Source: a virus. From it: DNA of 64,000 bases. The notes beneath the pieces were generated by a model. It saw nothing but the letters and a program-made list of their open reading frames with translations, made no database searches and was not told the DNA's origin. The stretch lies in IMG/VR virus record IMGVR_UViG_3300000062_000006, positions 182 through 64,181 of that record; one strand, given 5' to 3'. Shown here one piece after another: positions 1 through 64,000 of the stretch (position 1 is its first letter; every line of letters starts with the position of its first letter). Made by a program: the position numbers and the translations under genes.

Positions 1-2
1 GT

Positions 3-665
3 GTTGAACTGAAGAAAGCGAACCTTTGGAATAAGATGGTAGCAGTGTACCCTTTTGTTGGCGGTACGGCGGCGTTGCATGCATGGAATCTGAGAAACTT
101 ATCTCAGCACAATATAGTGTGGCAATCTTCACCGCAAGATATGACTCACAACTCAACAGGTGTTACTCCTAATACATCGACAGGTAATCTTATGCTTAGT
201 GGAGCTTCACTCCCTAGCCAAAGTTTATTTCATCTTTCATATTACATATCAGCTAGCATTGGAGCTGGCAATGTGTACAGCTTTGGAGCAGGAGCACCAC
301 AGTCAACATTAGCTATGGAGTTGGGCATATTCAGCAGCCAGATGACCTTTAGGTTTGGCGGCGTAGGCGATTCATGCAAGAGGTTTAATTCAGAACGCAC
401 AGGCTTTTTCCTTGTAGGCTTAAATAGTAATACTCTTGGTTATATATATATCAACGGCACACAGCTAGCTGCAACCTCTTTTACTTCATATCGTCGTATT
501 GAGAATGCCTCCCTTGTGATGAATTCTCGAGCGGGATCAGCACATGGTGTAAATAACGATCAATATTCATTTTGTAGTGTTGGAACGAGCCTGACAGATG
601 ACGAACGATTGATTTTAAACAATATAGTCCAACAATATCAAACCATGCTCGGAAGAGCAGTATAG
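3..665 (+). CDS. Tail-associated protein, C-terminal part (5' end outside window)
   Basis: Frame is open from position 3 (VELKKANLWNK-MVAVYPFVGGTA...). Beta-rich, lies directly before the lysis genes; family assignment is inference. Confidence 0.55.
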   Translation, partial: VELKKANLWNKMVAVYPFVGGTAALHAWNLRNLSQHNIVWQSSPQDMTHNSTGVTPNTSTGNLMLSGASLPSQSLFHLSYYISASIGAGNVYSFGAGAPQSTLAMELGIFSSQMTFRFGGVGDSCKRFNSERTGFFLVGLNSNTLGYIYINGTQLAATSFTSYRRIENASLVMNSRAGSAHGVNNDQYSFCSVGTSLTDDERLILNNIVQQYQTMLGRAV

Positions 666-720
666 TGTATAGCTCGCTTTGGTATAAATAGTGAAACAAA
701 CAATAATAAACTAATAAAGA

Positions 721-1215
721 ATGAATACAATTTTAACCCTCATTTCAATCATGGTAACAATCGTTTACCTTGCTTATACTATTAAGAAATTCGGAGTACC
801 GCACTCCATATCGGAGACATATTACCTATTAAAGCACGAGAATAAGAAAAAAGCGGTACTATTTCCCTTGTGGGCGTATTTAACTGCTTTCCCTTTGATG
901 ATAGCATGGCTTAACATGACAGAGGGTAAAGACTATCAGTTTCTCTCTTTCTTCGCGCCGGCCGGTCTTATGTTTGTTGGTGCTGCTGCGCAGTTCAAAG
1001 AGAAGCTAACCGATAAAGTGCATTACGGCGGTGCTGCCGTTTGCCTTATCGCTGCAGTGATATTAGTAGTTATTTGGGGTTATTTGGGGCTATCGCTGAT
1101 ATGTTTCTTTGCTGCTTCCTTAATAATATACAAGTATGGCAAGCCTATATTCTGGGTTGAAATAGCAGGGTTATTGGCTGCTTTTGTGGCATCACTTTTA
1201 AAGGTAATGATATAA
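721..1215 (+). CDS. Multi-pass membrane protein in lysis region
   Basis: 164 aa with about five hydrophobic segments; GVPHSISETYY motif. Confidence 0.6.
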   Translation: MNTILTLISIMVTIVYLAYTIKKFGVPHSISETYYLLKHENKKKAVLFPLWAYLTAFPLMIAWLNMTEGKDYQFLSFFAPAGLMFVGAAAQFKEKLTDKVHYGGAAVCLIAAVILVVIWGYLGLSLICFFAASLIIYKYGKPIFWVEIAGLLAAFVASLLKVMI

Positions 1216-1224
1216 GATAATGAT

Positions 1225-1743
1225 ATGATGCGAGCGATAGGGAGAACTATTACGGAGAAGATGTGGCAATACTCAGCAAGTATAATGAGTGGGTTGCTTG
1301 CCGCTTTTGAAGCGACCGTTCCGTTTTTTATGCCATGCATGATTGCTGTGTTGTTGGATATTTTTGCTGCTTATTGTCTTGGTCGTCGTGTACATAAGAA
1401 GTACCCAGAAAAAGCCGACGGCAAGTTTAAGAGCGCATATAAATATCGGATATTCTACACAATGATTATTTCCCTTACGCTGATACTCCTTGCGAACTAT
1501 GTTGATGTATTAGTTATAAAGGACGGCGATACGGCTGTACGCTTTGTTATGGGTTTATTTCTCGGCTATCAGGCTTGGTCTATTGTTGAGAATTGGAGTA
1601 GCGAAAATGACAACAAAGTGGCAATGGCATTTCAGCGAATAATGGTTAATAAAGCAGAACGTCACTTTGACGTAAAGCTGGGAGATATATTATTGAACGA
1701 AAAGAAAGAAGAAAAGGAGGATAAAGATGGCAGATGTAAGTAA
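1225..1743 (+). CDS. Phage holin (holin_4-like)
   Basis: Three hydrophobic segments, SIVENWS motif, charged C-terminus, overlaps endolysin start. Confidence 0.75.
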
Positions 1744-2251
1744 GATAGTACCATTCATATTAAAGTGGGAAGGCGGTTTTGTTAACGACCCGCAAGATTT
1801 AGGGGGTGCGACAAACATGGGTGTGACTATCGGCACATGGAAGCAGGTAGGATATGACAAAAATGGCGATGGCAACATCGATGTGGATGATTTGAAGTTA
1901 CTCACAAAGGATGATGTAGTAAACCGAGTATTGAAACCTCACTACTGGGATAGATGGAAAGCGGACGATATAAAAAGCCAATCGGTAGCGAATATTCTTG
2001 TTGATTGGGTGTGGCTTTCCGGTGCTCATGGCATAAAGATTCCTCAAATGATACTTGGTGTAACTGTCGATGGTGTTGTCGGTAATAAAACCTTAGCAGC
2101 ATTAAACGCACGTGAACCGAAAGAGATATTCGACGCAATCAAAGCGGCACGGGTAAACTTCATTGAGAATATATGTCATAAACGCCCGGCAAATAGAAAA
2201 TTCCAACGTGGATGGATGAACCGACTTAATGACATACGCTATGAAGACTAA
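1727..2251 (+). CDS. Endolysin, glycoside hydrolase family 108 with C-terminal peptidoglycan-binding domain
   Basis: [24 protein letters not shown] is the GH108 signature; [10 protein letters not shown] at the C-terminus. Confidence 0.9.
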
Positions 2252-2711
2252 ACTATTTCTCATATTATTAATAGTCTGTTTTGTTGGTTGCAAATCGCCT
2301 AAAAGTATCACAACCGATAGAACTGTAAATATAGATAGCCTTAGCACATCACATATCTCCGTAGCGACAACTGACAGCCTCTTTCAGCGTATAATATCGC
2401 ATCTTGAAATAGAATTTGAATATACCCTTATCAAATATTCTGCTCCTGATTCGACAGGCACACAGCACATAACAGAGCAACACACGCTAAAGGGTACAGG
2501 AAAGAAAGAACATGAAACGAGTACCAGCATCAAGTCAGAAGCGAACATTCAGCGCACCGACACTACACAGGTCAAAAAGGATATAAAAGAACAGTCGGAA
2601 ACTATCTACCAAAAGACGTTCTGGGAGAAATGGCAGGACATGATTATAACTGTATCGGCTATCGTCCTTGTGGTAGTTATTATTTGGTTAGTTAAAAAGT
2701 TTCGAGCATGA
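2229..2711 (+). CDS. Spanin-like lipoprotein
   Basis: N-terminal signal with lipobox-like FVGC, C-terminal transmembrane helix, follows endolysin. Confidence 0.6.
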
Positions 2712-2738
2712 TATCTTTTAATAACAGACAAGCTATGA

Positions 2739-2772
2739 AAAAGAGTGACAGATTAGAATTTGCCACTCTTTT
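2739..2772. terminator. Intrinsic terminator between convergent operons
   Basis: AAAAGAGTG...CACTCTTTT inverted repeat after the lysis genes. Confidence 0.6.
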
Positions 2773-2923
2773 ATTTATTACCTCGCAGAGAAAGGCGTTG
2801 CTGCAGAACCAGACGTTTTCTCAATAACATCATCCCCATCTTTTTTATGATGTTCTTTGTCATGTTCGTCATGTTCACCTTCAAATACTATAACTCTCTT
2901 TCCTTTTCTTAGTATTATTCTTT

Positions 2924-3454
2924 TCATGATTTATCTGATTTGTTGTTGTTGTTTGCTTGCTTGTTCAACGTAGCAACCAATGTTTGTACTTGTGTTTGTA
3001 AGTCGGTTATTTTTTCCTCCAAGCCCTTTATGTTCTCCTCTTGCTGCTTATCCTTAGCAAATGTCGGGCTTGCTTCCTCAAGTATCTTTTCGCATCCAGC
3101 AATTAAATTTTCATGTCTTGGAACGCTATTAATTACTGATTTACTACTTGCAAGTGTCGACTCTATTTCAGAAATGATTGATTCTCGGCTTGTGGAAACA
3201 ATGACATTTGGATTGCCATTTTGCGACCCATCAGAAACAATGCTATGAGCAGGAAGCCCACTGAAATTTGTAGACGAATCGCCAATTTTCGCACTAACAT
3301 CAACTACATACTCTTGAGCATATTGAGGATTGAAATTTGCTTGCTGCTTTAATCTTGGTTGACTTACAGATTCAACTGCTCCTATATAAAACTTAGGCTC
3401 TCCCCTCTTGTCAAAAACAAAAAAAGGCAAGCCGGCTCTTAAATCTTTAAACAT
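2924..3454 (-). CDS. Hypothetical protein with C-terminal coiled coil
   Basis: 176-aa ORF, last gene of the 2.9-4.8 kb cassette. Confidence 0.65.
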   Translation of the reverse strand: MFKDLRAGLPFFVFDKRGEPKFYIGAVESVSQPRLKQQANFNPQYAQEYVVDVSAKIGDSSTNFSGLPAHSIVSDGSQNGNPNVIVSTSRESIISEIESTLASSKSVINSVPRHENLIAGCEKILEEASPTFAKDKQQEENIKGLEEKITDLQTQVQTLVATLNKQANNNNKSDKS

Positions 3455-3515
3455 ATCTTTTGTTTTTAATATAGGGAGATAGACTAGCCCACCTCCCTAT
3501 GATTGTTTAGTAACC

Positions 3516-3899
3516 TTATGGGGCAGGTGTTGCCCCGGCATTCATCAATATAATCACATCATCACACTTGTCGTAGAAGAACCAGTAATAATGCCCGTTT
3601 GCGAACTCTCCAGCAGTCATTTGCACATCAGCGCAGTAGTAAAGCGGCTTTGTATGGCATCCATCATTGATAAACACAGGCAAATCGGTGTTGTTTATTA
3701 CAGGGAAGTCCTTGCAACACAGCACAAATGTCCCACGTTGTCCTGGAAGACATCTTATGTCATTGTTTGGAACTCTGAACACAACACGTTCCGCTTCTTC
3801 CGTCACTCGTATTACCTCCTCAATCGGTGTCGACCCGTGATTTATGGCGTTATGATGCGGACATCTTCTTGGTTGATTAAAAGGAAATATGTTAAACAT
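3516..3899 (-). CDS. Hypothetical Cys-containing protein
   Basis: 127-aa ORF, co-oriented with neighbours, GGAGG-type RBS upstream. Confidence 0.6.
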   Translation of the reverse strand: MFNIFPFNQPRRCPHHNAINHGSTPIEEVIRVTEEAERVVFRVPNNDIRCLPGQRGTFVLCCKDFPVINNTDLPVFINDGCHTKPLYYCADVQMTAGEFANGHYYWFFYDKCDDVIILMNAGATPAP

Positions 3900-3914
3900 A
3901 ACTACCTCCTTTTA

Positions 3915-4772
3915 TTAGAAATGTCCACCGCAAGGATTGCCACAATTACCACCGCCGCCAAAAGGAGCAATCGGTGCAGCAAATTGCGTTACAGGGAAGC
4001 CTGGCACATATTGCTGTGGGTATGTTGGAAGCTGCCTGCACTCAATCGCCCCTAAACGATCATAAATACCTCTTGTTTGAGCATAGATGAACTCATTTTG
4101 ATTGCGCTGGCTAATCTCCCCAACCAATTGAGTGTTGCGCTCACGTAAAGCATCGTTCTTGTCACGTAATGCATTAAGTTCCAAATTAGTAAACCTCTCC
4201 ATTGTTGCAGAGTGGTTCGCATTCATTGTAGCAGTCAATTGATTAGTTTGCTGCAGCTCTGCAAAGCGATTTTGGAATCCTTGCTCGTTTACAGTAGTTT
4301 TAATATCGCAGCAGCATGCAGCAAGCTGTGATGCCACTGTACTATTACCCATTTGAATAGCATTAATCACTTGTTGAGTACTCATCCCAATAGTTCCGCC
4401 AAGCGTTGCCAATTGAGTATTAAGTCCAGCCAAAGCACCATTTACAGCAGTAATAGATGTGTTAGTCAAGCCTGCCAAGTCACGTACAGCATCTCTGTTG
4501 CCGTTAATAGCATTCATTAACAACTCATTGTTTGCAACAGTGTTAAGCTCTCCACCTCCGCCAAGACCATTCAATCCATTTCGACCCAAGAGCAGCAACA
4601 AAAAAAGCATCATGAACATACCATTCTGTCCGCCAAAGCCACCACCATTCTGCCCCATCATAGCAAGCATACTCGGGTCAATTCCGCTTTTACCAGCTAT
4701 TTGAGCCAACAAAGCATTAGTAGTGCTATTATCACTACCACCACCATCGAAAACGATAGTTTTTCCTTCCAT
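3915..4772 (-). CDS. Gly/Asn-rich hypothetical phage protein with hydrophobic stretch and CCC motif
   Basis: 285 aa; GGGFGG...MFMMLFLLLLL; LAACCCDIK. Confidence 0.7.
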   Translation of the reverse strand: MEGKTIVFDGGGSDNSTTNALLAQIAGKSGIDPSMLAMMGQNGGGFGGQNGMFMMLFLLLLLGRNGLNGLGGGGELNTVANNELLMNAINGNRDAVRDLAGLTNTSITAVNGALAGLNTQLATLGGTIGMSTQQVINAIQMGNSTVASQLAACCCDIKTTVNEQGFQNRFAELQQTNQLTATMNANHSATMERFTNLELNALRDKNDALRERNTQLVGEISQRNQNEFIYAQTRGIYDRLGAIECRQLPTYPQQYVPGFPVTQFAAPIAPFGGGGNCGNPCGGHF

Positions 4773-4894
4773 AGTTAAAAGATTTTGTAATTTCTCGGAT
4801 TATTCCGATTAATACAAAATTCCCTAAATGGTGATGGATTAAAGAATTAAACTTTCCTGTAAAACAGAAAGAATTGCTGAATTAGAGGAGCATA

Positions 4895-5104
4895 TTATTT
4901 GCTCGGTGTTGTATGATTTATTATATTAGATATAGTCCTTTCACTAAGCCCTGTACGACTTGATATTTCTTCATAGATAAAGGTTTTGGATAAATTATTA
5001 AACGTCTTATTTCCGTATTTCTCTTTTAGCTCCTTATGTAATGTGTGTACTAAATTTTCACGAATGATTGTACTTTTTCTTTTAGGCTTTTCTGTTTTCC
5101 TCAT
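4895..5104 (-). CDS. Small HTH DNA-binding protein
   Basis: IYEEISSRTGLSERTISNIINH is HTH-like. Confidence 0.6.
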   Translation of the reverse strand: MRKTEKPKRKSTIIRENLVHTLHKELKEKYGNKTFNNLSKTFIYEEISSRTGLSERTISNIINHTTPSK

Positions 5105-5243
5105 TTTTAATACTTTTGCATCGTTTGTTTCGTTAAAAACATTTAGAGATAGCCTTCCGGCTGATGCGAAAGTGTGGATTTCGTGTCTGCGACCCCTTAG
5201 AAGTTGCAGCTTCTTTGGGGTCTGGGAGGCTTCCTATTAATTA

Positions 5244-5858
5244 TCACTTTCTAAAACTATCGCCTTTGAATAGAACTCTAGTTGTAGTTGCTCTAATCCT
5301 ATCCAATACTCGGTCTCCATATCGCTCCTTTATTTCGCCTGCATCAAGGTTTGTTGAAACAATAACCAACTTGCCACTTTTCTCTGCTGCATCCATGACT
5401 TCGGCAAAAGCAAGCCTTCGCTCGCCATACTTTATGCTTACCTCTTCTGTTCCTATATCATCAAGGCTAAGAATGTGCTTAGTTAATACGTGGTCGATGT
5501 TTCTGTTCAATTCTTGAATGTCAAACACAGAAACAATCTTGCCGCAATACTTTAGTAATATCGCAGGCAAAACATATCGGCAAAGAATGGATTTGCCACG
5601 ACCGCAAGTGCCGTACAGGAACAGCCCTCTCCCACCGTTGCCTTCAAGCCACGAAACAACTTGGTCGTATTCTGGAATCCAAACCAACTCTTGCCCTGTT
5701 TGACCCACGAAGTATGTCATTGCATTGAAAAGAACCTCTTTTGCATTTGGCACTCTTAGCACAACTTTATTGGACGGCAATTTCATGCCATGTTGTTTCA
5801 TCTCGCTTATTATGTCATCAAAATTCATTGTATTGTTTGTCGTTGTCATGATTTGCAA
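5244..5858 (-). CDS. DnaC/IstB-like AAA+ ATPase (helicase loader)
   Basis: Walker A GTCGRGKS, Walker B LSLDDIG, STNL and RVLDRI motifs; follows initiator. Confidence 0.85.
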   Translation of the reverse strand: MQIMTTTNNTMNFDDIISEMKQHGMKLPSNKVVLRVPNAKEVLFNAMTYFVGQTGQELVWIPEYDQVVSWLEGNGGRGLFLYGTCGRGKSILCRYVLPAILLKYCGKIVSVFDIQELNRNIDHVLTKHILSLDDIGTEEVSIKYGERRLAFAEVMDAAEKSGKLVIVSTNLDAGEIKERYGDRVLDRIRATTTRVLFKGDSFRK

Positions 5859-6570
5859 AATTTGATTTTGATTTGACCGATTGCTTTAACTCAAAAAGAC
5901 CAGCCCAATTATTAGCCATCGACTGTTCAACTATGGATTTGGCAATAGTAGGGTTATGTCCTGATTTCTCTTTCAACTGTCGATAACACGCTTCTAAAGA
6001 TTTCTGCGAACTGTATTTTTGCTTACAATCTTTTTTATATTCAAGCCATAAAACAAATGGGGCAGAATACTCTTGTTCTACAAAATCAAAGGAGAATTTC
6101 TCGTAACCTAGGACAAGGCTGCAGTCCTTTCCCTTATTACTTATATCCTTTACAGTCTCACTACTCTCCTGCGGCGTGTCCCCATCGGGTACACACTGTG
6201 CACCCGCCGTGTCCTCATTGAGCAAAACATTTAGCACCCCTTCATCAATTAAAGGCTTCCCGTACCGTTTATCTATTTTTTGATGGCTTCTAAATGTGCG
6301 AATTGCATAATAGCTTTCGCCGTTGTGGCTAATAGGTATTATCATTCGGGCATTTGTTAAGGCATCAAGCCATCTGTTTAATTCAGATAGTCTTAGATTT
6401 TCGTCATAGGGGAATAGTTTTGCTTTTAGAATTACAGGATTGGCTCGAAACAAACCCCAATCGTCAGCAAGCCCCCATACTCCAATGTAGAATAGTCGGC
6501 AGGGAATTGGTAGGGTTGCTATTTTTTCATCCTCCCAAAAGTCTGGTTTTATTGTTCGTATTCGTGCCAT
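5818..6570 (-). CDS. Phage replication initiator
   Basis: MARIRTIKPDFWEDEK N-terminus typical of phage initiators; C-terminal SMANNWAGLF motif; internal GC-rich repeats. Confidence 0.8.
   Translation of the reverse strand: MARIRTIKPDFWEDEKIATLPIPCRLFYIGVWGLADDWGLFRANPVILKAKLFPYDENLRLSELNRWLDALTNARMIIPISHNGESYYAIRTFRSHQKIDKRYGKPLIDEGVLNVLLNEDTAGAQCVPDGDTPQESSETVKDISNKGKDCSLVLGYEKFSFDFVEQEYSAPFVLWLEYKKDCKQKYSSQKSLEACYRQLKEKSGHNPTIAKSIVEQSMANNWAGLFELKQSVKSKSNFANHDNDKQYNEF
6173..6214. promoter_or_regulatory. Iteron-like GTGTCC repeats inside initiator gene (candidate ori)
   Basis: GGCGTGTCCCCATCGGGTACACACTGTGCACCCGCCGTGTCC in the interdomain linker, the lambdoid position for ori iterons. Confidence 0.5.
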
Positions 6571-6610
6571 CTTTAGATTATTATATTGTTATCTTAACAT
6601 TGAAAACGGA

Positions 6611-6853
6611 TTATTCCGCATTACCTATTATTGATATTTCATCATCAAGTCGAAAATGTATAATCTTACCGTTCTCAAACTCAACAATAACAACAGGGTA
6701 AAACTCACCGTCCATTGTCCCATCACATCCGTATCGCTCAATCCACCCTCCTTGCTGTATCTGCAATACAGACACTATGAATTTATCCTCTTTCTTAAAA
6801 TCTAACCCGCATCGGGTAAAAGCCTTCAGAATCTTTATTTCTTTCTTTTTCAT
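6611..6853 (-). CDS. Hypothetical protein
   Basis: 80-aa ORF in the leftward operon. Confidence 0.55.
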   Translation of the reverse strand: MKKKEIKILKAFTRCGLDFKKEDKFIVSVLQIQQGGWIERYGCDGTMDGEFYPVVIVEFENGKIIHFRLDDEISIIGNAE

Positions 6854-6889
6854 AAGCTATTATTGTTTCACTATTACTCCGATAGTGAG

Positions 6890-7213
6890 CTATCGACGTT
6901 TGCGTTTTGATTTAGGAACACCGTAATAAAAAGGATGATTATCCTTTACTCTTACATGAACATCATGCTCTAAGATTGGCGGGGCTTCCAACAGTATTGG
7001 AGGTCGGGCAGCGAGCTCAACCTTCGCCAACTCCTCCTGTAAATTCCTTTCATCTTTTATTTCGACAATCTCTATTGCTGGAAATGCCCTTTGTTCTTCC
7101 CTCAATCGTGCTGCTACTATTGTAGCCTCAATGAAGGCACGCCCAACGACACCCGCACCAACACTAACGATGCCAACTCTCCTTATCGTTTCTCGCGGCT
7201 TTTCTTTATCCAT
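6890..7213 (-). CDS. Hypothetical protein
   Basis: 107-aa ORF in the leftward operon. Confidence 0.55.
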   Translation of the reverse strand: MDKEKPRETIRRVGIVSVGAGVVGRAFIEATIVAARLREEQRAFPAIEIVEIKDERNLQEELAKVELAARPPILLEAPPILEHDVHVRVKDNHPFYYGVPKSKRKRR

Positions 7214-7229
7214 TACTCACTACTTTTTA

Positions 7230-7643
7230 TTATTGAATCCTAAAGCCTCCTGACTTCTCGCAAAATTCAGCCAGACTTTCCACTTTGTTTATAAACTCTT
7301 CTTTAGGAGGAGTTGCTTTTTCGTCAAAAGCCAAAATGTTTTTTTGCTGCTCCTCCGTTTTTTTATCCCACTCCTCTCTTATGGCTCTTTTAACAAAAAC
7401 ATATCCTCTAAATAATTTTGCCATCGCTTTGGCCTCCGATGGTGTAACCTTAAACCCATCATTGGAGACCGGCGAGCCCGGACCGCGCGAACCGTTGTAT
7501 ATATAGGTGCCGGGAGTAATGGTATTTTGTCCATAACCAAAGAGATAGCCAGCTCCTGTCTCGTTTAATATTATAGGCCATGTAAAAATCATTCCGCTGG
7601 GTTCGCCAGCGTCCTTGTTTTTAGGCATCAAATCGTATCCCAT
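7230..7643 (-). CDS. Hypothetical protein
   Basis: 137-aa ORF in the leftward operon. Confidence 0.6.
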   Translation of the reverse strand: MGYDLMPKNKDAGEPSGMIFTWPIILNETGAGYLFGYGQNTITPGTYIYNGSRGPGSPVSNDGFKVTPSEAKAMAKLFRGYVFVKRAIREEWDKKTEEQQKNILAFDEKATPPKEEFINKVESLAEFCEKSGGFRIQ

Positions 7644-7663
7644 AAATTCTCTATTTTTTATTG

Positions 7664-7963
7664 TTAATACGAATCTTCATCCTTACGTTCGTATATTAAG
7701 TCGTAAGGCACTTCTGTTAAAGCGCAATCAACAGGACTAAACATACCTTTGCCGTTCTGAAAATTTGCAACATCCTCTAATGCCTCACGAAGTTTCAGCC
7801 TTAGTTCGTTGAGAATCTTATCGCAATCATTAGATAATTGTTCAAATATCTCGTTTGGCTCTATTTTGTTTGCAAGCACAGCGTCTGCATACACGCTGTC
7901 TACCATTATTGCCGACCTCCTAATTTCATCAAGGGTCAAATTAATTAGTTCTATTTTTGTCAT
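7664..7963 (-). CDS. Hypothetical protein
   Basis: 99-aa ORF in the leftward operon. Confidence 0.55.
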   Translation of the reverse strand: MTKIELINLTLDEIRRSAIMVDSVYADAVLANKIEPNEIFEQLSNDCDKILNELRLKLREALEDVANFQNGKGMFSPVDCALTEVPYDLIYERKDEDSY

Positions 7964-7985
7964 ACAGCACTATTTTTTAATATTG

Positions 7986-8327
7986 TTATTGAACCACACA
8001 TAAATCCACATACCAATCTTTTATTATAGGTAATGTGTAATGAATATGACCAAACCTTACTTCAGGCTTCACAATGCTAATCAGATCATTCTCGTCATCT
8101 ATACTAAAAGAGTATTTAGATAGCTCTTCATAAAGCCGTTTTACTAAGTAAGTGGGCGATTCATAGTTTTCTGTCCATCGTACGGCTATTAAGTCCATAT
8201 CTGAGGCACAAGTGCCATGTATCGCAAGAGCATAACCACATTTTATTGCAATTTTTCTCAAGCCTTCCAAAGCGCAAGCATAAAACATTGGCTTTGGGTT
8301 TAGATTTACTTCATTTCTATTTTTCAT
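7986..8327 (-). CDS. Hypothetical protein with nucleotidyltransferase-like motif
   Basis: GYALAIHGTCASDMDLIAVRW resembles the G-S/T-x-D-x-D NTase motif. Confidence 0.45.
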   Translation of the reverse strand: MKNRNEVNLNPKPMFYACALEGLRKIAIKCGYALAIHGTCASDMDLIAVRWTENYESPTYLVKRLYEELSKYSFSIDDENDLISIVKPEVRFGHIHYTLPIIKDWYVDLCVVQ

Positions 8328-8527
8328 ATCTCACTACTTTTTAAAATCGTTAAATAAAATTCACAACTATCATCTCCTGTATTCTTTTTGCCATCGTTAT
8401 GATTTATGTAACTGTAATACATTCCTAATGGCTTGCTCTGTAGTAGTTCAAGATGAGCCTTCCATCTTAAGCATGTATCTTTTGTTTTACAGAAATCGTT
8501 AGCGCAATGTGACATGTCTTTATTCAT
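8324..8527 (-). CDS. Small Cys-rich hypothetical protein
   Basis: DMSHCANDFC...CLRW...CEFY. Confidence 0.55.
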   Translation of the reverse strand: MNKDMSHCANDFCKTKDTCLRWKAHLELLQSKPLGMYYSYINHNDGKKNTGDDSCEFYLTILKSSEI

Positions 8528-8536
8528 ACCTCTACG

Positions 8537-8725
8537 TTAATTCTCTATCTCAAACTCAAACGTTTTCTTACACTCTACACAAGACTGCTCAAAGATTTCT
8601 CCCACATTATCAAAGACATTCAAGCACAAGTGATTTGCTACATAATCGTAAAAGTTATTTGCTACTCCGCAATGAGGACAAAGGCAATGCAGCTCTACGA
8701 ATATTTTTGCTCTAACTGTTTTCAT
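8537..8725 (-). CDS. Small zinc-ribbon protein
   Basis: Two CxxC pairs (CPHC, CVEC). Confidence 0.55.
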   Translation of the reverse strand: MKTVRAKIFVELHCLCPHCGVANNFYDYVANHLCLNVFDNVGEIFEQSCVECKKTFEFEIEN

Positions 8726-8742
8726 ACGCTACTTTTTATAGG

Positions 8743-9336
8743 TTAATATTTCTTCCCGTGCTTATTCGGGCGAGTTTTGTTGTATTTTATTTTCAAATCA
8801 ACATGCTGCCATAGGTCAATACTCAAATGCTTACAAATGGCTATAACACCCTCCAAAGTACGAGGTATGACATCTTCCAATTCCACAATGCTATTTGCAG
8901 GACATCTTACTGCTTCACGACACACATGAAATATCATTTCGGGGAAAGATTCTTCGCTCAAACAAGAACTAAACTCGTCAATGCGAATATCATTAAGCAT
9001 AATCTTAACACCGTTTAGCCCTGCCAAATCCAACAAGCGTATAACAGCATCAGCAAGTTCGTCCTCTACTGTGTCTTTTACACAAAGGGAAAATGCCCTT
9101 ATTTCGACATCTTTGTACCCAGGAGAATCCTTACTCCAATTATTGTAGTAATTCAGCTCTTTGTCGTAAGAATCAAAGTTTGCCCTTTTAGCTTTACGGT
9201 CAGCCTCGACAGCTTCCGATAGTTCAGTGACAACAAGCATCAAAAGGGTTTCGTTGCTTATTTCTTCATCATGGAAGCCTTTTGCTTTATTTGCTTCAAA
9301 AACTTCTTTTGACAGTCTGTTTAAATCTTTTTCCAT
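8743..9336 (-). CDS. MazG-like nucleoside triphosphate pyrophosphohydrolase
   Basis: LVVTELSEAVEA and VEDELADAVIRLLDL all-alpha NTP-PPase motifs; KIKYNKTRPNKHGKKY end. Confidence 0.8.
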   Translation of the reverse strand: MEKDLNRLSKEVFEANKAKGFHDEEISNETLLMLVVTELSEAVEADRKAKRANFDSYDKELNYYNNWSKDSPGYKDVEIRAFSLCVKDTVEDELADAVIRLLDLAGLNGVKIMLNDIRIDEFSSCLSEESFPEMIFHVCREAVRCPANSIVELEDVIPRTLEGVIAICKHLSIDLWQHVDLKIKYNKTRPNKHGKKY

Positions 9337-9403
9337 CTCACTATTATTATTTCATTCTCAATTCTTGCAAATACTTGAAAGATTTGCAAGAATTTATACC
9401 TTT

Positions 9404-9625
9404 TTATTCTTCAATCCAATCCTCATAATCACTCTTTGACAACTCTATTATGTTTTGAATACAGACTTCTTTCCATGTATCGTTTTCGCTCAAAATCATT
9501 TTGTTTGTTCTTTTCATGTTCAAATAACCACCGTTTGTTATGAAAGGATAGATGCCTTTACCCCAACACCCTCTATCTTTTCCAGAAAACATATAAAACA
9601 CAAGGAAGTATCTTTTCATGTTCAT
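9404..9625 (-). CDS. Hypothetical protein
   Basis: 73-aa ORF in operon. Confidence 0.5.
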   Translation of the reverse strand: MNMKRYFLVFYMFSGKDRGCWGKGIYPFITNGGYLNMKRTNKMILSENDTWKEVCIQNIIELSKSDYEDWIEE

Positions 9626-9886
9626 TTAAATTTTATTATTATTGTCTTGATTTGAAAATTCTCTCCTCTTGCGCTCTTGTCTTTCAGTCCATGCTGGTAC
9701 TTTCTTTTCATCTAAAATGAAATAGCCTCCTTTGTGCTCAGCCAAGCATTTGCCCCAATCACCAACAACATAATGTGTTAGAAATTCGCATGGATACATG
9801 AAGCCACTTTTATACTCTTCCCCGCCATGCTTACAGTAAGCGCAGTTGATTCGTATTGCATCTGATTGTTTCTTTCTTTTAGCCAT
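9626..9886 (-). CDS. Hypothetical protein (Cys-containing)
   Basis: 86-aa ORF, CAYCKH motif. Confidence 0.5.
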   Translation of the reverse strand: MAKRKKQSDAIRINCAYCKHGGEEYKSGFMYPCEFLTHYVVGDWGKCLAEHKGGYFILDEKKVPAWTERQERKRREFSNQDNNNKI

Positions 9887-9894
9887 TATTCTTG

Positions 9895-10110
9895 TTAATA
9901 AATCCCCGACAAAAGAGGGTTAAACCTATACGCTTCCCACTTCTCGGGATTGGTTGTCATTACATAGCCTTTGGGTATCTTAACTCGGACAAGTTTCTTT
10001 TTTGCCTCTTCCCGTTTCACCTCAGCCAAGAAACGTTCATCGTTGCCGTTCCCATTGATGTTTATCTTTATTCGTTTATCCATATTTATTTGAAATAAAA
10101 AAGGCGACAC
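9895..10110 (-). CDS. Hypothetical protein
   Basis: Short ORF; true start probably internal (MDKRIK). Confidence 0.4.
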   Translation of the reverse strand: MSPFLFQINMDKRIKININGNGNDERFLAEVKREEAKKKLVRVKIPKGYVMTTNPEKWEAYRFNPLLSGIY

Positions 10111-10128
10111 ATTGTTTGCATCGCCTTT
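10100..10128. terminator. Hairpin, probable terminator
   Basis: AAAGGCGA...TCGCCTTT; a similar stem occurs at 39881-39912. Confidence 0.5.
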
Positions 10129-10148
10129 GTCTTGTTATTTAATTAGTC

Positions 10149-10493
10149 CTAAAAGGGTAAATCGTCAACAGGTGGCACATTCGCTTGTGGTTGGCTGCTT
10201 GCTTGTGCATTAGATTGCCCTGTGCCTTCAACATCCAGCTTCCATGCCGTCACACCATTATAGTGTCGCCCATTGTATTCATTAGCCTTAAAGTTAAGAT
10301 GCGCCTTAACTTTATTGCCAACCACCAAATTAGGATTGATTGTATCGCCCATAAGCGTAACGACAATAGAATTAGGATACTTCTCATCGTCCTCAATCAC
10401 AACGTCCTGCTTTTTCCAACTATTCCCACTCTTAGACGTTCCTTCTTGAATTGGGAGAATCGCCTTTACTATTCCATCAAAAGAAATTTTCAT
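10149..10493 (-). CDS. DUF3127-like OB-fold single-stranded DNA-binding protein
   Basis: GTSKSGNSWKKQD..., YNGRHYNGVTAWK, acidic DDLPF tail typical of SSBs. Confidence 0.8.
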   Translation of the reverse strand: MKISFDGIVKAILPIQEGTSKSGNSWKKQDVVIEDDEKYPNSIVVTLMGDTINPNLVVGNKVKAHLNFKANEYNGRHYNGVTAWKLDVEGTGQSNAQASSQPQANVPPVDDLPF

Positions 10494-11194
10494 TGTTTTA
10501 TTTGTTTCATTTTGTTATCAATATAGGCTCTGCATTGCAGTACCCGTTGTTCTATTCTCAATATTGCATCTTCGTCTCGTGCAACCTCAAATGACTTGAA
10601 TTTAAGACGTGCGGGTATATCAGGGTATGTCATTTTCTTTGCGAATGAATCATAAATGTCAATATCCATTTCATCTGCTCCGAGACTTCTTACATAAGAC
10701 CAAGCCGCCATATTAATAAGATGTTCAGGCGTATCCGAAAGAACATAGCAAATCATTGCTTGGCTACGCTCCGTTAAGCTCATATACCCTTGCATTTGCC
10801 ACCGATAATCGGAATTAGGCAAGGCTTCTTCAAGCAAAGGGAATGTGCTCCAATCCCAACTGTTCTTAGCATCTATAACCAAATTTGAGTTTGGTGGTAA
10901 CACATCAGGCTCTCCTGTAAAATATTCATTCTCGAACTGCTCCGTATTTTTAATCAAGAACGGAAAACCCAATCGCTCTGCTATGACCTCTATTGACTCG
11001 GCTTCAACAAAATTGCCCTTTTCGGTGTATTTGCTGTAAAATTCATGCTGCCTATTATAGATTTGTTCCTTTATCCATTGGTCGCAATAAGATTGAGCTG
11101 TTTTAGATAATACACCAGCAGCTCTATCCGCCATTGTTTTCGGGTCAGTCATTATTTTGCCGATTGCCGAACATCTAATCTTAAACTGTTTCAT
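10490..11194 (-). CDS. YqaJ/lambda-exonuclease-like PD-(D/E)xK nuclease
   Basis: IRCSAIGKIMT, GEPD, VIDAKNSW, YRWQMQGYM motifs. Confidence 0.8.
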   Translation of the reverse strand: MKQFKIRCSAIGKIMTDPKTMADRAAGVLSKTAQSYCDQWIKEQIYNRQHEFYSKYTEKGNFVEAESIEVIAERLGFPFLIKNTEQFENEYFTGEPDVLPPNSNLVIDAKNSWDWSTFPLLEEALPNSDYRWQMQGYMSLTERSQAMICYVLSDTPEHLINMAAWSYVRSLGADEMDIDIYDSFAKKMTYPDIPARLKFKSFEVARDEDAILRIEQRVLQCRAYIDNKMKQIKQ

Positions 11195-11672
11195 TCGCTG
11201 CTGTTATTAGTTGTTTTTCTGTTTCAGGCGAAATAGTCCACTTTGTCCTGACTTGCTCAATCGTATATCCGCCTTTTATCGCAGCCACAATCTTATCAAA
11301 ATTGGCATTATCTTCAATTTTTAGGTCAGGAAGTTTGGGAACAGCCTGCCTTATTCGCAAACACTCGACCGTATCCCCAGCAACCTTAGTCGTTGTTGCA
11401 TATAACGTGATTTTTTTACCCGTCCAATCCTCAATATAAGGAGTGTTGTATATCTTTTGGATTGTTTTCTGATTGGTGCGGTTTAAGATAAATGGTTTCT
11501 GATTCTTCAATATAGCAACAGTACATTCTTCTTGCTTACCTCCGTCGCCTTTTACCATCTGTCTTTTCACTTCTACAATCTCAACAATAAGGTCTTTGCC
11601 CTCCTTCAAACTGTATGCCCCCAAAAAATCGGGGTTAACAAGAACTCGCCAATGCGTTTTATTCTCTGACAT
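11181..11672 (-). CDS. Putative single-strand annealing/recombination protein
   Basis: Lies beside the exonuclease and SSB (Red-like triad); function inferred from position. Confidence 0.5.
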   Translation of the reverse strand: MSENKTHWRVLVNPDFLGAYSLKEGKDLIVEIVEVKRQMVKGDGGKQEECTVAILKNQKPFILNRTNQKTIQKIYNTPYIEDWTGKKITLYATTTKVAGDTVECLRIRQAVPKLPDLKIEDNANFDKIVAAIKGGYTIEQVRTKWTISPETEKQLITAANETV

Positions 11673-11673
11673 A

Positions 11674-11940
11674 TTATTTATTTTGTTTGTTAATAATTTG
11701 CTCTCCTACATAAATAAAAAACACAGCGATGATTGTTAAATCAAGACTGTGCATCAAACTGTATAACAAAAAGAGTACTCCTAAAGCAGCAATAAGCCGA
11801 CCGAGAAATTCATACATAGAACGAATCGCAATACCTTTGCCAATCTTCCTCGATTTCTCTTTGTTCAGCTTCTTCTTCGGGGGTGAGTTCATCGCCATCA
11901 TAATCAAAGTAGTCAGATTCAATCTGTCTGATAATTTCAT
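11674..11940 (-). CDS. Small membrane protein
   Basis: Two C-terminal hydrophobic segments. Confidence 0.5.
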   Translation of the reverse strand: MKLSDRLNLTTLIMMAMNSPPKKKLNKEKSRKIGKGIAIRSMYEFLGRLIAALGVLFLLYSLMHSLDLTIIAVFFIYVGEQIINKQNK

Positions 11941-12086
11941 TTGGCATCACTTTAATAGTTTCTTATTCTCCTCTACTCTGAATTTAATAGTTCTATTCCC
12001 AATCTCTTTGTTGAGTTCTTCAAGGTATTGTGTTGACTTGTATAAAGCCTGCTCCAAACGCTTTATCCGTTCTAATGCTACATTTG

Positions 12087-12425
12087 TCATAACCGATTGC
12101 CCAATTTTATAATAAACACATCAAAATCAGGCGCACCCCAAGCGGGATTGCCTTTGCCAGCATGAACGCCTTTGAACTCGAATGTAGTTCGTGGGGCATC
12201 TTTTGAATAGCCATTTATAAACTCGACTGCATCGTAGTGCTTGAATTTGAAGTTTTGCCCAGTGTGATTATCACGTAAGTTTCCTCCTGAAATAATAGAC
12301 ATTGGTAGAGGTTCGCACAGTCGTGAAATGAAGAATGGCTTTATTTCTCGATATTCTTCTTTCTTCTCTCCTGACAGAATCATGCCGAACCATTGCTTTT
12401 TAATCGTTAGCCTTAGTGTTTTCAT
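12087..12425 (-). CDS. ASCH-domain protein
   Basis: LTIKKQWFGMILSGEKKEEYREIKP ASCH signature. Confidence 0.8.
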   Translation of the reverse strand: MKTLRLTIKKQWFGMILSGEKKEEYREIKPFFISRLCEPLPMSIISGGNLRDNHTGQNFKFKHYDAVEFINGYSKDAPRTTFEFKGVHAGKGNPAWGAPDFDVFIIKLGNRL

Positions 12426-12829
12426 GGATTTGATAGTTCAGGGTTGTCGTGTATGTTTCCTATGACTTCAATTCTCCCTTTATAATCATTTTCGACTGTA
12501 CCGTATAGACTCCATCGCCTTTCTCCATTAGTTAACGGCTTGGAATAAACGACATCATAGCAATAGCCTCGAACCCCACCCTCAACAAAACCTATTACTT
12601 TTCCGTCTGCACCCAATATATCACCATCATATATATCTTTGCCACTCTTGTCTGTTAATCCTGTGAATTGTCCAATGGTTTCGGGAATAACAACAGAAGA
12701 GAATGGAGCTTTTTCGCCCCAGTGGAAAATTTCTAATCTCTTTTTGAAGTTTTTCTCAAGGCGAAGTAAATCTCCAAATTTCCACTCGCCTATATCAATG
12801 CTCTTCCCCCTGAATTTATATTCTCTCAT
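12422..12829 (-). CDS. YopX family protein
   Basis: MREYKFRG, ETIGQFTGLTDKSGKDIYDGDIL, EVIGNIHDNPEL. Confidence 0.9.
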   Translation of the reverse strand: MREYKFRGKSIDIGEWKFGDLLRLEKNFKKRLEIFHWGEKAPFSSVVIPETIGQFTGLTDKSGKDIYDGDILGADGKVIGFVEGGVRGYCYDVVYSKPLTNGERRWSLYGTVENDYKGRIEVIGNIHDNPELSNP

Positions 12830-12870
12830 AATTCATTCGTTTTTTGTTTCACTATTACTCCGAAAGTGAA

Positions 12871-13242
12871 CTAAATCGACTCACTTAGTTTTGTGATTAT
12901 CTTATCGTAAAGTGGAGGAGAAATAGTACTCAACCGCCCTAACTCTTCTCTCATGCCATGCGAGTCTATTAAGCGAAAATCAATATCATGCTTAATCATT
13001 GACCGAAGCAAACTCAGTGCATTATCAATAGCCATGCGCCTTTCCATCGCAAGCGTGTTAAATTGACTTTCAGGGCGTATTCTTTCAAACATAGAGCGTA
13101 TATAAAGCTGAATATCGTATCGTTTTAAGTCTTCGAAGAATTTATCCCAATCATCATCAAAATAAAAAGAGAGGTGGTTGCGTATAGCGTCCATCGTTAT
13201 ACGATAGTCTGCCAAAGAGTTAATTATTATCTTATCTTTCAT
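12871..13242 (-). CDS. Hypothetical protein
   Basis: 123-aa ORF in operon. Confidence 0.55.
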   Translation of the reverse strand: MKDKIIINSLADYRITMDAIRNHLSFYFDDDWDKFFEDLKRYDIQLYIRSMFERIRPESQFNTLAMERRMAIDNALSLLRSMIKHDIDFRLIDSHGMREELGRLSTISPPLYDKIITKLSESI

Positions 13243-13255
13243 CTCTCGCTATTTT

Positions 13256-13468
13256 TTAAAATGGTAAATCACTATCATTAGGTCTACAATCTTCAATAGT
13301 ATATTTATTATCTTCTATTGATTTTATAGTACACAGAATATATGCCTTTTTATTAAAAAGGCTGGCTAACCTTTTAGCCTCTGTTTCCGCAGATTCCAAA
13401 CTGTCATGCTTGTATGTAGGGTGTCCGCAATCTTCAACAAACACCATGTAGAATGTTTTATTTTCCAT
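13256..13468 (-). CDS. Hypothetical protein
   Basis: 70-aa ORF ending in DLPF. Confidence 0.55.
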   Translation of the reverse strand: MENKTFYMVFVEDCGHPTYKHDSLESAETEAKRLASLFNKKAYILCTIKSIEDNKYTIEDCRPNDSDLPF

Positions 13469-13481
13469 TGTTCACTACTTT

Positions 13482-13922
13482 TTAAATTCCGAAATTTTTA
13501 ATTGATCCAAAGAACCCACCTTGCCACCAAACGCATGGGAAGTCATAAGCCTTTTCGTATTCATCAAAAGTATCATACCTTACCGCCTCGTTGTATCCAG
13601 GATGATTGATGTCATTTTTAACCTCAGTAAATTCTTCTTCATTATAGCAATAGTATACCGGTTCGCGGCCAAACTCTTCTTCAAGAGGTTCAAGGAGTGT
13701 CTCTATATCAAAGTCATCCGCTTCAACATCTGTTTTGCTATCAATACGGATAATCCAATAATTCGGACGATTGTCCATTGATTTCACATAAACCAATTGT
13801 AATCCATCTCCTAATATTGTTTCGCATAATGCTGGTTGAATTTCATGATCCACTCCCCAGAAAGAAACAGTCCTTCTTTTCGTTTCCTTGGCAATCAGTT
13901 CCTTCATTGTTAAATCTCTCAT
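13482..13922 (-). CDS. Hypothetical acidic protein
   Basis: 146-aa ORF in operon. Confidence 0.55.
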   Translation of the reverse strand: MRDLTMKELIAKETKRRTVSFWGVDHEIQPALCETILGDGLQLVYVKSMDNRPNYWIIRIDSKTDVEADDFDIETLLEPLEEEFGREPVYYCYNEEEFTEVKNDINHPGYNEAVRYDTFDEYEKAYDFPCVWWQGGFFGSIKNFGI

Positions 13923-13941
13923 GATCCACTATTTTTTATTA

Positions 13942-14199
13942 TCACCTAAAATATTTTTCAAATCGGTCATACCAATAGTTGACCTCTTTCTCATGTTCAT
14001 ACTCGTAGTCCAAAATATCCTCTCCCCAATTTTCAGGGAAATCAAGCACTTGTGTGCCCCTGCTTAACACTTCCTCTTTGATAACATATAGGATATTATT
14101 TCGAGTAACCCTAAGACTCCCAAATAGAAGAATTGAGGCTATTGCCATCTTTACAGTAGCTTTGTCGATTCTGCATTCGACTTTGAATACTTTTTTCAT
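13942..14199 (-). CDS. Hypothetical protein
   Basis: 85-aa ORF in operon. Confidence 0.5.
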   Translation of the reverse strand: MKKVFKVECRIDKATVKMAIASILLFGSLRVTRNNILYVIKEEVLSRGTQVLDFPENWGEDILDYEYEHEKEVNYWYDRFEKYFR

Positions 14200-14508
14200 A
14201 TTAGTGACTTTTTAATTAAAGAGAGTTTTCAGCTTCGTGGTTTGCCTTACCGCCTGTTGGAAGTCTGTACACGTACATGGTTTATGCCTCACGTTTCACA
14301 AGGCTGGAGAACTGTATAGGGTAAACCGCCCACGCCTCCCACTCATACCGATTACTGACTGACTGGACTCTCTTTTTTTAATGGTATACTTTTAAATTAT
14401 TTTAGTGGACTACTTTTCAATTATATTATACAATTTGTCCGCAAGTAATTCTGTCAAATAGTGATAATATTGTTAATACGCATGTCATTTATTGCTTCTT
14501 AATTATTT

Positions 14509-14796
14509 CTACAATATCATACAAGCCATACTAAGCCTCATTGCGATATGCTCTTCAAGTCTTGCGCCTTGACTACGTTCCCAGTTAGGAAGTAGACAAA
14601 TAGCATCACACTCAAGCATCATTTTAATATCAGCCCTCATGTGTTCGTGCCATGTTGCTGTAACAGGCAGTCCGCTGTTAAATGGGTTCACAGGCTCAAA
14701 ACCTTTCTTTCTTAATATATCTTCTGCTTTTCGGAAGTTCTCTTTAGCTTCTTCTATTGGCAGATTACTTATTTGACCGGATATGTATACTTTCAT
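14509..14796 (-). CDS. DUF4406 family (nucleoside deoxyribosyltransferase-like) protein
   Basis: KVYISGQIS...CDAICLLPNWERSQGARLE. Confidence 0.85.
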   Translation of the reverse strand: MKVYISGQISNLPIEEAKENFRKAEDILRKKGFEPVNPFNSGLPVTATWHEHMRADIKMMLECDAICLLPNWERSQGARLEEHIAMRLSMACMIL

Positions 14797-14810
14797 TCTT
14801 TTTATTATTG

Positions 14811-15530
14811 TTATTCAAACACCAATGATTGTTGCCTTTGATGCCATTTTAAGCGGTCAATAGCTGCATTGAAATAGTCCTCGTCTTTCTCTATTATTGT
14901 CAGTTCAAAGCCTAAATCGTGACAAGCTATTGCGTGAGAGAAAGAACCGCCGTGAGTGTCTAATATCTTATCGCCAGGCTTGGCGAATTTATTCAGCAAA
15001 TAGCGATACAAATGCACAGGCTTTTGTGTAGGGTGTATCTTCTTTTCTTTATTTGCTCCTCCTGTATTTGAATATCGGAACATTGCAGCAGGACAATCAA
15101 AAGAAGTCCAAGCCAATTCAAGTTGAGAGAAGTTTTCCCACGGTTGCATTTTATCCCAACATACAATACCTCTTGTCGGCCGTAAGTCAAAATAATTACC
15201 ACCCCAAATGATTTGGTTTTTTGACAACCGAAACAATTCATCAAAATATTCTTTACCTGGAGCAATGTCCCAGCTTGCATCAGAGTTGTTCAGTCGCCTG
15301 TCTTTTAGCTTACCTCCCCCACTATTTAATCGACCCTTGCGAAGTTTTTGTGCAACACTTTCACCGGGATAGCCATCTCCTTTCCTTGTTAAGTGTGTTC
15401 CCATGCTCATATTGTCAGCATTTATGCCATAAGGAGGGTCAGCAATAGCCAAATCAAAAGTTTTATCTGGCAACGACTTCATGTAATCCATGCAATCACC
15501 ATGTATTGCGGTTATTTTACCAAGTATCAT
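14811..15530 (-). CDS. DNA N6-adenine/N4-cytosine methyltransferase
   Basis: DPPY catalytic motif, HPTQKP, ILDTHGGS SAM-binding motif. Start taken at MILGK (track start 15578 overlaps the upstream gene). Confidence 0.9.
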   Translation of the reverse strand: MILGKITAIHGDCMDYMKSLPDKTFDLAIADPPYGINADNMSMGTHLTRKGDGYPGESVAQKLRKGRLNSGGGKLKDRRLNNSDASWDIAPGKEYFDELFRLSKNQIIWGGNYFDLRPTRGIVCWDKMQPWENFSQLELAWTSFDCPAAMFRYSNTGGANKEKKIHPTQKPVHLYRYLLNKFAKPGDKILDTHGGSFSHAIACHDLGFELTIIEKDEDYFNAAIDRLKWHQRQQSLVFE

Positions 15531-15540
15531 TTGTTCGTTT

Positions 15541-15858
15541 TTATGTGAAATAGTAAGTCTTCTTATTCCCTGTGCCAAACTTCCTTGCTTTGATAATCGT
15601 CTGAAATGGATAATCGTCTTTAGGAATTTGTCTCAGAGCTTCTTTTATTGGGCTTGCAGTAGTGAAGAACTTCTTCTCTTCGCCACCAATCTTTATTTTA
15701 AGAATATATCTATCATCCCCGTGTTCGGTCGTTATTCCTGCTTCATAATCCAATACTTCTATCTCAGAGTTGATAATCTCCTCAATAGATATCTGAGGAA
15801 CTTGAAAGATGTTTTTGTTTTCAAGTGTGTTTATACCGAAATCAGCAAATCGTTTCAT
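15541..15858 (-). CDS. Hypothetical protein overlapping the RT stop; candidate DGR accessory factor
   Basis: 105 aa, start overlaps RT 3' end, beta-strand-rich pattern unlike helical Avd. Confidence 0.55.
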   Translation of the reverse strand: MKRFADFGINTLENKNIFQVPQISIEEIINSEIEVLDYEAGITTEHGDDRYILKIKIGGEEKKFFTTASPIKEALRQIPKDDYPFQTIIKARKFGTGNKKTYYFT

Positions 15859-16828
15859 GTCGTACCACCTTTCTTATTAAGTTCTTTGAATTACAATGCT
15901 TAGCCCATCCAAGCCAAGAGCATACCTGTTGCTTGTAATCTTTATTGCTCATGCTCTTTTTATTCAATTTAGCTGCTTTCTTACAGAAGTTCTTTTTTAT
16001 TGACTTGCGCATTTTGATATGAGAATGATAGAATACGTAACCAACAAAGTCAATACCTCTTAAATCGACAGGGAATATTTGATAGTTTCCTTTTAGGTCA
16101 AGCCTTAGACAATCTTTTAAGTAATCTCTAACATCCGACAATAGGTTATGTAAATAGGCTTTGTCGCCTGCCAAGAATACCAAGTCGTCAGCATATCGAT
16201 AATAGTATTTCACTCGCTTGTATTCCTTCACCCAATGGTCGAAATAGGATAAATACAGATTTGCGAAGAACTGTGATAGGTAGTTGCCAATCGGAACACC
16301 CGGAGCAGAATCTATTATTTCGTCAAGTAACATTAGAAGCCTTTTGTCTTTTACCTTCTTGCGGATAATCGCTTTCAGTGCCTCATGGTCTATTGACGGG
16401 TAGAACTTCTTTATATCAAGCTTTAGGCAGTATTTTGTATTGTTGACATCTTTCAAATCACGCCTTAGATGCTTTAATACTCCATGAATACCACGACCCT
16501 TGATACATGAATAGGTGCAACTTGCAAAGACAGAAATCCAAATAGGTTCAAGAACGTTCATTATAGCATGATGGACTACCCTATCCCTAAATGGAAGACG
16601 GAAGATAAGCCGCTCTTTCGGGTCGTGGATTGTAAAGACGTCATACTCCGAAGTCTTATATGTTCCCTTGATTAGCTCTTCTTGAATCAGCATTAGATTT
16701 TTATTCAGATGCTTTTCAAAGTAGAGAACTCCATAAGAGCGACCTTTCCCTTGTCTTGCTTTCAGATATGCAGTATAGATATTATCTGCATCGCATATCT
16801 TATCGTATAAATTATTTATCCTTTTCAT
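15842..16828 (-). CDS. DGR reverse transcriptase
   Basis: FRDRVVHHA, GVPIGNYLSQ (DGR-type GNxxSQ), YYRYADD; 328 aa with no maturase/endonuclease extension; adjacent TR/VR set. Confidence 0.95.
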   Translation of the reverse strand: MKRINNLYDKICDADNIYTAYLKARQGKGRSYGVLYFEKHLNKNLMLIQEELIKGTYKTSEYDVFTIHDPKERLIFRLPFRDRVVHHAIMNVLEPIWISVFASCTYSCIKGRGIHGVLKHLRRDLKDVNNTKYCLKLDIKKFYPSIDHEALKAIIRKKVKDKRLLMLLDEIIDSAPGVPIGNYLSQFFANLYLSYFDHWVKEYKRVKYYYRYADDLVFLAGDKAYLHNLLSDVRDYLKDCLRLDLKGNYQIFPVDLRGIDFVGYVFYHSHIKMRKSIKKNFCKKAAKLNKKSMSNKDYKQQVCSWLGWAKHCNSKNLIRKVVRHETIC

Positions 16829-16935
16829 AAAGCCTTTATTTCTAATTAGAGCCTTCGATTCAATCTACCAGCACCTTTTGAAGTTTTATTTTTTGCCATG
16901 TTGGCAAGGTTCTTGCCTTTTCTTATTCTGTTATA

Positions 16936-17010
16936 TAGGTGAGACCTGCTACCCGCGTGCGCAAAATCGTTTTCGTAATTCGTATCGTTGAACGTGAAGG
17001 AAGAAGGAGA
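16936..17010 (-). repeat. DGR template repeat (TR), 75 bp
   Basis: Minus strand TCTCCTTCTTCCTTCACGTTCAACGATACGAATTACGAAAACGATTTTGCGCACGCGGGTAGCAGGTCTCACCTA; AAC/AAT-rich, intergenic upstream of RT. Confidence 0.95.
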
Positions 17011-17033
17011 TTAAGGCAAGCAACCCGTTTTTA

Positions 17034-17429
17034 TTATCCTAACTGAACGCCTTCCCAGATTTCACTAAAATTTTCTCCGAGAAATCTCGCTGTTTCGCGC
17101 ACCAAAACACGAAGGCGAGACCCGCTACCCGCGCGCGCAAAATCGTAATCGAAATTCGAATCGTAGAACGCGAAGGAAGAAGGAGACATATCGAACCAAG
17201 GTATATACTTTGGTTGGCTATAATCGCTCCAATCGATTTCACCCAAACCATTTTCTCTTTCTATTTTACGAGCAGCTTCTACGAGAATCTCAGCATCGTA
17301 CTGAGCCTCTTTGTATGCTCGTTTGTTTTCTGGGAATACTGAGAAATCAATACGACTTTCTCCCACTTCTTTGTAAGCTGCTTCCACTGTTGGGATGCGC
17401 TCCTCTAACTGTTTTCTTAAATCTTTCAT
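17034..17429 (-). CDS. DGR target protein 1
   Basis: Carries VR1 encoding SPSSFAFYDSNFDYDFARAGSGSRL. Confidence 0.9.
   Translation of the reverse strand: MKDLRKQLEERIPTVEAAYKEVGESRIDFSVFPENKRAYKEAQYDAEILVEAARKIERENGLGEIDWSDYSQPKYIPWFDMSPSSFAFYDSNFDYDFARAGSGSRLRVLVRETARFLGENFSEIWEGVQLG
17112..17186 (-). repeat. DGR variable repeat VR1
   Basis: 10 mismatches to TR over 75 bp, all at TR adenines. Confidence 0.95.
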
Positions 17430-17449
17430 TGCTTAATTGTTTTATATAT

Positions 17450-17932
17450 TTATCCTAATTGAATATCTCTCCAAATATCAAGGAACTGCTTGCCGATGTA
17501 TATTGCTAACTCCTCCGATTTGACGTGAAGGCGAGACCCGCTACCCGCGTGCGCAAAATCGTATTCGTAATACGAATCGTAGAACGAGAAGGAAGAAGGA
17601 GACATCTTGAACCAAGGTCGCCACTTCAATTGATTAGAATTATTCCAATCAGGCTCCCATCCTTCATTTAATGCCTTTGCAATCACAAACATTTTGTACT
17701 GAGCGACGAAATAAGGCTGCTGTTCCTTTGGCAAATTAGAGAAGTCGGGCACATCGGGACTACCTGTTTCTCTCATAGCATCCTCGAATGTTTTTATCCT
17801 ATCGCGAACATCTTGATTCTCGAACGTTTCTTTACCATAAAGGTTTTCAAGCATAGCCTGACCTTTGTTGTCTGACTCTCTCCATGCTCTAAGCGCATTT
17901 GCCTTTGAGACTTCTAAAAGTTCTTTTCCCAT
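17450..17932 (-). CDS. DGR target protein 2
   Basis: Carries VR2 (SPSSFSFYDSYYEYDFAHAGSGSRL); DRIKTFEDA motif. Start taken at MGKEL (track 17965). Confidence 0.9.
   Translation of the reverse strand: MGKELLEVSKANALRAWRESDNKGQAMLENLYGKETFENQDVRDRIKTFEDAMRETGSPDVPDFSNLPKEQQPYFVAQYKMFVIAKALNEGWEPDWNNSNQLKWRPWFKMSPSSFSFYDSYYEYDFAHAGSGSRLHVKSEELAIYIGKQFLDIWRDIQLG
17528..17602 (-). repeat. DGR variable repeat VR2
   Basis: 8 mismatches to TR, all at TR adenines. Confidence 0.95.
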
Positions 17933-17939
17933 TATTTTA

Positions 17940-18422
17940 TTAATTAGAAGGTTGAATAAGTTCACGCCATAAGTCTAAAAATTGTACTCCTGAATATTTT
18001 GCTAATTCTCGTGTTTTATAAGAAAGGCGAGACCCGCTACCCGCGCGCGCAAAAACGTAGGCGCAACCCGTACCGTAGAACGCGAAGGAAGAAGGAGAGC
18101 TGCCTGTGCTGAAATAAGGATAATAGCGATAGTCATTACTGTAAATATCCCCAACCCAACCTTCGTTTAACGCACGACCGATTGTGATTAGCTTTCTTCG
18201 GACTATTTCATCTTTGGTAAATCCAAGCCTAAGACATTCGGCTTCATTCAAAGGAATCTCTCCTAATTCAGCACAAGCATCTTCGTACGTTTTAACTCGG
18301 TCTGTTATGCTTTGAGAAAAGAAATCTTTGCCGAATGTATCTTCCAGCGTTGTCTTAAACTCAGGGGAAGCGTCTTTATACAACTTCCTCGCATTTGATT
18401 CTGTGATTTGTAATGTTTTCAT
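17940..18422 (-). CDS. DGR target protein 3
   Basis: Carries VR3 (SPSSFAFYGTGCAYVFARAGSGSRL); DRVKTYEDAC motif. Start taken at MKTLQ (track 18497). Confidence 0.9.
   Translation of the reverse strand: MKTLQITESNARKLYKDASPEFKTTLEDTFGKDFFSQSITDRVKTYEDACAELGEIPLNEAECLRLGFTKDEIVRRKLITIGRALNEGWVGDIYSNDYRYYPYFSTGSSPSSFAFYGTGCAYVFARAGSGSRLSYKTRELAKYSGVQFLDLWRELIQPSN
18024..18098 (-). repeat. DGR variable repeat VR3
   Basis: 14 mismatches to TR, all at TR adenines. Confidence 0.95.
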
Positions 18423-18537
18423 CTTTAATTGATTGTTTTGAATTGTTATAATAAAAGGCACAACGGCTGCACAAGGTTTCGGAGCAGGTATGTACAACTC
18501 GCTGCCCGGCTGTTTATGTGCATCAAAGACTACCGAT

Positions 18538-18732
18538 TTAGCCGCTGTGCCAATATTTATATATTGTAACTGTCATTATGCAGCATGAACCACATGTTAC
18601 ATAATGAAATGGATTATATAGTGCCGCCCAGAGTGACAGTATCGCCCATATCGAGAAGAGTAGGCACAAAATGAACTGTGTTAGTGAATCGAAACGAATC
18701 TTGACAATCCTTTTTTTTATTTTGTTTCGCAT
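18538..18732 (-). CDS. Small membrane protein
   Basis: 64 aa, two hydrophobic segments. Confidence 0.45.
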   Translation of the reverse strand: MRNKIKKRIVKIRFDSLTQFILCLLFSIWAILSLWAALYNPFHYVTCGSCCIMTVTIYKYWHSG

Positions 18733-18991
18733 GATATATGATTTATTAAGTTGTTTTTTAGTTCGTCTCGTTCTCTTCGCATGGATATTCCGTAGTTTAT
18801 CCGCCAGTCCCGAGCCACAGCGGTCTTTTTCAGTTGTTCTCTTTGCTGTTTATTTTCCTCAATTAGTTGTGATTTTGGTGGATTTTCTTCGTGCATATAG
18901 TGATATTGTTTTATTTAAAAGAGATGCAGCGCACTATTCATCACGAACCGTTGCGCTGCGGAGTTAGTTAAATAATAAATGTGAAAAAATG

Positions 18992-19118
18992 TGAGCAAGG
19001 CAGGGTTCGAACCTGCAATCGCAGGGCACTTCTACCCCGATTCCTTTTTGTTTTTAACGTGGAGGTAGGACAATCTCCATTACAGTTTTTTTGCGTTTAC
19101 CAATTCCGCCACTTGCTC
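18992..19118 (-). ncRNA. tRNA-like element with expanded, non-canonical anticodon region
   Basis: Acceptor stem GAGCAAG/CTTGCTC+A, D-arm TGGCGGAATTGGTAAACGC, T-arm GCAGG-TTCGAAC-CCTGC, variable-arm hairpin GGGTA-GAAG-TGCCC; 127 nt long, no paired anticodon stem. Confidence 0.6.
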
Positions 19119-19150
19119 AGTTGCCTAAATTGGAGTCGCTAAAGAGTACA

Positions 19151-27389: not shown

Positions 27390-27965
27390 ATGAGTACAAT
27401 ACCACCATTTGACCATAATCACGTTTTGCCTCCACACAAAGGCAGTCCTGCAATACAGGGCGATATATCTCCATACAAGTCTACTATCATGACTTTTTGT
27501 CAAAGATTTGCCACATCTGCTGAAAGGATTGTAATACTAAAGAATTTTGTTTCTTTTAGGCTCAGAATGATTGACTTTGGTGTAACAGACGGATTCCAAT
27601 GGATCGATGGGAGCTTCTCTGAGAACATTGAGATATCAGAAGAAAGAGCCCCTAATGATATTGATGTGGTAACCTTTTTTAAAGGCATTAGCATAGCGAC
27701 ACAAATGAGTTTTATTAGTAACTTTATTGAGTTTTTCGACCCAGCGGCTTCAAAGTCAACATACAAAATAGATCATTATCCCGTTGATTTTGAATTTAAT
27801 TCAATGGAAATGGATAACGGGCTTCGGATAATCGAAGCTACTAAATATTGGATTCAGTTGTTTTGCCATAATAGGAAAGGCGTATGGAAAGGCATGATTC
27901 AGTTACCTTTGCCAAATGATAAAAACGAAGAACAAAGAGCATTAGAGTACTTAAATTCATTGTAA
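27390..27965 (+). CDS. DUF6932-like nucleotidyltransferase-fold protein
   Basis: IPPFDHNHVLPP; WIDGSF...PNDIDVVTF fits the GS...DxD NTase motif. Start at ATG 27390. Confidence 0.7.
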   Translation: MSTIPPFDHNHVLPPHKGSPAIQGDISPYKSTIMTFCQRFATSAERIVILKNFVSFRLRMIDFGVTDGFQWIDGSFSENIEISEERAPNDIDVVTFFKGISIATQMSFISNFIEFFDPAASKSTYKIDHYPVDFEFNSMEMDNGLRIIEATKYWIQLFCHNRKGVWKGMIQLPLPNDKNEEQRALEYLNSL

Positions 27966-27966
27966 T

Positions 27967-28881
27967 ATGGGAATGCACGACACAATCCAGTGGATTAAGG
28001 CGCAACTTGTAGCATCTGAAGGTCTTTTATCGACTGTAGAAAATCATCCTATGATGAAATTCTCTATCGAAAAGAGAATCGAATCACTTAAAGAAGAACT
28101 CTCTCTACTACAAAACTCAAATATAGAAGAGCCAAAGTTGAGATTACTATTCAGCGGTAAATCCGTTTATGGCTCAAAAGGAATCAAAGCTTCTTTTGTT
28201 AGTAAAACAATATACCCTATCCAAGAATTAATAAAAACACAGACAGCAATAATAAAAAGCGGGAATAACATTGGGAAAAGAGGCAAAGTCAAAAAGAGTG
28301 CAATAGCCGAGCTTTATTTAACCTCACTATCAACAGGCTCTTTCGGGTATGAATTGAGTATGGTAAAAAACGAAGAGTTATTTGATGTTGAAGATGTTTC
28401 TAATGCAATTAAAAAGGTTATCACGGTTATAGAAGAAACATCTATAAGCGATGAATCTTTTAGAAAAGTCATTGAGGATTTACCAAAGCGAACATTAAAT
28501 AATCTAAAAAACTTTTTTCAAGAACTCGCAAACGAAGGGTCTATTTTGAAAATAGAATCAGGAAGTAAATACGTAGAAATTTCATCTGACAATATCAAAT
28601 TAAGTTACGCACGAGTTTCAGAAACTGAATACAAAGAAAAGAATATCACAGTAAAAGGAATATTCAAAGGAATATTACTTGATTCTGGTCGGTTTGAATC
28701 ATTAGACAATGAAGGGCGTTTAATAAAGGGGATTATATCTGAGGACATAACAGAAGATATAGCAACTCAATACAACAAAGAATTTACGAACGAGGAGTGT
28801 ATGATAGAAATACTTGAAACTGTTACGCTCTTTAAAAATGAAAGAAACAAAACATCATACGAACTAATCAAAGTCAATTAG
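27967..28881 (+). CDS. Hypothetical protein coupled to the NTase-fold gene
   Basis: Starts 1 nt after the upstream stop; 304 aa. Confidence 0.65.
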   Translation: MGMHDTIQWIKAQLVASEGLLSTVENHPMMKFSIEKRIESLKEELSLLQNSNIEEPKLRLLFSGKSVYGSKGIKASFVSKTIYPIQELIKTQTAIIKSGNNIGKRGKVKKSAIAELYLTSLSTGSFGYELSMVKNEELFDVEDVSNAIKKVITVIEETSISDESFRKVIEDLPKRTLNNLKNFFQELANEGSILKIESGSKYVEISSDNIKLSYARVSETEYKEKNITVKGIFKGILLDSGRFESLDNEGRLIKGIISEDITEDIATQYNKEFTNEECMIEILETVTLFKNERNKTSYELIKVN

Positions 28882-28986
28882 CATTTAACATATAGAATAT
28901 TTAGCTCATACTACTGCAATAAGAAAACAGAGGCGTAGTAAGAGGTATGCCAGTCATGTGCGGTTCGCTTATAGACGTAGAGCCTT

Positions 28987-29232
28987 TTAGTAATGACTAA
29001 TGAGGTGTGATAACGTTTCTTTTATAACCTGACTCTCTTCATCTGATTTGACATCAAATAAAACTACATGCTTTATAAATGATTTTTGCATTTCAGATAG
29101 AGAGACTCCATTTTGTTCTATTGTGCCAATAATCAAAGAAGCATGATAAGACTTTGGGAGGTTACTGTTGTACATAGCTTGAGGTTTGATGTATAATTCT
29201 AATTGTGGCGAATTTGCCGTAATTAGATTCAT
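28987..29232 (-). CDS. Hypothetical protein
   Basis: 81-aa ORF. Confidence 0.4.
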   Translation of the reverse strand: MNLITANSPQLELYIKPQAMYNSNLPKSYHASLIIGTIEQNGVSLSEMQKSFIKHVVLFDVKSDEESQVIKETLSHLISHY

Positions 29233-29310
29233 GGTTAATAATTTTGATTACATTGCAAATGTAGAGAAAATATGCGACATTGTGTATTGGCGATTCAGCT
29301 TCGCAAACAA

Positions 29311-29521
29311 TCACACTTATTTCACACCGCCACATATAACTATCTGATATATGAGAAATATCGAATCTCTCCAGCTCCACTTACAGAAGCCGCATATTGC
29401 GGCTTTTGCCGTTTTAAGCACCTGCATTCGCTTTTCTTTTTCGCAGACAGACGCACCATTTCGCACCGAAACGCTACTTTTTCACACCAAAACACATAAA
29501 AGTGTGAAACACGGTGTGAAA
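29311..29521. promoter_or_regulatory. Candidate attP with arm-type repeats
   Basis: TTTCACACC at 29320 and 29480; inverted GTGTGAAA at 29502 and GGTGTGAAA at 29513, directly upstream of the integrase. Confidence 0.45.
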
Positions 29522-29553
29522 TTTTCTATATTTGTCAAAACACGATAAGAGAT

Positions 29554-30699
29554 ATGGAAAATGCACAGATAAGATTTGTTTTTGATAATAAAAAACAAGC
29601 AACTGCAACAAAAACAGGATTGCTTCAAATCGAAGTCAGAAAAAAAGGTACAAATAAAAGAAAGGTTATATCTACTGGTATAAAACTTCTCAAAAATCAA
29701 TTCTCTGATAAAAATGGATTTACATGTAAGAATCACCCAAATGCTCCAGCATTGACAGGAAAGGGGAAAAGTATCTTTCGCAAAATAGAAGCATTTGTTC
29801 TATCCGATAAATGTAAAACATTGGAAGATGTGAAATACTGGGACAAGGAGGAGCTTGCGGAAATAACAGTAATAGATTTTGTCAACTCCGAACTGAAGCG
29901 AAAAAATCCATCCTTAGATGTGATAAAATACAATCAATCTTTTATCCGTAGATTAACAGAATATGGTGAAATTGTCCGCTTTGAAGACCTAACATATGAA
30001 AAGATACTCGGATTTGATGCTCAACTAAGACAAACAATATCATCAGAGCCGACACTATATAAAAGGCATACGCTTTTCAAAGGCTACATTCAAGAAGCTA
30101 TAAATAGAGGTATTTATAAAGGAACAAACCCTTACCTCTTATTCAAAAACAAAAAAGGCAAATCTAAAGACCCAATCTTCTTGACTGAAACCGAAATACA
30201 AAAATTGAAAGATTATGCACCAAATTATAGCTATTTAGAACGTGTTCGAGACCTCTATTTGTTTCAAATATTCACAGGATTATCTTATATTGACCTGATG
30301 AGCTTTAATCGTGAATCTATTGTTGAAATAGATGGGTACGAGGCAATAAGAAGTAATAGGCAGAAAACAGACGAAAGCTATATAACAATCCTTCTCCCTG
30401 AAGCAAAAGCAATCATAGAAAAGTATGATTATGAGCTACCTGTATTAACAAACCAAAAATACAATGAATACCTAAAAGAAGTTGCAACAAAAGCAGGCAT
30501 CAATAAGCCTTTGGCGTCTCATTCCGCTCGCCACACGTTTGCCACTTATCTTCTGAATAATGATATTCCGATAGAAACTGTTAGTCGGGCAATGGGGCAT
30601 TCCAATATCAGAATGACACAGCACTATGCCAAAATGCTCGGAAAAAAAGTAGTTTCGGATATGGCTGTACTGCTTAAAGAGAAGCCCAAATCGAAATAA
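29554..30699 (+). CDS. int: Tyrosine integrase (Bacteroidota type)
   Basis: FTGLSYIDL, HSARHTFAT, MGHSNIRMTQHYAK; N-terminal arm-binding region. Confidence 0.95.
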   Translation: MENAQIRFVFDNKKQATATKTGLLQIEVRKKGTNKRKVISTGIKLLKNQFSDKNGFTCKNHPNAPALTGKGKSIFRKIEAFVLSDKCKTLEDVKYWDKEELAEITVIDFVNSELKRKNPSLDVIKYNQSFIRRLTEYGEIVRFEDLTYEKILGFDAQLRQTISSEPTLYKRHTLFKGYIQEAINRGIYKGTNPYLLFKNKKGKSKDPIFLTETEIQKLKDYAPNYSYLERVRDLYLFQIFTGLSYIDLMSFNRESIVEIDGYEAIRSNRQKTDESYITILLPEAKAIIEKYDYELPVLTNQKYNEYLKEVATKAGINKPLASHSARHTFATYLLNNDIPIETVSRAMGHSNIRMTQHYAKMLGKKVVSDMAVLLKEKPKSK

Positions 30700-30706
30700 A
30701 AACATA

Positions 30707-30733
30707 GCGTCTCGCAATTAACACACGAGACGC
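30707..30733. terminator. Hairpin between convergent int and PRTase genes
   Basis: GCGTCTCG/CGAGACGC perfect 8-bp stem. Confidence 0.55.
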
Positions 30734-30861
30734 CACTTAACCTTGAGCTATGAAAAGTTGCCTTTTGACAATGCAAAGATATATATGTCTCTTTGAAAAA
30801 GCATTTCGGAAAATGAAAAATATTAGGATAGATTGTTTCTATTTTTGATATACGCAAAGGC

Positions 30862-31491
30862 TTATTGTTTATACACTGTAGAACGACGAGCCAAGCCCAA
30901 AAAAATAATCTTCTTGTCTGGGAATCTATCTTCTAATATTTCTTTCATTGCTTTATAGTGCGCACCTGCTGTTATCATATCATCAAAAACTATTAATATC
31001 GTAGATTTAATGTCAGCACATAATGTTTCATCAATATAGTAATTGTCTTTTAGGGCTTCTATACTAAGGCGCTTCTCTGAAGAATGCGAACTTTCTGTAC
31101 TACTCTGCTGCAAAACAAGCTCTTTTATGTCAATGCTACCATCATCAAATGCTAGCTGTAACACTTGATTAAGCCTGTCATCATAAAGCACATCTGTTTT
31201 CACCTTTGATGGTGGTACTGGGACTATTGTTATATCATTGCCGAAGACCTCAGTTAGATTCACCTCTTGAAGCATTCTTGCATATTCCTTAATGGCATCT
31301 TCTTTATACTTCCATTCTGATTTGCCTTTTCTGTTTACATCCTTTTTAAAATTTGACATTAAATCATTGTCATCGCTATACTCATACCCTGCACCAGAAG
31401 TATATGTTGTTAAATAATAGCACTCATCATCGCTAGTTAAATGATGATGTTCTGTGAGGTATAGTTCATCTATGGTTTGAAGTGTTTTCAT
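30862..31491 (-). CDS. Phosphoribosyltransferase-fold protein (ShosT/ComF-like)
   Basis: IVPVPPSK and LIVFDDMITAGAH PRPP-binding motif. Confidence 0.8.
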   Translation of the reverse strand: MKTLQTIDELYLTEHHHLTSDDECYYLTTYTSGAGYEYSDDNDLMSNFKKDVNRKGKSEWKYKEDAIKEYARMLQEVNLTEVFGNDITIVPVPPSKVKTDVLYDDRLNQVLQLAFDDGSIDIKELVLQQSSTESSHSSEKRLSIEALKDNYYIDETLCADIKSTILIVFDDMITAGAHYKAMKEILEDRFPDKKIIFLGLARRSTVYKQ

Positions 31492-32381
31492 TTTATATTC
31501 AATGCCTGTTTTATGTCATCATATTCTCTAACCCGAATAGCACCCATTTGTTCAAACTTCTTTGGCCATGTTATACTAGGATTCTCAAAACAGTTTTGAA
31601 GAATAAACAATTTGCGCCCTTGTTCTAATGCTGCTTTAGCCTGAATCAAGCTACCTGATGTTTCGCCTGCCTCTACAATAACTGTCGCATTAGACAGCGC
31701 CGACATAGTTTTGTTTCTTTCTGGGAAAAAAACTCTATTCCATCGATAGTCTTGATTCGAATATTTCAAATATGGGACTTGACTAATTAAAAGATGTTCA
31801 CTAGCTATTTTTAACTGCAAATCCTTATTTTGTTTTGGATAGAACTGATTCAAAGGCGTTCCTATTACTGCAACAGTACGTCCATTCATCTCCAATGTCG
31901 TTTTGTGAGCAGCAGTGTCTATTCCTTCTGCCAAGCCAGAAAATATAGTAACATTATCATTAACTAGACATTGAACAAGCTTTTGAGTCCTTTTTATTCC
32001 GCTCTGTGATGGCTTCCTTGAGCCAACAACAGCCACTCCACAATGAGATGATAAATACTTCAAATTTCCAGAGAAATACAACATTTCTATTGGGTGTTTT
32101 GCATCCCTTAATTGCTCTGGATAATCAAATGTGCCACTGATTAAGACGCCTGGCTTGATGGCATCTTTCTGCCCCAATATATTCTTTAGTTTTTTAGTTG
32201 CAATAGTTACAAAATGTTCATCTATAAGCTCTGAAGGCCTAGATGCTTTTTTGCTTGAGAATAACTCTGATATTTTTTTGAATGTCAAATCTGAATTTGT
32301 CCACAATGCTTCATAAGCAGCCATTTCCTTAAAAGGACTAATAGGCAATTTGCGTTCTTCTTTAACAAATAAATCTTCCAT
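31488..32381 (-). CDS. dprA: DprA/Smf-like protein (ShosA-like)
   Basis: VAVVGSRKPS, SGLAEGIDTAAH, FFPERNKTMSALS, VEAGETSGSLIQA. Confidence 0.9.
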   Translation of the reverse strand: MEDLFVKEERKLPISPFKEMAAYEALWTNSDLTFKKISELFSSKKASRPSELIDEHFVTIATKKLKNILGQKDAIKPGVLISGTFDYPEQLRDAKHPIEMLYFSGNLKYLSSHCGVAVVGSRKPSQSGIKRTQKLVQCLVNDNVTIFSGLAEGIDTAAHKTTLEMNGRTVAVIGTPLNQFYPKQNKDLQLKIASEHLLISQVPYLKYSNQDYRWNRVFFPERNKTMSALSNATVIVEAGETSGSLIQAKAALEQGRKLFILQNCFENPSITWPKKFEQMGAIRVREYDDIKQALNIK

Positions 32382-32465
32382 TATTGTTTATTTTATAGTT
32401 CATCAAAACAAGCTATACAAGAACGTTTGATGTTTTATTCGGTTGTAAATATATAACTTATTCCA

Positions 32466-32702
32466 TTAAAATGCCCTAATCTCCATTATCACCTTTCGTA
32501 TTTTGTCAAAAAAAGCATCGTTGTCAAATGGGTAAACTCGTTCGCCTATTACATATCGATTGATGTATCCATTGCCTAACCCTGCACGCTCTTCTAACAC
32601 TTTGTAAGATACAATTCGCTTGTTGCGTATTAGCCAATAACGAATATCCTGTTTGCTCATTACTCGTTCATCCATAGTTTTACCCCCTTCTAAAAAATCC
32701 AA
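32466..32702 (-). CDS. Small HTH-like protein
   Basis: SYKVLEERAGLGNGYINRY. Confidence 0.45.
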   Translation of the reverse strand: MDFLEGGKTMDERVMSKQDIRYWLIRNKRIVSYKVLEERAGLGNGYINRYVIGERVYPFDNDAFFDKIRKVIMEIRAF

Positions 32703-32789
32703 AATATATACACACTCCGACTATTGTAAGAAAAAAGAATTGCCCTACTGATAGCGTAAATCCTAATACGATTACGATAATCCAAAATA

Positions 32790-33440
32790 TTAATTGGATA
32801 ATAAACGATAAACCGCTCCTTTGTTCCATGATTTTCCTCCTGATGTTTTATAATTATTTTTATTTAATTCCTTTGCTGTTTCCTCGAAAGATTTGCCGTT
32901 CGCCCTTAACAACTCGGCGTATGATTTTGCCCTGATGTTGTTCGGGTCGTTCGCCGCCTTCGTTCGGTTCGCCTCTGCTCCTCGTTGCCTTGCCTCGTTC
33001 GTTAGGTTCTCTGGCTTTCCCAGTCGTTCGCCTCGATTCTTCAGGGCTTGAAGTGCCTTTTTCGTTCGGTCGCTTATTAACTCCCTTTCGTTCTGTGCCA
33101 TCGTCGCAAAGATTCCGATAGTCAAAGTATTTGCGTCCGGGACATCGCAGCATTCAAATACTACACCACTATCACGCAAGTTAAATATAAATGCGATATT
33201 TCTGCTCAATCGGTCAAGTTTTGCAATGAGTAATACCGCTTTCTCTGCCTTAGCTTGTTCGATTGCTTTTAACAGCTCCGGGCGTGCATTGTTTTTGCCG
33301 CTCTCGACCTCCACATATTCGGCTATTATTGCGCCTTTGTTCGCATAAGCTTCAACCGTCGCCCGTTGTGCCTCCAGCCCCAAGCCGCTACGGCCTTGTC
33401 GTTCGGTCGACACCCTTAAATATGTTATGTACTGTTTCAT
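32790..33440 (-). CDS. Serine recombinase (resolvase/invertase family)
   Basis: YLRVSTERQ, EVESGK, AKLDRLSRN, ERELISDRTK. Confidence 0.92.
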   Translation of the reverse strand: MKQYITYLRVSTERQGRSGLGLEAQRATVEAYANKGAIIAEYVEVESGKNNARPELLKAIEQAKAEKAVLLIAKLDRLSRNIAFIFNLRDSGVVFECCDVPDANTLTIGIFATMAQNERELISDRTKKALQALKNRGERLGKPENLTNEARQRGAEANRTKAANDPNNIRAKSYAELLRANGKSFEETAKELNKNNYKTSGGKSWNKGAVYRLLSN

Positions 33441-33643
33441 TGGTAATACTCCTTATCAAAGTTTATTTTATCCGCCACACACAACGAAGGAGCAACAACA
33501 CCGCAAAAACTCGTTCGGGTCACTATTCGCTCGTGTATATTCATGCTTAGATATGGCTTGTCAATGCTTGCAAATCCAGAGAAATAGCGCAGCTTTAACA
33601 CGGTATTTCGCCCCTGCTTGTCCTTTCGTTCATTCGCTTTCAT
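33437..33643 (-). CDS. Hypothetical protein
   Basis: 68 aa, overlaps recombinase start by 4 nt. Confidence 0.45.
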   Translation of the reverse strand: MKANERKDKQGRNTVLKLRYFSGFASIDKPYLSMNIHERIVTRTSFCGVVAPSLCVADKINFDKEYYQ

Positions 33644-33684
33644 ATTTGTAACATTTAGATGTCCGAACTTTCGTCCGGCTCTGT

Positions 33685-33966
33685 TTAATAATTAGTTTTT
33701 TTGTAAGAGAAATTAAAGCACTTCAATGGGTTGCAGTGAATGCATTTGCCTATTTTTGAAACCATCTTCATATAGCCCCATTCTGCTGTTTTCGCTGGAT
33801 AGTCAAATTCATGAAGGTCAAAATGATTTTCTAAGACCTTCAACATAATGCCTGAATCTAAATTGTCAACATTCATCTTAAATTGGATTTTCAAGCATGA
33901 ATAAACGTCTGCAACAATCCTTAGCGCAATTCTCTTTTGGACTTCTTTGTCTAATTTCGTTTTCAT
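33685..33966 (-). CDS. Hypothetical protein
   Basis: 93-aa ORF. Confidence 0.5.
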   Translation of the reverse strand: MKTKLDKEVQKRIALRIVADVYSCLKIQFKMNVDNLDSGIMLKVLENHFDLHEFDYPAKTAEWGYMKMVSKIGKCIHCNPLKCFNFSYKKTNY

Positions 33967-34112
33967 AACATTTTGTTTTTATTCGTTCATTTACTTATTT
34001 ACCTAACTCATTCGCCCACCTTAACTTAACAGGACGCGCACTATTTGAAAGAGCATATACAAGGCGGTTAATTTGAAGCCGCCGTACATTATTCGCTCCG
34101 TTGTTATTCGCT

Positions 34113-34364
34113 TCATCGCTTACAAACTCGCTTTAATTGCTCCAGACCACACCGGCGCGGATCAACTGCGTTTTTAGTAGCATCAATTAGCTCCATATCA
34201 GTAATGGCGGCTGTCCACTGCTTGCCCGTCACTGGGCTGGTATATGTTACATTATATCGTCCATAACTTGCAATCGTAAAATCAAAATCGGTTATATTTA
34301 CTTTCGTATTCATACTCGCAATTGTTAAAATTGTTATTAAAATGATAGGTTTAACAGGCTGCAC
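34113..34364 (-). CDS. Hypothetical protein
   Basis: YNVTYTSPVTGKQW motif; likely start at MNTKV (34313). Confidence 0.55.
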   Translation of the reverse strand: MQPVKPIILITILTIASMNTKVNITDFDFTIASYGRYNVTYTSPVTGKQWTAAITDMELIDATKNAVDPRRCGLEQLKRVCKR

Positions 34365-34410
34365 CGGATTGTACAGCCGAAAATGTGAGTTTTATTATAA
34401 CTCGTGATAC

Positions 34411-34692
34411 TTAAGCGTGTTCGTATTCGCCACTATTCCTGTAGCCATCAAAGCTAACCCTAAAGGCCGCGAAGTCCTTTGCACCTGCAAGCCTAATTTC
34501 ATCAGATGGGTTAATGTGGAAACTGCTTTGTAGGTTTGTGACACCAGGAGCACCACGCAGCACAGAAGAATGTAGTATTTGAACTGAGTTAGGCAATTCA
34601 GGAAGAATATACCCTAATGTGTGATTGTTGAAAACTACTAATTTAATTAACTCGCTTTGTTGTTTTTTTGAGATTGTTGTCATAACTTGCAC
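34411..34692 (-). CDS. Hypothetical protein
   Basis: 93-aa ORF. Confidence 0.5.
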
Positions 34693-34730
34693 CCCGAAAG
34701 GATTTTTTATTAAGTTGAAAAATTTACTTT

Positions 34731-34773
34731 AACCTGGGTTGCGTACTTTCGACGGAAGCAACCCAGGTTTTTT
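34731..34773. terminator. Long hairpin with T-tract
   Basis: AACCTGGGTTGC...GCAACCCAGGTT 12-bp perfect stem followed by TTTT. Confidence 0.6.
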
Positions 34774-35056
34774 AATTCTCACATGACAACCAAACTTTAA
34801 CAAGTTAACGCCTTAACTGCTCTGATTATCAATACTTAAAGATACTACTATTTAAGATAATCGCCAAATAAATACACCACAAAATCACCTTAATAAATGT
34901 TAAACAAATACTTTAGTCGTAGTACCACAAACAGCATAAACTCAAATAGTTACCACACAGCAAAACAACCAAGCCAAATAATCACTACTTTTATACAAAA
35001 CAAACTAACCCCGGGGGCAAAATAATAGCAGAACCAAGTACAACCAAAACAAACAA

Positions 35057-35869
35057 ATGCAGCTACCTACGGAAGGCGCACAGGCAAACCATAAAGCAGC
35101 AGCAAAACCAAGCAACCGAACAACAACCAAAACAATAACGACAATGACAAACAGAACCAAAGCAACCAAAACAACAAAGACAAGGCAACCAAGCAAACTA
35201 CCAGCCGTAACACAATCAAATGAGACAAAGTACCTGATAGCGTACTATTACTATGGCAGCAGAACCGAAGCCTACAAAACAATACAACCAGCGGAAGCAA
35301 GCGGAAACCATAACAGCATCAGAGTAATGGCAAGCAACTACCACAAAAAGCCCAATACTCAACTACTCGCCCCGGAAGTAAAGGCAAACTTTATACAAGC
35401 AGCGATAAAACTACTGCAGGACGATGGGTACAAAATACTCACGCCAGCAGAAGCACAACAGCACGAGCAGCAACGACAACAACAAAGCAGCAACGAACTA
35501 CCAAAACAAAATATTACAAACAACCCAACCCCGCACAACAACGCAACAGAACAAACCGAACCACACAAAACCGAACAAAACAAAACTGCTCAGGGAGGGA
35601 AAGGGGTTGCAAACGAAGCGCAACCCCGAGTTATTGACAAAATAGATTTAAGCAATAAGGATGAGTTATTGCAGGAGTTGCAACGAAGGTACAACCTAAC
35701 AACGGATGATAAGGTATTAAACGAAATATCAAAGATGATTATTGATGTACAAAACATGAAGAAACAGGATATAATAGAACCTAACAAGGTGCAAAAGAAG
35801 ATGTATTTACCGCTTCGTATGTGTGAAGATTGTCCACATTTACACATGATATTAAAGCAAGCAGAATAA
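35057..35869 (+). CDS. Terminase small subunit-like protein with low-complexity linkers
   Basis: YYYGSRTEAYKTI...SIRVMASNY resembles the TerS N-terminal HTH; helical C-terminus; strongly A/C-skewed DNA. Confidence 0.45.
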   Translation: MQLPTEGAQANHKAAAKPSNRTTTKTITTMTNRTKATKTTKTRQPSKLPAVTQSNETKYLIAYYYYGSRTEAYKTIQPAEASGNHNSIRVMASNYHKKPNTQLLAPEVKANFIQAAIKLLQDDGYKILTPAEAQQHEQQRQQQSSNELPKQNITNNPTPHNNATEQTEPHKTEQNKTAQGGKGVANEAQPRVIDKIDLSNKDELLQELQRRYNLTTDDKVLNEISKMIIDVQNMKKQDIIEPNKVQKKMYLPLRMCEDCPHLHMILKQAE

Positions 35870-36420
35870 TGTAAATAGATGTTAATAAAAACAATAGCCG
35901 TTGCAAGACTTGAACACCCGTTTAAGAGTTACAACGGCTTGTTTGTGCTGGGGGTATCCCCCTTGTGGGCGTTTTCAACCTTTGAAAGTCCGTCCCCAAT
36001 AATTTTTTTTATTTTTTTTGAGACTGCCCTGCCTTTGTTTTGTTTTTTTGTTCGTAGTGATGTGATTTGCGCCGATTTTGTCAGGAGTGCGTCATTTTGT
36101 TTTCGCAAGCTTGTTTTATTTATTCAAAAAACGCACCATATCCGCACGTTTTTAACTCGAGAGCAACAATCTCGCACACCAACCATAATCGCGCAAATTT
36201 GACCGCTTTTTTGAACGTTTTAGGGTATATTGCCGCAAATCATCCATCCCCGATGTTATAAAAACGTTGGTTTAGGTCGAAAAAGGATAGGATTGCTACT
36301 TATTTTCATTTATTCCTTTTTTTCATAAAAAATCGGATTCGTTTTTTTAACTCAAAAAAGAGCGGATGCGAATACACTCCTTTCCTATTACTTTCCTATT
36401 ACATTACATTCCTTTACCGT

Positions 36421-36472
36421 GGCGTGTCCCCGACGTGCACCCGGTGGGGACACAGTGGGGACACGGCGGGTG
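36421..36472. repeat. Second cluster of the initiator-gene iteron-like motif
   Basis: GGCGTGTCCCC, GGGGACAC x2, GGACACGGCGGG; matches 6173-6214. Confidence 0.6.
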
Positions 36473-36816
36473 GTGTTTAACCATTTGATTTTCAGAGAAT
36501 AAAAACACGACACTTATGCACCTTCATGTTTGCGTTGCTAAAATTAACTTTCAGCAACACTTTTTGACCTTTGCGGATTGATTGTATTGAAGATGCATCA
36601 AAACTGCCCTCATTTTTGTTATTATTTCATCGATTTTATTGTTCAAAAACCCCACTTTGTGGGAGAGCGGAATGTCCTTCTTATTATATATAGATAGAGG
36701 AAAAACCTTAGTTCGTTGATATTTAAGCAAATACAAATGTTAAATATGCGCAAAAGTGAGACTTTTTATGACGTAAAATGAGACTTTTTGCTGAAATATT
36801 TGGTATCTTTGGCGTT

Positions 36817-37287
36817 ATGTCGAAGAAGTACACAACCAATCCTTTTCATGCAGAACTGTATGATATAAAACTATCAAAAAAAGAGCGTGTGATAGCGGAG
36901 GGAGATTGTGTACAAGTCATAAATGAAGACACTGGGGAAATTAATGTTGCACGCAGCCAATATGTTCAAGAACGAGATGTTGATTCTGATGAATTTGTGA
37001 AGATATATAAAAAGGGTGGATTGTTTCTTCAAGTATTAAGTAAGACCGCAATACAAGTTCTTTTCTATATCTTTTTTGATTCTTCTTCGTTTAACTCCGA
37101 CAGCTTTCTTTTATCCATTTCGGACTGCGCCGAGCATACAGGGATTAAGTCAAGAGCAACGATATATCGTGCTATGAAAGAGTTAAGGGACAATGATTTT
37201 ATTGCACCTTCATCACAACCTAAGCGATATTGGATTAACCCATCATTGCTTTACAAAGGACGTAACAGAATGAGATATATTAAATAA
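36817..37287 (+). CDS. RepL-like winged-helix protein
   Basis: DSDEFVKIY, SRATIYRAMKEL, YWINPSLLYKG. TATCTTTG promoter element just upstream; track start 36778. Confidence 0.65.
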   Translation: MSKKYTTNPFHAELYDIKLSKKERVIAEGDCVQVINEDTGEINVARSQYVQERDVDSDEFVKIYKKGGLFLQVLSKTAIQVLFYIFFDSSSFNSDSFLLSISDCAEHTGIKSRATIYRAMKELRDNDFIAPSSQPKRYWINPSLLYKGRNRMRYIK

Positions 37288-37309
37288 CTAAAATCATTAA
37301 CTATAAAGC

Positions 37310-37519
37310 ATGACAAAAGAAGAATTTGAAGTAAAAAAAGCTACTCTTGAAAGCGAGATAACGCAGCTTATAGGTATCTTTGAGGAGGAAACAACATCTT
37401 TTGTAATATCTTTAGATTATACAAAGAAAACGCTTTCAAGCAGCATGGATACTAAAGCAGGCAAGCTCACAATGGAGTATAGAAATAACATAACAATTGA
37501 TGCGAAGTTTATAGCGTAA
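37310..37519 (+). CDS. Hypothetical protein
   Basis: 69-aa ORF. Confidence 0.5.
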   Translation: MTKEEFEVKKATLESEITQLIGIFEEETTSFVISLDYTKKTLSSSMDTKAGKLTMEYRNNITIDAKFIA

Positions 37520-37547
37520 AGTTCAATTAAAATAGGGTTTCGCACAA

Positions 37548-37802
37548 ATGAATAGCCAAAAAGGATTAAATACAGGCTTATCTCCCATGACGGAGGACTC
37601 TTGCGCTAACTTAGCAATAGCATTTTGGGAGCAACAAAAAGCTGCTAAAGCGATGAATTCCGCTTTGAGTGACGATGCTCTAAAGCGAGAACTGCTCAGC
37701 GCAATTGGGGTTACGATGTCTCTTGACGAGTTGGACAACGAGATGGTCAGATGGTGTAAATTTTTAGAAAAAAAAGGAGGACAGAATGATACGAGCAAAT
37801 GA
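37548..37802 (+). CDS. Hypothetical protein
   Basis: 84-aa ORF. Confidence 0.5.
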   Translation: MNSQKGLNTGLSPMTEDSCANLAIAFWEQQKAAKAMNSALSDDALKRELLSAIGVTMSLDELDNEMVRWCKFLEKKGGQNDTSK

Positions 37803-38181
37803 GTTGAGAATAGGGAATTGGATTTTGGTAAATGAAAAGCCGATGATTGTAAACACAGTCTATTATGAGCCTTTAATGAAAAAAGCAATAGTAAATGTAG
37901 TTGAAAAGCTTGGTGATGTTCCTATTGTTCCCATAGGCAATATAACTTCTTCTATCCCCCTAACCGAAGAAATCCTTTTGAAGTGTGGATTTAGCGAGGT
38001 TGGAATGTTCAACAATGTGTACCATAAGGACAACTTCAGAATCATCATAGGGCACAAGCAAAATTGTTTATTTCAGATTCACAAGGATGAGCATTGTGTT
38101 GGCATAGAAATTTCATCTCTCCACCAACTCCAGAACCTATATTTTGTGCTAACAAACAAGGAATTAGAAATAGAGTTATAA
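37786..38181 (+). CDS. Conserved Bacteroidota phage hypothetical protein
   Basis: MIRANELRIGNW...IPLTEEILLKCGF...LHQLQNLYFVLTNKEL. Confidence 0.7.
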   Translation: MIRANELRIGNWILVNEKPMIVNTVYYEPLMKKAIVNVVEKLGDVPIVPIGNITSSIPLTEEILLKCGFSEVGMFNNVYHKDNFRIIIGHKQNCLFQIHKDEHCVGIEISSLHQLQNLYFVLTNKELEIEL

Positions 38182-38241
38182 AAAGGAGCTACCCATCACG
38201 GGCAACTCCTCCGAAACCATATCAAAATCAAAAAATATAGA

Positions 38242-38604
38242 CTATTCAACTTCAAATAATTCAAATTCAATTCTTGGACGTTCTTTGTCGACAAACTTAC
38301 GTGCAATTATTTCAGTGCATTTGTTGTCATTCTTTATGGCATGGACTTTTCGTTGTAAAATATCTAATATGACCTTCATTGCATTATCAAGGTCGCTACG
38401 TTGTGACGGATAATAGACATCAACATGAATTTTGAAGTACCCTTCAATATTAGCGTCTCGATATTGTCCACATTGGATATAAAAGCTATCCTCATAGGCT
38501 TTCATTGCGGGCGTTTTAGCAAGTGATGAATGCCCTTCAACCTTTACAATTCGATATGAATTGCTCTTTGACGGGCAAGTTCCTAGTATGACTTGTTTAG
38601 GCAT
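38242..38604 (-). CDS. rusA: RusA-like Holliday junction resolvase
   Basis: CPSKSNSY, RSDLDNAMKVILDILQ, IKNDNKC, RPRIEF. Confidence 0.85.
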   Translation of the reverse strand: MPKQVILGTCPSKSNSYRIVKVEGHSSLAKTPAMKAYEDSFYIQCGQYRDANIEGYFKIHVDVYYPSQRSDLDNAMKVILDILQRKVHAIKNDNKCTEIIARKFVDKERPRIEFELFEVE

Positions 38605-38607
38605 AAG

Positions 38608-38841
38608 TTACAATGTTTTAAGTAATGCGTCCTTTGTTCTGTGAACATTTCGCTCAGTAATCCAAAGTAGGTCGCTATACCCTCTATTGCAATCTTTCTC
38701 TATCGCATACATAACAGACATAACCCCTCCTATTCGTTTCCACATAATGCCTTTTATAACACTTTGCTCAGCCTTATTGGTTGTTTTGTTCAATCGCCAA
38801 ATAATATCTCCTTCCTGATATCTACTCTCCATCTTCATCAT
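38608..38841 (-). CDS. Hypothetical protein
   Basis: 77-aa ORF in operon. Confidence 0.5.
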   Translation of the reverse strand: MMKMESRYQEGDIIWRLNKTTNKAEQSVIKGIMWKRIGGVMSVMYAIEKDCNRGYSDLLWITERNVHRTKDALLKTL

Positions 38842-39226
38842 TCACGGCTTTAGGGTTCAACATCTGCTCAAAATGATTCTTGACGAGTAGGAAGAAGTCG
38901 CTATTCATTGTATTTTGATTGACAGCAAGAACGAAATAGGCAAAAGTTATCAATTCTCTTTTGCTTTGCTCTGTATTGAGGCGTTGTTGTTCAAGAACAA
39001 AAGCGTGTTGTATTGAGCCTATTGGGTATATAACTTCAACAGCTACATTCTTAATAGACACATTCTGTGGCGTTATAACAATGCGTACATTACGCTCTTC
39101 AATAACTGTTCTTGTAGTTTTTGGGGCTTTGTGTCTTACTTTCTTATTTGACATGATGTTAAAATTTAAGTTAAGTGTATTTAGTTGTTTTCTTTCGTAA
39201 TCTGTATGCCAAAACAAAAATAGCAA
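38822..39226 (-). CDS. Hypothetical protein
   Basis: 134-aa ORF; start probably internal. Confidence 0.5.
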   Translation of the reverse strand: MLFLFWHTDYERKQLNTLNLNFNIMSNKKVRHKAPKTTRTVIEERNVRIVITPQNVSIKNVAVEVIYPIGSIQHAFVLEQQRLNTEQSKRELITFAYFVLAVNQNTMNSDFFLLVKNHFEQMLNPKAVNDEDGE

Positions 39227-39291
39227 TGTATCTCGCTATGCTAAATTTTAACATTTTTGGCTTCATTTCATTCATTTCTCAAAAAAGAAAA

Positions 39292-39738
39292 TTAAGTACC
39301 ACGTTTTAGGTGCTTAGGTACAACAGGAATAAAAGCTTCTGCGACTCGTTTTGATATTAACAGGTTCTCTTTGTCATATTCAAAGAAAACTCCAACTTCT
39401 TCAAGCTCTTTCATGAACGCTTTTCTCACATCAGGACTTTTCACAAAAGACAAGTCTTTTACTTTATTCCATTGCTCTGTTGCAATTGGATTTCGTCGAG
39501 AATATATTTCCCGCATCGCATATTGTATTGTAGTAGTGTAAGACGAATAGGTCAATCCCGCGATTCTTGCTGCTTCAGGCTTCGAATAACCGTCACGCTT
39601 CAGTAATATTAGCAACATACCACGCTTTAACCGAACATCGCTTCGTCTCAATGGCGAGAAAAGAATTGAAGGCTCGAATTGAAGTATTTGGCAAAATTCA
39701 ATAAGACCTCCCTTTCTTATTTGAGTTGTAGTATTCAT
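39292..39738 (-). CDS. HTH protein (DnaA C-terminal-like), possible late regulator
   Basis: GYSKPEAARIAGLTYSSY HTH-like segment. Confidence 0.5.
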   Translation of the reverse strand: MNTTTQIRKGGLIEFCQILQFEPSILFSPLRRSDVRLKRGMLLILLKRDGYSKPEAARIAGLTYSSYTTTIQYAMREIYSRRNPIATEQWNKVKDLSFVKSPDVRKAFMKELEEVGVFFEYDKENLLISKRVAEAFIPVVPKHLKRGT

Positions 39739-39880
39739 AGTTTGGTTTTGGTTAAATAACTAATTATAAATGTGCTAATAATATATTTGAACACAAAATG
39801 TTTTTGTCATATTTTATCATTGATTTGCAATTATTTAACCAAACATCAGAAAGCAGAGGATAAGTGCACCATACAGAAAC

Positions 39881-39912
39881 AAAAAAGGCGACATATTATA
39901 GTCACCTTTTTT
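39881..39912. terminator. Bidirectional terminator-like hairpin
   Basis: AAAAAAGGCGAC...GTCACCTTTTTT. Confidence 0.55.
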
Positions 39913-39944
39913 GCTATTCTTCATTCGTTGTTGGGTAATGTTTG

Positions 39945-40133
39945 TTAACTTCTTTCATCCAAAAATGATTTGATGTTTATCCCAATGTACGCCACAACCT
40001 CTTTAACATCTATTTCATCACCTCTATCCAATGCATTAAACAATGTAGATAATTCTCTATTTGCAAACTCTAGCTTTTCTCTCATTTTACTATTTTCATT
40101 TTGTAGTAAAAAAATTACTTCTTCTGCTTTCAT
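39945..40133 (-). CDS. Hypothetical protein
   Basis: 62-aa ORF. Confidence 0.45.
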   Translation of the reverse strand: MKAEEVIFLLQNENSKMREKLEFANRELSTLFNALDRGDEIDVKEVVAYIGINIKSFLDERS

Positions 40134-40174
40134 ATTTATTTTTCTTTAAAAAGCAGTTGTTAGCTGCCTTAATG

Positions 40175-40537
40175 TTATCTATAAATCTCTCTGTCTTTGT
40201 ATTTTTCAAAGTTAGGAATCTCAATGCCAATTTCTTCACAATACTTAGAATGTCTTTTTATAGATTCATCAGCCCGTAAGCTAAAAGAACCGTTAGAGTA
40301 GTCTAGACGGTCATTAGCTACTGGCTCCAATGACAAAAAGACTGCCCTCTCTATAAAGATTTTGGCGGCTTTTTCATTTCCATACGCATACGCCTCACGT
40401 GCTTTTTCCACGAAATCAGGATGTTTAATTTTCTTTGCAATATCATTGACATTGTTTGTCATACCCCACATTTTGAAAAATAAGATAATCTGTAATATCC
40501 CAAATACTACAATAATGATTGTAACAAGCTCTCCCAT
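40175..40537 (-). CDS. Small membrane-anchored protein
   Basis: IIVVFGILQIILFFKMWGMTNNV N-terminal anchor. Confidence 0.6.
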   Translation of the reverse strand: MGELVTIIIVVFGILQIILFFKMWGMTNNVNDIAKKIKHPDFVEKAREAYAYGNEKAAKIFIERAVFLSLEPVANDRLDYSNGSFSLRADESIKRHSKYCEEIGIEIPNFEKYKDREIYR

Positions 40538-40813
40538 AATTTATATTTTTTAGATGTTTAAGCCATAAAATTACCCTTATTCCCCGATTATCAAAAGCAA
40601 ATCCTTAATTTCTTGTATGGAATTTCTACTATAAGGCATTTTGCTATAACAGAAATCTCCATAAGATATTCCAATAGAGTTCTAATTGTAGCGTTTAAGA
40701 CGATTCTGCAACCTCTCTACTATTGTATATGGGTTATACAATTCTGCAATTCCAAGATAATAATAAATTTGAAAAAGGGAATAACTATTATAGTAGCTAT
40801 TCCCTTTTCTCAT

Positions 40814-41188
40814 TTATTGTGGATTGTTGAAGGCGTTATATGCCGCAAGAAATCCTTCCTTGCTTTTTTCAACATAAGGGATGCCATTCTTGTCCAAATA
40901 CTTCTTTTGGTCGGCATATGATAAATCCTCAAAGCTAACCACCACCTCTTTTTCTTTCTGCTTTACAGGGTGGAATGTAACCCAATCCGTAACTAAGCCA
41001 CCAGATGTATTAAAGTCTTTTATCACCTCATGTCGCTTCAATTCAGCGTTCCATCTCGCAATAACATACTCTGTGCTGCTAGATGCTCTTTTTACTTGGG
41101 CGATTGCTTTGCCCTGAAATTCTCTCGTTCCTTCTTTGGGTATTGATTTTAATCCCAAATACTCTAATGCTTGTTTTAATTTGTTCAT
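40814..41188 (-). CDS. Hypothetical protein after portal
   Basis: 124 aa, overlaps portal stop. Confidence 0.6.
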   Translation of the reverse strand: MNKLKQALEYLGLKSIPKEGTREFQGKAIAQVKRASSSTEYVIARWNAELKRHEVIKDFNTSGGLVTDWVTFHPVKQKEKEVVVSFEDLSYADQKKYLDKNGIPYVEKSKEGFLAAYNAFNNPQ

Positions 41189-42651
41189 AGTTGATTATTA
41201 TTTGGTGAAACATGTTGATTTTTTAATTCCATCTCTTCTTTGAGTTCCTCTTTGTATCGTTCGTTTTCATCCGGCACAGCATAAGGGTTCTTTTCTTGCG
41301 CTGTCTGCGCCGATAGTGATTTTTGAGATATGGATTGATTTAGATTATTCACAATCTCAGTTGTATTCTCTGGTATGTAGATTTCTATTTCATTTCGGAA
41401 GTTTACCGCTTGGTATTGGGTTAGTTTGCCATCCTCCAGACCAATTCCCTCAACAAACAAATCTTTCATCCCATCAATAAAATCATCCCACTCTTTTGAC
41501 AGTTCAATAGCCTTGTCTATTTCGGGATGCAAAATAAGGCGGATAGCACTACCTGGCATATCCCCACTTGATTTTATTACATCTGGTGTGATATTAACAG
41601 AGAATGACCCCATGAAGATAAAGTTCAGCATCTGTTCAAGTTGATATTTGAACGCTTCCATATCTCCTGCATTGCGTGATACATAGTTGACCTTTGTCGT
41701 TTCTGACCCTTCCAAGATTTTGCCTTGAACGTCTTTCTGTGGTGCGCTCAATACTTCGCCTGCTACAAATAGTATCGGGAAAGCAAAATAAGCATTACTC
41801 TCGCAGAATTGAGAGAAAGCCCACTCTGTCGATTCAATTGTTTCTTGCACATCATCCCAAGCGACCTTGCCACGTTTGTACAATACAGGAGTCTGGGAAA
41901 AACCATGCCGTTTTCGGCTAAACTCCTCCCACTCTCTCTTTCTGCCCTTTTTCTTATTTCGATACTCAACAACCTCTGTATCGTTTATTTCCATAAAACC
42001 ATCCAGTTCATTGCCAAGCTCATCCCTCACTTTGAAGTAACGATATAACTTAACAAGACGGTTAAAGCTGTCATAATAAGGAATCAAACAGTCGCCCTTA
42101 GCAAAAGAAAACACCTCCCAATCAAGTTTGCCCTTATCTCTGAAAAAGTAAAGAGCCACATCCCCTGTTGTTAGCTGCCCCTCAACACATTCGGCAAAGG
42201 CAACATCCATATTCTTATCTATCCAATTCTGACGAATTGCAACAAAATCCTTTTTCTGTGCTTGTGTCGGCTTAATATCTGTATGGATAAATTTAACGGG
42301 GCGACCTGTTATGTGATTTTTTTGTTTGGTCGTAATAACACGCTGGAATGGCACAGATATACGAGCGATTTGTTCTATTTCATTCGTCTCAACCTCTTCT
42401 CCACTTTCCAATTCTACTTTTCTCTTTACTATTTTATCAGGATATATTGTTCTGTCATAGATAATATGCCCTGATGGATTGAGTTCTAACAGATATTGGT
42501 TTTGCGTTACAACAACTCCATATTGTTCTGGCAGTTCTGCTGGAGTGTTTCCTCCTGTTGAAAGAGTTGGAGCAGACCGCGCCAATCCACGAAGCCTTAT
42601 AAATGACGGCTTGCCATTATCCAGCACTTTTTTGATTTCCTCATTTGTCAT
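41185..42651 (-). CDS. Portal protein (SPP1-like)
   Basis: 488 aa, follows TerL, helical; size and position typical. Confidence 0.8.
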   Translation of the reverse strand: MTNEEIKKVLDNGKPSFIRLRGLARSAPTLSTGGNTPAELPEQYGVVVTQNQYLLELNPSGHIIYDRTIYPDKIVKRKVELESGEEVETNEIEQIARISVPFQRVITTKQKNHITGRPVKFIHTDIKPTQAQKKDFVAIRQNWIDKNMDVAFAECVEGQLTTGDVALYFFRDKGKLDWEVFSFAKGDCLIPYYDSFNRLVKLYRYFKVRDELGNELDGFMEINDTEVVEYRNKKKGRKREWEEFSRKRHGFSQTPVLYKRGKVAWDDVQETIESTEWAFSQFCESNAYFAFPILFVAGEVLSAPQKDVQGKILEGSETTKVNYVSRNAGDMEAFKYQLEQMLNFIFMGSFSVNITPDVIKSSGDMPGSAIRLILHPEIDKAIELSKEWDDFIDGMKDLFVEGIGLEDGKLTQYQAVNFRNEIEIYIPENTTEIVNNLNQSISQKSLSAQTAQEKNPYAVPDENERYKEELKEEMELKNQHVSPNNNQL

Positions 42652-42667
42652 AGTTATTTGGTTTTGA

Positions 42668-44290
42668 TTAATAGAAGCCTCTCAAGCTTTTATTTGATTT
42701 TTGTTTTTTGAAATTCGCATAACATCTCATTTTGAAAATATCCATAAAGTCGGGAGAACTGCCGCCTAATATTCGGCGCATCTCTTTCTTTTTTATGAGC
42801 TGACATTTCCCTCGTATCGTTCCCCCTTCGGTTATCCAGCGAAAAGCCTTACGTTCATTCATTAATATATCGCTGATGGTCTTACGATATGCCAACTTAC
42901 CATTCGGGAGCGTTTTTGTAATAACCTTATCAAGAACTGAGCTCTCAATGCTTATGCGCTTGTCCTCAATCATTATTTTGAGTTCATTAACCATTTCTGC
43001 ATTCAGATTATAAAAAACAGTTCTCTGTTTTGGTGTTTCTCCGCCATGATAAGGAATGGCATTAGGCAAGAACCCCCTATTAGAATATTTAGAGCCTAAG
43101 AATCCGCCTACTCCATCCGCATCATAAATAATAAAGTTATTTGGTATTTTATATCTTCTCTGAATTGCTTGGATGTTTGCCAACAAGTCCGGGGCTGAGA
43201 TATTATTTATTGTAACAATATCCATCAAGTGCCAATCACTCCAAACAGACGCAATGAACATATCGCCACCCTCTAAGGCGACATCTACCACAATCCAACG
43301 AGTAGTACTTTCCACCTGTGGGTCATTGTCGAAAACGTCTTGCATCATAGGTGCTGAAATAAGCTCACTCTCATCCTCAAACTTTCTCCATATACCGAGT
43401 AGTTCCCTGTTGACAACCTCTGCGCCGCCACTCGCAATGTTAGAGATGTAGTCAGGGTCTTGGGTTAAAAGAATTTTATTTTCATACACATTCCCTTGTA
43501 TAAATTGGAAGGATTTTATCATATTCATTTTAGAAACAAGTCCTGCATTCTCTTCAGAGAAATAAGCGTCAATATACGGTTTAGCTTTACCATAAACCTC
43601 TTCCCTCGAATTACCCCAAAATATTTCTTTATGGGTTTTCCCATATTTATAGAAGTATCTTATTTTCCCGTCACGCTCTTTGTTTATTGTCCCATCTTCG
43701 CTTAGATACCATTGTATAAGTTGATATATCCAACTATCTATATCGGGGTTAGTTGTTCCGATAAGGCTGTTATGTATCCCATAAGCGTTACGATTTGATT
43801 TAATTAGTGTCCAGATCGTTTCCTCTGAGAATTGGTTTATCTCATCCATTAGAATACGAGGTACGCCACCACCACGAAAACGCCTGTCAGCTTTATTCTC
43901 GTCTGAGATTTGCTCAAACTTCAACTCTGCCCCACTCTCAAAAGTCCAAGTATAGTCCGATTCTCTTTTTGTTCCGAGGTCACCATAAAAGACATCTGTT
44001 TCTTGCCAAAGGCCACGTTTAAAGTCATCCTTTTCACGTCTGAATAACCGGGCATTGAAGCGAGGGTTATCATAATCATAAAGGACTGACAATTGTAATG
44101 CCCCTGTTTTACCACCACCACGGTTTCCACCGCCCACGATGAATGATGCTGGAGAAGAAAGCATTTTCTCTTGAAACCCTGCTTGTGGCATTATAATATC
44201 ATCACGCTTTTTCTGAACGCCCTTCTCCTCATATATCATTGTGTCCCGAATAGCTTGTGCCTCGTCATATGTAAGAACATTGCCTATCAT
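42668..44290 (-). CDS. terL: Terminase large subunit
   Basis: GGGNRGGGKT Walker A, ILMDEINQF Walker B, GTTNP, VVDVALEGGD nuclease motif, SPDFMD. Confidence 0.92.
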   Translation of the reverse strand: MIGNVLTYDEAQAIRDTMIYEEKGVQKKRDDIIMPQAGFQEKMLSSPASFIVGGGNRGGGKTGALQLSVLYDYDNPRFNARLFRREKDDFKRGLWQETDVFYGDLGTKRESDYTWTFESGAELKFEQISDENKADRRFRGGGVPRILMDEINQFSEETIWTLIKSNRNAYGIHNSLIGTTNPDIDSWIYQLIQWYLSEDGTINKERDGKIRYFYKYGKTHKEIFWGNSREEVYGKAKPYIDAYFSEENAGLVSKMNMIKSFQFIQGNVYENKILLTQDPDYISNIASGGAEVVNRELLGIWRKFEDESELISAPMMQDVFDNDPQVESTTRWIVVDVALEGGDMFIASVWSDWHLMDIVTINNISAPDLLANIQAIQRRYKIPNNFIIYDADGVGGFLGSKYSNRGFLPNAIPYHGGETPKQRTVFYNLNAEMVNELKIMIEDKRISIESSVLDKVITKTLPNGKLAYRKTISDILMNERKAFRWITEGGTIRGKCQLIKKKEMRRILGGSSPDFMDIFKMRCYANFKKQKSNKSLRGFY

Positions 44291-44517
44291 TTCTTACTAC
44301 GTTTTTTAGGCTTGCGACGCTTCCAGCCTCGCAGAGATTGAGCAATAACTTTTCTCACCGTTTCCCATGACAAGTTCACATCCTCAGCCGTTTTTTCGTA
44401 ATAATACATCTGTGAAACATACAATTCCATATAAAGCACATCTTTCACATAAGATTTGTGGTGTTTATAACGATTCACAATCGCTTTCCTATTTGCAGTG
44501 GTTACAATCTTATCCAT
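44287..44517 (-). CDS. Small HTH protein upstream of terL
   Basis: YEKTAEDVNLSWETVRKVI; overlaps terL start by 4 nt. Confidence 0.55.
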   Translation of the reverse strand: MDKIVTTANRKAIVNRYKHHKSYVKDVLYMELYVSQMYYYEKTAEDVNLSWETVRKVIAQSLRGWKRRKPKKRSKK

Positions 44518-44546
44518 ATACGGTTTTAGTTAAATTTTGGAGGCTA

Positions 44547-44565
44547 CCTTTTTATTGGTAAAAAA
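44547..44565. promoter_or_regulatory. Palindromic 19-bp motif upstream of head operon
   Basis: CCTTTTTATTGGTAAAAAA, identical copy at 56451-56469. Confidence 0.55.
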
Positions 44566-44636
44566 TACTATTACAAAGGTGCTAAAAACCACTACTATTG
44601 CAGAAACATATCTGTTTTTTAACATAAAACCAAACT

Positions 44637-45263
44637 ATGAAAGAAAAAATTGTATCTGCACTAAAAACAAAGTACAAAACCTTTGGGTTTAGCGATAAGG
44701 CATTTGATGGGGTTGCCGACTACTTGTCAAAAACCATCACAGAAGAAAAAGACATCGAAACTGCCATTGGCGGGGTCGAAAATCTGCTAAAAGCCTTTCA
44801 AGGCGAATCTGACAGGCTAAGAACTGAGAACGCAGAACTCAAAAAGAAAGCGGCCGAGAAAGAAACCAAGCCAGCAGTAACGGATGAGGGCAAGAGTGAA
44901 GAAGACAAACCTTTAACGAAGGCTGACATCTTGGCTCTTTTCAAAGAACGGGACAAGGAGCAGGAAAGCAAATCAACTTTCGAGGAAAAGAAATCTACCG
45001 CACTTGCTAATCTTGAAAAGAAAGGTGTAAAGGTTTCTGTGGCGAAAAAGTTTGCAGCACAAATCGCTTACGACGAAACCTTAACATCAGAAGATATTCA
45101 AGCTAAAATTCAAGCAGAATATGATGAGGTGGTTTCAGCAGTAGCACCCGAAGCGGGCAAGCCGTCTGTGGGTGGAGCTGGTGGCAGCAATGTGAGTTCT
45201 GAAATCTCTGATTACATAGCAGAGAAGAAAGCAGAAATAGAAAAATCAAAACCAAAATCCTAA
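44637..45263 (+). CDS. Capsid scaffolding protein
   Basis: Charged coiled-coil protein, first gene of the head operon. Confidence 0.65.
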   Translation: MKEKIVSALKTKYKTFGFSDKAFDGVADYLSKTITEEKDIETAIGGVENLLKAFQGESDRLRTENAELKKKAAEKETKPAVTDEGKSEEDKPLTKADILALFKERDKEQESKSTFEEKKSTALANLEKKGVKVSVAKKFAAQIAYDETLTSEDIQAKIQAEYDEVVSAVAPEAGKPSVGGAGGSNVSSEISDYIAEKKAEIEKSKPKS

Positions 45264-45267
45264 AACA

Positions 45268-45909
45268 ATGAGTAACAGAATTTTCTCAACAGGGAATAAC
45301 TTCCCTACCCCGTCATCCAATGTTGGTGGCGGCAGGCACGTTTGGTATCAGAGAGGGCGCAGTATCCCCGGTGGATTCAATATTGACCTTCCCAACTTTC
45401 CAAAAGGCAGCGTTGTTCAAGCTGGTAGCCTTATTAAGTACGACGAGGCAACCCGAAAAGTCGATTTGCATATTGCTGTAAAAGTGGATGAAGTAGCGGC
45501 TTCTGGCGCAACAACCGTAAAAATCGCAAAGATTCTTGAAGCAAGTGTATTAAACACAGGGCAGTTCTTAATGGTTGCTCCTGACGGAATCACAGATGCA
45601 GGAACAGGCGTAGAGGTTCTTAGCATCGACAGCAGTAACCCTGCCTACGATGTAATCACAATCCCTGCTTTGAGTGCAGAGTTATCCGAAGGAACAATCT
45701 TAGTCGAAGCTGACAAAGTTGGCGCAGGTGCGGTTGTTAAGGTCGTGCCAAACGCATTATCCTATTATGACATTTTTGTTCACCCAGACTCAACACAGTT
45801 CACCGTAACTGCAACAATCGAGGGAACTGTTTATGAAAGACGCATTCCACCTGTAGCAGATGCTTTCAAACCATTATTCACTGAGATTACATTCTCACAA
45901 AGCCGATAA
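45268..45909 (+). CDS. Head decoration/cement protein
   Basis: Beta-rich 213 aa between scaffold and capsid. Confidence 0.6.
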   Translation: MSNRIFSTGNNFPTPSSNVGGGRHVWYQRGRSIPGGFNIDLPNFPKGSVVQAGSLIKYDEATRKVDLHIAVKVDEVAASGATTVKIAKILEASVLNTGQFLMVAPDGITDAGTGVEVLSIDSSNPAYDVITIPALSAELSEGTILVEADKVGAGAVVKVVPNALSYYDIFVHPDSTQFTVTATIEGTVYERRIPPVADAFKPLFTEITFSQSR

Positions 45910-45911
45910 CT

Positions 45912-47024
45912 ATGAATAGAGTATTTAGTTTTTATGACCAGTTGGGCGGAGAGAAAGGTATGCGTGCCCTTTATGACCTTTTCGATGAAAAGTACAACAA
46001 CGCATCATGGAAAGGGCATTTCCCGTGGGATACACCACAGTACGACCTTACTTTCAACGTCCTAACTGCACAGAGCAATATCGCTCCTATGGCATCAATT
46101 ATTGATATAAACGCTCCAAAGCCAACCCGTTCAACACAAGGATATGGTACTTATGGAGGTGCAATTCCAAAATTAGGACATGGATTTGATATTGTTGAGC
46201 AGACATTGCGTATGCAACAAGTAATCTTCTCACAAGGGGGTGCAGTCAATCCTAGAATATTGGCAGATATACTGTTCAATAAGGCAGATAAATTGATTCA
46301 AGGTGCGCATAATCGTATGACTTACATGGATGACCAAGTTCGTAGTACAGGCAAGCTAATCATCAATGTAGACAACAACCCTGATGGCATCGGCATCGAA
46401 GTCGATTATCGTGTTCCTGCAGAAAATTTCCTAAAGGCAGGCTTTAATCAAGCATCTAAATTGGCTTGGAGTGACCCTAATGCAGACCCTATCCAAGACC
46501 TCCTTAACATGGTTGAGTATGCAGATAAGCATAATATTGTTTATGGAACATTTGAGATGAGCAAGTCATTGTTTAACACTTTCTTGTCACACCCAAAAGT
46601 GTTAGAATGGGTTAGAGCAAGAATGAAAATTGCTGACAATGTATCATATCCGCTTGGCCGAACTGAAGTTATTGCAGCTTTAGATGGCTATGGCTCTTTA
46701 CCTCCAATCAAGATATACGACGGCAAGCAGGTTTACGAGGAAGACGGAATTAGCAAATCTATTCATGGATTTAGTGACAAGAATGTAGTTCTTCGTCCGT
46801 CAGGCGCAATTGGCAAGATGAAAAATGCAGTTTCTATGCACACTCTCGCTCCTTCTACTCCAGTAGATTTCAGAACGACTGTTGAGCAAGGACGTATTGC
46901 AATTCTTAACCAATGGGACAGCCGCAGTTTGATTAACCATATCGAATTGGAAGGCTATGCTGTTCCGGCTCTTGATAATCCTAAGAATATATTGATTCTG
47001 GACACAACAGAAGCGGCAGTATGA
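45912..47024 (+). CDS. Major capsid protein (HK97 fold, capsid E-like)
   Basis: 370 aa, GAIPKLGHGF and IEVDYRVP motifs, position. Confidence 0.85.
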   Translation: MNRVFSFYDQLGGEKGMRALYDLFDEKYNNASWKGHFPWDTPQYDLTFNVLTAQSNIAPMASIIDINAPKPTRSTQGYGTYGGAIPKLGHGFDIVEQTLRMQQVIFSQGGAVNPRILADILFNKADKLIQGAHNRMTYMDDQVRSTGKLIINVDNNPDGIGIEVDYRVPAENFLKAGFNQASKLAWSDPNADPIQDLLNMVEYADKHNIVYGTFEMSKSLFNTFLSHPKVLEWVRARMKIADNVSYPLGRTEVIAALDGYGSLPPIKIYDGKQVYEEDGISKSIHGFSDKNVVLRPSGAIGKMKNAVSMHTLAPSTPVDFRTTVEQGRIAILNQWDSRSLINHIELEGYAVPALDNPKNILILDTTEAAV

Positions 47025-47557
47025 GAATGAAAGTCAACATACAAGGCGCAGGATTAGTTAATGGTGCTGGCGAGTATGCTTCGGGAGATACTATTTCTCT
47101 CGAAGCTATACCCGCTCAAAACATGACATTCAAAGGATTCCTACACAATGGCAATCTTTATTCAACTCCTTACGATTTTGAGGTTGGGGACGAAGATGTT
47201 GTTGTAACAGCCATATTTTATATGACGATGGGGTCTTACGTAAAAAGTCTTGGCTATCCTGTTACTGATGCACAAGTTTATGCTATTCTTTCAGACCTTA
47301 AAACAGACACTAATGCTGATGTTAGCACGGTCTCTTTAAGAATTAAAGATTTAGCTTATGCAAAGCTGATTATGTTGGCTGTATTAACTCCAAACGAAGG
47401 CTCAACAAGGGAAGAAATGGGCAACTGGACTTCCCAAAAAGGCGGGCGGAACTTGGTTAGCAGAAGTGAGCTTATCAAGATTGCTAAAGGTATATATGTG
47501 AAGTATGGTGTAACATTCCCTACTGCGTGGGTTAGAAACAAATCGTACCAATGGTAA
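47021..47557 (+). CDS. Head-tail adaptor with N-terminal InlB/Flg_new-like repeat
   Basis: GAGEYASGDTISLEAIPAQNMTFKGF repeat; DLAYAKL C-terminal helical part. Confidence 0.6.
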   Translation: MRMKVNIQGAGLVNGAGEYASGDTISLEAIPAQNMTFKGFLHNGNLYSTPYDFEVGDEDVVVTAIFYMTMGSYVKSLGYPVTDAQVYAILSDLKTDTNADVSTVSLRIKDLAYAKLIMLAVLTPNEGSTREEMGNWTSQKGGRNLVSRSELIKIAKGIYVKYGVTFPTAWVRNKSYQW

Positions 47558-47940
47558 ACAATGAGAGATTTCCACATACAGTAAAGGTTGTGCGCAAGAA
47601 TGAAAATGCGGACTACAACCCATCGCTCAATGTAGGGGAACCAACAATTGATACTATTGTTTATGAATGTAAGTGCCAAAACCAACTTAATGAAGTTGGA
47701 GATACAATACGTAAGGACAATATTTTATACTCTGACTATACCACATACGCCCCCTACCCTAATGATACTGAAGAAAATCCTTTTGGAGACAGAGGCTTAT
47801 CACCACTGATACAAAAAGATGATTTTATAGAAGTAGACGATGGTGTACGAATAATAAAAGGCCGTGTAACTCAATTTGAGGCAGGCAACATAGGAATTAG
47901 AATTTGGTGGGATGAAACGAGACAACCAGACAATAATTAA
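47551..47940 (+). CDS. Head closure/stopper protein
   Basis: MVNNERFPHTVKV; position. Confidence 0.55.
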   Translation: MVNNERFPHTVKVVRKNENADYNPSLNVGEPTIDTIVYECKCQNQLNEVGDTIRKDNILYSDYTTYAPYPNDTEENPFGDRGLSPLIQKDDFIEVDDGVRIIKGRVTQFEAGNIGIRIWWDETRQPDNN

Positions 47941-48382
47941 TAAACTGCCGAGTGCAGTGAAAGCAATTGTGGACAAGCAAATACTTGATGGATTCAGGAG
48001 ATTGCGAAACAGCGCATTGACATACGCACAATCATCACATGAGTTCAAGAATCAAACCAACAACCTTGAAGATTCATACGCCGCTGCAATATACTATGAT
48101 GGCGCAATCATAGAGAAAACAATTTCTGGTAAAACTGCGACAGAGCCACGTACGTACAGAGGTGCTGATTGGTTCGGACATGAAGCTGCAGGGAAATTTC
48201 TTGATGAGTTTGATGCCGGAAGCGGATATACATTAATTATTGTTGCCGGACAGTTTTATGCAGCATGGGTAGAAGCAAAACATGGGCTTGACGTACTTAC
48301 AGGAGCTTATCAATTAACAAAAGAAGAAATGCAAAGCGTTTGGAGACAAATGCCAACAGCCTTTATAAATAGAGATGTATAA
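47912..48382 (+). CDS. HK97 gp10-like neck protein
   Basis: NQTNNLEDS, YAAWVEAKHG motifs. Confidence 0.65.
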   Translation: MKRDNQTIINKLPSAVKAIVDKQILDGFRRLRNSALTYAQSSHEFKNQTNNLEDSYAAAIYYDGAIIEKTISGKTATEPRTYRGADWFGHEAAGKFLDEFDAGSGYTLIIVAGQFYAAWVEAKHGLDVLTGAYQLTKEEMQSVWRQMPTAFINRDV

Positions 48383-48779
48383 CAAAAACCTTAACATAGC
48401 TAAGATTGAAGCAGAATTAGGGAAGCGACTTATAGGCGTAGTCCCTGCTGCAAACATCTATCCTGGTGAAAGACCAACAGATAACCCAACCGGAGCATTT
48501 ATTGTTGTGTCTGTCCCTGGTAAGGTTTATGACAAAACAGCTTATGGAACAGCATTGGTGAGTGTCGATATTTATACGCCTGCTCTTGCCAAAGGACGGA
48601 AAGACACAACGCTTATAACGAAACTTCACAATAAGGTATATGACCTTCTCCCGTCGCTGGGTAAAGAGTATAGTTTCGATTTGAGCGCACTTCCCGAAAT
48701 GAATGGAGGGCGTGACGGGCAGTATTTCTTCATATCAAGAATTTCTTTAGAATGTATTATAAAAACAAACCAAACCTAA
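48375..48779 (+). CDS. Tail terminator protein
   Basis: 134 aa directly before the major tail gene. Confidence 0.55.
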   Translation: MYNKNLNIAKIEAELGKRLIGVVPAANIYPGERPTDNPTGAFIVVSVPGKVYDKTAYGTALVSVDIYTPALAKGRKDTTLITKLHNKVYDLLPSLGKEYSFDLSALPEMNGGRDGQYFFISRISLECIIKTNQT

Positions 48780-48789
48780 AATTACAGCT

Positions 48790-49323
48790 ATGGCATTAGG
48801 AAGAAACGCATTAGTAACATGGGGGCTTAATGAGATAGCCTTCGCAGAATTAGGAAAGATTGATGCTGCCACATGGGAGCAGTTGTCTTTGACAAAACAA
48901 GGGACATTCTCTATGTCTTTTGATGCACCTGCATTGACGCAAATCTTTGCAGAAGAGTTAGCAGAGCCAATCGCAACAAAGGTCGGAGAGCCAGGTTCAA
49001 GAACAATCGAAATTGACTTGCCTGACCTTTCACCAGAAGTATTACAATTCTTCGGCGGAACAGTCGCGACAAATGGCAGCGGCGGACGTAGAGTAAAATT
49101 CCCTGTTGGTAATGTTGTGTTGAAAAAGATGGTGCGTATCGCACCAACTGAGGGTGCTGAATACCTATACATCACAAATGCAACCGTTACATTCAATCCA
49201 TCAGGAGGTCTTACAAAAACTGGAGATGAAACGTTCAATATTCATGTAACGATATCTGTTAACGCAGGTCTCGGAGGCACAGATTATGAACCAGAATCTA
49301 TCATCTACGACCTTGCAGATTAA
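48790..49323 (+). CDS. Major tail (tube) protein
   Basis: 177 aa, beta-rich, followed by a terminator and chaperone genes. Confidence 0.7.
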   Translation: MALGRNALVTWGLNEIAFAELGKIDAATWEQLSLTKQGTFSMSFDAPALTQIFAEELAEPIATKVGEPGSRTIEIDLPDLSPEVLQFFGGTVATNGSGGRRVKFPVGNVVLKKMVRIAPTEGAEYLYITNATVTFNPSGGLTKTGDETFNIHVTISVNAGLGGTDYEPESIIYDLAD

Positions 49324-49342
49324 CAGAGCAAACCTTTAACCC

Positions 49343-49377
49343 AAAGGGGCGGTAGTATATATCTGTCGCCCCTTTTT
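49343..49377 (+). terminator. Intrinsic terminator after major tail gene
   Basis: AAAGGGGCG...CGCCCCTTTTT. Confidence 0.7.
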
Positions 49378-49391
49378 CAAACCATTTAACT

Positions 49392-49877
49392 ATGAAAGAA
49401 GCAACCCCAGAAGCACAAGAACAATTATATAATATTGATAAAGACATAGCCACACCAATCAAATTAGGAAAACGCACATTCAAAGTAAGAGATTTGAAAC
49501 AATGGGCGGCAGATAAGTTCAGCCTATATGTAGCAAAGAAAAATGCAGCATTAGCAGGAGACGATCCGACAAAGGTAATACGGTCAATGGAGAGGAATGG
49601 CAAAACGCCATCAAAAGCACTCGCTGTTGCTATACTTGGTGATAGGTGGAAAATCCTATTATTCCATTGGGCGTTTTGGCGTTATCTGTATTGGAACTTC
49701 ACATCAGAACAAGTGTTTTATGCATTATCTGGCATAACTAAAAAACTCCAACTCGGTTTTTTTTTGCACAATATGGTATTGTTAGAGAGCATGAATCAAC
49801 TGAAAATGAAGCTGACACAGCAGGAAGCACAGTCATTGCAAGCAGAACTTCAGTCGGAGTCAAAGCAGACTTCCTAA
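49392..49877 (+). CDS. Tail assembly chaperone (G-like)
   Basis: Between tail tube and tape measure; internal T9 run. Confidence 0.7.
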   Translation: MKEATPEAQEQLYNIDKDIATPIKLGKRTFKVRDLKQWAADKFSLYVAKKNAALAGDDPTKVIRSMERNGKTPSKALAVAILGDRWKILLFHWAFWRYLYWNFTSEQVFYALSGITKKLQLGFFLHNMVLLESMNQLKMKLTQQEAQSLQAELQSESKQTS

Positions 49878-50152
49878 AAACATTCCCACAATATACCGAA
49901 CATGACTATGAACATCGACTGTCTATCGTAAAAAGAGCCGTAATGCTTGCCGATATGTCGAGAGTTAAATACGAAAAGAGCAAACCTGCATCAAACACAG
50001 CCAAACCAAAAGGGTGGAAAGAAGAACGCATGGCACAGCTTGCTGCAAAAGCAACATGGAACGAACCTAATGGGGCAAAAGGATATAGAGAACTAAAACC
50101 AACTGCGGCATTTGACCCGCAAGAAATGATAAGAAGAATCAAAACCAAATAA
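49742..50152 (+). CDS. Tail assembly chaperone extension (GT-like), -1 frame
   Basis: Frame of track ORF 49943..50152 is open back to 49742, across the T9 run at 49757-49765. Confidence 0.55.
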   Translation, partial: KTPTRFFFAQYGIVREHESTENEADTAGSTVIASRTSVGVKADFLKTFPQYTEHDYEHRLSIVKRAVMLADMSRVKYEKSKPASNTAKPKGWKEERMAQLAAKATWNEPNGAKGYRELKPTAAFDPQEMIRRIKTK

Positions 50153-50154
50153 CT

Positions 50155-53100
50155 ATGGCAACCGAGTTAGGACAATTATATTATTCGTTGAAGATTGAGG
50201 ATGAGCAATTCAAAACCACATTAGAGCAGGTTAAGCAAGACCTAAAAGCGGCAGACAACCAAATCCTAACTATGGCAAACATGGGAGGAAAAGGTCTAAC
50301 AGACGCTTTCAGTGCGACAGGTCGTTCTATTGAGCAAATCATCTCCCAGATGAAGTTGCTTGAACAAGCGTATAAAAAACTCGAAACACCTGACACCAAT
50401 CCCGAATCTGAAAAGATGCGTGGTAGGTGGCAAGAACTACAAGCCGAAGCTGCTAAATACGGCTTTATCCTCCGCAGCACAACGATGGAACAAAAGTCCT
50501 ACAATCAGGTCATGGCTATGCAGGCTAATTCCGTTCAACAAATTCAAATGAAAATGGCTGCTATAAATCAGACAAGGCAGCGTGAAAACACTTTGACAAA
50601 GGAGGGAAAAGCAAATATATCCTCGCTCAATGCTGAATATAACAGGCTTAATAACTCATTAAAAGATTTGGGCGTAAAACAACGCAATCTAAATGAGAAT
50701 ATCCTTAATATGACTCGTATAGGCAATGAGGTAAAAGGGCAAATTCAAAGCGTATTTTCCATCTACGCCTTAGAGCGTTTTATATCGCGCATGATAGATA
50801 TACGCGGACAGTTTGAGCTTCAACAGACATCATTACGCTCTATCCTACAAGATAGGCAAGCCGCTGACACAATATTCGCACAGGTAGTTGAATTAGGCTT
50901 GAAGTCTCCATTTACAACAATGGAGATTAATCAATATGTAAAACAGTTAGCTGCTTACCGAATTGAAACGGAAGAACTTTTTGAAACCACGAAGCGACTT
51001 TCTGATGTATCTGCTGGACTTGGTGTTGACATGGGTCGTTTGATTCTTGCATACGGACAGGTAAATGCCGCATCTGTACTAAGAGGCCAAGAAGTTCGAC
51101 AGTTTACAGAAGCCGGTATCCCTTTGATTGCAGAGTTAGCAGACAAGTTCTCAATACTCGAAGGACGTGTTGTGTCTACGAATGAAGTTTTCGACAAGAT
51201 TTCAAAACGTCTTGTTCCTTTTCAAATGGTAAAAGAGGTGTTTGAGGATATGACAGACATAGGCGGCATATTCTACAATATGCAAGAAATCCAATCTGAA
51301 ACGCTTTACGGTAAAGTTCAAAACTTGGGCGATGCTTTCGATTTGATGTTTAATGATATAGGAAAAGCCAATGATGGCATATTGAAAGGCAGCGTTGATT
51401 TGCTTTGGGCGATGGTTGAGAATTGGGAGGCTGTTGCTGCTGCAGTAAAGGTTGCTGTTGCTGCGTATGGCGCATATCGGGTTGCTGTGATGTTACTTGG
51501 CATACCGGGATTTTTAGTTGGTTTAGGAAGGGCTGCTGCTTTATTTTCAATTCTCAGAACGCGAATACATATTGCAACAGCCGCCATGAAAGCATTTAAC
51601 TTAGCTGCTTCAGCGAATGTAATCGGGCTTATCGCTGCTGCTATAGGTGGACTTGCAACAGCATTTATACAGCTCAACAATGCTGGGAAAAGCTCAACCG
51701 AGATGATGGATGAGTTTAATGCATCTATGGAAAAATCAAAGAGCAACATAAACCAATTAGACAAAGCCATTGAAACCTATGAAACACTAAGCAAAAAAAC
51801 CGAATTAACAGCATCTGAACAAAAACGTCTTGGTGCGGTTGCAAATGAGTTAGCTAAGATTGTGCCATCTGCGACACAGGCTATTGATGGACAAACAGAG
51901 GCGTTAAAGGATCAGCATGATGTACTGGTGTTAAATATTAAGAGATTAAAAGAATATTCCGCTGAAGAAAAGAATGCTGCGAAGAAGAGAGCAGAGGCTC
52001 AGATAGGAAGGTTAGAAGCAGAGGCAGAAGAGATACAGGCTGCACTTGACAAACAGTTAAGGTCGAAGTGGGGAGACGTCCCAAGAAATGAGTCTGGTCT
52101 TTCTTCTGCGGAATGGGAGGAACGAGCAGATTTGTTTGACAAACTGAGGGATGCAAATCGCCACATAGCAAACCTTAGAAAAGAGATAGCCGTTCTTAAT
52201 GGCGAGACTGACGAATCCACAAAGAAGTTAGCCAAATGGGTAGAAACAGTAAAAGGAATTATTGGAAAAGATGATGAGATTAAATTCTCCCGACTAATGC
52301 CTGCAGATGATGATTCCATCTCTGAATACATGAAAAAAATCAGGGAGGCATACAAAGAGAACGCTGCGACAATAAAAGACCAAGCCAATATTGTAGATGG
52401 CGATGTTCAGAAAAACATTAAACTTTTGGAAGAACAGCAAAAAGTCATTGAGAAGATAGCCGAAACTGTTGGATTCTCCCCTATTTCCGAATCAGAGCAA
52501 AAGAAAGGCGAATCGGCTGCGGTTAAGGCAGCAAAAGAAGCCGCAAAAAATATCCTTGACAATGAAAAGGAAATATTTAATGCACACAAGCGCAGACTTG
52601 AACTCGTTGAGAAGGTGCGAAGTGCATACCTTGATTTAAGAAAGGACGCAGAGTCTCTGAACAATGGTACAGCAGATGGGCTTAGGCTGTCAAACGAAGC
52701 TTTGGCGAAAATACCTGAGCAATTAAAAGAGTTGTTCAAGGGCGATGAGTTCAGCAACATCCTTAGCGAGCAGTTATTTTCGGACAATGGATTCAAGGAC
52801 TTCTTGGCTCAGATGAATACTGATATTGTTGATTTCAGAAGCAAAACAGTAGCCGAATTGACCGCATTAGGACATGACATAAAGGACACAAATCAGGAAA
52901 CATTTCTAAATCTGCTAAACGACTTTCTTATCAAGGGAGAGAAAATCAATTTTGACAAATTCAAAACAGAATGGGACAAGCATCTAAAGACTGTAAAAAC
53001 GGGCATTGATGCACGTAATAAGCTATTCTTGGAAGAACCGCCAGAGGGAAGTGGCTTTACTTTCCGTCTCTCAAAAATATTATCCGGTGTAAAAAATGAC

Positions 53101-55107
53101 ATTACAGAAAAAGGTCAAGAGATTTCGGATGCAATGGCTGGGGCTACAGAAGAGCAAAAGGTCGAACTGACGAAACTCAAAAAGATATGGGAAGACGCAT
53201 ACAAAGAGGGAGGAATGCAAAGTGTAGAAACGCTTGCCAAATCATATTTCAACCAATTGCTAAAGGCACAAAAACTTGATGTTGATATCAGCAGTTTGGG
53301 TGAAGCGTCTATAAAGCAGTTGAACAGGCTAAAAAAAGCACTCAATGATATAGAAAAGGAATTTACAGGCGACGAGTTGAAGAACATTTTCGATGTAAGT
53401 GGGCTTGACTTTTCCGCATATAAAGACAAACTTGATACGACAAACTTAGAATCTGTCTATCGCTCTTTAGGTGAAATTGTTTCGGACTTAGAATCTATTT
53501 CAGGGTCTGACCTCTCAATTATATCCGATGAAGAGGTTAAAAATGCAGAACAGGAATTAGCCGTACTAAAGCCAATCTTAAAGATTATTGAGACACTATT
53601 CAAAACCTCGAAGCAGGGCAAAATTGATATCGATACTGAAAAACTAAAGGAAGCAAAAAACATTCTTGATGCAACAATAGATAGCGTTGCGCAGCTTGGG
53701 AGTGCTTTTGCAAATTTGGGCGAGGCTACAGGCAATAATGGGTTGAAGTCATTTGGAGAGGATTTGCAGTTTATCTCTAAGATGGCGGAAGGTCTTGCAA
53801 GTATAGGATTTGGGGCATTAAGCGGAGACCCGAAACAAATCATAGCAGGAGCAACACAGATTGTAACAACGCTAATCAATGCCGAAGCAGAGTATCAAAA
53901 AGCTAAACTTGACTTTCTAAAAGCACAGCGTTCCTTACAGACAGAGATTAATGCTCTTTTGGTAGAATCAATAGCGTTACAGAAAGCTGGCGCAGGGGAT
54001 GGTATTCTCTATGATAATAAGCTGAATGAATTTCGCCAGACTTATGAATCTGCCAAAGCTGCTGCAAAGATGTATGATGAGCTGTTAGAGCGTGGCAGTA
54101 ATGATGGTAAATTTCACGGTTCTGGTATTGCAGAATTAATGGACTTTGCAAAAAATGGAGGGAATCAGAGTGGGCGTGGAGGTGGCGACCTTGCCGATTT
54201 CTTAGCTGGGATTAATGTAAAGACAGGAGTTAAGAAAAAGACGTTTTTGGGAATCACAACAGGCAAAAAAGACGTTTTCGGCAGCCTATTAGGTGCGTTC
54301 CCTGATTTGATTGATGAAGCTGGGGAGTTAAATTTAGAATATGCAAAACTAATTGTATCAAACGAAACTTTTGCAGGAGAAGGCAAAGAGGCTCTTGAGG
54401 AACTAATCAAGTACGCAGAACTGTATGATGATGCGATGGAATCTCTCGACAAGCAGATTAATTCTCTTTTTGGCGAAGTTGGCAATGTAATCAGCAATGC
54501 ACTAATTGATAGTTTTGAAAACGGCAAGTTCGCAGCAGATGACTTCTTTAAGTCGGTACAGGAGGGTATCGGCAAGATGGTTGATTCGCTTGTTATGAAT
54601 ATGATAACCACAGCCATCTTTGGCGAGATGCTTGACCAGTACCAAGAAGGCATAAAAGAAGCACTTTTAAGCCCTGACCCACAAAAGAACATTACAGAGC
54701 TGATGGGGCAGCTTGTGTCGGATATTGCTGCTGGCTCTGAGGCTGCAGCAAATGCAGTGCAAATATTTGCAGATGAGAAGAAAAAAGCAGGGTTAGGTGA
54801 TATTGGCGGTGGCGGCAGCAGTAAAGGTCAATTGGAATCAGGTCTGGCTCGTGCGACACAGGAATCAATAGATATTATGACGGGGTTTCTTATGTCAACA
54901 CAAGGTATGGTGTCAGAGTTGCGAAACAACTCTTATGCGCATAACCTCAATTTGTCTGCTCAGGTAGATATATTAGAACAACAACTTGCGCAAATAAATG
55001 CGATAAGGATATTTACGCAAGAAATACGTGATTTGAATTTGAACTTGCCTGATATGGCAGGCAATCTCGCAACAATTGTGCGAAGAGGGGTGAAGATTGA
55101 TGGGTAG
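50155..55107 (+). CDS. Tape measure protein
   Basis: 1650 aa helical protein; GRLILAYGQVNAASVLRGQEVRQFTEAGIP tape-measure domain. Confidence 0.95.
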   Translation: MATELGQLYYSLKIEDEQFKTTLEQVKQDLKAADNQILTMANMGGKGLTDAFSATGRSIEQIISQMKLLEQAYKKLETPDTNPESEKMRGRWQELQAEAAKYGFILRSTTMEQKSYNQVMAMQANSVQQIQMKMAAINQTRQRENTLTKEGKANISSLNAEYNRLNNSLKDLGVKQRNLNENILNMTRIGNEVKGQIQSVFSIYALERFISRMIDIRGQFELQQTSLRSILQDRQAADTIFAQVVELGLKSPFTTMEINQYVKQLAAYRIETEELFETTKRLSDVSAGLGVDMGRLILAYGQVNAASVLRGQEVRQFTEAGIPLIAELADKFSILEGRVVSTNEVFDKISKRLVPFQMVKEVFEDMTDIGGIFYNMQEIQSETLYGKVQNLGDAFDLMFNDIGKANDGILKGSVDLLWAMVENWEAVAAAVKVAVAAYGAYRVAVMLLGIPGFLVGLGRAAALFSILRTRIHIATAAMKAFNLAASANVIGLIAAAIGGLATAFIQLNNAGKSSTEMMDEFNASMEKSKSNINQLDKAIETYETLSKKTELTASEQKRLGAVANELAKIVPSATQAIDGQTEALKDQHDVLVLNIKRLKEYSAEEKNAAKKRAEAQIGRLEAEAEEIQAALDKQLRSKWGDVPRNESGLSSAEWEERADLFDKLRDANRHIANLRKEIAVLNGETDESTKKLAKWVETVKGIIGKDDEIKFSRLMPADDDSISEYMKKIREAYKENAATIKDQANIVDGDVQKNIKLLEEQQKVIEKIAETVGFSPISESEQKKGESAAVKAAKEAAKNILDNEKEIFNAHKRRLELVEKVRSAYLDLRKDAESLNNGTADGLRLSNEALAKIPEQLKELFKGDEFSNILSEQLFSDNGFKDFLAQMNTDIVDFRSKTVAELTALGHDIKDTNQETFLNLLNDFLIKGEKINFDKFKTEWDKHLKTVKTGIDARNKLFLEEPPEGSGFTFRLSKILSGVKNDITEKGQEISDAMAGATEEQKVELTKLKKIWEDAYKEGGMQSVETLAKSYFNQLLKAQKLDVDISSLGEASIKQLNRLKKALNDIEKEFTGDELKNIFDVSGLDFSAYKDKLDTTNLESVYRSLGEIVSDLESISGSDLSIISDEEVKNAEQELAVLKPILKIIETLFKTSKQGKIDIDTEKLKEAKNILDATIDSVAQLGSAFANLGEATGNNGLKSFGEDLQFISKMAEGLASIGFGALSGDPKQIIAGATQIVTTLINAEAEYQKAKLDFLKAQRSLQTEINALLVESIALQKAGAGDGILYDNKLNEFRQTYESAKAAAKMYDELLERGSNDGKFHGSGIAELMDFAKNGGNQSGRGGGDLADFLAGINVKTGVKKKTFLGITTGKKDVFGSLLGAFPDLIDEAGELNLEYAKLIVSNETFAGEGKEALEELIKYAELYDDAMESLDKQINSLFGEVGNVISNALIDSFENGKFAADDFFKSVQEGIGKMVDSLVMNMITTAIFGEMLDQYQEGIKEALLSPDPQKNITELMGQLVSDIAAGSEAAANAVQIFADEKKKAGLGDIGGGGSSKGQLESGLARATQESIDIMTGFLMSTQGMVSELRNNSYAHNLNLSAQVDILEQQLAQINAIRIFTQEIRDLNLNLPDMAGNLATIVRRGVKIDG

Positions 55108-55246
55108 GCTCTATATTTTTATTGAATTTATTCACGCGTAGATTTTCAGTCAGCCAGTTTTTGATTTTATTAACATTTTTTTTTTACATTATAGTGTCTT
55201 TATAATATAAAGACTATATTTTTGTAACATTACTAATGATATCAGA

Positions 55247-55783
55247 ATGAAAGAAAATGTTGAAACAACTATTCATGCTCTGCTTTATATCTTAGACCGA
55301 TTAAAGGGAGAAGCGGACTTTCATAAAGTCTTTAAGTTGTTATATTTTGCAGATAAGAAACATCTTGTAAAGTATGGTGCTTTAATAACAGATGATAATT
55401 ATATAGCAATGAATCATGGTCCAGTCCCATCAATGGCATATGATATACTTAAAACGCTTAGAGGAGAAGGACTTTCAGCATCTATTAAAGACCAATTTAC
55501 ACCATATTTTGAACTCATTAACAATTTTACTGTAAAGGCAAAGGTTTTACCTGATTTAGATTATTTATCTTCATCTGAAACTGACGCTTTGGATGAATCT
55601 ATTGCTGAAAATAAAGATTTAGACTTTAACCAGCGTACAGTTAAATCCCACGATGACGCTTGGACTAAGGCGTATAGTGGAGAAATGGACTTATTTGAAA
55701 TTGCAAAATCAGGTGGGGCGTCCGATGATATGCTAGACTATATCAAACTAGTTGAAGAACACCACAATTTAGTTCTTGGATGA
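55247..55783 (+). CDS. Panacea (DUF4065/SocA-like) antitoxin
   Basis: VFKLLYFADKKHL...YIAMNHGPVPS, SHDDAW. Confidence 0.85.
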   Translation: MKENVETTIHALLYILDRLKGEADFHKVFKLLYFADKKHLVKYGALITDDNYIAMNHGPVPSMAYDILKTLRGEGLSASIKDQFTPYFELINNFTVKAKVLPDLDYLSSSETDALDESIAENKDLDFNQRTVKSHDDAWTKAYSGEMDLFEIAKSGGASDDMLDYIKLVEEHHNLVLG

Positions 55784-56259
55784 CAACTCTTGGGGATTTT
55801 ATGCCAGAAAACCTAAAGTCTATGTATGGGGAAAGGGCTTTAACTGTTGGTATGGTGTTAAAATTTAAGGTAAGTGACACCACTCCTCCCAAGCCAAAAC
55901 GGTTAATAATTGTTGGGATAGCAGAAGGAAACATATCTCTTGCAACAGTCTTTATCAATAGTAACATAAATAAGAAAGTGAACTATTCTAAAGAATTAAT
56001 GGATTTGCATATTCCATTAAAGTCTGAAAAACGAGACTATTTGGAGTGGGATAGTTTTGTTGATTGCTCTAAATTAGTGGTTCGTGATTATTCTGAGATA
56101 GAACATATAATCAAAGAGTCTCCAAATGTAGTTATTGGCTCTTTGAGTTCTGAAGACTTGGGCATTGTCAAAAATAAATTAATAACAGCTCCAACTATAA
56201 AGGGCAAGCATAAAAAGAAATATGGTTTTTTTAATTCTCCAGAGGAAAACAAAACATAA
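55780..56259 (+). CDS. Putative PemK/MazF-like toxin
   Basis: 4-nt overlap with antitoxin; PPKPKRLIIVG and DSFVDCSKL resemble PemK-fold motifs. Confidence 0.55.
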   Translation: MTTLGDFMPENLKSMYGERALTVGMVLKFKVSDTTPPKPKRLIIVGIAEGNISLATVFINSNINKKVNYSKELMDLHIPLKSEKRDYLEWDSFVDCSKLVVRDYSEIEHIIKESPNVVIGSLSSEDLGIVKNKLITAPTIKGKHKKKYGFFNSPEENKT

Positions 56260-56450
56260 TACCTCTTATAACAAAACATCATTAAATATCTGAAAAATTT
56301 GGATTGGGGTGTCCTCGGTCGGGAAAGAGCTACTTTTTGTAACTCTTTTTTTTATGGGAACACCTTTAGGCCATGCTAACTACCACCTTGAGTGTATATT
56401 TTCGGCTCGATTATATCAGAAGCAGCATTTGACGCTTTACTATTCACATC

Positions 56451-56469
56451 CCTTTTTATTGGTAAAAAA
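56451..56469. promoter_or_regulatory. Palindromic 19-bp motif upstream of distal tail genes
   Basis: Identical to 44547-44565. Confidence 0.55.
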
Positions 56470-56523
56470 CAAAGCGTCTTAGTCGGTTAAAATCATTTCT
56501 TTTGTAGAAACCAAAACTTGACT

Positions 56524-59472
56524 ATGAATATATTAGCACCGAATGGGGACATACTATTTAAGGGGACTAACAATAATGGCGAATCTCTATACACCGACGA
56601 TTCGGTAAGAGACAAGTCGTTGATGGGGACAAATACCCTTAATCTGAAATTTTCGACAATTGATGCCATCGATTTCCCTATTGGGTGCTATGCTTTTTTC
56701 TCACGAGACAATACTAATACAGGCGAGTATTACTACTTGCTTGACACGGAGAAGATAGTTAAGAACAGCACGCGTAATCACGAATATGAAATAACCTTTG
56801 AATCTCAATCGGCACTATTAAAGACGCGCATATTCAAGTTCTTCACAATACGAAACGACGGACAAACTACTCCTGCCCGTGATTCAATGTACGAAACTAA
56901 ATCTTGGTTTGCTGGTACGCCACGAGAGTTCTTGCAGCTTATTGTAATGTCAATGAATGATGGTGATGCAGGTTGGGAGATTGGCGAATGTCTTGAAGGA
57001 ATGACAAAAACACTCGAATTTAACAATGTGAATTGTGCTGAGTTCCTGCAACAATTAGCCGATGCATACAATACAGAGTGGGAAGTCACAGGAAAGATTA
57101 TTTCGCTTCGTAAGGTTGAGAAGATGAAAGATTCGCCTATGGTGTTGTCATATGGTAAAGACAAAGGGTTTAAGCCGGGTATAGTCAAAGATAAAGGCAA
57201 AAGCCGTTCTATCAATCGTTTGTTAATGCAAGGTGGTGATAGAAATATCGTTTTCTCTCGATATGGCCACAGAACCCTTTTGCTGCCAAAGGACAGAACA
57301 ATTGTTTATGAAGGCGTAACATACAAGACCGACCAATATGGTAAATTCCTTCAGCGTGCGGACATGAGCGAATCAGTCCGCATCATTGAAGATGTACTTG
57401 ATTTGTCTGAACTCTACCCTATGCGAGAAGGGGAAATTACTGATGTCGTTGTCAATGAAACAGAGGGTATATATACAATCACAGATAGTTCGCTTGTTAC
57501 TGAGGGCTTGAATTATACTGAATGCTTTATAGAGGGAGTAACCCCTACCCTTGCGCTCCACAGTGGAGATGTTACAGGGCGTGAGTTTAACATTGAGCAT
57601 TTTGACGCTTCAACTGGGACATTTACTATTGCTCCACATACGGATGGTGGTATGTTACTGCCAAATGATATTCTAAAGCCACGAATTGGCAACAAATATG
57701 CGGTGTTTAACATTGCCATACCAGCCAAGTACATTGCAGATGCAGAGAATAACGCTTTGAATGAGAGCGTGGCATATCTACACGAAGAAAGCAAAAATAA
57801 GTTTACTGTAACCGGTGAGGTGCAAGGATTATATGCTAAGAGGCATTGGGCGGAGATTGGCAACAAATTAGACATAGGCTACTTTGTTCAGTTTGATGAG
57901 CCAAGTTTACTACCAACACCTGAGAATGTACGCATAACACGCATTACAGAGTCGGTAAACAAGCCGATGATGCCTGAATTGGAGTTGACAAATGAGATAA
58001 AGGTAAACAGTTGGAGTAATATTAAAAACGACATAAACAAGCAAGAAGTAGTCGCTGACAAAAAGGTCAATGATGTTGGAGGCTATGGTCGACGTTCTAT
58101 TTGGGATGTAAGAGAAACTCAAAAGATGATGATTGACCCAGACGGACAATTTCAAACAGAGCTTACATCATCGTTATTGGCTGAATTTGGTCATTTAGTT
58201 ATTGGCCTTAACTCGGCACAGATGGACTTTACAGGTGTACGCTTCCAACCAAACTATGATAACAACCCTAACAATTTCCGCAATACAGCAGGTAAGTTAA
58301 TTCACTTCACCATAAACGGTGACGAGACTACGCGAGAGTGGGATATTACAGCAAGCAACTATACATTAAATAGTAGCTATGCTTATTATGTCTATGCAAG
58401 ATGTGCGAGAGTAGGAACAAGCGGGACAATCCTTGTCACCACAGAGCAAATCACGGTATCGCAGGTTAATGGCTTTTATCACTTCCTCGTCGGCATATTA
58501 AATATGCCACGAACTGACAGCGGCATTACGACCCGCTCATGGAAGCCTGTATTTGGTTTTACTGAAATATCTGGTAGCGACATTGTTACAGGTGTTATTC
58601 GTGATAGATTATCTCGTCTGGTTATAGACCTTGTGAATGGTGAAATTTTCGGGAAAGTGACATTTAGAAGTGGCTCATCTGGTTATAACAACATATCAGA
58701 CAGACCCGATTTAGATGGATGGTCAAGTAGCATACTAAATAATGCGAATAATAACGCAAACTCCTACATGACCACTGCGAGGAATGATTTAGCTGCCAGA
58801 CTAGGTTATAATAACTACAACAATATGGTTGCAGCAACACAAGGGGGTAATACAATTATCAGTGGAGGTCTTATAAAAACGGATTTAATTGATGCTAAAG
58901 CTGTTGTCACAGAAGAGCTCGTTGCAAGTCGGATAACGTCAGAAACGATTGAGTCCAAGTTTGTGAAAACAGATCGGTTAGAAGTTTCTAATGGGGCAAA
59001 AATCGGAGATTTTAAAATTGAAGGCGGTCGCATAGAGTCTACGTTGCTGCCAATGACTATAGACCCATCTGCATCGCTTGTTTTTAAAGACTCAAATAGC
59101 AGGTTTACTAGCATCGGTCGAGAGGTCTTTCCTGCATCATCAGGTGGCAGTGCTCAATTAGCAATAGCAAATTCAACAGTAAATGGCAGCAGACAGTCTG
59201 TTACCCTTGTTTATCTTGGCATTGGGCGTTCGGGGTATGATAATCGTCCTCAAACATGGCTGCAGTGTATTCATCATCAAGGTGTTGGTTGGGGTTCAAA
59301 ATTTATTGTTGATTCCAGATATTTAGGCGATTCAGGTGGAATGGAGAGAACTTGCATTAATGTAGGTGCGATGTTGCCAGCAAATAGAGTTCAAAGCATT
59401 GCAGGTACGTCAAGCATGAACAAGTATACTGTAAAATATGACGATGTAAGTGGATATTTATTTATTGAATAA
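56524..59472 (+). CDS. Tail hub/central spike protein
   Basis: 983 aa; LSYGKDKG...INRLLMQGGDRN is typical of tail-associated hub proteins. Confidence 0.75.
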   Translation: MNILAPNGDILFKGTNNNGESLYTDDSVRDKSLMGTNTLNLKFSTIDAIDFPIGCYAFFSRDNTNTGEYYYLLDTEKIVKNSTRNHEYEITFESQSALLKTRIFKFFTIRNDGQTTPARDSMYETKSWFAGTPREFLQLIVMSMNDGDAGWEIGECLEGMTKTLEFNNVNCAEFLQQLADAYNTEWEVTGKIISLRKVEKMKDSPMVLSYGKDKGFKPGIVKDKGKSRSINRLLMQGGDRNIVFSRYGHRTLLLPKDRTIVYEGVTYKTDQYGKFLQRADMSESVRIIEDVLDLSELYPMREGEITDVVVNETEGIYTITDSSLVTEGLNYTECFIEGVTPTLALHSGDVTGREFNIEHFDASTGTFTIAPHTDGGMLLPNDILKPRIGNKYAVFNIAIPAKYIADAENNALNESVAYLHEESKNKFTVTGEVQGLYAKRHWAEIGNKLDIGYFVQFDEPSLLPTPENVRITRITESVNKPMMPELELTNEIKVNSWSNIKNDINKQEVVADKKVNDVGGYGRRSIWDVRETQKMMIDPDGQFQTELTSSLLAEFGHLVIGLNSAQMDFTGVRFQPNYDNNPNNFRNTAGKLIHFTINGDETTREWDITASNYTLNSSYAYYVYARCARVGTSGTILVTTEQITVSQVNGFYHFLVGILNMPRTDSGITTRSWKPVFGFTEISGSDIVTGVIRDRLSRLVIDLVNGEIFGKVTFRSGSSGYNNISDRPDLDGWSSSILNNANNNANSYMTTARNDLAARLGYNNYNNMVAATQGGNTIISGGLIKTDLIDAKAVVTEELVASRITSETIESKFVKTDRLEVSNGAKIGDFKIEGGRIESTLLPMTIDPSASLVFKDSNSRFTSIGREVFPASSGGSAQLAIANSTVNGSRQSVTLVYLGIGRSGYDNRPQTWLQCIHHQGVGWGSKFIVDSRYLGDSGGMERTCINVGAMLPANRVQSIAGTSSMNKYTVKYDDVSGYLFIE

Positions 59473-59484
59473 AATACAGCAAAG

Positions 59485-59892
59485 ATGAAATTAACATTAA
59501 AAGACAGAGTATTATTACTCAACACTGTGCTGCCAAAATATGACAGTAGAGAGGGTTTGAAATTGAGTTTAACAATTACAACATTGCTTAAAGCAACAAC
59601 AGAAGAAAATGAGCAAATCGTTATTAATTCTCTTGGCAACGGGCAGGTTGAAGTCGCTTTTAAAACCGTAGATGCCATTACAGAAGAAAAGGAGTTTGTT
59701 CTTTCAGATGATATGCTCCTGTATTTGAAGCAAAGAGTAAACTTTTTGGATAGACAAGGAATGTTTTCAAGTGATACAATCGAAACTTACGATAAGATTT
59801 TAGATACGCCCTTCACTTCTGAAGAATATACAAACAAATGGAAGACGTATATAGGAGAAGCTATTGATGACAACATTGGAAAGTCTGAATAA
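59485..59892 (+). CDS. Hypothetical tail-region protein
   Basis: MKLTLKDRVLLLNTVLP; 135 aa. Confidence 0.65.
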   Translation: MKLTLKDRVLLLNTVLPKYDSREGLKLSLTITTLLKATTEENEQIVINSLGNGQVEVAFKTVDAITEEKEFVLSDDMLLYLKQRVNFLDRQGMFSSDTIETYDKILDTPFTSEEYTNKWKTYIGEAIDDNIGKSE

Positions 59893-59932
59893 TATCTTTT
59901 TCATATAAGACGGAAAAGACAAAACCTTAACA

Positions 59933-60859
59933 ATGAAAATAGACGGTATCGACATATCAAAATACGAGGCGGTTATGGAGCGTGGCGGTGTCGCTGCCCT
60001 CCTCGCCTATCCGTCTTTAGTCGAACCGGAAACACAAGAATGGGCGGAGCATGATGGTCTTGAAGTTGACTTGGATAATCCCAAGTTGCAAAGCCGAGAA
60101 ATAGACCTGCCTTTTACAGCCAATTCGTTAGAACACATGGGCGCACTTCTGGCAGACCTATCTAAAACGGGATATAGAAATATAAGAAGTTCTGTTTTGA
60201 GCGAATCGTGGCGGCTTAGATATATTAGTCAGGGTAGCATTACATCATTAGTAGATGGAGCGAGGTCTTTTGTTCGGTTTGCTGATGATATGCCAAGAAC
60301 GTTATTTTCTAATAGACTGCCACATTTAGGCTATGGACAACCCGTTCCACCTTTGCCTAATAAGTACTTCATGGATGGCATAAGTTTTAGCGATTATGGG
60401 CTTATTGTTTTGGGTGCAAAAGATTCCATATACAGAGCACCAGATATGAGAGAGTCGCTAAAGATAACCAACAAGGTTATGGATGGTGCTATATATGACT
60501 CCGAGCTTGCTCAATTTAAGGGGAAGGATGTTGTATTTAAGCTGTCTTTTTACTGCGATACAACTGAGCGTCTTTTGAATAATCACAGGGCATTCTTTTA
60601 TGATTTGATACAGTCAAATGAAAGAATATTAACTACGGACTATCTTACTGAAGACTTAAAGTTCTACTACAAAAGTGCATCTAATTTTGTGTTTACCAAG
60701 ACCACCCTGTATACACTTTTGGAGTTTGACCTAACCCTTGTATTTACCAATTACAGACCATCTGAAATAGATATACTCTTAGCAACAGAGATTTGGGACT
60801 TAGTCGTTTCGGAAGATGGCATAACATTTATAGATGTAGCACACTATGGCAACCAATAA
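59933..60859 (+). CDS. Distal tail (Dit)-like protein
   Basis: Two internally similar halves (KIDGIDI / FMDGISF). Confidence 0.55.
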   Translation: MKIDGIDISKYEAVMERGGVAALLAYPSLVEPETQEWAEHDGLEVDLDNPKLQSREIDLPFTANSLEHMGALLADLSKTGYRNIRSSVLSESWRLRYISQGSITSLVDGARSFVRFADDMPRTLFSNRLPHLGYGQPVPPLPNKYFMDGISFSDYGLIVLGAKDSIYRAPDMRESLKITNKVMDGAIYDSELAQFKGKDVVFKLSFYCDTTERLLNNHRAFFYDLIQSNERILTTDYLTEDLKFYYKSASNFVFTKTTLYTLLEFDLTLVFTNYRPSEIDILLATEIWDLVVSEDGITFIDVAHYGNQ

Positions 60860-61613
60860 GAAGAGAGTATCAGATATGCCAATTGTACCAGAATCTCAAT
60901 TTAACCAATTTGAGGTTTTCGGTGTGAATAGGGCAACAGGTGATAATGGTCGGGCAACAATGTCACAACTCAAAGGCAATACAGCTTTTAAGGAGTGGCA
61001 GATGCTTAACCCTGGTAAGACTTATGACGATTGGATTCTTTTATTGCAAGAGCCAGCTGCAACGGTTGTGAATGATGCAAACGAAAAAATGCAAGAGTTC
61101 GCAGAAGCCGAAGCTGAACGTTCAAATGCTGAAAATATTCGTAAGGCTAACGAAGATACCCGAAAGAGCAATGAAACTACTCGGGAATCAAAGGAAAGCA
61201 CAAGACAGGCGAATGAGGATACCCGTATAAGCAACGAAGATACACGCCTTGTTGACGAGCAGCTACGTAATAGTGCGGAAAATACACGTGCATCGAACGA
61301 GGATACACGACTTACACAGGAAGAAGCGCGTGAGAAAGCCACAATACAAGCACTTGTTGATGCAGAGGAAGCGACCAACAGACTCAACAATTTATCCGAC
61401 AACCGAGATAAGATAGTAGACGGCTTTTGGTGGCGATATGACGAGGAAGCAGGCAAGTTCTACAACACAGGCGAGCGTGCTAATGGAGATGTGTTACTCC
61501 CTACTTTTCACGTAGACGCCGACGGTGATTTAATAATGACTAAGCCGGAGCAACTAACAGAGCTTGATTTTGAGGTAAATGGTAAAGATTTAATAATGAA
61601 AATAAATATATGA
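60846..61613 (+). CDS. Coiled-coil baseplate/fibre protein
   Basis: Heptad R-x-x-N-E-x-T repeats. Confidence 0.6.
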   Translation: MATNKKRVSDMPIVPESQFNQFEVFGVNRATGDNGRATMSQLKGNTAFKEWQMLNPGKTYDDWILLLQEPAATVVNDANEKMQEFAEAEAERSNAENIRKANEDTRKSNETTRESKESTRQANEDTRISNEDTRLVDEQLRNSAENTRASNEDTRLTQEEAREKATIQALVDAEEATNRLNNLSDNRDKIVDGFWWRYDEEAGKFYNTGERANGDVLLPTFHVDADGDLIMTKPEQLTELDFEVNGKDLIMKINI

Positions 61614-61617
61614 TATT

Positions 61618-62271
61618 ATGGCAGAGAGAGAAATCAACTTAGGAAGGGTTGTTGGTAGCGATGGTAAGTCTGCATATCAAACTTGGCTTGATGAAGGGAA
61701 TGTAGGGGATGAATCGGCTTTCTTGGAGTCGCTTAGAGGCGAGCAAGGAATCCAGGGCATACAAGGAGAGCAGGGTGTTCAAGGAGAGAAAGGCGACGGC
61801 CTTGACTACTCTACAATGACCCCTGAAGAAATTGCAAATGTCACAGGGAAATCGGCATACGAAGTGGCAGTCGATAGCGGATTTGTAGGTACAGAATCGG
61901 AATGGCTGGCTTCATTAAAGGGTGAGAAAGGCGAACAAGGAGTCCTAGGGATTCAAGGAGAGAAGGGAGAACAAGGTGTTCAGGGGGAAAAAGGGGATAC
62001 TGGCGAAACAAATTTAGATGTCTTTGAGATTGTGGTAAATCAATCCTTGTGGGAAGAAGATTCTGCTTTGAGTGTTTATTCTTGCAAAGTGCTTGATACT
62101 CGTTTTGTTGATGATTCTGTGATAATCTTTTCCCCAAAATCATTTGTAGACAGGAGCGCAATGGAGGCTTGTGGATTCTTTGATTTTGCAGAAGCAGAAC
62201 CAGGAGAATTTACCCTGCACTCGAAAGAGCTTCCTCCACTTTTGAATTTCATAGTAACAGTTATAAACTAA
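61618..62271 (+). CDS. Collagen-like tail fibre protein
   Basis: G-x-y triplets; GKSAYQ/GKSAYE repeats. Confidence 0.8.
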   Translation: MAEREINLGRVVGSDGKSAYQTWLDEGNVGDESAFLESLRGEQGIQGIQGEQGVQGEKGDGLDYSTMTPEEIANVTGKSAYEVAVDSGFVGTESEWLASLKGEKGEQGVLGIQGEKGEQGVQGEKGDTGETNLDVFEIVVNQSLWEEDSALSVYSCKVLDTRFVDDSVIIFSPKSFVDRSAMEACGFFDFAEAEPGEFTLHSKELPPLLNFIVTVIN

Positions 62272-62276
62272 TAGTT

Positions 62277-62960
62277 ATGATACAAGGTCTTATTGATTTT
62301 ACCGTCCCTCTTTCTTTAGCCCCAATTCAATATATTTCTGAAGGGTTGGCTTTACACTACGACGCATTGAACAATACCGGCTCTGGATATGACCCTGACG
62401 CAACTATATGGAAGGATTTAGCAGGCAACAATGATGGCGTTTTACAGAATGCCGTTTGGACGGAAAAGTCATTACAGTTCAATGGCAATGCAAGGGTTAT
62501 GTTTGCTGGAACTATAACACCTGCATATACTATAATGTCTGTGTTTAAAAGATATGATTCATTAGGTGCACATCCAAGATTGAATGCAGAGATTCCATAT
62601 CCGTCTTTTTACCTCAATAGCAACAATGCTTATGCTTATGCATTTTATGGACAAGGCAAAGACACCTTCTTCGTTCCTAGAAAGATAATGCCAACTAACG
62701 AGTATGTTCATGTCGCTTTTCGATTTAGCAGTGTGATAGGCAGCCCTGTCGAGTTCTTTGAGAATGGCACACTTGTGGGTAGCATATCCAATGTAACCCA
62801 ATTACCCACATCTGTGGCGACCGCTTTTTTAGGAGGGCGTTCAGATAGTGTTAGATTCTTAAATGGAGAGATATGCAACTTTATGAGATATTCTCGGAGT
62901 TTATCCGACGAAGAGGTACATCAAAATTACTTAGTTGATAGTTTGAAATATTTAAATTAA
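62277..62960 (+). CDS. LamG/concanavalin-like domain tail protein
   Basis: EGLALHYDA, WKDLAGNN, LNGEICNFMRYSRSLSDEEVHQNY. Confidence 0.75.
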   Translation: MIQGLIDFTVPLSLAPIQYISEGLALHYDALNNTGSGYDPDATIWKDLAGNNDGVLQNAVWTEKSLQFNGNARVMFAGTITPAYTIMSVFKRYDSLGAHPRLNAEIPYPSFYLNSNNAYAYAFYGQGKDTFFVPRKIMPTNEYVHVAFRFSSVIGSPVEFFENGTLVGSISNVTQLPTSVATAFLGGRSDSVRFLNGEICNFMRYSRSLSDEEVHQNYLVDSLKYLN

Positions 62961-62967
62961 AGATAAC

Positions 62968-63636
62968 ATGATACAAGCAAAAATAGCAGGTATTTCCAAC
63001 GTGGCATCAGCCTCAGATATAATCTTAGGGAAAGTCGACCAAAAAATAACCAGCCACAATACATCAGGCACAGCGCATAATGACATCAGAACAGCAGTAC
63101 AGGCATTGCAGAATGCAGGCTTCCAAAGCGAAGCACAAGTAAAAGCGTTGATTGCAGCACTCGTGGATAGCTCGCCCGAATCACTCGATACGTTAAAAGA
63201 ACTTGCCGCTGCTTTGAATAACGACCCAAATTTCGCAACAACAATGATTAATGCGCTTTCGGAAAAAGTCGACAAAGCAGCGGGCAAAGGCTTATCTGCA
63301 AATGATTTTACGAATGAAGATAAGGCAGATTTAGAGTTCTATCGTGGCACTCAAACGAGAACGTCAATATCCTCTATTCCAGTAACGGTTGCGATGACAT
63401 TTGCTACAATTTCGTCAAATCAGACGTTTTCGCTATCAGGCACATTAGTACCCGGTCGAATATATACCACTCGTGTAAAAGCAAGTGGCGCACAACGTAC
63501 TGTCGCCATTCCAACTACAGGTGTTTATGTGACAAATGATGTTTCTTCCATCGCTATTCCAAATGGCAAAGAAGCAGAAATCAGTGTTCTGTGCGTATCG
63601 ACAAGCGAGTATTCTTTACGTGTTATTGAACCTTAA
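62968..63636 (+). CDS. Tail fibre protein
   Basis: LVDSSPESLDTLKELAAALNNDPNFATT and GKGLSANDFT fibre motifs. Confidence 0.85.
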   Translation: MIQAKIAGISNVASASDIILGKVDQKITSHNTSGTAHNDIRTAVQALQNAGFQSEAQVKALIAALVDSSPESLDTLKELAAALNNDPNFATTMINALSEKVDKAAGKGLSANDFTNEDKADLEFYRGTQTRTSISSIPVTVAMTFATISSNQTFSLSGTLVPGRIYTTRVKASGAQRTVAIPTTGVYVTNDVSSIAIPNGKEAEISVLCVSTSEYSLRVIEP

Positions 63637-63649
63637 TCATTATTGAGCA

Positions 63650-64000
63650 ATGGAGAAATCGGCAAGACGTAGGCAATATTGTAAAGGAAAGAAGCAGCTA
63701 TTTACTCAGCGATTCCCCTCTGCAGGCAACTATCGGTTTATTGTGCCATCAGGATGCGAGGAAATAGACGTATTTCTTGTTGGTGCTGGTGGTGGTGCTG
63801 GCGGCACTACTAACCCCGCTTGGGGATGGGATGGCGGTGGTGGTGGCGGTTATACTATGACGTATAGAGGACGTGGGTATGTAAAGCCTGCAAGTGGTAC
63901 TTGGATGGGTACAGCAACCGAAGGTCGCGATGGCAATGCTCTTGCTGTAACACCTGGTCAAACAATAACTGCCAAAGTTGGTGCAGGTCAGCCGAATGCG
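63650..64000 (+). CDS. Glycine-rich tail-associated protein (3' end outside window)
   Basis: ATG at 63650, open to the window end: ...EIDVFLVGAGGGAGG...GGGGGGYT...VTPGQTITAKVGAG. Confidence 0.7.
   Translation, partial: MEKSARRRQYCKGKKQLFTQRFPSAGNYRFIVPSGCEEIDVFLVGAGGGAGGTTNPAWGWDGGGGGGYTMTYRGRGYVKPASGTWMGTATEGRDGNALAVTPGQTITAKVGAGQPNA

Follow-up and report, generated by a model that had tools for sequence, protein, structure and literature searches.

Guide RNAs have been joined to tRNA-shaped modules in man-made cassettes, namely the engineered polycistronic tRNA-gRNA arrays and the tRNA-like 't-elements' that flank crRNAs in Haloferax. MALAT1-mascRNA and the TMER transcripts of gammaherpesvirus 68 contain a tRNA-like module that is cut by the tRNA-processing enzymes, and the cut also ends the neighbouring functional RNA. 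RNase P reads the stack of acceptor and T arm together with the D/T elbow, and it ignores the anticodon arm. To our knowledge, the recently described Cas12f regulators that lack nuclease activity have no reported phage members. A family of dCas12f proteins acts with a sigma-E factor in RNA-guided transcription (Hoffmann et al. 2026, PMC13472631); its guide RNAs, 85–105 nt long, are encoded by the segment directly behind the gene and have a 14–16-nt guide at the 3' end, and a separate CRISPR-linked dCas12f clade is suspected to consist of repressors (PMC13472631). The text of that article does not mention tRNA, and 'phage' appears there solely in the title of one cited reference.

The locus described here lies in a 64,000-nt stretch of DNA (the window) from a 65-kb phage record of IMG/VR, and no close DNA relatives of the locus were found among GenBank phages. 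Positions 19249..20367 (minus strand) encode a 372-aa homologue of nuclease-dead Cas12f that is truncated after RuvC-II; residues 4–367 match PDB 9n9c ('Nuclease-deactivated Cas12f') with an E value of 2.4e-81, and the protein scores below the cut-off of the NCBIfam TnpB family. The gene upstream of dcas12f is a DUF4494 gene. Also upstream, a repeat search located a CRISPR array (20384..20683, minus strand) made of five 36-nt repeats, the last of them degenerate, and four 30-nt spacers. Close behind the stop codon of dcas12f, the repeat families D1 and D2 delimit a guide RNA scaffold with a degenerate copy of the CRISPR repeat (19151..19240, minus strand), and the position of this stand-alone guide RNA agrees with that of the published dCas12f guide RNAs, immediately downstream of the gene (PMC13472631). 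The 32 nt that follow the repeat-like handle and reach up to the start of a tRNA-like RNA (19119..19150, minus strand) are, as read from the sequence, the putative guide. The tRNA-like RNA occupies 18992..19118, and 33 nt past its 3' end a terminator-like GC-rich hairpin is followed by a U-rich tract (18926..18959, minus strand; MFE -20 kcal/mol, z -3.75 versus shuffles).

The spacers of the array have no match in the window itself. The putative 32-nt guide has no target in the window and one 17-nt chance match in the phage collection; no full-length site with up to 3 mismatches was found in 4 Bacteroidales-type genomes, and a further 401 genomes searched with the first 20 nt, allowing 1 mismatch, gave no site either. 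As no target was found, the 32-nt segment is not proven as a working guide. Among the 28 window ORFs scanned, none displays a sigma-factor domain, sigma-E included. Each CRISPR repeat (20384–20683) and the stand-alone copy (19151–19186) contain the string TAATTTG, one base short of the Bacteroidetes -7 box TAnnTTTG. The gene and its array (19249–20683, minus strand) sit within an early leftward operon of a phage that looks temperate, with a CI-type HTH protein (24318–24923), a KilAC/Rha protein (22485–23210) and a serine recombinase (32790–33440). Further along, a likely diversity-generating retroelement (DGR) is found on the minus strand at 15842–18497, with a reverse transcriptase of 328 aa (15842–16828; RVT_1, E 3e-16) and four copies of a 124-nt repeat (16935–17058, 17111–17234, 17527–17650 and 18023–18146; 65–84% identity to the reference copy). 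Three paralogous ORFs of phrog_11581 (131, 171 and 185 aa) contain copies 2–4 and most of copy 1; since copy 1 also extends into the gap beside the reverse transcriptase, it may be the template repeat.

A preliminary description of this DNA had proposed a 127-nt tRNA-like element at 18992–19118, and its coordinates and strand proved exact: the Rfam tRNA model RF00005 covers the element end to end on the minus strand (model positions 1–71, 40.6 bits, gathering threshold 29), with an E value of 4e-5 for the whole window. Our own covariance model, R1, gives it 127.7 bits, which is a training-sequence score, as R1 was built on 18 sequences including the window copy. The arms named in the preliminary description are all present, and their helices are kept by compensatory changes in 17 homologues. 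In the alignment A2, which comprises the window copy and these 17 homologues, the 7-bp acceptor stem (5' strand 19112..19118, minus strand, partner 18993–18999, discriminator A at 18992) shows compensatory changes in 7/7 pairs across the 18 sequences. It is followed by a Leu-type D arm whose elbow nucleotides G18 and G19 are invariant in A2 (19093..19109, minus strand); the D-arm string of the window element is common to at least 115 phage elements. At the other end, the perfect 5-bp T arm with its TTCGAAC loop (19000..19016, minus strand) is recovered by the Infernal alignment, the consensus fold and covariation, and it is preceded by a hairpin at the variable-arm position with a GAAG loop (19017..19042, minus strand), in which the inner 4 pairs form in 100% of the cells, with compensatory changes at 3. 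In the window copy, a 5-bp outer helix lengthens this hairpin in the MFE fold.

Between the D arm and the variable-arm hairpin, the anticodon arm is replaced. Infernal places 70 nt as an insertion in the slot that holds the 17-nt anticodon arm of a tRNA. The replacement begins with an A-rich single strand ending in an invariant CUGUAAU-type heptamer (19080..19092, minus strand; invariant columns in A2). Next comes hairpin 1 (TGGAG/CTCCA), a 5-bp stem with a 10-nt variable loop (19060..19079, minus strand), in which 3/5 pairs are compensatory and 98.9% of the cells are paired; it sits between A-rich single strands on either side. The module closes with a conserved ACGUUAAA-type segment and an A-run linker (19043..19059, minus strand), again with invariant columns in A2. 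The middle had been described as an unpaired A-rich anticodon region with an extra hairpin. The A-rich single strands are indeed there, but the middle as a whole is a structured module conserved in sequence rather than a loosely unpaired one. Among catalogued tRNA mimics, neither Y RNA/YrlA nor the skipping-rope, DUF2693-FD and salivarius-1 RNAs gave an Rfam match to the element; RF00005 was the only one, even at E values up to 10.

Relatives of this RNA form what we call the CUGUAAU subfamily. It turned up at 5 viral loci and at 26 loci of metagenomes, freshwater ones among them, and these gave 22 distinct full copies besides that of the window. The best-conserved part of A2 is the middle, which comprises an A-run, the heptamer, the 5-bp hairpin with a variable 9–10-nt loop, the ACGUUAAA-type segment, a second A-run and the GAAG-loop hairpin. 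The window copy has every invariant column. In the consensus fold of the 18 sequences, 97.2% of the cells hold standard pairs, a value that falls to 28–42% when the partners are slid by 1–3 columns; changes on both sides are seen in 16/26 pairs, and 0/500 shuffles reached the observed pairing by any measure. A 2-bp pseudoknot between the loop of hairpin 1 and the linker in 19043–19059 is a weak possibility, which comes down to two adjacent pairs only, one of which (52/77) shows CG, GC and UA. Five subfamily copies (L165:949–1106, L167:582–740, L172:1378–1535, L184:3774–3924 and L188:801–972) have an extra D-loop insert of 25–45 nt with the rest kept, so the frame tolerates a second cargo site. 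The subfamily RNA is a real gene under selection, and the cargo that it carries has a function of its own; we regard membership of the window RNA in a functional family as almost certain.

The neighbourhood of these genes was also compared. No recurrent neighbouring protein was seen across 22 subfamily loci, no Cas12f gene was detected by tblastn in the five viral loci carrying the subfamily, and no defence or counter-defence gene was found linked to subfamily loci. The reverse transcriptase/DGR next door to the window element recurs as a possible partner in one family locus only (L103).

The window subfamily is nested in a larger phage family with diverse cargo, which is apparently uncatalogued. 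A pattern search of viral contigs, for the Leu-type D arm and, after a gap of 60–90 nt, the T loop, gave matches in more than 115 of them, all with the tRNA frame, and the middles of the elements listed form at least 66 cargo clusters (among the 117 matches listed). Ordinary tRNA genes lie within 1.5 kb of 28/116 listed elements, always on the same strand. In phages that have both, the family frame is unlike the ordinary tRNA-Leu genes and is not a recent copy of them. A separate cargo cluster (L106, L131, L133, L134 and L153) also displays a heptamer of CUGUAAU type, with a hairpin and then a GUUAA-type segment behind it; the whole piece may be a module reused across cargo types. None of the other family members showed repeats arranged in a CRISPR-like way on its upstream side, and a scan for the Leu frame behind a repeat end yielded two matches, both attributable to chance. 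Rfam holds no model specific to the tRNA-Leu-frame family. We found no description of the RNA family or of a natural guide/tRNA-like junction in the literature, the coverage of which was incomplete and gives no proof of novelty. Phages hold a large and diverse set of RNAs in which the leucine-tRNA frame serves as a chassis for unrelated structured inserts, and annotation pipelines overlook such RNAs or would label them pseudo-tRNAs.

We then considered the junction itself. The tRNA-like RNA begins 32 nt past the end of the repeat, on the same strand, and the spacers of the array are 30 nt long. From the gene to the element, a consensus scan of the minus strand for terminator-like sites returned nothing save a weak sigma-70-like match overlapping the gene end, and a consensus scan found no Bacteroidetes -7 box (TAnnTTTG). 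With neither terminator nor promoter between guide and element and a hairpin after the element, a single transcript ending past the tRNA-like RNA is the simplest reading.

In order to see how often such a junction occurs, we compared about 64 other loci encoding relatives of the protein, drawn from 38 viral contigs (39 loci, one contig giving two), 13 bacterial genomes and 12 assemblies, using Rfam, ARAGORN, R1 and a scan for a T arm with an acceptor stem. A tRNA-like RNA follows the guide at 1/64 of these Cas12f-like loci, L189, or 2/65 when the window is counted; at all the remaining compared loci no tRNA or tRNA-like RNA was seen to follow the guides. The dCas12f of L189 is 64% identical to the window protein, and DUF4494 lies upstream as it does in the window. 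After a scaffold and two repeat-spacer units, an aberrant 76-nt tRNA-like RNA (L189:3800–3875) starts 31 nt past the last repeat. Its acceptor, D and T arms are good and its anticodon stem is decayed (3/5 pairs); it is unrelated to the Leu frame, is called Ile-UAU by ARAGORN, has no Rfam match and gave no relatives in a search of viral contigs. A degenerate terminal repeat closes off the last spacer of L190, and arrays end in this way wherever the end is visible. About 1 kb upstream of another dCas12f gene of a phage, a cluster of Lys, Glu and Met tRNAs includes a 94-nt tRNA-like RNA (L009:1881–1974; R1 40 bits, 'tRNA-???' by ARAGORN).

With 12 same-strand tRNA genes in the 344,663 nt of the 64 loci, about 0.016 starts would be expected by chance at one spacer length, give or take 3 nt. 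Two junctions were observed (window and L189), and the probability of two or more is about 1e-4, a rough, post hoc figure that assumes independent loci; a common gene order makes it doubtful that the window and L189 are independent events. The junction is probably not random. The linkage to cas12f-like loci, for which the preliminary description had proposed a check, is seen at L189, with 31-nt spacing and a different tRNA-like RNA, and at none of the rest of the about 64 other loci.

Altogether, 18992–19118 is a functional, non-decoding phage RNA with the outer frame of a leucine-type (class II) tRNA. The reading to which we incline is that it is a functional cargo RNA on a tRNA frame, and that a cut by RNase P at the junction with the guide also ends the guide. 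We infer an early transcript that would run, in order, through the CRISPR array, dcas12f, the stand-alone guide RNA, the tRNA-like RNA and the terminator hairpin. The element displays what RNase P looks for, with acceptor and T arm stacked, an intact D/T elbow, and the favoured nucleotides U (-1) and G (+1), and cleavage at 19118/19119 is likely. Since the tRNA frame supplies the handles of the host tRNA enzymes, RNase P should make the 5' end of the RNA and an RNase Z-like nuclease its 3' end. If the guide RNA and the element are co-transcribed, cleavage at 19118/19119 follows almost automatically, and since the tRNA-like gene stands at the end of the early transcript, this one cut would both free the tRNA-like RNA and define the 3' end of the guide. 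The start of the element exactly one spacer-length past the guide RNA indicates that RNase P probably cuts the guide 3' end as well, and that the enzyme thereby sets the boundary of the guide is, in our judgement, rather probable. The cut would leave the guide with a 3'-OH, 32 nt past the repeat handle, and exonucleases might then trim it to the length protected by the protein. RNase P cleavage would here take the place of the degenerate terminal repeat that bounds the last spacer in related arrays. The replacement of the anticodon arm would be a cargo with its own job, probably the binding of a host or phage factor.

Whether the position of the element has been selected for setting the guide end is a narrower matter, for which we would stop a little short of calling it probable. 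Since characterised dCas12f guides are 14–16 nt long, cutting at 32 nt may make no functional difference. The viral subfamily loci without dCas12f and the lack of a recurrent neighbour protein point to a main role of the RNA elsewhere, and the adjacency could be gene packing. Two direct connections between guide, cargo and genome were considered and rejected: the guide-cargo duplex (-14.9 kcal/mol) does not differ from shuffled sequences (mean -13.9, p = 0.34), and the 10-nt loop has four one-mismatch sites in the phage genome against 4.5 expected. It is quite improbable, in our estimate, that guide and tRNA-frame RNA act as one unit, in which an uncleaved chimera or a co-released cargo would serve as an effector-recruiting or regulatory arm for the sigma-less phage dCas12f, a natural 'scaffold RNA', with the tRNA-Leu frame as a general phage chassis for interchangeable RNA cargos.

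The main competitor of a guide-ending cut holds that the two genes are neighbours only: an independent small-RNA gene with its own promoter, beside which the dCas12f cassette landed, the 31–32-nt spacing being due to chance or shared ancestry and without any role in guide maturation. Many phages with the subfamily or the broad family do indeed lack dCas12f, CRISPR repeats and any neighbour protein that recurs, the junction is absent from all other dCas12f loci compared except L189 (about 64 loci), and the DUF4494-dcas12f-tRNA-like synteny of the window and L189 could go back to one ancestral arrangement. Against this stand the expectation of only about 0.016 same-strand tRNA starts within 3 nt of the spacer length and the different types of the two tRNA-like RNAs, which argues against the simple inheritance of one gene; moreover, between guide and element neither a promoter motif nor a terminator is present, and given co-transcription the RNase P cut fixes the guide end, selected or not. 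We consider a mere neighbourhood unlikely, though it deserves to be taken seriously. At the other extreme, the element would be a dedicated processing signal, solely recruiting RNase P to trim the guide, with a middle that is degenerate filler. The geometry of the junction speaks for it, as does the tRNA-like RNA of L189, with its decayed anticodon stem and no relatives found. Filler, however, is not expected to contain invariant heptamers and covarying hairpins; the middle is the most sequence-conserved part of the element, and the subfamily lies apart from Cas12f genes where this was checked. The suggestion of a processing signal for the guide 3' end made in the preliminary description therefore survives in part: the element abuts the guide, has the RNase P determinants, is separated from it by neither terminator nor -7 box, and has a counterpart in L189, but the same RNA occurs in more than 20 other contigs of phages or metagenomes, five of them viral and with no Cas12f gene detected by tblastn, so that it was not purpose-built, and a signal dedicated to the guide is very improbable.

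Two further explanations concern the RNA rather than the junction. In the first, the RNA would act as a decoy or sponge: by mimicking a tRNA, it would absorb some host factor that binds tRNAs, or lead it astray, and anticodon nucleases, modification enzymes and synthetases are examples of such factors. This explanation bears on what the cargo does and can hold together with a cut at the junction. The elbow and acceptor are intact and decoding is impossible, many family members lie within phage tRNA clusters, and by eye the heptamer resembles the anticodon loop of tRNA-Tyr and the second conserved segment that of Leu(UAA). The heptamer, however, is not in a closed 7-nt loop, no linked defence or counter-defence gene was found, and the last alignment column, the discriminator, is A, G, T or C among the 18 copies (A in the window copy), a variation within the subfamily that makes conserved leucylation unlikely. 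A decoy or sponge function of the cargo is possible, but as an explanation we rate it improbable. The remaining candidate is a decoding tRNA, be it a tRNA-Leu interrupted by a short intron or a suppressor that reads with its enlarged loop, or else a dead remnant, a pseudogene. The Leu-type frame is suggestive, as are the conserved segments containing UAA and GUA, which look like anticodon loops, but neither segment is closed by a stem, the 10-nt loop has no conserved triplet, and the consensus fold shows no closing stem where a tRNA would have an anticodon stem of 5 bp and a loop of 7 nt (U33, anticodon and purine 37). ARAGORN, which the preliminary description had put forward as a check, reports no tRNA and no tmRNA over the whole window, and with introns of 0–120 nt allowed it still returns nothing for the window copy. 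Across the family (117 related elements), the anticodons and intron sites that the program proposes are mutually inconsistent. Compensatory changes in all helices reject the plain pseudogene that had also been entertained, and this last group of explanations is scarcely credible; that the RNA does not decode is very probable. A tmRNA-like mini-ORF was considered separately and discarded, as the AUG...UAA frame of the window copy is broken in homologues by a compensated change of the AUG and by 8–9-nt loops.

A functional cargo RNA whose RNase P cut also ends the guide can finally be set against the systems already described. Like the dCas12f systems of Hoffmann et al., the locus combines a homologous nuclease-dead protein of the same family with a single guide RNA right downstream and a 3'-terminal guide; unlike them, for which a neighbouring sigma-E gene with a C-terminal extension is characteristic, the window has no sigma-E gene among the 28 ORFs scanned, and its CRISPR array upstream of dcas12f resembles the CRISPR-linked clade (PMC13472631). 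The RNA itself shares with class II bacterial tRNA-Leu the 7-bp acceptor, the Leu-type D arm and loop, the T arm and a hairpin at the position of the variable arm, and differs from it by about 56 nt of conserved non-tRNA sequence instead of the anticodon stem-loop. Among phage RNAs, species 1 and 2 of T4 (rnaC and rnaD) are annotated as stable RNAs of unknown function that end a tRNA cluster. The 139-nt rnaC resembles the window element in that a T arm and a closing helix enclose a large non-tRNA middle; it lacks the Leu-type D arm and an Rfam tRNA match, and its middle is unrelated, so that the two are alike in kind and not in family. MALAT1-mascRNA and the TMERs belong to eukaryotes or an animal virus and have no link to an RNA-guided protein. 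The closest parallel is with the engineered tRNA-gRNA cassettes, in which a tRNA-shaped module also lies against a guide and a cut by endogenous RNase P or RNase Z at the junction, predicted here, sets the guide end; the arrangement in the window differs in being natural and in a phage, with a module that lies 3' of the guide, has no anticodon and carries its own cargo. If RNase P does end the guide here, the locus would be a natural counterpart of the tRNA-gRNA trick of genome engineers, and it would show how stand-alone guides lacking a terminal repeat gain a defined 3' end, which is relevant to the nuclease-dead Cas12f regulators.
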